The notes beneath the pieces are model-generated. The model made no database searches. It saw nothing but the letters and a program-made list of their open reading frames with translations, and was not told the origin of the DNA. The translations under genes were made by a program, and so were the position numbers. A stretch of 20,929 bases of DNA. Source: Promethearchaeota archaeon. Lineage in GTDB: Archaea; Asgardarchaeota; Thorarchaeia; Thorarchaeales; Thorarchaeaceae. Of this stretch, positions 1-20,929 are shown piece by piece. The stretch covers positions 13,685 through 34,613 of the forward strand of contig JALVPN010000031.1 of assembly GCA_027031765.1 (NCBI GenBank). Reading direction: 5' to 3'. The stretch's first letter is position 1. Each line of letters starts with the position of its first letter.

Positions 1-73
1 CTACTAGGCCTATCGTCAACGTCCCGGCCACGACTGCGACCCGCTAGACTTCTAGGGACGCCCACTGAGGCCT

Positions 74-2035
74 CTAGAACCTGAGGTATAGCCTGCGCAT
101 CCTCCGCTTCCGTTCTTCCTCCGACTCATCGCTCTCGGGTGGTGGCGGTGGTGGCGGTTCAACAGGCGTATCCGTGGGCTCTGAGGGGCCGCTCCCAGCA
201 CCCTCCTCCTCAGACAGGGAGGGCTCGTCATAGGGGCTCCACCTCCGGGGGCCTGCAGGCCAGGCCCGTGATGTCGTGGGCCCAGCTGTGTGGTCACGGC
301 CCGCTGACGCTGCCTCTGGGGACGACGGGGCCTCTGCCTCGGGGACAGGGCCTTCCTCCGCACCACGCCCCTCGGGGGAGACCTCGTCGGGGACCTCGGG
401 GACGTGGGACAGCTCCTCCTCATAGTCACGCCACGTGAAGGCACCCGTGGTACGGGGCACCTCCTCGCCCCCGGTGGGACCTGTCACATCTCTGTCACCA
501 GGACCGGTGTCGGGTGGCGCGACCACAGAGAACATCCCGGCGTCCGTGTCCTCCTCGCTCACAGGTGTGGTATCAACGACCCGTGCCGTCTCGTCCTCCA
601 GCCCGGCTGGTCTTGTACTCTCAGGACTTGGAGCACCCTCTACGCTTTCGCCCGCACCGGTCAACGGGAATGGCGGCACTTCGGAATCTCGGCGCAGCGG
701 TTCCACACCAAGGGGCCTCGGCTCTACGAGCTCGAACTCTTCACTGAAGTCACGTGGCTCCTCAAATGTCAGGTCGTCAAGCAGGCCGCGGGACGGGGCC
801 GTGCCCTCGTGCCCGGTACCGGTTGGTGCACCATCAGCACCATGGTCGGGGCCCAGTATCACGCGGGCATCATCGGTGTCCTCAGGTGACTCCAGCTCCA
901 GTGGTGGCCCCAGCCCGACCGTGTCCTCCTCCTGCCCGCCCGTTGCGGGGGCTGAAGACCACTCCGGAAACATGCCCAGCCCCTCGTCACCGCTCGTGGG
1001 CAGCGCCGTTTCGGATCCGGTGGCCCCGTGAGAGACCAGGTCTGCTGTCGGTACATTGTCAGTGTCCAGACCCGACGCAGGTGACCCGGACATGGTGACA
1101 TCATCTCCAGCGAAGGACGGGCCGGACTCGGCACCCGGGGTGGTGTGTGACCAAGGCATGCGCTCCGTGGCCTGACCAGGCGGCTCCTCTGGGAATAGGG
1201 GCACCCCACTCGCTGGCAGCTCCTCAGCGGGAATATCGGACTGGTCCTCAGCGGTCGCCGGGATGGTACGGGCACCCTCAACTCCACTCACACCCTCGTC
1301 TCCAAACGGCCCTTCAGGCGGCACGCCAGAGGTGTCCGACGGTGAGGGGGGTACATCGGACAGGAGAGGACCATAGGCGTCCGTGTCCGCGTCTGGCTGA
1401 GCAGTGCTCGTGCTCGGCCCGTGAGTGGCATGTAGTTGGGAGCGCTCCACTCCGGGGTATGTGTCCCGCTCCACGTAGACCGCAGGTGGACTCCGGTCAG
1501 CACCGGACGTCTCGGGCGACTCACCGACTACAGGTGGGGCTGTGAGCTCAGGCCCCAGCATCCCCTCCGGCATTTCTGGTGGTGCCGGTGGTGACCCCAT
1601 CAGTAATCCCTCAGATGGCGGTGTCTCATGGCCGGCCATTAGTGTGTCCTCATGCATGGGGGGCGCGACCACCGACTCTGGGAGGCCGGCCGATATGGGA
1701 CGACCGGTCGTTGGCGGGACTGCAGGCTCAGGCCCAGGCACAGGCCCGGGCTCGTCCTCGAACACTACAGGCACCTCTTCGCCCGCCTGGAGGACGCCCC
1801 GACCACGAGTGACAGTCACATGGCCGTCGTCCTGTGAAAAGCTCAGCCCGAGTTCCTGACTGAGGCAGGACTCGCACCGCTTGGCTGCAGCGAGCAGCCC
1901 CTCCTCGATGAACTCGTCGAGGGTCTTCGCCCGGTCAGGATGCCTGCGCGACCAGTTCAGGAACGAGTCAATCATCCGCAGCGCGTCACGTACGCCAAGC
2001 CAGTAGTCTTCGGAGTCACGTCTGGAGTTACCCAC
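74..2035 (-). CDS. Hypothetical protein, 653 aa: short helical N-terminal domain with CESC, long acidic Pro/Gly-rich disordered region, C-terminal Pro7 plus charged helix
   Basis: Longest ORF in the region, GTG start. Residues ~1-66 look ordered (DYWLGVRDALRMIDSFLNW...AAAKRCESCL); the rest is E/D/P/G/T-rich low complexity and ends PPPPPPPESDESEEERKRRMRRLYLRF. Confidence 0.8.
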   Translation of the reverse strand: MGNSRRDSEDYWLGVRDALRMIDSFLNWSRRHPDRAKTLDEFIEEGLLAAAKRCESCLSQELGLSFSQDDGHVTVTRGRGVLQAGEEVPVVFEDEPGPVPGPEPAVPPTTGRPISAGLPESVVAPPMHEDTLMAGHETPPSEGLLMGSPPAPPEMPEGMLGPELTAPPVVGESPETSGADRSPPAVYVERDTYPGVERSQLHATHGPSTSTAQPDADTDAYGPLLSDVPPSPSDTSGVPPEGPFGDEGVSGVEGARTIPATAEDQSDIPAEELPASGVPLFPEEPPGQATERMPWSHTTPGAESGPSFAGDDVTMSGSPASGLDTDNVPTADLVSHGATGSETALPTSGDEGLGMFPEWSSAPATGGQEEDTVGLGPPLELESPEDTDDARVILGPDHGADGAPTGTGHEGTAPSRGLLDDLTFEEPRDFSEEFELVEPRPLGVEPLRRDSEVPPFPLTGAGESVEGAPSPESTRPAGLEDETARVVDTTPVSEEDTDAGMFSVVAPPDTGPGDRDVTGPTGGEEVPRTTGAFTWRDYEEELSHVPEVPDEVSPEGRGAEEGPVPEAEAPSSPEAASAGRDHTAGPTTSRAWPAGPRRWSPYDEPSLSEEEGAGSGPSEPTDTPVEPPPPPPPESDESEEERKRRMRRLYLRF

Positions 2036-2183
2036 GGTTCACACCGCATGAGAATGCGTGCAGAACCGAAAAAAGGCTTTGTATGACCGGGGCACCTGGG
2101 CCCCAGCGGTGGGACGGCACCTAGGGAGAGAGGACTGTTGGGCACTGAGAAGGTGGTGATCCCAGCAGCTGCCTGCATGTGTT

Positions 2184-2633
2184 TCACTGGCGGGACTGGA
2201 GGATCTCCTCTACGAGCTCGGTGAAGAGCCGGCTCATCTCATTGCGTTTCTGCTCGTCAAGCCTCTCACCGACGACAGCAACGCGTGTGGGCACGCTGCT
2301 GCCAACATTCTCACGAACCTCGTTGCGGTAGTGTGCCTCGACCTCCGGGTCCGCCTCTCTGAGGACGATTATCACGGCGTTCGCCCCAGCATACGTCATT
2401 GACAGGAGGACGTCAAGTGCTGAGTCCTGTGGGGACATTATCAGCGTGCGGATCTTCGTGTCATCGGTCTCAAGACCAGCGGCGCCAATCCGGATACCGT
2501 CGACCGACACCACTTTTGTCCCAAAGACCTCAAGTATCTCTTCGAGCAGACTGTCATCTGGTCCCACAACTGTAATCTTGAATAGGTAGCGCCTGTGGGC
2601 GGAGGGCTTGCTGTCATTGTTCTGGGGGCTCAT
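2184..2633 (-). CDS. Rab/Ras-like small GTPase-fold protein with degenerate G motifs (pseudo-GTPase), 149 aa
   Basis: YLFKITVVG, TYAGANAVIIV, VVGERLD and the terminal helix align by eye with Rab1-type YLFKLLLIG, YYRGAHGIIVV and LVGNKCD. Start moved to ATG 2633 (MSPQNN) because the upstream 62 codons of the track ORF look non-coding; ATG 2681 is an alternative. Confidence 0.7.
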   Translation of the reverse strand: MSPQNNDSKPSAHRRYLFKITVVGPDDSLLEEILEVFGTKVVSVDGIRIGAAGLETDDTKIRTLIMSPQDSALDVLLSMTYAGANAVIIVLREADPEVEAHYRNEVRENVGSSVPTRVAVVGERLDEQKRNEMSRLFTELVEEILQSRQ

Positions 2634-2822
2634 GGGCCGACGCCGTCCTTCTCGTATCTGAGCAACCACCGTACTTCGCATTGATATGTGTTGTGTGCAT
2701 ATCCGTGCGGGCGGACAACCGGGTCGGGACGGGTGGTGGTGATGTGTACTGACCGGACGGACACGTGGCCGGTCGGAGGACAGGCGGTGGGGCAGTTGGA
2801 CCGGGGGAGACGTAGACATAGA

Positions 2823-2830
2823 TTCTTAAG
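2823..2830 (+). promoter_or_regulatory. Putative TATA box (TTCTTAAG)
   Basis: AT-rich island about 30 nt upstream of the proposed start at 2859 in GC-rich DNA. Confidence 0.35.
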
Positions 2831-2858
2831 CCTTCCCGGAGGGACTGCCAACTTGGGA

Positions 2859-3212
2859 TTGAACGTGGTAACAGTCGAGGAAGTCTTTGACACTCTGAAG
2901 ACGGTCTACGACCCGGAACACCCGATTGCAGTCACTGACCCCCAGATTGGTATAGTGCGGCCCGAGTACATCAAGGTGCTTGACGGACTGATCAGAGTGC
3001 GTTTCAGGCCTACGGTGCCCAGCTGTCCCATGGGTGGACTGATTGGCGTGCTCATCAGGTACAGACTCGAGCAGGTCTTCCCTGACAACCGTGTGCAGGT
3101 CCTCCTCATACCAAACTCGCACACGATGGAAGAAGCTGTCAACGAGATGATAAACAACGACGAGAGGTACAACCAGGTGGTCGAGCAGCTCAAGGCACGG
3201 GGCATGCTCTGA
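2859..3212 (+). CDS. MIP18/FAM96/CIA2-like (DUF59) Fe-S cluster assembly/targeting protein, ~117 aa
   Basis: Motifs EVFDTLKTVYDPEHP, FRPTVPSCPMGGLIG and PNSHTMEEAVNEMINNDER. Start uncertain (TTG 2859 or GTG 2865); the track ORF extension from 2688 looks non-coding. Confidence 0.85.
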   Translation: MNVVTVEEVFDTLKTVYDPEHPIAVTDPQIGIVRPEYIKVLDGLIRVRFRPTVPSCPMGGLIGVLIRYRLEQVFPDNRVQVLLIPNSHTMEEAVNEMINNDERYNQVVEQLKARGML

Positions 3213-3251
3213 TGCACTTGGCCGAGTCCTGTCGACGGACAACAGCTCTCA

Positions 3252-3659
3252 ATGGGGTGGGCCCTTGTGAGTAGGGACCCGGAGTCAGTGCTCCTGGCCG
3301 GCATGTTCCTCATGCTTGTGGGACTGGTCGTGCTTGCCATCTCGGGCGGCGGTGGGGACGGCGGGATCTTTGTGTTCCCCTTCTTCTTCGTGAGTACCAG
3401 CGGCCCCGCAGGCATTGTGCTGGGCACCATCATGCTGGCCATCACGATATTCATGGTATTCTATTTCATGAGGGCGATGATGGTCGGGCCAGCACCCCCC
3501 TATGGGGCGGGAGAGGACGACCGGACACCCTTCTCCATGCACCGCGATGCCGTCTGGCGTACATGTCCGGTGTGCGGACGCCCTCTTGCACCAGACCACA
3601 GGTTCTGCCCCACCTGTGGCACCCAAGTGGACAGCGACACGGAGCACTGGGACATGTGA
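3252..3659 (+). CDS. Membrane protein with C-terminal double zinc ribbon, 135 aa
   Basis: Hydrophobic segments LLAGMFLMLVGLVVLAI and GIVLGTIMLAITIFMVFYF; C-terminal CPVCG...RFCPTCG. Confidence 0.8.
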   Translation: MGWALVSRDPESVLLAGMFLMLVGLVVLAISGGGGDGGIFVFPFFFVSTSGPAGIVLGTIMLAITIFMVFYFMRAMMVGPAPPYGAGEDDRTPFSMHRDAVWRTCPVCGRPLAPDHRFCPTCGTQVDSDTEHWDM

Positions 3660-4150
3660 AGGGGGCCGGGGAGTGGGGTACCGTGGAGATAAGGCGTCCG
3701 ACACCGGCAGACGTTGACCGGGTCTTTGAGATTGAGCAGCAGTCATTCGCCAGGCCTTGGGACAGAGAGGCGTTCGAGCTACTGGCCGCGTGTAGAGGGG
3801 ACTACAACTGGGACGTGGTGACATACTACCTCAGAGTTGCGGTTGAGGGGGCTGAGGTCATCGGGTACGTCGCGTGGAGAGTGGACAGGCAGTCGAGGGA
3901 GGGACAGGTGGACAACATTGCGGTCAGCGCCGAGTGGCGCCGCAAGGGTATTGGGACACGCCTCCTCCGACTTGCACTCAGGCTCATGAAGGAGGACAGT
4001 GCCATGTCCTGTGTGCTGCAGGTACGTGAGAGTAACCGTGCAGCCCAAGCGCTCTACAGGAAGATGGGGATGACGCCTGTGGGACGGGTGCCAGAATACT
4101 ACGGTGATGAGGACGCCCTCGTGTACGGCATCGACCTCGACAGTATATGA
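3656..4150 (+). CDS. rimI: RimI/Ard1-like GNAT N-acetyltransferase
   Basis: NIAVSAEWRRKGIGTRLL (acetyl-CoA motif A), LQVRESNRAAQALYRKMG, YYGDEDA. GTG 3656 overlaps the upstream stop (GTGA); GTG 3683 is an alternative start. Confidence 0.85.
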   Translation: MKGAGEWGTVEIRRPTPADVDRVFEIEQQSFARPWDREAFELLAACRGDYNWDVVTYYLRVAVEGAEVIGYVAWRVDRQSREGQVDNIAVSAEWRRKGIGTRLLRLALRLMKEDSAMSCVLQVRESNRAAQALYRKMGMTPVGRVPEYYGDEDALVYGIDLDSI

Positions 4151-4250
4151 TCCCATGACAGTAGCCCCGGGGCCGTGGCGCCTGCCAGACGCGGGGCGGT
4201 GTGAGGACTGCATGTCCAGTCCCCGGGTTGTCGGGAGCAGTATGGGAGCA

Positions 4251-7200
4251 CTACTGTCTGACCCGACTCCTCGTCAGGCGTGGCCCCAAGATGTCGTGGT
4301 AGAGACGCAGGTACGATGCGTCTGTCGAGACAAGGGCCAGAGGGCGCTCAGACTCAGTGGCACCACCCACCAACACCTCGCGGTCGTCAGCCACTGCCAT
4401 GAGCATGGGAACCCGCACCCACCATATGCGCCACCCCTTCGGGAGCTCCGTGCCCTCCGGGAGCTCTGTGCCCTCCGGCAGCACCAGCACCCTGCGGTGT
4501 CTTGCCTTGACCTTGGCAAGGCGCTTCATGTCGACGAACCCGACATCCGTCACCGAGAGGAGCACCGAGTCAGATGCACGACTTGCCATGTCCATCATGT
4601 GCGCACGGATCTCCTCTCGGCCAGTGATGAACCACGAGTGCTCCGGCGACACGGACTGGAGTAGTTCTACGGCCTCCTGTACCGATGCGAGCGCCGAGGC
4701 CGACTGTTCCACGGACGACGTTGTGGACTCTATCAGCTCTGTGACCTCGTTGGACAGTAGTTCAAGGGCCTCCTTCTGACCCCTAGACCACTCGCGGAAC
4801 ACCCTCTCAATCTTCGCACCGAGCTTGTTTAGTATCTCGTTCCGGCGCTGTCGTTCATCGGCGGTTGCCTCTGTCGTGGCATTGGTCACTGCCGTCACGG
4901 CATCCGACAGCTCGTGACCGGCCTGTACGACGTTCCCACGTAGGTCCTTCATGAGCGCATGCGACCTGTCACTGAAGTCGCTCTTCAGGCCAAGGCCAAT
5001 CGACTCGAACCTCCTAGATGCCGTTTGGTTGCTGGTAAGTGCGGCCTGGAGCGCAGACTCCAGCACGTGGTCGCGCGCCCCGAGGGCCTCCCTGATCCAC
5101 GAGTCTGTGAAAGTGTTGGCCTCCTTCACAGCGGCCTCGAGGGCCGTCTGGTACTCTTCGGCCCGGGCATCGAGCTGTCTCAGCACCTCATTCTTCTCCT
5201 GTCCAGTGCTGATGGAGGCCTCTTCAGCAATAGCAGTGGTGACATCACTTATGGACTGTGTGAGCGTGTCCAGCAGGCCCCGGGCATTGTCAAGGGCATC
5301 GGCACTCGTTGCAGCGAACTTGTCCGCATGGCTGTGGAGGACACCCTGTGCCTGTTGGAACATCTCCTCCGCAATTGACCCGAGGCTCTCTACCTGGGCA
5401 TTGCCCCTCTGCTCCACGCGAGACGCAGCCTCACGAGATGCATCTGTAAGGTACTGACGCATGCCCTCAATGTACTCCCTTATCTTCGTTGCCAGGCCTT
5501 CGAGGTCAGCGGTGAGTTGCGAGGCCGCGTTGTCGACTGCCATGGACACCGCATCGAACGCCATTGAGGCCTCCAGCTTGTGGCCGTCCACCTCTGTAGA
5601 TACTGCCTCTCTGGCTGAAGCACGCGCTTTCACGCCAGAGGTCTCGCTCTTCACAAGGGAGGCATGGTACGACTCGACAAGTGCTGCTGCGCTCTTGGCC
5701 ATGTCCGACGCAATCTTGTCGAGGGCCTTGCTCACACTGGTGACGGTCCGCTTGCCGGCATCACTCTCTTCAGATGTTAGGCGCTCGACCTCCGACTCTG
5801 TTGCAGACAGCGTCGCTTGGAGAGAGGTATGGAGCGCATCCCGGGTGCCCTGGAGGCGGCCAGTGACGTTGTCCCGGGCGCTCTTCACCGATGCCTCAAA
5901 CTCCCTTGACATCTGCACCATGCTGTCCCCGAGTTGCTGCACGGTACCGCTCTCGACCTCACGCAGGGCCTCCTCAGTGCCCCGTATCGCACCCTCCACC
6001 TGCTGGAGCACCCTGGCCATGGCCTCCGACATCTCATGGCGTTTCTCTGCCGTGAAGCTCTCAAGCGCCTCCTTTACTGCCCGCAGTGACCTTGTGGCCT
6101 CGTCAATCCGCTGCGCGACGAAGGACTTGAACTCAGTCCTCATCTTGGCCGAGTCCTCGCCGAGTGACGCGAGCTCGTTCTTGAGTGCGTTCTTGAACTC
6201 TGCGTGTGCCGTTGCAATGAGCTCATGTGCCTCGATGGTCTGGCTTGCGATGAGGCCGTTGAAAGTGGCCTCCATGCTCTGGGTCAGGTTGATGAACTGG
6301 CGGGTGATGTCCTCAAGGCGCATGTGGAACTCCTCACGGATGCCCCGGGCCTGCTCCTCAATGCTGGCCACCTGCTCGGAGATGTTCTGTTCCACCCGCT
6401 CCTCCATGCCCTCTGCCAGAGAGTTCAGACGGCCAATGCTGGAGGCCACCCGCTCGTCGAAACGCTTGCTCACGCTCTCATATATTGTCCGGGCCTCGTC
6501 CAAGTGCTTCTCAGCAGCAGTGTCGAGCTCCGAGAGGACCTCATTCAGACGGGCCCCCACACTTGACTCGAAGTCGTGTAGCGACTGTTTCATACCAGTG
6601 ATTGCGGTCTCGTGGCGTGTTGTGGTCGACACCAGTACGTTGCTGAATGCCGATTTGAGGCGGCTGCTCATGTTCTCCGCCAAGTTCACGAACTCTGTGG
6701 CCTCAGTGTCCAAGATTGATGCTATGTCTTCAAGAGCAGCCCTGAACCTGTCGTCGAGCATGGTAGTGGTCTGTTCGGCCCACTCGTCGAGCTGACCCTT
6801 GATGTTGTTCCCCGTCCCCTCTACGCGCCTCAGTGTAGACTTCATGTGTCGTCCGACCAGTCGTATGATGTCGCCCTTTGCCTCACCAAGTCGGGACTCA
6901 AAGTCTGTGGCTATGCTTGAGGACATCGTGCGGAGGGCACCATATTCCCGTGCGAGTTCAGAGTTCACCTTGTCGAGGAACCCGGTCAGGCTGTTCCGTA
7001 CGGCTTGGATGTAGGCGTTGTCAATCGACGCGACCTGGTCCAGGTGGGTCATGACGGAGCGTCGCCCCGACTCGACCGCATTCTTGGCGTCCTGCGACCA
7101 GGTGGCAATGTCAGCGTCGGCAGCTGCGACCTTTTCGGCAGCCTGCTGCACTGATACCATGACAAACTCCCTCAGGGCCGCGACCTCCTCACGGCCACGT

Positions 7201-8147
7201 CGCAACAGCTCGTCCAAGGCCTCGTGGGCAGCCTGGTACGCACTGTCGACCTCGTCGTCAAATGTTGAACGCACCTGTGACAGGTCAGTGGAAACAGCAT
7301 CGAGGACACCGACGCCAGCGGTCACAACGTTACCGGTCTGCGTGTGCAGGGCGTCGACGAACCTCTTCAGCACCGCTTCCAGGGCCGCCTCGAAAGAGGA
7401 CAGTGCCGAGTCGACAGCAGCACGTGTGCCCTCCACTACCGCACGGGCCTCCTCGTCAAGCCTTGTAATGGCTACGGCCGGCCCCGGACGCGCCCCCGCA
7501 AGCCACTTGTCGAAACTGGCACGTACTGCACCGAGCTCTGCAGTAAGGTCCTGCTGCACCCTGTCAAGGTCGGCCTGCAGGCGCTCAAGGCCGCTGCCGA
7601 AGCTGTCATCGATGAGCGAGTTCAAGCCTGAGACCATGTCGCTGACCCTGTCCGACATACTGGAGAGGGCCCCATTGGCGGCATCGACCACCTTCTCGAC
7701 CTGTGTCTGGGCCAAGGACGCGATGTTCTCCTCGTACCCGTCCATGACGCCCCGCACCTCATCGGCGGCCTCAGCAGAGGTGCGCGCCGACTCTGCCACT
7801 ATCGAGTCGAGCTGGCCCGAGTACTCCTTCAGTGCTGTGATGATTGATGACTGTGAGGCCGCCAGGCTGTCGACCAACGACTTGAGGAGGCCACCGACAC
7901 CCAGGTATGGGGGGAGAGCCCGGTACACAGGGACGACCCCTTCCAGTTGGATGACAAGCCCCTTCTTGACAAGCCGCTTCAGTGCGTTCCCGACGCGTGA
8001 GAGGGGCTCACCAGTGATCAACGCAACAGCCCCTGCAGTCATGTGGCCCCCAAGATAGATGGGGACCAGGACCTTCGCCTCTGTCTTTGACACACCCATA
8101 GCGGATGTCAGTACTGACACGACACGTTCCAGCTCACGAATGCTCAA
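4251..8147 (-). CDS. Giant TrmB-family protein, 1298 aa: N-terminal TrmB-like wHTH, ~1100-aa helical/coiled-coil insert, C-terminal TrmB effector-type domain
   Basis: N-terminus MGVSKTEAKVLVPIYLGGHMTAGAVALITGEPLSRVGNALKRLVKKGLV...YRALPP. C-terminus WFITGREEIRAHMMDMASRASDSVLL...LMAVADDREVLVG. TTG start supported by a GAGGTGA SD 8 nt upstream. Confidence 0.85.
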   Translation of the reverse strand: MSIRELERVVSVLTSAMGVSKTEAKVLVPIYLGGHMTAGAVALITGEPLSRVGNALKRLVKKGLVIQLEGVVPVYRALPPYLGVGGLLKSLVDSLAASQSSIITALKEYSGQLDSIVAESARTSAEAADEVRGVMDGYEENIASLAQTQVEKVVDAANGALSSMSDRVSDMVSGLNSLIDDSFGSGLERLQADLDRVQQDLTAELGAVRASFDKWLAGARPGPAVAITRLDEEARAVVEGTRAAVDSALSSFEAALEAVLKRFVDALHTQTGNVVTAGVGVLDAVSTDLSQVRSTFDDEVDSAYQAAHEALDELLRRGREEVAALREFVMVSVQQAAEKVAAADADIATWSQDAKNAVESGRRSVMTHLDQVASIDNAYIQAVRNSLTGFLDKVNSELAREYGALRTMSSSIATDFESRLGEAKGDIIRLVGRHMKSTLRRVEGTGNNIKGQLDEWAEQTTTMLDDRFRAALEDIASILDTEATEFVNLAENMSSRLKSAFSNVLVSTTTRHETAITGMKQSLHDFESSVGARLNEVLSELDTAAEKHLDEARTIYESVSKRFDERVASSIGRLNSLAEGMEERVEQNISEQVASIEEQARGIREEFHMRLEDITRQFINLTQSMEATFNGLIASQTIEAHELIATAHAEFKNALKNELASLGEDSAKMRTEFKSFVAQRIDEATRSLRAVKEALESFTAEKRHEMSEAMARVLQQVEGAIRGTEEALREVESGTVQQLGDSMVQMSREFEASVKSARDNVTGRLQGTRDALHTSLQATLSATESEVERLTSEESDAGKRTVTSVSKALDKIASDMAKSAAALVESYHASLVKSETSGVKARASAREAVSTEVDGHKLEASMAFDAVSMAVDNAASQLTADLEGLATKIREYIEGMRQYLTDASREAASRVEQRGNAQVESLGSIAEEMFQQAQGVLHSHADKFAATSADALDNARGLLDTLTQSISDVTTAIAEEASISTGQEKNEVLRQLDARAEEYQTALEAAVKEANTFTDSWIREALGARDHVLESALQAALTSNQTASRRFESIGLGLKSDFSDRSHALMKDLRGNVVQAGHELSDAVTAVTNATTEATADERQRRNEILNKLGAKIERVFREWSRGQKEALELLSNEVTELIESTTSSVEQSASALASVQEAVELLQSVSPEHSWFITGREEIRAHMMDMASRASDSVLLSVTDVGFVDMKRLAKVKARHRRVLVLPEGTELPEGTELPKGWRIWWVRVPMLMAVADDREVLVGGATESERPLALVSTDASYLRLYHDILGPRLTRSRVRQ
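4441..4476. repeat. Two-copy 18-bp tandem repeat inside the giant TrmB CDS
   Basis: gggagctccgtgccctcc / gggagctctgtgccctcc, 17/18 identical; gives LPEGTELPEGTELPKG on the minus strand. Confidence 0.9.
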
Positions 8148-8155
8148 TGTTCAGG

Positions 8156-8162
8156 TCACCTC
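8156..8162 (-). promoter_or_regulatory. Shine-Dalgarno GAGGTGA for the giant TrmB gene
   Basis: Reverse complement of tcacctc, 8 nt before the TTG at 8147. Confidence 0.7.
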
Positions 8163-8207
8163 GCTCAGGCTGGGCCTCCTACGCCCAGCAGTGGATGGAC
8201 ACACCGG

Positions 8208-9014
8208 CTATTTCGACGCCATGGCCTGGGACACCGCTACGAACACCTGACGGATGTCGCCCACCTCCACGGGGACGCGGGTACCGTCACCGACTATTTC
8301 CAGCAGCACCTCAACCCCCTCGTCAGTACTACTGACAGAAACAGACTCGAAGCTCTGGGACACGGACTCCTTCAGTACCCGTCGGATTGCACCGGTCTTG
8401 ACCCCGGGCACTATGACCAAGACACCCCACCAGTCCTGTGTGAAGTCCTTCGCGTCAGCCGTCACACCATAGTGCTGTGAGAACAGCTCCACGTACATTG
8501 AGAGGGTCTCAAAGGACTCTATGGACTTGTGGACCGGGTTCATGGTCACAATCCCGCGCCCAAAGTCAAAGTGGAACAGCAGGTCGTCGAGTGCCACGAG
8601 CAGCAGGTCGTGTTTCCGCACTACAGACATCTTCTTCCGGATCTTGCGCAGCCTCGATGTGAACTGACGTATCGAGCTCATGCGGAGTGCAGAGAGGAGG
8701 CCATGTATGGGCATGTGGCGGTCATCCATGTTGGTACCCTTGTCCTCAAGGACGAAACGCCGGATCTGTTCGAGGTACTGGCTGTAACAGAACGACGGCA
8801 AGTCCTGCGGGTCGACACCAAGGTCGATAAGGACATTGAGGAAGTTGCGGTTCTTGCATGCTGGACGGAGCGTGCAGCCAAGACGGTCGTCCTGACAGAC
8901 CCTGCACTTCTCTTCATGGAGCTCGATGAGTTCTCTTGCGAGCTCTGCGTCAGCGGAGGGGTTGAGCAGGTTCAGCCTCTCGCTCAGTTCTTTACTGTGC
9001 TTCTTCAGCTCCAT
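8208..9014 (-). CDS. Hypothetical protein with N-terminal four-Cys cluster, 268 aa
   Basis: ATG-start ORF with globular composition and motif CRVC-x6-C-x5-C; directly upstream of and co-oriented with the giant TrmB gene. Confidence 0.8.
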   Translation of the reverse strand: MELKKHSKELSERLNLLNPSADAELARELIELHEEKCRVCQDDRLGCTLRPACKNRNFLNVLIDLGVDPQDLPSFCYSQYLEQIRRFVLEDKGTNMDDRHMPIHGLLSALRMSSIRQFTSRLRKIRKKMSVVRKHDLLLVALDDLLFHFDFGRGIVTMNPVHKSIESFETLSMYVELFSQHYGVTADAKDFTQDWWGVLVIVPGVKTGAIRRVLKESVSQSFESVSVSSTDEGVEVLLEIVGDGTRVPVEVGDIRQVFVAVSQAMASK

Positions 9015-9273
9015 GGACTCTCATCTCGGTCTGTAATGCAGGGGGAGCGGCCACGTCCGTGTGAGTAGCAGTGGTCTCCAGGTCCTTCTGGTCACACTAC
9101 CGGGTCAGACAGTGACCGCATGATTATAATGTTGTCTCATCTCATCAGCGTAACACGTCATTTGGGCCAGTCGACCATAGAGGCGGGCTGCACACCACGT
9201 TGGGCACACAGCACCAGTACGTTGGCGGGACAACTATGGGCCCGCCGCCGGCATGTATCAAGTGGTGGGTGGG

Positions 9274-10386
9274 TCAGCTGTTCCGGGCCATCTCCTTAAG
9301 CTTTGCACCCCACGTACGGATCTCCTTGCTGAGCCGTGCTATGTCGTTCTCGTTCAGCGTGGCCGTGGGCGGGTAGGACTTGAGTTCGCGGGCACGCTTT
9401 CCGAACTGGAACAGGACAGGGGTGTGGCCCTTTATCATTGTGGTGATCTGATCCCTGACACGCTCGAGTGCCGCGGCCATCTCATATGCCTCGGTGTGTG
9501 GAGTGACCATCTCAAGGAGGTAGTCCATAAGGCCATCAATCGTGGTCGGCAGTGGCTCGTCCGGAGCCACAGGATGACGGGCGGTGGTGACTGGGGCCTC
9601 GTCAGTGGTAGTGACCACCGGCGTAGACTCACGGACAGGCTGCACGGACTGTGCCACCTCCCTGACGAGTAACAGTGCCTCTGCAACCTCTTCAAGGGCC
9701 TTGTTGTACTTTCTCTCGATATCGTCCAGTTGCCGCACTATTATGCTCACAATCTCGCGGGTCTCGTTGAGGGACTCGCCGAGCTCGCTGACGTTGTCAC
9801 TGATCTGTGACACACTGGCGACGTACTCTTCAAGCGAGTCAATCTTCTTTGTCATCGTCTCGACATAGGGTGGGTCACGTAGGCCATCCACGACGCTGGC
9901 CACCGAGCTTACGGAGGCGAGCGTGTCGTCCATCTTCTTCAGGAGGACTTCAGTACCCATTGACTGCTGGATGTCGGCCAGCTGTTCTGCAAGTGCCTTC
10001 ACAGACGAGTGGGTCGACTCGATGCCCTCCCTCACAGCCTTGCCCGAGTTGCCAATCTTGTTCAGTGACGCGCCAATGCCCTGGAGCTTGCTATCAATGC
10101 CGTCCACTTTCTTCGATATTGCTGCTGTAGTCTTGGCGCTCGGCACCTTCTTCAGCGCATCATTCACAGCCTTCAGAGAGGACTCGATACCCTCAAGCCT
10201 CTCGACAGGTGCTATGGAACGCCCAATCTCTGCCACCGCAGACTCCAGAGAGCCGAGCCGCTCTTCAATTGCTGGCACCGCGGCCAGGACCTTGATGACC
10301 CCACGTATTGCTGCAATCTCCTGTGCAACCCTGTCAATCTTGTCCATTAGGCCAGCAATATCTGGTGAGTCAGGACTTTCAGACAT
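9274..10386 (-). CDS. Segmented coiled-coil protein with Thr/Pro linker and ~90-aa C-terminal helical domain, 370 aa
   Basis: Heptad runs such as I90-V94-I97-L101-I104-L108-I111; linker ~250-280; GGTAGGAG upstream of the ATG. Confidence 0.85.
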   Translation of the reverse strand: MSESPDSPDIAGLMDKIDRVAQEIAAIRGVIKVLAAVPAIEERLGSLESAVAEIGRSIAPVERLEGIESSLKAVNDALKKVPSAKTTAAISKKVDGIDSKLQGIGASLNKIGNSGKAVREGIESTHSSVKALAEQLADIQQSMGTEVLLKKMDDTLASVSSVASVVDGLRDPPYVETMTKKIDSLEEYVASVSQISDNVSELGESLNETREIVSIIVRQLDDIERKYNKALEEVAEALLLVREVAQSVQPVRESTPVVTTTDEAPVTTARHPVAPDEPLPTTIDGLMDYLLEMVTPHTEAYEMAAALERVRDQITTMIKGHTPVLFQFGKRARELKSYPPTATLNENDIARLSKEIRTWGAKLKEMARNS

Positions 10387-10525
10387 AGTACTCCTACCTA
10401 TGGCGTAGTTGAGCAGTTAACTGACCACGCACACACGTATTTAGCGTTTCGCTATGCTGTCCTCGCGAGGGTAGCGCATCCCCTATACGGCAGTTGCTGA
10501 CGGGTCACAGGGCACCGTGACCACA

Positions 10526-11350
10526 TCATAGCCTGCTGGCACGGACGACCTCGATGCCGAGCGACTCCAGCAGTGAGAAGAGGCGGGCCTTCTGCGGGGC
10601 GTTCGTCCCCTTCCAGTCAATGACTGCAAGGTCGACCTGTTCAGCAGCCCTAGTGACCATCTGCCGCACCAGCGACTCGTCCAGCCCCTCAATGACGTAT
10701 TTCGGGGCGATGTGACCGACCACAACATCACTCTCCAGTACCACCCGGTTGAACTTTGAGGCGTAGTGTGGACCACCAAAGCCAATGGCTGCAGTCCGTC
10801 CAACCTTGGCCCGGGCACACTCCATCACCGCTGCGGCCACAGCCTGTGCCCCCTTGATGTCCCGCCAGTGTGCCTCATCGCTGCCGAGCTCTACGAACAA
10901 GAGGGGGGTGTCCATCGAGGTCGGGCCATGGTGTGTGACCTCAAGGGTCACATCAAATGCGTCAAGTGACAGGGCATCACGCTGTTCGTGTAGGGTCTGT
11001 AGGGCCACCGCCACCAGGCTGGCGACAGAACAGGACACCTCACGTGGGTTGCCGCCGTACTCTGCATCGGAGGTGAGGTTGCCCGTACTGTGTACAAGTA
11101 GGGCCGGACGACCGGACTCTGACCGGTGACGAGAGCAGAAGATGAAGACATCAGGGTGAAAGTGTTCCTCAAGATGACCTGCAAAAATGAGGTCCCTCTC
11201 AGTAGTTATCAGCAGTGTCCCCCTGTCGCACGAGTACACAGGGCTGCCCTCGAAGTGTTCGCCGGTCTCCTCGAAACCATGCTCGTGGATGAGGACGTCC
11301 TTGATTGTCTGGCTGGCCAGGTCACGTTGCGATGTGACCAGCACCCTCAC
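10526..11350 (-). CDS. dtdA: Archaeal D-aminoacyl-tRNA deacylase (DtdA/GEK1 family)
   Basis: FCSRHRSESGRPALLVHSTGN, EVTHHGPT, FVELGS and FGGPHYA motifs. GTG start overlaps the upstream stop. Confidence 0.92.
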   Translation of the reverse strand: MRVLVTSQRDLASQTIKDVLIHEHGFEETGEHFEGSPVYSCDRGTLLITTERDLIFAGHLEEHFHPDVFIFCSRHRSESGRPALLVHSTGNLTSDAEYGGNPREVSCSVASLVAVALQTLHEQRDALSLDAFDVTLEVTHHGPTSMDTPLLFVELGSDEAHWRDIKGAQAVAAAVMECARAKVGRTAAIGFGGPHYASKFNRVVLESDVVVGHIAPKYVIEGLDESLVRQMVTRAAEQVDLAVIDWKGTNAPQKARLFSLLESLGIEVVRASRL

Positions 11351-12597
11351 ACGGCCTCACCCCGTTCAGCTTCGCACAGTTCCAGCAGCGGCTCGAGCCG
11401 GGCATCCACCTTCAACCTGACCTTCTCGCCAAAGGCATCGAGGATTTCGGACTCAATCCTGGTGCGGTACTCCTCGATGCGTTCCAGCTGACGCTTGATC
11501 TCGTCGCGTATCCGCAGGAGGTCGTTCGTATGGTACTCGAGGTTCTTGCGTGCCTCCTCAAGGGCCTCTTGCAGACGGCGGTTCTCTGCATAGACATCTG
11601 AACCGGCGAACCTGCGGCGTCGTTCCTCAATGGACTTTGCCTGGACCTGGAGCTCCCGCAGTGAGCCACGCGATATTGCTTCGATTTCCTCGATGGCCCG
11701 TCGGGCAAGGCGGTCCTTCAGTGGGAGACGTCCCTGCTCGATTGCGGTACGCAGCGCGCTAAGGCCCTCGACCAGACCCGGATGCCCATCCGGCTCGTTG
11801 ACAATTGCGGTGTACGGGTCCTCGAAGTAGTCAGTGAGAGCCCTCAGACCCTCTGGCGGCACGCGGACACCATGGTCGTGCTGGAGGAACTTCTTCACCT
11901 GTTTCTTCAGCGGGTTGAGCTTCATACGCAGGACCGCAGCCAAGTGGTCAGCCTCCTGGTCAAGGTTCAGCAGCTCGGCCACGTTGGACTCGCGGGTGAA
12001 CTCGTCGTACGCCTGCTTTGCCAGCTCGTACTCCCTGCGTGCCTGCTCTATCTTCTGGCGCACCTGACGTATCTGCTCCTCAAAGGACTCCCTAGCGCGG
12101 CCCAACTCCCGAAGGGTATCGATACGGGTGCCAATCCTCTCAAGGTCTTTCAGCCAGCTGAACTCGTAGAGGAGCTTTCCAATCCGCTTCATCTCACGTG
12201 CAAGCTCCTTCATGTAGACGTCCAGCTGCTTGATGGTACCCTTGTGGCGCTTGTCCATCCGCCGGATCCAGCGGGCCCCGGCACCCCAGAGCTCCTGGAT
12301 GAACCGCTGCACCTCCTCTTGGAGCATCTCGGTCGACTCGTAGGAGATCTCCTTCGTGACGTAGAAGCTGTTCACAATCTCCTCGATCTTCATGGCAAAG
12401 CGGGCCGCAATGCCAACAGAGTCGGACGAGTCCTCGACATCAGAGTCGCGGAGGCTCTTAGAGACCTCTTGGATGTCTTTCAGTGCACTCTCCACAATCC
12501 GGTAGCTCTTCTCAGCCTGCTTCACAAAGTCCTTGGACCTCTTGGCCAGCTGCTTACGATACCATTTTTCCAACTGCTCAACGGTCAGGGTCGTCAT
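11347..12597 (-). CDS. Charged coiled-coil protein of unknown function, 416 aa
   Basis: E/K/R/Q-rich helical arms (~150-225 and ~310-388) flank a Pro/Gly-containing central segment; no Walker A motif. Confidence 0.85.
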   Translation of the reverse strand: MTTLTVEQLEKWYRKQLAKRSKDFVKQAEKSYRIVESALKDIQEVSKSLRDSDVEDSSDSVGIAARFAMKIEEIVNSFYVTKEISYESTEMLQEEVQRFIQELWGAGARWIRRMDKRHKGTIKQLDVYMKELAREMKRIGKLLYEFSWLKDLERIGTRIDTLRELGRARESFEEQIRQVRQKIEQARREYELAKQAYDEFTRESNVAELLNLDQEADHLAAVLRMKLNPLKKQVKKFLQHDHGVRVPPEGLRALTDYFEDPYTAIVNEPDGHPGLVEGLSALRTAIEQGRLPLKDRLARRAIEEIEAISRGSLRELQVQAKSIEERRRRFAGSDVYAENRRLQEALEEARKNLEYHTNDLLRIRDEIKRQLERIEEYRTRIESEILDAFGEKVRLKVDARLEPLLELCEAERGEAV

Positions 12598-12692
12598 GAG
12601 GAGGCCACACCCAGATTCGATTATCAGCGCTTCGTGCAGCTTATCAACTTTCTCCTTGACGTGCCCCGGTCGTCACCGCAGCCGTAGTGACG

Positions 12693-12702
12693 AGTTTATA
12701 TC
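12693..12702. promoter_or_regulatory. TATA box in a divergent intergenic region (AGTTTATATC)
   Basis: TTTATA on + lies 47 nt before ATG 12747. On - it reads GATATAAACT, identical to the 10-mer upstream of the 15001 gene, so it may serve both directions. Confidence 0.55.
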
Positions 12703-12730
12703 AGGGACTGTCGAGTGAGCACACACCACA

Positions 12731-12736
12731 GAGGTG
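12731..12736 (+). promoter_or_regulatory. Shine-Dalgarno GAGGTG for ATG 12747
   Basis: GAGGTG lies 10 nt before ATG 12747. ATG 12849 has no comparably placed SD. Confidence 0.6.
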
Positions 12737-12746
12737 TGAGACGAAC

Positions 12747-13550
12747 ATGCCAAGAGTCCTGGACACAGGGGGCCGGGCCCCCAGGTTTGACGTGGCCTAC
12801 GACCTCGACTGCGCATCGTGAGGTGTTTCACGGGTCGGGTTCTATATCATGAGGCTCGGACTTGTCGACGAGGCGCGGAAGGAGTGTGTGCTGCTCTCAC
12901 GGCCAGCAGACTACAAGGGAGGCTTCTGGGTGACATACACCGTCAACAACACCAGAGTCGTCTGGGAGTCGATGTCGAAGGACGGGACAAGGCTGGTCTC
13001 ATCAGACAGTCACAGGGGCAGAGTGGATGTCACCCTGGAACACACCCCAGCAGCCCACCCCGGGCCAGTGTTCCGTCAGGAGGTCACGGCCTGGAGCTAT
13101 GACCGACCGGTACTGCTGGCCAGGAGCCGCCTGACAAACATCAGCAGGGACACCGTCCGTGACGTGAAGACGTACTTCCTCATGGACCTGGACCTTGGTG
13201 GCTACGAGTCCTGCCGCGACGACACGGCCACATTCGATACCGTCTCGGCCATGGTCCACCTGAGCGATGAGTGCCCCGTGCATGTCCTCATGGCATCAAG
13301 GCCGCGGGCCAGCCGCTGGGATGTCGGGTCAGCCATCAGGCTTGCAGTCGACCGGGACAGGCCCGACCTCGGGAACAACAGCCAGTACGGGCCGGGCGAC
13401 GTAGCAGCCGCCCTCCAGTGGGACCACGGCGACCTGGGACCAGGGACAACGACAATGGTCGATGTCGCAGTCACCGCAGCCCGGACGTACAGTGGTGCAC
13501 TGAGTGCAGTCGCTGAGGCCTGGGAACTGTCCAGTAGAGAGCTCCGATGA
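12747..13550 (+). CDS. Candidate selenoprotein (267 aa, in-frame UGA at codon 25, C22-A-S-U25), beta-rich domain of unknown function; conservative call is the 233-aa ORF 12849..13550
   Basis: ATG 12747 is in frame with 12849 (102 nt apart). The only interruption is TGA 12819-12821: MPRVLDTGGRAPRFDVAYDLDCAS*GVSRVGFYIMRLG. An SD lies upstream and a SECIS-like hairpin lies at the stop. Confidence 0.65.
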
Positions 13551-13591
13551 TGTCTGTGCGTAAAGCATTGCAGCGCAGACGGAGAAGGGGT
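13541..13591 (+). promoter_or_regulatory. Eukaryote/Asgard-type SECIS-like element overlapping the stop codon
   Basis: AUGAU (13547-51); 8-bp stem GUCUGUGC/GCGCAGAC (13552-59/13573-80, one G-U); apical AAA (13562-64); GGAG (13581-84); weak lower helix GCUCC/GGGGU (13541-45/13587-91). Confidence 0.6.
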
Positions 13592-13906
13592 AGCACCCCC
13601 ATGGGCCCAGAGAGAAGAAGAGCAGCCAGGCATGTGCCGGCTGCTCCCAGCACGCCCACTCTGCATGTCGCAGACACTATCACAGCACAGCGCCGTCCAG
13701 ATGGACGGTGGGTGGACGGGGCTGTCGAGTAGGTCACACTCCCCGCCAGCCGTGGCTGGACTGGCAGTTCACAGCAGTCCTCTATGACGAAGGGCCCCGG
13801 GCCGGGAATGCGGGGTCCCACAGGGGCCGGAGCGACCACTGACGACAGCACTGTGGCGTGATAGGCCTGGTCAGTACGCCATGCCATGTGGGGACTGATA
13901 CTGGTG

Positions 13907-14221
13907 TCACGTCTTCCACGTAATGCGCTGGAGATGTCTTGCTAACATCAGTGCCGGTGGTGTCAGCCACGCGAGCCGGCCACGGTTCTTGGAGTCGCCA
14001 CCCACGAGTAGGCCCATGCTCCTCAATGACTTGAGGTTCCACTTGACAGTGGAGTATGGGAGAGAGGCCTTTTTGGAGAGCACATCAGCAAGCCCAGTGA
14101 GCGTCATGGGAGCGCCGTCGAGGAGCTCGGCACTATGGACTAGCACGGTCTTCTGCGTGTCCGTCATACGCGCCTCTGCAAGGCTCAGGAATGCCTGCAC
14201 AAGCGAGTCAAAAGAAGGCAT
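13907..14221 (-). CDS. Winged-helix DNA-binding protein, ~104 aa
   Basis: LTGLADVLSKKASLPYSTVKWNLKSLRSMGLL...LTPPA is a wHTH pattern. ATG 14221 is preceded by GGGAGATGA; 14311 and 14350 are alternative starts. Confidence 0.7.
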   Translation of the reverse strand: MPSFDSLVQAFLSLAEARMTDTQKTVLVHSAELLDGAPMTLTGLADVLSKKASLPYSTVKWNLKSLRSMGLLVGGDSKNRGRLAWLTPPALMLARHLQRITWKT

Positions 14222-14243
14222 GTCATCTCCCAGGGGACCTAGC

Positions 14244-14354
14244 CTATCGACCTCGTCGCCACTGGAGAACACACACACCACGGGACAGGATTTCGTGGCC
14301 ACGTCCCGCATGTGCGACCCGACACTGATGGGGGACATAATCAGTCTCACCCAT
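14244..14354 (-). CDS. Small ORF, 36 aa (MGETDYVPHQCRVAHAGRGHEILSRGVCVLQWRRGR), not in the ORF track
   Basis: GGTGAGGTGA SD 8 nt upstream, TATA-like TTTAAG further upstream, and the stop lies 22 nt before the wHTH ATG. Confidence 0.4.
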   Translation of the reverse strand: MGETDYVPHQCRVAHAGRGHEILSRGVCVLQWRRGR

Positions 14355-14362
14355 TTAGTTTT

Positions 14363-14372
14363 TCACCTCACC
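14363..14372 (-). promoter_or_regulatory. Strong Shine-Dalgarno GGTGAGGTGA
   Basis: Reverse complement of tcacctcacc; 8 nt from ATG 14354 and 12 nt from GTG 14350. Confidence 0.7.
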
Positions 14373-14410
14373 TGTATCTGTTGGGTATTCATACCGGCGT
14401 CGCCACTGCA

Positions 14411-14422
14411 CTTAAAGGTTAT
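14411..14422 (-). promoter_or_regulatory. Putative BRE-TATA (ATAACCTTTAAG)
   Basis: AT-rich element upstream of the SD at 14363-14372. Confidence 0.5.
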
Positions 14423-14449
14423 CCGGTTCACATCATACGGGCCACACAG

Positions 14450-14938
14450 TCACTCCTCGGGGACCTCTAGGCCTAGGGCCCGCAGTCTGGCAAAGCCCTG
14501 ACTGTACACGCTCATGTGGTGACGGATCTCTTCTTCAGCTTCTGCAAGGCCACGCAGTTGCGAGGAGATGTCAGCAAGTCCGCCACCACTGTACGACTCG
14601 AGCATGTCCGCAATGATGTCACTCATCCTGAGCATGAGCTCCTCAATTACGACGCTCAGGTCGAGCATGGAACGTACAGTCTGTATCGAGTCAGGATCCG
14701 GCATATGGGGGAGGAAGTCTTCCAGCGCCACGCGCACATTCCTGCAGGCATCGACACGTCCCGGGATGACCTTGTCATACATGGAGTGCATCCAACCGAG
14801 ACGCTCGTTGTCTGTCAGTGACTCTAGGTTCTCACGTGAGAAGTAAGCGGTCCATGGTCCGAACTCGGAGACCTCGTAGTCAATCCAGTCATCAAACGCG
14901 GCCAGCACGCGCTTCCAGCCTTCTTCAGTGTCGGACAT
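14450..14938 (-). CDS. Hypothetical all-alpha acidic protein, 162 aa
   Basis: ATG-start ORF with amphipathic helices and several Trp residues; no recognised motif. Confidence 0.75.
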   Translation of the reverse strand: MSDTEEGWKRVLAAFDDWIDYEVSEFGPWTAYFSRENLESLTDNERLGWMHSMYDKVIPGRVDACRNVRVALEDFLPHMPDPDSIQTVRSMLDLSVVIEELMLRMSDIIADMLESYSGGGLADISSQLRGLAEAEEEIRHHMSVYSQGFARLRALGLEVPEE

Positions 14939-14970
14939 GAGCTCTCCCGCCCTGTCAATGGGCAGCTCAA

Positions 14971-14980
14971 GATATAAACT
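14971..14980 (+). promoter_or_regulatory. TATA box GATATAAACT
   Basis: 21-30 nt upstream of GTG 15001, consistent with a leaderless transcript. Confidence 0.55.
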
Positions 14981-15000
14981 ACGGGCTCACAGGAACGGGT

Positions 15001-15684
15001 GTGTCGACCGGGACGATAATGCGACTACTGAGGGTGACACGGGAGAGCCCCGTCCTGACCGACGTCACGGAGCAGGAGATGGCTGCACTCGAACAGGTCG
15101 GAGTAGAGTGCGTAGGTGGGGCCTGGCATGTCAGACGCTACCACAGGGTGCGTCTTGCAGTCGAGGCGGTTACCGCGGGTGCGGACATAGAGGACGCAGT
15201 CAGGTACCTCACATGGAAGGACTTCGAGTCCTTCGTAGCAGAGGTGCTGCGTCTGAACGACTACGAGTGCCTTGAGAGCTTCAGGGAGAGGGGACGGGAG
15301 GACAGACCGGGGATGGAAATCGATGTGGTGGGTGTACGTGACAACACCGTGCTGGCCATTGATGCGAAGATGTGGGGCGTGCGGGGTGGCAAGGCGTCGG
15401 CACTTAGGCAGGCAGTGGAACGACAGGTGCTACGGGCCCAGCGGCTGGCCACGCACCTCGACCGGCTTGCAGACAGACTGCCACTCGCACCCCAGGAAAC
15501 ATACCATGTCCTACCTGTGGTCGTGACGTGGCTGACCGAAGACCTCTACGTGCATGATGGGGTGCCGGTAGTGCCGGTCTTCAGACTCAACTCCTTCGTC
15601 CTCGAACTGGACGCACATTCATACGAGCTGCTCACGTTCAGTGGCACAACCGGTGGGACGACAGGGCCAGTCGCAGGGCCGTGA
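15001..15684 (+). CDS. PD-(D/E)xK nuclease, Mrr_cat/restriction endonuclease-like, 227 aa
   Basis: LTWKDFESFVAEVL, EIDVVG and IDAKMW give an intact E...D...DxK catalytic arrangement. Confidence 0.8.
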   Translation: MSTGTIMRLLRVTRESPVLTDVTEQEMAALEQVGVECVGGAWHVRRYHRVRLAVEAVTAGADIEDAVRYLTWKDFESFVAEVLRLNDYECLESFRERGREDRPGMEIDVVGVRDNTVLAIDAKMWGVRGGKASALRQAVERQVLRAQRLATHLDRLADRLPLAPQETYHVLPVVVTWLTEDLYVHDGVPVVPVFRLNSFVLELDAHSYELLTFSGTTGGTTGPVAGP

Positions 15685-15854
15685 CAGCAGGGCCGTACCG
15701 CATGACGTGTGGCGTATGACTACGCCGGGCCCAGCCACCGCCACCAGCAGTTGTGCAGTCCGTATGCAGACGCATGGTCGGTAAGACCTGCGACTACCAC
15801 ACCCCTGAGAGGCCCACCGCTGAACAGGTGGGTCGACGGCTGGTGTCCCAGCCA

Positions 15855-15867
15855 TAAAGTAAAAATA
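15855..15867 (+). promoter_or_regulatory. Putative promoter of tRNA-Gln
   Basis: TAAAGTAAAAATA ends 25 nt before the tRNA 5' end. Confidence 0.5.
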
Positions 15868-15892
15868 CGGATTGCTGAGTGGTACTGCTCGA

Positions 15893-15968
15893 AGCCCCGT
15901 GGTGTAGCGGTCCAGCATCAGGGGTTCTGGCCCCCTGGACCCAGGTTCGAGTCCTGGCGGGGCTACCA
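15893..15968 (+). tRNA. tRNA-Gln(CTG), intronless, CCA encoded
   Basis: Acceptor stem AGCCCCG/CGGGGCT, anticodon stem AGGGG/CCCCT with loop TTCTGGC (CTG at 15927-15929), T arm CCAGG-TTCGAGT-CCTGG, then ACCA. The A1-U72 pair is typical of archaeal tRNA-Gln. Confidence 0.97.
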
Positions 15969-16090
15969 CTCCCACATCTTCTCGCCCCGATTCTTGAGGC
16001 CCATACACCAGTTCGTATACGATGGGGACATGGCTTCACAGACCGACCGATTAATTAGCAAGGGGCGTGGCCACCGTGAGTGGTGAGAAG

Positions 16091-16834
16091 ATGCCTCTTT
16101 GGGCGGAGCTGACTCGGATTGGCTTCATACGGGCAGCCGAAGAGACCGAGGTGGCGGTCATGGTGACCGGGGCGGTCGAGGCCCACGGTACCCACATGCC
16201 GCTGGGCACGGACGTGATCTTGCCGACGTACATCACGGAAACGGTTGCCAAGAGGACAAAGGCCCTCGTACTCCCCCCAGTGCCATTCGGGGACAGCTGG
16301 ATATTCGAGCCGTACCAGGGGACGGTGAGCGTACGGCCGGTGACACTCATCGCCTTCTATGCGGACGTCATGGAGTCCGTGTTCAGGCATGGCTTCAGGT
16401 TCATAGTCGTCGTGAACGGGCACGGGGGCAATGTGTCACACCTGAGGGACGCTGCAAAACGGGCGACGGACGGTGGCGACAGGGCAGTTATCATAGTGAA
16501 CTGGTGGCACGACCTAGGCAAGGAGGCCAGGAGGAACGTCATCGAGACCATCGACGGACATGCGGCTGAGGACGAGACGTCAGAGATGTTGTACGTCCGG
16601 CCGGAGCTCGTGGACATGAAGAGCGCTCAGCCCGCAGTGTCAGACTCAAAGTACATAGTGGTGTCGGCGAACTACAGGAGCGAGCTCTACCCGTCGGCTG
16701 TCCACGGTGACCCCAGGCCTGCTACGGCCGAGAAGGGCCGTGCGATAGTGGAGGCTGCAATTGACGAGCTCATAGAACTCATAGAAACGCTCGAGCGTGG
16801 TGAAATCCCAATCGAGATACGACAGGGATACTAG
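16091..16834 (+). CDS. Creatininase/ArfB-family amidohydrolase
   Basis: GAVEAHGTHMPLGTD, VNGHGGN and HAAEDETS metal-binding motifs. GTG 16067 is an alternative start. Confidence 0.9.
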   Translation: MPLWAELTRIGFIRAAEETEVAVMVTGAVEAHGTHMPLGTDVILPTYITETVAKRTKALVLPPVPFGDSWIFEPYQGTVSVRPVTLIAFYADVMESVFRHGFRFIVVVNGHGGNVSHLRDAAKRATDGGDRAVIIVNWWHDLGKEARRNVIETIDGHAAEDETSEMLYVRPELVDMKSAQPAVSDSKYIVVSANYRSELYPSAVHGDPRPATAEKGRAIVEAAIDELIELIETLERGEIPIEIRQGY

Positions 16835-17661
16835 AGGCCCACTTTGAATATGAGCGAGTCGCGCAGAATGCGCTGGAACATCCGGAGCAGGTTCGTGCCC
16901 TGTGTGGCGATGGTCTCGAACACAGGGTGTCCCTGCAAATCCAGCATGTCAATCATGTAGTCCACCGGCAGGGCGTTCGGCAGGTCACGCTTGTTCAGGG
17001 CCACCACCAACGGCATCATTGCCATGCGGTCGGTCCCGAGGGCGATACGCAGCTCCTCGATTGATGCCATGTTCTCAGCCATCTGCTCGGGCGCACTGTC
17101 AGCCATGAAGATTATGCCGTCGACACCACGGAGGACAGCAATGCGGTTGCTGGCGTGTCTGCGCTGTCCGGCCACGGTGAACACATCAAAGACCACCTTG
17201 CTGCTGGCAGTGACAGGCACGAAGTCGAAGAACGTCGTCCGCCCCAGGTCGTCAGAAATCTCTACAATGCGGCCCTTGCCCAGTGAGCGCACGTTCGCGA
17301 AGAGCCACCTCAGGGCAGTGGTCTTGCCTGAGAGAGAGGGGCCGTAGAACACAATCTTGAGGTGGATCCGTCCGAGGGCATCACGTCTGAGAGCACGTCC
17401 AGGCACGACCTCAACTGTACGCTGTGGTGGGACATGCATTGCCGGCGCCACACCCGTGACCTGTACGTTGTCGGGTGTCACAACAAGGCTCTCTGTCGGT
17501 CTTGTAACATAGGATGTCCCTTGGTCAGTAGGCTCGGTGTTGAACGTTTCCACTGTGTCACTCGGCCCTTGCCCGGCAGACGCCTGTGATGGGCCGTGTG
17601 ACTCCTCCGCACGGTCCTTCCCCCGTCTCAGGCGTTCCGCAAGACGTCGCAGTAGAGACAA
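16831..17661 (-). CDS. MglA-like small GTPase with ~95-aa N-terminal extension, 276 aa
   Basis: KIVFYGPSLSGKTT, RTTFFDF, TVAGQ, RGVDGIIFMADS and NKRDL match the MglA family. The stop overlaps the convergent amidohydrolase stop (CTAG 16831-16834). Confidence 0.88.
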   Translation of the reverse strand: MSLLRRLAERLRRGKDRAEESHGPSQASAGQGPSDTVETFNTEPTDQGTSYVTRPTESLVVTPDNVQVTGVAPAMHVPPQRTVEVVPGRALRRDALGRIHLKIVFYGPSLSGKTTALRWLFANVRSLGKGRIVEISDDLGRTTFFDFVPVTASSKVVFDVFTVAGQRRHASNRIAVLRGVDGIIFMADSAPEQMAENMASIEELRIALGTDRMAMMPLVVALNKRDLPNALPVDYMIDMLDLQGHPVFETIATQGTNLLRMFQRILRDSLIFKVGL

Positions 17662-17697
17662 TCCACTCTCTCCTTGCTCTAACGGAAGAGACTATGA

Positions 17698-17708
17698 CTT
17701 AAATCTTC
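17698..17708 (-). promoter_or_regulatory. Putative BRE-TATA (GAAGATTTAAG) for the GTPase gene
   Basis: Ends 36 nt upstream of TTG 17661, with AGGAG in between. Confidence 0.45.
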
Positions 17709-17961
17709 GGGCATCACGCCTGTAGACCGGGGCTGCGACCGCACTGGGCGCGCACCCGACACCTCTCACTATGGGGGGTAACACGCCATCAGAAGACCCC
17801 TACACGGTGCGGACTACAGACCACATGACCCGAGCACTACACGGAGCGGAGCACATCGGGTCTGGGCTGTAGGTACCCCGTCACGGGCGGGACAGGAGTG
17901 CCTGTCCGCTCAGAGGACCGTGTTCGTCACACTTATTTCGAGGGGTCGTGGTGAAGAGGCT

Positions 17962-19086
17962 ATGCCAGTGCCAGTCGGTCGGGGGCTGATAGAGCAAGAG
18001 TTCCCTGCTCTCTCGTCACTCACGTACCTGAACACAGCCTTTGCAGGCCTGCCACCCAAGTCCACGGTGGAGGCCATGTACCAGTACATGCACGACAGGA
18101 TGCATGTCAGGTGGAGTTTTGAGAAGACCTTTGAGATTGTTGACTCGTGCCGTGAACTACTGACGAGGTTCCTTGGGGGGGATGCCTCAGAGTACGGGCT
18201 TGTCGCCAGTACGTCAGCGGGCCTCAACGCCATCGCACAGGCAATCGAGTACCCCGAGGGGGCGAACATTGTGCTCTGCGACCTCGAGTTCCCGGCGAAC
18301 TTCCTGCCGTGGCAGAGTGTGTGCAGACAGAGGGGCCTGGAACTCAGGGTTGTGAGGTCAGAGGACGGCGCTGCATCCGCGGAACAGTTCGCAGAGCTGA
18401 TAGACGACAGGACAAGGGTCGTTGCGGTCAGTCATGTCCAGTTCGGGACTGGCTATAGGGTGGACCTGGAGGTACTGGCACGCACAGTCCACGAGGTGGG
18501 CGGCGTCCTAGTGTCCGATATCATCCAGTCAGCAGGGTGGATGGACATGGACCTGGACAAGATGGGGGTGGACTTTGCGGCTGCCCAGGGTTCCAAGTGG
18601 CTACTTGCGCCCAACGGTACCGGGTTTGTGTTTGCGAGGCGGGAGGCCATGAGAGAGGTCACACCAAGGCTGTACGGGTGGTGGAGCGTAGAGGACATGC
18701 TAGACCTCAAGTACGGGGAGAAGAGACCGGCCGGGGACGCAAGGGTGTTCCAGCTCGGGATGCCGGCACTCGTGACCTATGTCGGCCTGGTCCGGTCACT
18801 GAGGCTTCTGCTGGACATTCCAGCGGCAGAACGCGAGGGGCTGGCCATGGGACTCGCTGCACACCTCAGGGATGCACTCACTGACATGGGAGTCGAGTAC
18901 TATGACTTCGGTCCCGACGGCTACTCACCGATAGTGTCGTGTGCTGTGCAGGACGCCAAGGCACTCAAGGAGCGACTGAGAGCACACAGTGTCCACTGCT
19001 CAGTGCGACAGGGACGGCTGAGGGTCTCACCGTATATATACAACGACCGCGAGGACATTGAGAAACTGCTTGATGCCCTGAGGTGA
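17962..19086 (+). CDS. PLP-dependent class V aminotransferase-fold enzyme
   Basis: YLNTA, EFPAN, SHVQFGTG, DIIQSAG and GSKWLLAP (PLP lysine), then LRVSPYIYN. Start set at ATG 17962; the track uses 17920. Confidence 0.9.
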   Translation: MPVPVGRGLIEQEFPALSSLTYLNTAFAGLPPKSTVEAMYQYMHDRMHVRWSFEKTFEIVDSCRELLTRFLGGDASEYGLVASTSAGLNAIAQAIEYPEGANIVLCDLEFPANFLPWQSVCRQRGLELRVVRSEDGAASAEQFAELIDDRTRVVAVSHVQFGTGYRVDLEVLARTVHEVGGVLVSDIIQSAGWMDMDLDKMGVDFAAAQGSKWLLAPNGTGFVFARREAMREVTPRLYGWWSVEDMLDLKYGEKRPAGDARVFQLGMPALVTYVGLVRSLRLLLDIPAAEREGLAMGLAAHLRDALTDMGVEYYDFGPDGYSPIVSCAVQDAKALKERLRAHSVHCSVRQGRLRVSPYIYNDREDIEKLLDALR

Positions 19087-19090
19087 TGGG

Positions 19091-19777
19091 ATGTTCGGAC
19101 CGCCAAGACACATAACAGGACCGTTCTATATCATTGTCAGCAACTACTTTGACAGCAACATAGTCTATTTTGAGAGCGACGACCACCATGTGATTGTTGA
19201 CACCGGCACGGGTATGTACGTGGAGGGCCTTGACAGGGCCCTGCGCAACGTCGGCACCTCCCTGGATGACATCACCGACATCATCCTCACACACAGCCAC
19301 ATTGACCATGTGGGGGGCATAGTGAAGATGCCGGCATTCGATGGCAGGACATACCTCCACAAGGACGAGGCCGACCGTATCAACAGCGGCGACATGACGC
19401 TGACACTCGCCGAAACGTTCGGGGTCGAACTCCCACCGTTCCGCATCAGCACGCCCGTACGGGACGGTGATGTCCTCGACTTTGGGGACGTGCAGCTCCG
19501 CGTAGTCCACACGCCGGGGCACTCAGCAGGTAGCTCGTGCTTCTACGAGGAGCGGCAGCGGGTCATGATCACCGGCGACACCATGTTTGCAGGTGGCAGC
19601 TTTGGGAGGGTGGACTTTCCCACAGGCGACCCACGCCAGCTGGTCGAGTCGTTGAAGAGGCTATCAGAGATAGAGTTCGACTTTGCGCTGCCGGGCCACA
19701 TGAGCCCGGTGACTGGCGATGGCACGAACGCAGCACTGCACTCGTACCGCATGGCAAAGAGCATGTTCATGTTGTAG
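19091..19777 (+). CDS. Metallo-beta-lactamase-fold hydrolase (glyoxalase II-like)
   Basis: THSHIDHVGG, HTPGHSAGS, TGDTMF and PGH motifs; GAGGTGA upstream. Confidence 0.92.
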   Translation: MFGPPRHITGPFYIIVSNYFDSNIVYFESDDHHVIVDTGTGMYVEGLDRALRNVGTSLDDITDIILTHSHIDHVGGIVKMPAFDGRTYLHKDEADRINSGDMTLTLAETFGVELPPFRISTPVRDGDVLDFGDVQLRVVHTPGHSAGSSCFYEERQRVMITGDTMFAGGSFGRVDFPTGDPRQLVESLKRLSEIEFDFALPGHMSPVTGDGTNAALHSYRMAKSMFML

Positions 19778-20756
19778 GGAGGAGGGCGGCCAGTTCACCG
19801 GGTGCATACCTGCGTTTCGGGGGCACAAGGCCCGACCCACGGAGATAGCTGGACTCCACGGCCTTGACGAGGGCATACACGGTCTCGTTCAGAGGCGTCG
19901 GTACACCCACCCTGCGTGCAGCAGCCACAACCTCACCGGTGATGCTGTCAATCTCGGTGCGCTTCTGTGCCAGCACATCCCGTAGCATGGAGTTGATGTT
20001 CTGCGCCGTTGCCTTTGCGGTACCCAGCGTATAGCCAATCGGGTTCTCGGTTGTCAGGCGCACCCCCAGGGCGTGCGCCACCGCGGTGGCCTCGTTGACA
20101 AGTCCAATCACAACACGGCGCAGGCCCGGGTCAGCATGTATCTCCCCGTTCGACAGGCCCGTCAGCGCTGCAACCGGGTTCAGCCCGCAGTTCACAATCG
20201 TCTTCGTCCACACAACACCCTCAATATTGTCTGAGGCCCGCGTCTCAAAGCCGGCGTGGTGCAACATCTTGACCACACTGTCCACGGTCTCAGAGTACTG
20301 CGGGTCAATAGTACCGACCTCGGTCAGGCCGATGCCGGTGGCGGTGACCTGGCCCGGGGCAGTGACCAGTGCACCCATACATGTGGTACCGCGCAGCACC
20401 CGTCGCGTGCCAAGTGCTGCCGCGACGCGGCGCTCAATGCCCAAGCCGTTCTGAAGACTGAACACAGTCGCCCCACCGTCGACGAGGTGGCGGACGCTCA
20501 GCGCAGCCGGGACCGCATCGTATGCCTTTGTAGTGAGGACTACGAGGTCAGCAGATCTCACCTCCCCCGGCTCATCCGTGGCATCAACACTGACCGTGTG
20601 GTTGCCGAGGACACCCCTGATCTCAAGGCCACGCGCCGCTATTGTCGTGACGTGTGGTGCACGGCCAACAAGGACGACATCAGCAGCACCTGCCGCCGCG
20701 AGCATCCCACCGTAGAGGCTCCCAATGGCACCTGCACCGACGATGACCACCCGCAC
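19767..20756 (-). CDS. panE: 2-dehydropantoate 2-reductase (ketopantoate reductase)
   Basis: VIVGAGAIGSLYG Rossmann motif, TKAYD, QNGLG, WTKTIVNCGLNP, and NSMLRDV...RTEIDSITG. Confidence 0.92.
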   Translation of the reverse strand: MRVVIVGAGAIGSLYGGMLAAAGAADVVLVGRAPHVTTIAARGLEIRGVLGNHTVSVDATDEPGEVRSADLVVLTTKAYDAVPAALSVRHLVDGGATVFSLQNGLGIERRVAAALGTRRVLRGTTCMGALVTAPGQVTATGIGLTEVGTIDPQYSETVDSVVKMLHHAGFETRASDNIEGVVWTKTIVNCGLNPVAALTGLSNGEIHADPGLRRVVIGLVNEATAVAHALGVRLTTENPIGYTLGTAKATAQNINSMLRDVLAQKRTEIDSITGEVVAAARRVGVPTPLNETVYALVKAVESSYLRGSGLVPPKRRYAPGELAALLPTT

Positions 20757-20929
20757 TATGCGTCCACCCCCTGCGACGACATTGGGCCACCACTTGCAGC
20801 CATCCGTTCAAGGTGTTCCATCATCAGTCGGATTGAGCCTGCCCTGTTGGCAAGGTTGTCGAATGACTCCACTATCTGCTGGAGCCGTGCCCTGTCCCTG
20901 CCACGGCGTTCGCGGGCATGGCGTACCGT
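20756..20929 (-). CDS. 3' end of a probable archaeal phosphopantothenate synthetase (PPS), truncated by the window edge
   Basis: Manual translation TVRHARERRGRDRARLQQIVESFDNLANRAGSIRLMMEHLERMAASGGPMSSQGVDA* resembles the PPS C-terminus as recalled (helix, IVxxYDN, helix). Its TAG overlaps the panE GTG. Confidence 0.55.
   Translation of the reverse strand, partial: TVRHARERRGRDRARLQQIVESFDNLANRAGSIRLMMEHLERMAASGGPMSSQGVDA

Follow-up and report, generated by a model that had tools for sequence, protein, structure and literature searches.

The locus analysed here raises the question of what a protein does that carries a TrmB-type module at either end and more than one thousand helical residues in between. 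It lies in a 20,929-nt stretch of DNA from a Promethearchaeota archaeon (the window), and a preliminary description had read it as a TrmB regulator split by a long helical rod. The gene (Table 1) forms a reading frame that is uninterrupted in the window and starts with a TTG codon, ahead of which a Shine-Dalgarno-like motif (GAGGTGA) is found; an upstream extension is impossible, as a stop codon lies one codon before the TTG. Orthologs of about 1,300 aa appeared in nearly all genomes of the source's taxonomic family, and the length distribution suggested earlier as a check turned out to span 1,295-1,316 aa for 22 of the family's 24 genomes compared.

The protein is soluble, Cys-free and strongly acidic, with a charge of about -60 in the rod, and scanning it for a signal peptide, a hydrophobic leader or a transmembrane segment returned none; its setting is the archaeal cytoplasm. 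A proline-poor helix of ~1,070 residues separates the N-terminal winged helix-turn-helix (wHTH) from the C-terminal domain. The middle region (residues 96-1160) comprises 14.2% Ala, 10.6% Glu, 10.3% Ser and 8.9% Leu, while the rod has no Cys and only two Pro in 1,055 residues (at 221 and 223), a composition count that agrees with the Ala/Glu/Ser/Leu-rich, almost Pro-free helix initially reported.

Table 1. Features of the rod gene and of the gene upstream of it, in window coordinates
Feature	Residues	Nucleotides	Strand	Basis
Rod gene, whole, stop codon included	1298 aa	4251..8147	(-)	ORF and translation
N-terminal wHTH (head half 1)	~14-90	7878..8108	(-)	PF01978
N-side neck helix, up to joint Gly184	~96-183	7599..7862	(-)	AF2 break 182-189
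Outgoing arm, hendecad helix	~190-614 (425 aa)	6306..7580	(-)	11/3 periodicity
Conserved tip, turn 615-619	~596-672	6132..6362	(-)	Conservation, AF2 loop, mirror centre
Returning arm, hendecad helix	~622-1046 (425 aa)	5010..6284	(-)	Mirrored conservation
C-side neck helix, from joint Gly1051	~1054-1160	4668..4988	(-)	AF2 break 1047-1053
C-terminal PLD-like domain (head half 2)	~1165-1298	4254..4655	(-)	Foldseek, PF11495
Five-Cys partner gene, orphan, 60 nt upstream of the rod gene	268 aa	8208..9014	(-)	Alignment

Domains at the two ends

The Pfam profile PF01978 (TrmB) matched residues 16-80 (profile positions 3-67 of 68) with 32.4 bits in the whole protein and 37.3 bits when residues 1-110 were used alone, the gathering cut-off being 25.6 bits. 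In the ortholog alignment, the conserved residues of the wHTH were G34, N35, T37, G39, V52, L56, L59, G63 and G70, and the recognition-helix string quoted in the preliminary description (GEPLSRVGNAL) is present at residues 46-56. The recognition helix has only one conserved basic residue, and the net charge of the wHTH, +5 in this protein, averaged +0.7 in the orthologs (range -3 to +5). Thus, unlike typical nucleoid proteins, the wHTH is not basic and the whole chain is acidic. Moreover, DNA binding by the head is not assured, since a winged helix can also mediate contacts between proteins.

In the C-terminal domain, PF11495 (Regulator_TrmB) gave a weak match in the rod protein (E 0.02, 14.4 bits vs. 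a cut-off of 22.2), limited to profile positions 3-98 of 233; the same first part was matched in 14 of 23 orthologs, with a best E of 1.5e-6. The NCBIfam model tran_reg_TrmB scored 13 bits against a cut-off of 600, and a profile of the C-terminal 159 residues found nothing among PDB sequences at E up to 10. On the other hand, when a model of this domain with its preceding helix (the wHTH being excluded) was searched with Foldseek, TrmBL2 chains occupied ranks 1-4, 6, 7 and 9 (E 2.8e-5 to 2.4e-4, probability 1.0, TMt 0.34-0.39), headed by 5bqt, 5bpi and 5bpd at about 3e-5; the TrmB structures 2f5t and 3qph were also recovered, as were the PLD-fold proteins NucT, Nuc and Zucchini. The kinship of this domain to TrmB and TrmBL2 is therefore visible only at the level of Pfam profiles and fold. 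Furthermore, no His or Lys was found in the domain columns at least 85% conserved, and the catalytic PLD motif HxK(x)4D is absent. The prediction of a complex between residues 2-190 and 1045-1298 (score 0.30, mark 0.32) was counted neither way.

Both termini are thus of the TrmB type, as had been proposed, the first by PF01978 above its cut-off and the second by PF11495 in the orthologs and by Foldseek, so that neither end failed the domain profiles. We infer that they jointly build a TrmBL2-type head, predicted to bind DNA.

Periodicity and conservation of the rod

The segment between the two ends did not fold as known compact repeats. Its hydrophobic pattern had a power of 19.0 at the 11/3 (hendecad) period, far beyond chance (at most 1.4 among 200 shuffled sequences), and no power at 3.5. 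Among the 1,369 frames of at least 300 aa in the genome, an 11/3 power above 4 was reached only by this gene and one paralog, while even the strongest heptad-type frames peaked at a 7/2 power near 4. The local 11/3 phase was constant across residues ~100-330 and ~360-1160, with one shift of ~1 residue in register near residue 340 of the outgoing arm, and the core positions of the 11-residue repeat were a, d, e and h. The rod, phase-coherent in this periodicity, is not a heptad coiled coil. Autocorrelation revealed generic 11n periodicity only, with neither a dominant repeat unit nor 22-mer repeats.

Within the rod, conservation was highest at the tip, which bears a ladder of phenylalanines (F607, F618, F629 and F651) together with H608, E626, Q636, H648 and E658. 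Two glycines also stood out in the ortholog alignment, G184 (91% conserved) and G1051 (87%), which are mirror partners (184+1051=1235).

Evidence for a fold-back rod

The conservation profile of the rod was mirror-symmetric around residues 619-621 (r 0.72-0.81; 0.66-0.81 for the returning arm against the outgoing one), and the correlation was still 0.67-0.75 after removing the central ±150 residues, the best translational control reaching 0.44. In the full-length AlphaFold2 (AF2) model, which is of low confidence (pLDDT 65, pTM 0.27), helix breaks at residues 182-189, 615-621 and 1047-1053 delimited arms of 425 and 426 residues; additional non-helical stretches (495-533 and 840-871) had no mirror partners. 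When residues 470-770 were modelled alone, the result was an antiparallel hairpin whose two helices are connected through a loop at 615-619 (pLDDT 86). This model superposed over its full length on antiparallel hairpins, in particular that of the chemoreceptor (MCP) 2ch7 (294 of 301 residues), where the Z of 12.1 falls in the range common to any long helical hairpin. Other matches were the hairpins of Smc (5nnv, 5xg2) and Rad50 (7zr1), and Maxi (4ke2) with an rmsd of 2.5 Å over 196 residues.

Rods of other lengths behaved in the same way. The mirror centre lay 8.5-9 residues before the midpoint of the head halves in the classes of 1,075, about 1,536, 861 and 747 residues, and 5.5-7 residues ahead of it in the 707-residue class; such a near-constant offset across five length classes implies that both arms lengthen or shorten together. 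The mirror analysis was ambiguous for the 761-aa class, where the mean identity is 75%. Covariation (mutual information with APC, 38 sequences) had its peak in a 7-wide anti-diagonal band at i+j=1238 (t 11.2), and column-shuffled controls peaked at the same location (t 5.2-6.9), so that much of the signal reflects the mirrored entropy profile and the support it lends to a fold-back is weak.

The rod is most likely a stiff antiparallel fold-back with arms of ~520 residues and a length of ~75-80 nm. The single continuous rod of ~1,100 residues supposed at first, which would measure ~160 nm, is not the best reading, given the mirrored conservation, the paired glycines, the AF2 hairpin and the lockstep arms.

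We infer that the pairing is intramolecular. Mirror symmetry and lockstep arms fit equally well with an intermolecular antiparallel dimer, in which two extended chains would form a rod of ~155 nm where, at each end, one chain's wHTH meets its partner's C-domain, acting as a two-headed DNA-DNA bridge. The G184/G1051 pairing is also expected from such a homodimer, which would likewise reconstitute TrmBL2-like heads. However, the predicted loop at 615-619 and the confidence of the hairpin (pLDDT 86) speak for a turn, the placement of the most conserved block at the exact centre is more in keeping with a functional tip than with a dyad, and in the class of about 1,536 residues a proline at position 872 stands beside the mirror centre (874), all of which make the homodimer unlikely.

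Length constraint and distribution

Of 22 orthologs, 21 (24-34% identical) aligned along the rod without any indel, and in the remaining, most distant one the indels summed to zero. About 45 proteins, among them members of another family with ~20% identity, had a spacing of exactly 1,075 residues between the head halves (end of the wHTH to start of the C-domain). That the length is kept exactly over more than 1,000 residues, despite a drift to 20-30% identity, argues that the physical distance itself is selected, as would hold for the roles of a ruler, a strut or a tether. Steps between rod lengths (class boundaries being HMM projections) were also compared with multiples of 11 or 22, and no quantisation is claimed: 1537-1075=462 and 861-575=286 fit, while 1075-861=214 and others do not.

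The family was matched in 260 of the 301 sampled genomes of the Asgard phylum, and two or three copies per genome were frequent. Its named members are all from Asgard archaea, to which it is apparently restricted, and no description of it was found in the literature searched. The public labels of its members, 'sugar-specific transcriptional regulator TrmB' or 'hypothetical protein', are misleading or uninformative.

The gene upstream and its neighbourhood

The protein encoded upstream has five invariant cysteines (C37-x2-C40-x6-C47-x5-C53 ... C76) and had no match in Pfam, NCBIfam or PDB sequences, nor did the ESM Atlas give anything usable. Its gene immediately preceded that of the rod protein in eight Asgard families (f1, f2, f3, f7, f8, f15, f21 and f28), while in families f9, f12 and f19 the two do not adjoin. 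An apparent fusion of both in one genome (G258, a '1582 aa' frame) was discarded, the locus having two separate ORFs. Genes for further helical proteins (370 aa, of heptad type, and 416 aa) are found nearby, in an order conserved within the family. Outside families f1 and f2, only the five-Cys gene keeps its linkage to the rod gene. Pfam scans of the adjacent ORFs in the window returned no ATPase, and the listed ORFs beside the paralog of this genome gave no sign of a three-gene ATPase operon. Among sequencing runs, no RNA run was listed with the locus; the single run that contains it is a hydrothermal-vent metagenome, probably the origin of the DNA.

Proposed explanation and its alternatives

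TrmBL2 is a chromatin protein of the Thermococcales that binds DNA and does not act as a sensor. Since the sugar-binding half is absent and the best fold match is this non-sensing protein, sugar sensing is a less plausible role than a structural one. The explanation we favour, with a probability of roughly 55%, is that a TrmBL2-type head and a fold-back hendecad rod form a DNA-anchored tether, spacer or bridge of fixed length. Where a TrmBL2-like protein has its short linker helix, a giant antiparallel helical hairpin would have taken over, with the wHTH (residues ~14-90) and the PLD-like domain (~1165-1298) meeting as a single TrmBL2-type head. Residues ~96-614 would run outward and ~620-1160 back, producing a straight rod of roughly 75-80 nm on the a/d/e/h repeat, with the matched glycine joint G184/G1051 near the head and the tip (596-672) at the far end. 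By analogy with TrmB proteins, which are dimeric, two such hairpins probably associate as a four-helix bundle. The head would most likely sit on DNA as TrmBL2 does, and the rod would keep the tip, or a partner bound at the tip or the head, at a fixed distance from the DNA; the co-transcribed five-Cys protein is the candidate for such a partner and may bind there. The role would then be that of a tether, spacer or bridge in nucleoid organization, and not ligand-sensing regulation. A tether or spacer had already been preferred to a sugar sensor in the preliminary description; the missing sugar-binding half makes this choice more plausible, while DNA binding and tethering keep the standing of predictions.

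Less probable is a TrmB-type ligand-sensing transcription factor whose rod would conduct a signal as a four-helix bundle, an input at the tip controlling whether the head binds DNA. One example of such an input would be the state of the five-Cys partner, redox or metal. The TrmB wHTH, the invariant Cys cluster of the partner and the chemoreceptor hairpin 2ch7 as best whole-model match of the tip (Z 12.1) are consistent with a sensor, and chemoreceptors likewise are most conserved at the tip, fall into discrete length classes and have indels placed symmetrically. Nevertheless, a Z of ~12 is usual for any long helical hairpin, the rod is hendecad and not heptad, PF00015 is absent at E up to 1 and the sugar-binding subdomain is missing; moreover, we know of no precedent for signal transmission over ~75 nm to a DNA-binding head. 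A sensor is thus quite unlikely, and the TrmBL2-type head, the fixed-length rod and the undescribed, apparently Asgard-only family together make a chromosome-anchored spacer or tether the likelier reading.

A cytoskeletal or filament-forming coiled-coil protein, with the winged helix as a protein-protein module devoid of a DNA role, appears improbable. The near-neutral wHTH, the acidic protein and the adjoining genes for helical proteins (370 and 416 aa) in conserved order would suit it, but beyond families f1 and f2 only the five-Cys gene stays linked, the head combines the two modules found in a chromatin protein known to bind DNA, and fixed-length hairpins with globular heads are atypical as filament subunits. 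Finally, a giant amphipathic helix coating a lipid or hydrophobic surface in the style of apolipoproteins, perilipin-4, phasins or LEA proteins, and anchored by its TrmB domains, is very improbable: the 11/3 periodicity is a hallmark of surface-bound amphipathic helices and PF01442 (Apolipoprotein) scored 117.5 bits over five stretches (cut-off 90), with weaker ApoLp-III and Phasin matches, but this score mirrors common periodicity and composition in a rod with two Pro and no 22-mer repeats, the polar face is strongly acidic and lacks the Lys/Arg belt of class A helices, signal peptide and transmembrane segment are absent, and a surface coat would not be expected to have an invariant length, mirrored conservation, matched joints or a conserved tip.

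Among known prokaryotes, Asgard archaea are the most closely related to eukaryotes, and the spatial organization of their DNA is largely unknown. A tentative extension of the tether reading is that the protein could be an undescribed, ATP-independent device of chromosome architecture, in which a DNA-clamped head carries a rigid, length-quantised hendecad rod of four helices whose tip, with a metal- or redox-active five-Cys partner, would dock to another cellular structure or to a second rod. Under this extension, rod lengths would range by lineage from about 20 to 125 nm, and, if it is true, the distance from DNA to that structure would be fixed by a molecular ruler for nucleoid positioning. 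The question raised is then what sits ~75 nm away from the DNA in Asgard cells. In addition, the rod offers coiled-coil structural biology and protein design a natural, very long and straight hendecad bundle.

Comparison with known systems

The closest known counterparts are TrmBL2 (5bqt, 5bpi, 5bpd, 5box) and TrmB (3qph, 2f5t), which share with the rod protein the PF01978 wHTH and a PLD-like C-domain lacking the HKD motif; as in TrmBL2, the sugar-binding second subdomain is also absent. In contrast, the linker of these proteins is a single short coiled-coil helix in a total of ~260-340 aa (~250-350 aa for the TrmB family), whereas the rod protein has 1,298 aa, of which 1,070 are inserted, and adds a conserved tip, a non-basic head and a paired five-Cys gene.

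SMC, Rad50 and MukB would resemble the proposed fold-back in having their termini joined as a head by a very long antiparallel arm (predicted to be intramolecular here), a conserved apex (the hinge or zinc hook) and a constrained arm length, and the tip model aligns to the arms of Smc and Rad50. However, the ABC ATPase head and P-loop are absent from the rod protein (Pfam and NCBIfam, whole protein), its rod is hendecad compared with their interrupted heptads, there is no sequence homology, and neither kleisin nor kite partners were recognised. The cytoplasmic hairpin of chemoreceptors (2ch7) is likewise a long antiparallel hairpin that dimerizes as a four-helix bundle (predicted for the rod) and is most conserved at its tip. 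Apart from the missing signalling domain, for which PF00015 was searched, the rod differs from it in an 11- instead of 7-residue periodicity, in being several times longer and cytoplasmic with no membrane anchor, and in a head that is a DNA-binding-type module.

Apolipoproteins A-I, A-IV and E and apolipophorin-III share the 11/3 hydrophobic periodicity, with PF01442 above its cut-off in the rod. Nevertheless, they consist of Pro-punctuated 22-mers and have a secretion signal, both lacking in the rod protein, which in turn has a mirror-symmetric rod of exactly conserved length and a head of TrmB type; common periodicity, and not descent, accounts best for the match.

Head modules at both ends of the rod protein

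The rod gene is a single open reading frame of 1298 codons with a TTG start and a GAGGTGA motif a few bases 5′ of it; as a stop lies one codon 5′ of the start, no longer frame is possible. At the N-terminus of the product (the rod protein), the TrmB winged helix of Pfam (PF01978) was found at residues 16-80, with 32.4 bits in the whole protein and 37.3 bits in residues 1-110 (cut-off 25.6 bits). At the other end, the match to PF11495 (Regulator_TrmB) in the last ~135 residues was weak (E 0.02, profile positions 3-98 of 233), and this profile was matched by 14 of 23 orthologous C-termini (best E 1.5e-6). An AlphaFold2 model of residues 100-1298, built from a 23-ortholog alignment, had a pLDDT of 65 overall and of 63-86 (10-residue block means) across most of the C-domain. 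Its top Foldseek matches were the TrmBL2 chains 5bqt, 5bpi and 5bpd (E about 3e-5, probability 1.0), followed by NucT, Zucchini and Nuc of the PLD fold, and then by TrmB (2f5t, 3qph). The HKD motif of PLD proteins is absent, since no conserved His or Lys occurs in the C-domain. The TrmB-type nature of both ends, as claimed in the preliminary description, is thus borne out by PF01978 at the N-terminus and by the ortholog PF11495 and the TrmBL2/TrmB Foldseek matches at the C-terminus, and the unusual recognition-helix string quoted there is present in the protein. A TrmBL2-type head is split between the two termini of one chain. The winged helix is not basic, and the protein as a whole is very acidic.

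Hendecad periodicity of the rod

The long insert between the termini, previously described as A/E/S/L-rich and poor in proline, was found as such at residues 96-1160, with two Pro and no Cys. The Fourier spectrum of its hydrophobic residues had one sharp peak, at a period of 3.665 (11/3) and with a power of 19.0, compared to a mean of 0.58 and a maximum of 1.4 in 200 shuffles, and no signal was found at period 3.5. The hydrophobic residues sit at hendecad positions a, e, h and partly d, while no long sequence repeat was found, only 11n periodicity. The hendecad phase holds steady over residues ~100-330; after a shift of about one residue near position 340, it hardly changes up to ~1160.

A total of 1369 frames of at least 300 aa in the 2.95-Mb source genome were scanned for 11/3 power (99th percentile 1.74), the only two outliers being the rod gene (14.2) and a second family member of 1097 aa, whose signal is stronger (15.8); heptad-type frames reached a 7/2 power of only up to about 4. 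The third-highest 11/3 power (3.6) was that of a 575-aa frame on the minus strand of contig C128, which could be a short relative of the rod protein or a different hendecad protein. Furthermore, a peak at 3.66-3.68 was common to all 36 relatives examined.

Fixed rod length and distribution of the family

Of 24 other genomes in this taxonomic family, 22 encode an ortholog of about 1295-1320 aa (20-34% identity), and a further ortholog came from the sister family. In the MAFFT alignment, rod indels were absent in 21 of 22 orthologs, save one 1-residue gap in one of them, and the seven indels of the most distant ortholog (20% identity) summed to zero. Module spacing was measured in about 120 family members by mapping the winged-helix and C-domain HMMs, and came to exactly 1075 residues in about 45 proteins, two of which belong to another family and share only about 20% identity. 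Fixed spacings of 575, 707, 747, 794, 861, 1007 and 1536-1537 residues were seen in other lineages, and the 861 class, to which the 1097-aa paralog belongs, likewise did not vary in length between genomes, at about 27% identity. That the spacing is exactly 1075 residues in different lineages is a new result. A complete metagenomic member of 350 aa (P0104) has only about 120 residues from winged helix to C-domain, and may either preserve a short ancestral form or have been shortened secondarily.

The window comes from an archaeal metagenome-assembled genome, 95% complete, of a hydrothermal-vent metagenome. Of the 301 genomes sampled from the phylum, 260 had a match to a profile of the C-neck and C-domain, nearly always located where a long frame ends. 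Among 1.84 billion library representatives, this profile matched only 409 proteins (340 to 1907 aa; E up to 1e-3). The named database relatives are labelled Thorarchaeota, Promethearchaeota, Jordarchaeaceae and Njordarchaeia, one with a second, Korarchaeota, label and another with a Lokiarchaeota label, and are annotated as 'hypothetical', 'HTH domain-containing' or 'sugar-specific transcriptional regulator TrmB'. The family therefore occurs in most Asgard genomes sampled, and every named member is from Asgard archaea.

Probable fold-back of the rod

Conservation in the rod is highest at its centre (residues 596-672), in which Phe at 607, 618, 629 and 651 are spaced by 11 or 22 residues and H608, E626, Q636, H648 and E658 are also conserved. 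The smoothed conservation profile mirrors about residue 619-621, with r of 0.72-0.81 over about 505 residue pairs and of 0.67-0.75 without the central ±150 residues, compared to a background of 0.06-0.19 at other centres (SD 0.24-0.31) and to 0.44 for the best translational control. Moreover, only two other glycines are strongly conserved, G184 and G1051, and their positions mirror each other (184 + 1051 = 1235). The hendecad rod is of frozen length and mirror-symmetric, with a conserved centre.

The full-length AlphaFold2 model, of low confidence and with two non-helical stretches lacking a mirror match, has helix breaks at 182-189, 615-621 and 1047-1053, so that the arms measure 425 and 426 residues. 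When residues 470-770 were modelled separately (pLDDT 85.9), two helices with a loop at 615-619 resulted, and this model superposes over its full length on known antiparallel hairpins, namely the chemoreceptor 2ch7 (Z 12.1, 294 residues aligned), the Smc arm fragments 5nnv and 5xg2, the Rad50 arm 7zr1 and the hendecad antifreeze protein Maxi 4ke2 (rmsd 2.5 Å over 196 residues).

Relative to the point halfway between the head modules, the mirror centre of conservation hardly moved among five length classes, lying before that midpoint by 8.5 residues (class 1075), 9 residues (classes 1536 and 861), 8.5-9 residues (747) and 5.5-7 residues (707). Across classes that differ by more than 800 residues, both arms have therefore changed length jointly; this constant apex offset is also new here. 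Aggregated covariation, which peaks at i+j=1238 with about half of the signal reproduced by column-shuffled controls, lends weak support.

Since the conserved centre, the mirror symmetry, the glycine pair with the helix breaks, the hairpin model and the joint change in arm length agree, the rod most likely folds back on itself, with arms of ~520 residues (roughly 75-80 nm). The same mirror pattern would fit two extended chains in an antiparallel dimer equally well, and the two arrangements are not separated with certainty; however, the central loop, the conserved tip and a Pro adjoining the centre in the sister class 1536 favour the intramolecular hairpin, and the dimer is considered unlikely.

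The register shift at residues ~330-360 (window ~7068-7157) adjoins Trp350, conserved at 96%, and the residues that mirror it (about 885-900) show a wobble in phase together with G886, conserved at 70%. The two sites may form an elbow or a matched discontinuity in both arms.

A five-Cys protein encoded beside the rod gene

The genes around the rod gene are listed in the table. The gene order is the same throughout the family (416-aa helical protein, DTD2, 370-aa coiled coil, 268-aa protein, rod gene and a convergent GNAT gene), while in distant lineages beyond it the 268-aa gene alone remains linked to the rod gene. It lies directly upstream in eight families (f1, f2, f3, f7, f8, f15, f21 and f28) and elsewhere in the genome in f9, f12 and f19; no such gene lies beside the 1097-aa paralog. 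Single-copy in 215 of 301 Asgard genomes, it encodes exactly five Cys (C37-x2-C40-x6-C47-x5-C53 ... C76), which are invariant in 15 aligned homologs, as is N159-P160. No Pfam, NCBIfam or PDB-sequence match and no relative of known function was detected for the five-Cys protein, which is a candidate partner of the rod protein and may bind a metal or an Fe-S cluster. The partnership of the two genes is conserved, and this pairing is a further new result.

Features of the window and the paralog of the source genome
Feature	Coordinates	Strand	Remarks
ORF, 653 aa	74-2035	-	kept downstream of rod gene within family
ORF, 211 aa	2184-2819	-	kept downstream of rod gene within family
ORF, 182 aa	2906-3454	-	kept downstream of rod gene within family; 7 Cys
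Rod gene	4251-8147	-	
Five-Cys orphan protein, 268 aa	8208-9014	-	gene ends 60 nt before rod-gene start
370-aa protein	9274-10386	-	heptad-type (period 3.5) coiled-coil N-half; weak matches to many coiled-coil families
416-aa helical protein	11347-12597	-	no family assignment; 57-65% identity within family
Arf-family small GTPase, 276 aa	16831-17661	-	PF00025, E 1.7e-9; N-terminal extension of about 95 residues
Second family member, 1097 aa	contig C143:19882-23175 (locus L002 979-4272)	+	rod exactly 861 residues

The 370-aa gene holds the same position in all f1 and f2 loci and is not found there in more distant lineages. The 416-aa protein is more conserved than the rod protein, and its gene overlaps the start of DTD2 by 4 nt, so that the two are probably co-transcribed. 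The window encodes an archaeal D-aminoacyl-tRNA deacylase (DTD2) and an Arf-family GTPase, the latter a typical Asgard 'eukaryotic signature' protein and consistent with the origin inferred for the window. The 653-, 211- and 182-aa ORFs had no Pfam or NCBIfam match. Pfam scans of ORFs neighbouring the rod gene in the window gave no ATPase, and by ORF listing no three-gene operon with an ATPase lies beside the 1097-aa paralog.

Interpretation and comparison with known systems

We infer that the rod forms an intramolecular hairpin and that two hairpins probably pair into a four-helix bundle, as the TrmB proteins dimerise and a seam as wide as a/d/e/h fits bundles of three or more helices. The head probably binds DNA in the TrmBL2 fashion, and the tip or the head may engage the five-Cys protein or a different structure. 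The rod protein would then act as a chromosome-bound tether, spacer or bridge of fixed length. A chemoreceptor-like, signal-conducting regulator is about as unlikely as the antiparallel dimer, and a DNA-independent cytoskeletal element is improbable. Least probable is an amphipathic helix coating lipid, which accounts for an above-cut-off PF01442 match and leaves the symmetry and the length constraint unexplained.

TrmBL2 itself is a known chromatin protein and Smc roadblock (PMC11840125). A full-text search of the literature on TrmB/TrmBL2, coiled-coil, hendecad, winged-helix, SMC-like and Asgard proteins found no description of such a protein. The family belongs to the TrmB superfamily and has an SMC- or chemoreceptor-like geometry, and there is a real chance that it is a new kind of cellular device.

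Follow-up and report, generated by a model that had tools for sequence, protein, structure and literature searches.

What would be built by a TrmB-type protein in which about 1075 residues with an 11-residue rhythm lie between the two terminal domains? The question is raised by a gene on the minus strand of a 20,929-nucleotide stretch of Promethearchaeota archaeon DNA (the window, to which all coordinates refer). An initial annotation, which had counted 100 residues of what it called a TrmB insert, reported a hendecad (11/3) rather than a heptad pattern, and pointed out that hendecads are found in near-straight or right-handed coiled coils and also in lipid-binding helices. The gene and this segment are positioned as follows:

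4251..8147, minus strand: the whole gene, 1298 aa with a TTG start (ORF list and translation); a TrmBL2-like head split by a hendecad rod
6393..6692, minus strand: the segment first noticed, residues 486-585, lying on the N-arm towards the apex; residues ~651-750 are predicted to pair with it (from i+j = 1236)

Periodicity of the insert

Translation of the gene gives exactly the residues that had been read at 0, +4, and +7 of each 11-residue unit, counting from F486 over residues 486-585. The Kyte-Doolittle spectrum of this segment peaks at 3.66 residues with a power of 143, compared to a shuffle maximum of 47 ± 12 (periods 2 to 6), and none of 5000 shuffles equals it; thus, the pattern over these 100 aa is indeed one of 11 residues and not of heptads. 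Position +8 of the segment is partly hydrophobic too. Hydrophobic residues at 0/+4/+7 together with half-hydrophobic residues at +3/+8 constitute the canonical hendecad core a-(d)e-h, in which a, e, and h are core positions and d and i are half-core.

The segment might have been an exception within an insert that otherwise peaks at 3.5, and the same analysis over the entire insert shows that it is not. Residues 90-1190 (1101 residues) have one coherent peak, of power 985, at 3.662, while shuffles of the whole insert give 64 ± 11; the observed value lies ~84 standard deviations higher, and the power at 3.5 is ~10. Across residues 81-1180, each of the 21 overlapping 110-residue frames has its maximum at 3.60-3.68, with negligible power at 3.5 in every case. 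The insert has the properties by which a hendecad coiled coil is recognized: a sustained 11/3 period and an a-d-e-h core, both above chance. The phase, when followed at exactly 11/3, is constant at about -80 degrees over residues 90-332 and stays within about ±30 degrees over residues 343-1135. Between these two regions lies the sole register slip in the rod:

7113..7145, minus strand: register slip near residues 335-345, a jump in the 11/3 phase from about -70 to +20 degrees (about +98 degrees, equivalent to one residue)

The shifted core positions at the slip are also visible in the family profile, and it is this single-residue slip that places the global peak at 3.662 instead of 3.667. Hendecad power dips at residues ~200-222, 607-640, 816-850, and 970, without any loss of register.

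In the family profile, large hydrophobic residues occupy position a in 71%, position e in 60%, and position h in 56% of cases, and the two flanking positions in 26-32%. Over the rod, the share of large hydrophobic residues is 26.6%, which is close to 3/11; the rod has a net charge of -67, it has 2 prolines in 1075 residues, and there is no cysteine among residues 90-1190. A search at the DNA level found no tandem repeat under the rod, so the pattern does not come from a recent repeat expansion. Furthermore, a second coiled coil is encoded close by:

9274..10386, minus strand: 370-aa heptad coiled-coil protein, a conserved neighbour (26/29 loci) and candidate partner

The spectrum of this neighbour peaks at 3.50 with a power of 186, and its power at 11/3 is 9. 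Because this adjacent protein is a plain heptad coiled coil, the hendecad pattern is specific to the rod protein and not a consequence of local composition.

Terminal domains and the wider family

The two ends of the protein show that the term TrmB insert was aptly chosen:

7908..8102, minus strand: N-terminal TrmB-type wHTH, residues 16-80 (Pfam PF01978, 32.4 bits vs a cut-off of 25.6)
4254..4634, minus strand: C-terminal PLD-like domain, residues 1172-1298, the N-subdomain of the TrmB effector domain without the sugar-binding barrel

A wHTH profile made from 26 orthologs matches TrmB (3qph) and TrmBL2 (5bqt) with an E-value of about 7e-8. Within the recognition helix and wing, K or R is kept in most orthologs at residues 51, 54, 57-58, 61-62, and 76, and the basic wHTH head is a putative DNA binder. 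At the other end, positions 3-98 of the 233 in Pfam PF11495 (Regulator_TrmB) match 14 of 26 orthologs (best E 1.1e-6); the score of the window protein itself is 15.1 bits, which is under the cut-off of 22.2. A profile of the C-domain yielded no significant match to the PDB by sequence; rather, the likeness came from a fold search. With an AF2 model of the C-domain (pLDDT 88, pTM 0.83), Foldseek retrieves TrmBL2 5bqt (TMq 0.73) and TrmB 2f5t (rmsd 3.5), with NucT also among the best matches.

The protein is thus like TrmBL2 (5bqt, 5bpd, 5bpi, 5box) and TrmB (3qph, 2f5t) in having a wHTH, a helix that follows it, and a PLD-like C-domain, and it is like TrmBL2 in having no sugar-binding barrel. 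It differs in size. Members of the TrmB family have a short linker helix and a total length of about 260-350 aa, whereas this protein has 1298 aa; the linker helix of TrmBL2 and TrmB has about 30 residues, and its counterpart here is a hendecad coiled coil of about 1075 residues. As judged from sequence and fold model, the predicted architecture is that of a TrmBL2 whose linker helix has grown about 35-fold.

Word-based homolog searches are swamped by low-complexity words (the full protein gave 1 match and the C-terminal region 3), and wider relatives were sought by whole-genome and HMM searches. A six-frame search located the gene in 81 of the 87 genomes of this Asgard class, representing all 17 genera, with identities of 20-37% over a span of ~1290 residues. 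From these, 63 full-length orthologs were extracted; their median pairwise identity, taken from a 50-sequence alignment, is 34%. Each of the 49 single-copy orthologs tested peaks between 3.658 and 3.664, an ortholog with a 232-aa duplication (G022) peaks at 3.668, and the family profile shares the peak. The rod alignment has no conserved stretch of 7-10 columns.

The length of the insert is nearly fixed. In 59 of the 63 full-length orthologs, the 1101-residue insert has no indels at all. (It should be noted that G022 was excluded from this alignment.) Of the four exceptions, L031 has two single-residue deletions, L043 and L044 each have a one-residue deletion at 1168, which is outside the rod, and L033, the most divergent sequence, has small gaps with a net change of zero. 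The 125-residue C-domain has about 7 indel events.

When the C-domain profile was run against 1.84 billion representatives, it retrieved 146 proteins only; the family is rare. Most of these proteins have 600-1900 aa with the domain at the very end, and 90 of the 146, the window protein and four close homologues included, also carry the wHTH, with rods of about 60 to 1668 residues between the two domains. Nearly all of the long rods among these 90 peak at 3.64-3.68. In 28 listed representatives with a mutual identity of <50%, the rod has exactly 1059 residues, and other subfamilies have exact lengths of 691 (five members) and 731 (four members); there is no overall mod-11 or mod-22 quantisation of rod length between subfamilies, for which the anchors are good to within a few residues. 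Every member with a name belongs to the Asgard archaea (Thor-, Hel-, and Promethearchaeota), and the annotations read hypothetical or HTH-domain protein. In other Asgard families, versions of 711-1796 aa share the periodicity, and length variants in other Asgard lineages span 700-1900 aa. The genome under study contains a second copy of 1097 aa, which peaks at 3.668 and lies amid housekeeping genes (its neighbours encode a class-I tRNA synthetase, an amino-acid kinase, and PolX). A search of the published literature found no description of a wHTH-hendecad rod-PLD architecture.

Pairing of the two halves of the insert

The layout of the rod is as follows:

6306..7880, minus strand: N-arm, residues 90-614, about 48 hendecads (Fourier phase track; AF2 helices 91-219 and 221-614)
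6294..6305, minus strand: predicted turn or two-fold axis, residues 615-618 (non-helical stretch in AF2; centre of the covariation band and of charge antidiagonals 1235-1238)
6168..6299, minus strand: tip block, residues 617-660, where conservation is highest in the protein (column entropy; a cluster of nearly invariant residues)
4656..6293, minus strand: C-arm, residues 619-1164 (AF2 helix 619-1164; phase track; covariation with the N-arm)

An AF2 run on the insert with 49 sequences gives a low-confidence model of the rod (pLDDT 61, pTM 0.30) that consists of three helices, residues 91-219, 221-614, and 619-1164 (129, 394, and 546 residues, respectively). Besides a single-residue helix break at 220, residues 615-618 are the sole internal coil. 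Low-confidence patches are mirrored in pairs, 173-190 with 1045-1057 and 466-475 with 763-800. The mean column entropy is 1.13 in the tip, about 1.5 in the head domains, and 1.6-2.7 elsewhere in the rod.

Residue covariation indicates how the arms may be arranged. Mutual information with APC correction, computed from an alignment with Neff = 44 and added up along antidiagonals, peaks at i+j = 1236 with a smoothed z of 14.7, while the best value elsewhere is 4.7, and 16 of the 25 highest-scoring antidiagonals (about 2100 in total) fall in the band of i+j from 1229 to 1258. When the N-arm is divided into 66-residue blocks from i = 156 to 611, 6 of the 8 blocks peak within this same band, which argues that the pairing spans nearly the entire rod; covariation is weak in the blocks i = 90-155 and 288-353. 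A test based on the sign of charge, which is free of entropy or phylogeny bias, gives a similar answer: of about 2000 antidiagonals, those with the most negative charge correlation between columns are 1237, 1235, and 1238. Split by hendecad position, the charge compensation is noisy. A volume-compensation test along antidiagonals gave no signal near 1236, and a mirror correlation of small residues gave no signal. Covariation and charge compensation at i+j of about 1236 are what would be expected of helix-helix packing along the hydrophobic seam. In addition, when a is set at 486+11k, a sum of 1236 places a on a' and e on h', which is the layering expected for an antiparallel core.

Two further observations have the same centre. 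There are 12 conserved glycines, and the only mirrored pair among them (184+1051 = 1235) is formed by the two most conserved Gly residues in the arms:

7596..7598, minus strand: G184, Gly in 97% of orthologs
4995..4997, minus strand: G1051, Gly in 94% of orthologs

The second observation is the diverged 232-aa tandem duplication of G022, whose unit extends from about 503/507 to 734/738 and is centred on residues 618-622; by estimate, a randomly placed unit would be as symmetric in about 1% of cases. The two copies are 74.5% identical at the nucleotide level, and for this reason the duplication is not an assembly artefact. Taken together, the sequence data make an antiparallel pairing of the two halves of the insert about residue ~618 a well supported prediction. 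Such pairing also offers a reason why indels are almost lacking at an identity of about 34%, since the arms would have to stay in register and an indel in one arm would not be tolerated.

Covariation is blind to whether the partner residue lies on the same chain or on another, and consequently, both a fold-back and an intermolecular dimer fit the antiparallel signal. In a dimer, two continuous helices of ~1075 residues would lie head-to-tail to form an antiparallel homodimer of about 160 nm, each end of which would combine one chain's wHTH with the other chain's PLD-like domain. Antiparallel coiled coils of the TRIM type are built as intermolecular head-to-tail pairs. An intermolecular two-fold axis yields identical covariation at constant i+j and identical charge compensation, and a central, symmetric tandem duplication would lengthen a dimer cleanly. 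Moreover, the hendecad register is continuous across the apex, with no phase change and no break in hydrophobic spacing from residue 600 to 640. This continuity, which a hairpin does not call for, counts against a hairpin, and because of it the dimer stays a real rival. However, the AF2 helix is broken at 615-618, and the axis region, with its conserved Gly 624 and Gly 631, invariant F-N-G, weakened hendecad power at 607-640, and top conservation, has the look of a structured turn. Furthermore, a fold-back retains the ancestral TrmBL2 head geometry, in which both domains belong to the same chain. The break at the axis, the conserved Gly and F-N-G residues, and the retained head geometry together favour the fold-back, and the dimer is considered an unlikely arrangement, though a serious one.

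Alternatively, the insert could be a chain of compact helical bundles, similar to those of spectrin or apoLp-III. The dips in hendecad power (~200-222, 607-640, 816-850, and 970), the presence of several conserved Gly or Pro residues at core positions within 886-963, and the low AF2 confidence could all be accommodated by such a chain. This idea is very improbable, since the covariation lies on a single antidiagonal from i of about 156 to 611 and not on local contacts, the AF2 helices have 129, 394, and 546 residues, and the register continues through the regions of low hendecad power.

The lipid-binding side of the initial annotation, in which amphipathic 11-mers coat a lipid or other hydrophobic surface in the manner of apolipoprotein, perilipin, synuclein, or LEA proteins, is not supported and is very improbable: the 11/3 periodicity is common to those families, ApoLp-III is a weak match, and Pfam Apolipoprotein A1/A4/E (PF01442) scores 117.5 bits vs a cut-off of 90, a match that is explained by shared 11-mer periodicity and composition; but the hydrophobic stripe is narrow (3/11 strong positions, an arc of about 66-130 degrees), the net charge is -67 with no concentration of basic residues at the stripe edges, 2 prolines in 1075 residues do not provide proline-punctuated 22-mers, an N-terminal wHTH takes the place where a signal peptide would be, a surface coat would permit indels, and the covariation and charge compensation between the arms point to protein-protein packing. 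It is the other side of that annotation, a near-straight or right-handed coiled coil, that the antiparallel pairing evidence upholds.

The preferred reading is that residues ~90-1164 would form one long α-helical coiled coil on an exact 11/3 repeat, of which residues 486-585 would be an ordinary stretch, and that this antiparallel coiled coil is most likely a fold-back hairpin on a TrmBL2-type head. We assign this reading as a whole a probability of roughly 65%. Residue i would pair with ~1236-i, most likely within one molecule, and the chain would turn at 615-618. The hairpin would be a nearly straight rod of roughly 78 nm with about 525 residues per arm. If the rod both extends the TrmBL2-type linker helix and folds back on itself, the wHTH and the PLD-like domain would consequently be positioned side by side at the base.

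Known rods and a possible role

Known hendecad coiled coils extend over tens to a few hundred residues, while the rod protein has about 96 hendecads and one slip; to our knowledge, few non-heptad coiled coils would match the rod in length and regularity. The right-handed part of the tetrabrachion stalk resembles it in its 11/3 period, its a-d-e-h type core, and its nearly straight or slightly right-handed bundles. The peripheral stalks of A/V-ATPases are likewise hendecad coiled coils with an 11/3 period and an a-d-e-h type core (PMC3293630, PMC6131620), and the antiparallel coils of TRIM proteins contain hendecad stretches (PMC12549529).

Proteins of similar shape differ in repeat and in head. 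The best Foldseek matches of the rod model are MukB, Smc5/6, condensin, JetC, Rad50, and chemoreceptor hairpins, at TM-scores of about 0.1. The arms of SMC, MukB, and Rad50 are like the rod in forming a long antiparallel coil of length-matched arms, with a conserved apex and with heads that are joined at the base. However, these arms are interrupted heptads whereas the rod is purely hendecad; the ABC ATPase head and the hinge of SMC/Rad50 are absent (a Pfam scan finds neither and AF2 gives a 4-residue turn); and there is no Rad50-type CxxC zinc hook, residues 90-1190 being free of Cys. The hairpins of chemoreceptors (methyl-accepting chemotaxis proteins), to which Foldseek assigns a probability of 0.98 in the case of 2ch7, are similar in having their tip as the most conserved part, a length that is fixed by class, and a richness in Ala, Ser, and Thr; the Rad50 hook, too, has a conserved tip. 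Yet chemoreceptors are membrane receptors built as heptad four-helix bundles of 24-44 heptads, whereas the rod is cytoplasmic, with about 48 hendecads per arm and a wHTH head. Apolipoprotein A1/A4/E (PF01442) shares the amphipathic 11-mer period and a Pfam score over the gathering threshold, but it is a secreted protein whose class-A 22-mers are proline-punctuated and have a broad non-polar face, while the rod has a narrow face, is acidic, contains almost no Pro, and bears intracellular heads.

The genomic context contributes to ideas about function. Directly upstream of the rod gene, and between it and the gene for the 370-aa coiled coil, there is a second candidate partner:

8208..9014, minus strand: 268-aa cysteine-rich protein, 60 nt upstream of the rod gene, a conserved neighbour (28/29 loci)

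The 268-aa protein has no Pfam family and no Atlas match. From the other side, a GNAT acetyltransferase gene, which is present in 28 of 29 loci, converges on the rod gene. No ATPase gene was found adjoining either copy in this genome.

In Thermococcales, the abundant chromatin protein TrmBL2 coats DNA (PMC4877046), and it forms a roadblock for archaeal SMC (PMC11840125). The resemblance to TrmBL2 and the synteny suggest that the rod protein may serve as a fixed-length spacer or tether: the basic wHTH head would hold DNA as TrmBL2 does, and the highly conserved tip would be the docking site for a partner, or for a second tip, at a distance of about 80 nm. A tentative proposal, and one more apt to be wrong than right, is that these proteins are Asgard-specific struts of ~80 nm whose head is anchored on chromatin and whose tip docks a partner or a second tip, thereby setting a DNA-to-structure or DNA-to-DNA distance.

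Whatever the function, the family provides a natural system for investigating 11/3 coiled-coil geometry and the selection of length. A chromatin-protein head, a rod of fixed length, and an invariant tip are conserved across this class (81 of 87 genomes searched) in proteins that carry no annotation beyond 'hypothetical' or 'HTH domain-containing'; if it is true that the rod tethers or spaces DNA, then it would bear on how the nucleoid is organised in Asgard cells.

Genes around and across the rod gene

The neighbourhood of the rod gene (4251-8147, minus strand) is conserved in the 29 ortholog loci that were compared, and consists of the following genes:

8208-9014, minus strand: Cys-rich protein of 268 aa without a known family, 60 nt upstream of the rod gene (28 of 29 loci)
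9274-10386, minus strand: strictly heptad coiled-coil protein of 370 aa, beyond the 268-aa gene (26 of 29 loci)
3563-4150, plus strand: GNAT acetyltransferase on the opposite side, convergent with the rod gene (28 of 29 loci)

The rod gene is itself overlapped by an antisense ORF of 444 aa (window 5461-6795, plus strand). Because ortholog conservation across the rod gene follows the minus-strand frame, this ORF is probably spurious.

A second giant hendecad protein with a TrmB end, 1097 aa in length, is present in the same genome (G000:C143:19882-23175, equivalent to positions 7883-11176, plus strand, of locus L090). It is matched by both Pfam TrmB and Apolipoprotein, and its hydrophobicity spectrum peaks at 3.668 residues per turn with no register slip. 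Beside it lie genes for a class-I tRNA synthetase, an amino-acid kinase, and PolX; there is no ATPase operon among its neighbours.

Length variation among the orthologs

Of the 64 orthologs, just one has a large indel: L050, from genome G022 (G022:C115:23079-28647). Its frame of 1574 aa contains a diverged tandem duplication of 232 residues (74.5% nucleotide identity), which is centred on the rod apex. Small indels also occur within the C-terminal PLD-like domain, where a tandem repeat with an 18-nt unit (window 4435-4482; 2.7 copies, 90% match) codes for a duplicated PEGTEL motif in a loop. In one genus, the rod gene apparently occupies two adjacent frames of ~394 and ~973 aa (G023:C3:838698-842559; G021:C80:24828-25865); the apparent break falls near residue 355, not far from residues 335-345, where the rod has its one register slip. 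A genuine division of the gene, a frameshift, or a sequencing error could produce this arrangement.

The register slip and the facing arm

Within the proposed antiparallel rod, N-arm residues 273-350 (window 7098-7331), which hold the slip, face C-arm residues 886-963 (window 5259-5492), where a conserved Gly/Pro run (G886, G915, G945, and P963) occupies core positions. The two features meet roughly halfway along the rod, and covariation is weak where they face each other. Together, the slip and the Gly/Pro run could constitute a matched discontinuity or an elbow.

Follow-up and report, generated by a model that had tools for sequence, protein, structure and literature searches.

A putative new selenoprotein family of Asgard archaea with a SECIS element on the stop codon

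The window analysed here, by which we mean the whole stretch of 20,929 nucleotides from contig JALVPN010000031.1 of a Thorarchaeon genome assembly (GCA_027031765.1), carries on its forward strand a gene that is open from end to end only if one internal TGA codon is translated. The coding sequence and the signals around its 5' end are laid out as follows:

12695..12700, forward strand: TTTATA, a TATA-like box lying about 47 nt 5' of the start codon
12731..12739, forward strand: Shine-Dalgarno-like GAGGTGTGA, 8 nt upstream of the ATG, including GAGGTG at 12731-12736
12747..13550, forward strand: full coding sequence of the putative selenoprotein, 267 codons followed by a terminal TGA
12810..12821, forward strand: C22-A-S-U25 motif, with the putative selenocysteine (Sec) codon TGA at 12819-12821
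12849..13550, forward strand: truncated 233-aa open reading frame of standard gene finders, beginning at M35

The positions given for the box, the GAGGTG word, the ATG and the single internal TGA by an earlier reading made from the sequence alone all hold. The start codon, as read in the sequence, is the ATG at 12747, the terminal stop is the TGA at 13548-13550, and the only in-frame TGA within the gene is codon 25, in the context D-L-D-C-A-S-U-G-V-S-R. We infer that TTTATA at 12695 is a promoter element; a TTTATA or TTTAAA box is found at a comparable distance in most orthologs when their upstream regions are aligned. The orthologs also have words resembling GGTGATC or AGTGATC 3-8 nt upstream of the ATG, i.e. 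a ribosome-binding word of the GTGATC type. Such words are complementary to the 3' end of archaeal 16S rRNA, and the fit to the present gene is inferred.

A word-indexed protein search returned only the truncated product of the window itself, and relatives could be recovered only by searching genomes in six frames or by an exhaustive HMMER search. The six-frame search of 40 related genomes revealed orthologs in 20 of the 24 genomes belonging to the same family, each 33-40% identical to the query, covering residues 1-267 and interrupted by exactly one in-frame TGA. When 400 genomes of the phylum were then searched with a profile, the Thorarchaeial family yielded 60 full-length TGA-containing copies (the present gene included) and one stop-free copy. 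Of these 61 full-length orthologs, which represent 15 genera, 60 thus have TGA in column 25. The stop-free copy (genome G357) has Cys at the Sec column, in the context S-I-E-C-S-S-C-G-Q-G-R, and no SepSecS gene was seen in its genome. The expectation that homologs would show TGA or Cys at codon 25 was thus fulfilled (60 and one, respectively), and none has Trp. An apparent Trp in the database protein P0012 was dismissed as a TGA translated under genetic code 4. All database relatives are labelled 'hypothetical protein', every one examined is truncated at the N-terminus, and those with a named source come from a 'Candidatus Thorarchaeota archaeon' or 'Promethearchaeota archaeon'. The supposed origin in Thorarchaeia is correct. 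In a protein atlas, the 233-aa product matched unnamed Asgard clusters only.

The N-terminal consensus, M-S-E-I-L-E-T-G-x-R-x-P-R-L-D-x-x-Y-x-V-E-C-x-S-U-G-x-G-R-x-G-F-Y, runs continuously through the TGA column. In an alignment of 18 orthologs no part of the protein is better conserved than residues 1-34, and ten of the 28 invariant columns lie within the first 31 residues (T7, G8, P12, R13, D15, Y18, S24, U25, R29 and G31), on both flanks of the TGA. It should be kept in mind that U was entered as C in the alignments, which introduces a slight bias towards columns combining U and Cys. The partner Cys of the motif is absent from a single Thorarchaeial ortholog (L016, with EILSU).

These data bear directly on the possibility that UGA25 is a genuine stop, ending a conserved 24-residue leader peptide, and that a separate protein is made from an internal start such as M35 (12849). 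Gene callers, as the sequence-only reading had anticipated, and public databases, where the gene is present only as the 233-aa product, do give that protein, and an ATG is indeed available at 12849 in this genome. However, the M35 column is occupied by Lys or Arg in nearly all orthologs, so the annotated start at 12849 is not genuine, and no conserved start exists downstream of the TGA. Homology begins at M1 rather than at M12849, a pattern opposite to the one that had been named as refuting the proposal. Residues 26-34 (G-x-G-R-x-G-F-Y) are conserved in frame immediately after the TGA, the stop is replaced by Cys in G357 and in another Asgard family discussed below (f26), residues 1-40 are modelled with high confidence as the first hairpin of the protein's sandwich, and both a covarying SECIS element and the Sec machinery are present. 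We therefore consider a true stop at codon 25 very improbable.

The gene comes from a metagenome-assembled genome in 229 contigs, and one may ask whether the TGA is merely a misread TGG or TGC, arising from assembly or sequencing error, or whether the gene is a pseudogene. The same TGA occurs in 60 genomes, and the protein is strongly conserved on both sides of it. In addition, a Logan contig, assembled independently from the probable source run (a hydrothermal vent metagenome), has a depth of about 11, shows no difference over 12600-13700 and retains the TGA, which answers the call for a check against a TGG-to-TGA error, although it is derived from the same sample and thus is not independent of the reads behind the assembly. 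This explanation is refuted in practice and is the least credible of those considered here.

The sequence-only reading had further proposed a SECIS-shaped hairpin starting on the terminal codon. This structure is real, as it covaries among orthologs and bears the AUGA/AAA/GA signature, and its parts can be assigned as follows:

13520..13610, forward strand: outer limits of the element, with a tentative closing helix I pairing CUGGG (13520-13524) with CCCAG (13606-13610)
13547..13550, forward strand: AUGA, the 5' half of the SECIS kink-turn core; 13548-13550 is at the same time the terminal stop codon
13552..13580, forward strand: helix II and its 13-nt apical loop, GUAAAGCAUUGCA; 13552-13559 pairs with 13573-13580, and the loop contains an invariant AAA
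13582..13584, forward strand: GAG, the 3' half of the SECIS core
13587..13599, forward strand: helix III, a small hairpin (GGGG-UAGCA-CCCC) directly 3' of the core

None of the 18 orthologs departs from UGA in the core, and at least 90% of them have an A before it; on the 3' side the A-G is invariant and the first G is found in 15 of the 18. By analogy with the models of eukaryotic and Lokiarchaeal SECIS elements (PMC4989117, PMC11227280), we infer that G13582 and A13583 may be placed to form tandem sheared G.A pairs with A13550 and G13549. The eight base pairs of helix II are predicted by RNAalifold and all eight show compensatory changes; 89.6% of the alignment cells are paired, compared with only 35-50% when the partners are slid, and none of 500 shuffles reached the observed covariation. 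The apical loop measures 10-17 nt in orthologs, with the consensus GUAAAGCA..GCA, an invariant AAA and unpaired adenines at its 5' side, and it has no apical ministem. Helix III is found in 27 of 28 orthologs with widely differing stems and a loop of the NNGCA type. The proposed feature had been ended at 13591, which encloses the SECIS core but only part of this third hairpin, the element extending to about 13610.

Helix I is less certain, and an alternative pairing, CUCC (13542-13545) with GGAG (13581-13584), is available. The minimum-free-energy fold of the region has z = -2.76. When the last 30 nt of the coding sequence were hybridized with the 30 nt 3' of helix III in 24 orthologs, cognate duplexes averaged -16.6 kcal/mol and non-cognate ones -12.1 kcal/mol, with none of 5000 permutations as low; with rank 12 of 24, the window's own helix I is no better than average. 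Since cognate duplexes are the stronger ones, the element looks like a three-helix junction on a kink-turn. In ortholog L016 the element is shifted relative to the reading frame and the stop is a TAA inside the loop, from which it follows that the conserved thing is the RNA and not the stop codon. In the SECIS of the Cys-form gene of G357 the GUAAAGCA loop has been lost and helix I comes 21st of 24, but this is a single case.

When the whole genome was scanned with a pattern for the element, matches appeared behind the gene itself and behind a VhuU-like gene (motif C-Y-D-C-U-L-S-C-G-A-H). A third match, on C40, lies antisense inside a helicase-like gene and was rejected as chance. The SelD gene of this genome has an in-frame TGA as well, and its 3' end presents an A plus the UGA stop as AUGA, a helix II, a GA and a small hairpin with a CGCAA loop, with a closing helix that draws on the end of the coding sequence. 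The VhuU-like gene agrees with SelD in having AUGA as the stop, helix II, GA and the small hairpin. Helix III is thus not specific to the present gene.

The same applies to the AUGA doubling as the UGA stop. The placement of the SECIS on the stop codon is confirmed, yet it is not peculiar to this gene: it is shared by SelD and VhuU of the same genome and, according to the description of lokiSECIS by Mariotti et al. (2016; PMC4989117), by VhuU.1 of Lokiarchaea. Huang et al. (2024; PMC11227280), who gave the type I eSECIS-like model, describe such an overlap as frequent in Lokiarchaeia, and mention G[U/G]AAA loops in Thorarchaeial frhA, which the GUAAA of the present loop matches. The element shares with lokiSECIS and the type I model the AUGA...GA core, unpaired adenines where the apical loop begins and a position at the 3' end of the gene, from which it acts on a distant UGA. 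It differs from both in a small, conserved NNGCA-loop hairpin that follows the 3' GA and precedes the 3' strand of the lower helix, owing to which it looks like a three-way junction. No mention of this hairpin was found in the text of PMC4989117 and PMC11227280, figures not being covered.

The machinery for Sec synthesis and insertion, whose presence had been made a check of the proposal, was found in all its parts: tRNA-Sec (59.8 bits), SepSecS (431 bits), a PSTK-like gene (127 bits, i.e. below the NCBIfam cut-off, but adjoining both tRNA-Sec and SepSecS), a SelB-like gene at a contig end (263 bits with the SelB model), and the Sec-containing SelD. The distribution of the gene follows this machinery across the 86 Thorarchaeial genomes searched. 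SepSecS is present in 59 of the 60 genomes with the intact TGA form. SepSecS is missing from 14 genomes, which comprise one with the Cys form (G357), one with a decayed, internally deleted copy (G005), two with fragments only, nine with no match or a weak match only, and one with the intact TGA form (G388), which is 65% complete. The counts overstate the independence of the co-occurrence, as genomes of one family are kin. The events are nonetheless spread over several genera. At the level of the phylum, the gene family was found only in lineages with SepSecS.

With this evidence it is possible to assess a further alternative, namely that the UGA is read through by some means other than Sec insertion, be it near-cognate suppression (yielding Trp, Cys or Arg) or SECIS-independent recoding. 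Chemical proof of Sec is absent, and a search of 13480-13680 against Rfam (E up to 10) yielded no SECIS family, only chance miRNA-like matches. The latter result is weak evidence, because the Rfam models were built from eukaryotic and bacterial elements. Against this alternative, the 3' element has the AUGA/AAA/GA signature and matches the corresponding elements of this genome's SelD and VhuU genes, Thorarchaeial genomes devoid of SepSecS have a Cys-containing, decayed or missing copy (with the exception of G388), and TGA otherwise serves as a stop in this genome, including at the terminus of the gene itself. Readthrough without Sec is accordingly improbable too, if marginally less so than a genuine stop.

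The proposal that UGA25 encodes Sec is thus supported by the TGA column, the Cys homologs, the covarying SECIS and the Sec machinery, and we conclude, with a probability of roughly nine in ten and in the absence of direct selenium or RNA evidence, that 12747-13550 is one Thorarchaeon gene for a 267-residue selenoprotein. UGA25 would be decoded by machinery of the archaeal/eukaryal type (tRNA-Sec, PSTK, SepSecS, SelD and a Sec-specific elongation factor), under the direction of a eukaryote-like SECIS of the Asgard type I that lies about 726 nt further 3' and whose AUGA core includes the terminal UGA of the gene. That terminal UGA would act as a stop, presumably because it is inside or too near the SECIS. 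A minimal distance for Sec decoding was proposed for Lokiarchaeal genes in PMC4989117, and its application here is our inference. The SECIS itself may comprise three helices: helix I formed from the last codons, helix II on the kink-turn and capped by the AAA loop, and helix III as a small hairpin inserted 3' of the 3' GA.

The gene, found in 72 of 85 sampled genomes of the Thorarchaeial family, was proposed to define a new selenoprotein family. A new family is supported, and it is not confined to Thorarchaeia. Profile searches detected distant homologs (E from 1e-17 to 1e-37) in other Asgard families, namely in 123 of 135 genomes of f9 (the largest Loki-type family), 10 of 14 of f26, three of four of f27, all five of f32 and the only one of f25. 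In 20 of the 22 loci read from f9, f25, f27 and f32, a TGA lies immediately 5' of the matched open reading frame, and before this TGA comes an N-terminal piece, conserved and in frame, with C-S-K-U, C-T-I-U or C-K-W-U; the context in f9 is mostly L-A-T-U, without Cys. The f26 homologs are stop-free and have C-I-E-C, C-V-N-C or C-I-N-C. In a joint alignment (U again entered as C), all U residues and the second Cys of the f26 CxxC fall in a single column. Loss of the Sec machinery was considered as the cause of the CxxC form in f26 and rejected, SepSecS being present in 13 of the 14 f26 genomes. The two exceptions among the 22 loci, the f9 members L058 and L059, have no in-frame Sec-containing N-terminus, yet they keep the conserved 3' element. 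The CxxU redox motif recognized in the sequence-only reading is therefore present in this protein, but its Cys is not universal in the family, being missing in L016 and in most of f9, which rules out a CxxU selenenylsulfide as a mechanism common to all members. Loki-type members lacking Cys22 have a conserved C-terminal Cys.

Neither Pfam (E up to 1) nor NCBIfam provided a family match. An AlphaFold2 model of the 267 residues, based on the 18-ortholog alignment, is all-beta (pLDDT 90.7, pTM 0.90) and places residue 25 in the turn between strands 13-22 and 29-40, which make up the first beta-hairpin. The closest structures are the N-domain of glucodextranase from family GH15 (1ulv_A 19-258; Z 22.7), a bacterial glucoamylase (1lf6_A; Z 22.4) and the N-domains of GH94 phosphorylases (Z about 21; 21.7 for cellobiose phosphorylase, 2cqs_A), followed by galactose-mutarotase-like proteins (Z about 16). 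Superpositions on 1ulv, 1lf6 and 2cqs have an rmsd of 2.6-2.8 over 226-235 residues and extend over the full length, and Foldseek E-values go down to 8e-9. The predicted fold would thus be a stand-alone beta-supersandwich akin to the N-terminal domain of GH15 and GH94 enzymes. Unlike these enzymes, the protein has no catalytic (alpha/alpha)6 barrel, as it ends at 267 residues and its neighbours are unrelated; sequence identity to their N-domains is only 10-13%, and the Sec-containing hairpin turn is its own. It also has conserved patches of its own, D-x-D-x-G-G...S-Y-x-D-D and G-P-x-D...L-Q-W. Aldose 1-epimerase (galactose mutarotase) depends on conserved catalytic His and Glu, whereas no His or Glu is present among the invariant or near-invariant columns of the 18-ortholog alignment.

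Redox selenoproteins with CxxU or UxxC motifs have Sec three residues from a Cys. The present protein is like them in this spacing and in the exchange of Sec and Cys among homologs, but its motif is located in a beta-hairpin turn of an all-beta protein rather than at the N-terminus of a helix as in thioredoxin-fold proteins, and many members of the family have no Cys. We infer, without demonstration, that Sec may serve as a redox-active or metal-binding centre, which in Thorarchaeia would be joined to Cys22 by a selenenylsulfide; in Loki-type relatives without Cys22 the conserved Cys at the extreme C-terminus could be its partner. On the basis of the CxxU/CxxC interchange and of this C-terminal Cys, a redox or metal-binding role centred on Sec is the most likely function we can name, yet it remains an inference without an experimental or, in Thorarchaeia, a contextual anchor, to which we would give somewhat less than an even chance.

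In ten Thorarchaeial genera the gene has an identical neighbourhood. On one side, on the opposite strand, are genes for a large protein, a 268-aa protein, a coiled-coil protein, a D-aminoacyl-tRNA deacylase and a 416-aa coiled-coil protein; on the other side are those for an HTH protein, a 162-aa protein and an Mrr-like protein (a nuclease). These genes are unrelated, so a functional link via them was rejected and the arrangement is read as plain synteny. The Arf-like GTPase encoded at 16831-17661 of the window was not found near the orthologs. In the Loki-type families f9 and f26, a gene for a Ras-family GTPase lies directly upstream on the same strand in all 20 sampled loci, fused in at least one of them to a Roadblock/LC7 domain. 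In four f32 genomes the gene adjoins SepSecS.

Seven selenoprotein families have been listed for Asgard archaea (SelD, FrhA/VhuU, HdrA, FrhD/VhuD, Prx-like, AhpF-N-terminal-like and DsbA-like) in PMC11227280, and a 2026 review (PMC13188914) gives the same list. The present family is like these seven in its organisms, decoding system and SECIS type, and it is like the Prx-like and DsbA-like families in having a Cys three residues from Sec. It has no sequence similarity to any of the seven (no Pfam or NCBIfam match), and its beta-supersandwich is neither a thioredoxin-like, nor a NiFe hydrogenase, nor a flavoprotein fold, in agreement with the initial impression that the body of the protein resembles no known archaeal selenoprotein. 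In PMC11227280, more than 400 Asgard genomes were searched with representatives of known families only; Mariotti et al. (2016; PMC4989117) and Sun et al. (2021) used Seblastian or Selenoprofiles, both of which need known relatives. Such surveys could not detect this family, and the published ones explicitly ask for a search for new families. The comparison with published Asgard surveys, which had been suggested as a test of novelty, found no report of the family and no place for it in the seven-family lists, leaving out subscription journals and the supplementary tables of PMC11227280.

Taken jointly, we hold it slightly likelier true than false that the gene represents an unreported Asgard-wide family, that few archaeal selenoproteins are distributed as widely and none known earlier has a beta-supersandwich like that of carbohydrate enzymes, and that its lone Sec or CxxU points to a new redox or metal-dependent function, in Loki-type genomes coupled to the upstream Roadblock-Ras GTPase. 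Archaeal selenoproteomes are thought to be small and to consist almost wholly of redox enzymes of the methanogenesis type. A broad family without a link to hydrogenase or heterodisulfide metabolism would enlarge this picture, and would put right the truncated 'hypothetical protein' records of public genomes from Thorarchaeia and Loki-type lineages. The approximately 60 Thorarchaeial SECIS variants with their rich covariation, together with one element decaying after a change from Sec to Cys, make up a large set of natural Asgard variants usable for studying how eukaryote-like SECIS elements act without SBP2. The conserved pairing with a Roadblock-Ras GTPase in Loki-type genomes gives a lead to function that can be tested in the lineage closest to eukaryotes.

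The use of the terminal UGA codon as part of the AUGA core of the gene's own SECIS element is seen in two further genes of the genome from which the window comes (G000), one of them a small VhuU-like ORF with the motif C-Y-D-C-U-L-S-C-G-A-H and the other SelD, and in both the 3' GA is followed by a small hairpin with a CGCAA loop:

G000:C115 about 4768-5120: VhuU-like small ORF (locus L088)
G000:C31:46515-47324: SelD (locus L029)

A further GUGA...AAA...GA hairpin in the same genome, with a perfect 8-bp stem (about position 301 of locus L087; G000:C40:31500, minus strand), lies antisense inside a helicase-like gene and was judged to be a chance match to the SECIS pattern.

The 3' UTRs of the Loki-type family f9 (3' ends of L045-L061) have in common the arrangement AUCC...AUGAUUCAAAUAAAAAA(CC)...UUAUUUGAUGAA, a short GC hairpin and GGAUU. 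The f9 element has the three-helix plan of the Thorarchaeial SECIS but differs from it in sequence, and its SECIS-like interpretation has no support from covariation, since the f9 elements vary too little in sequence for such a test. Two f9 homologs from the genus g24 (L058 and L059) lack an in-frame Sec-containing N-terminal piece, with a TAA inside this piece in one and a 12-residue insertion following a TGA in the other; the conserved SECIS-like 3' element is retained in both. The two homologs may have lost the piece recently, carry a frameshift or represent a variant gene structure. A Thorarchaeial ortholog with an internal deletion (L020; G005:C8:19312-21515) consists of residues 1-67, including the TGA, and then a same-frame piece matching residues 218-245. 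Because SepSecS was not found in its genome, which is 93% complete, this copy is likely a pseudogene following loss of Sec decoding.

A homolog from the family f32, with the motif C-S-K-U, adjoins the SepSecS gene in four genomes (G336:C6:677747-680344; likewise G337:C17, G333:C24 and G335:C219), with a few hundred bases between the two.

The window itself also contains the following genes:

9274-10386, minus strand: long coiled-coil protein, 370 aa
11347-12597, minus strand: long coiled-coil protein, 416 aa
16831-17661, minus strand: Arf/Ras-like GTPase-domain protein, 276 aa (domain at residues 99-268)

Both coiled-coil proteins are conserved in ten Thorarchaeial genera, with 40-67% identity and the gene order kept, and no convincing Pfam family was found for either; their genes flank that of D-aminoacyl-tRNA deacylase. 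The N-terminal 98 residues of the Arf/Ras-like protein have no assigned domain, and searching up to 6 kb from the selenoprotein orthologs of ten other Thorarchaeial genomes did not reveal its gene.

In f9 and f26, the family member is immediately preceded, at a distance of 0-250 nt and in the same orientation, by a gene for a Ras-family GTPase in all 20 sampled loci (L044-L047, L049-L064). These GTPases are 240-330 aa long and match Pfam Ras at 1e-36 to 1e-41; that of L044 bears a Roadblock/LC7 domain at its N-terminus. The Ras GTPase and the family member are a conserved gene pair in these Loki-type families, one that is absent from Thorarchaeia.
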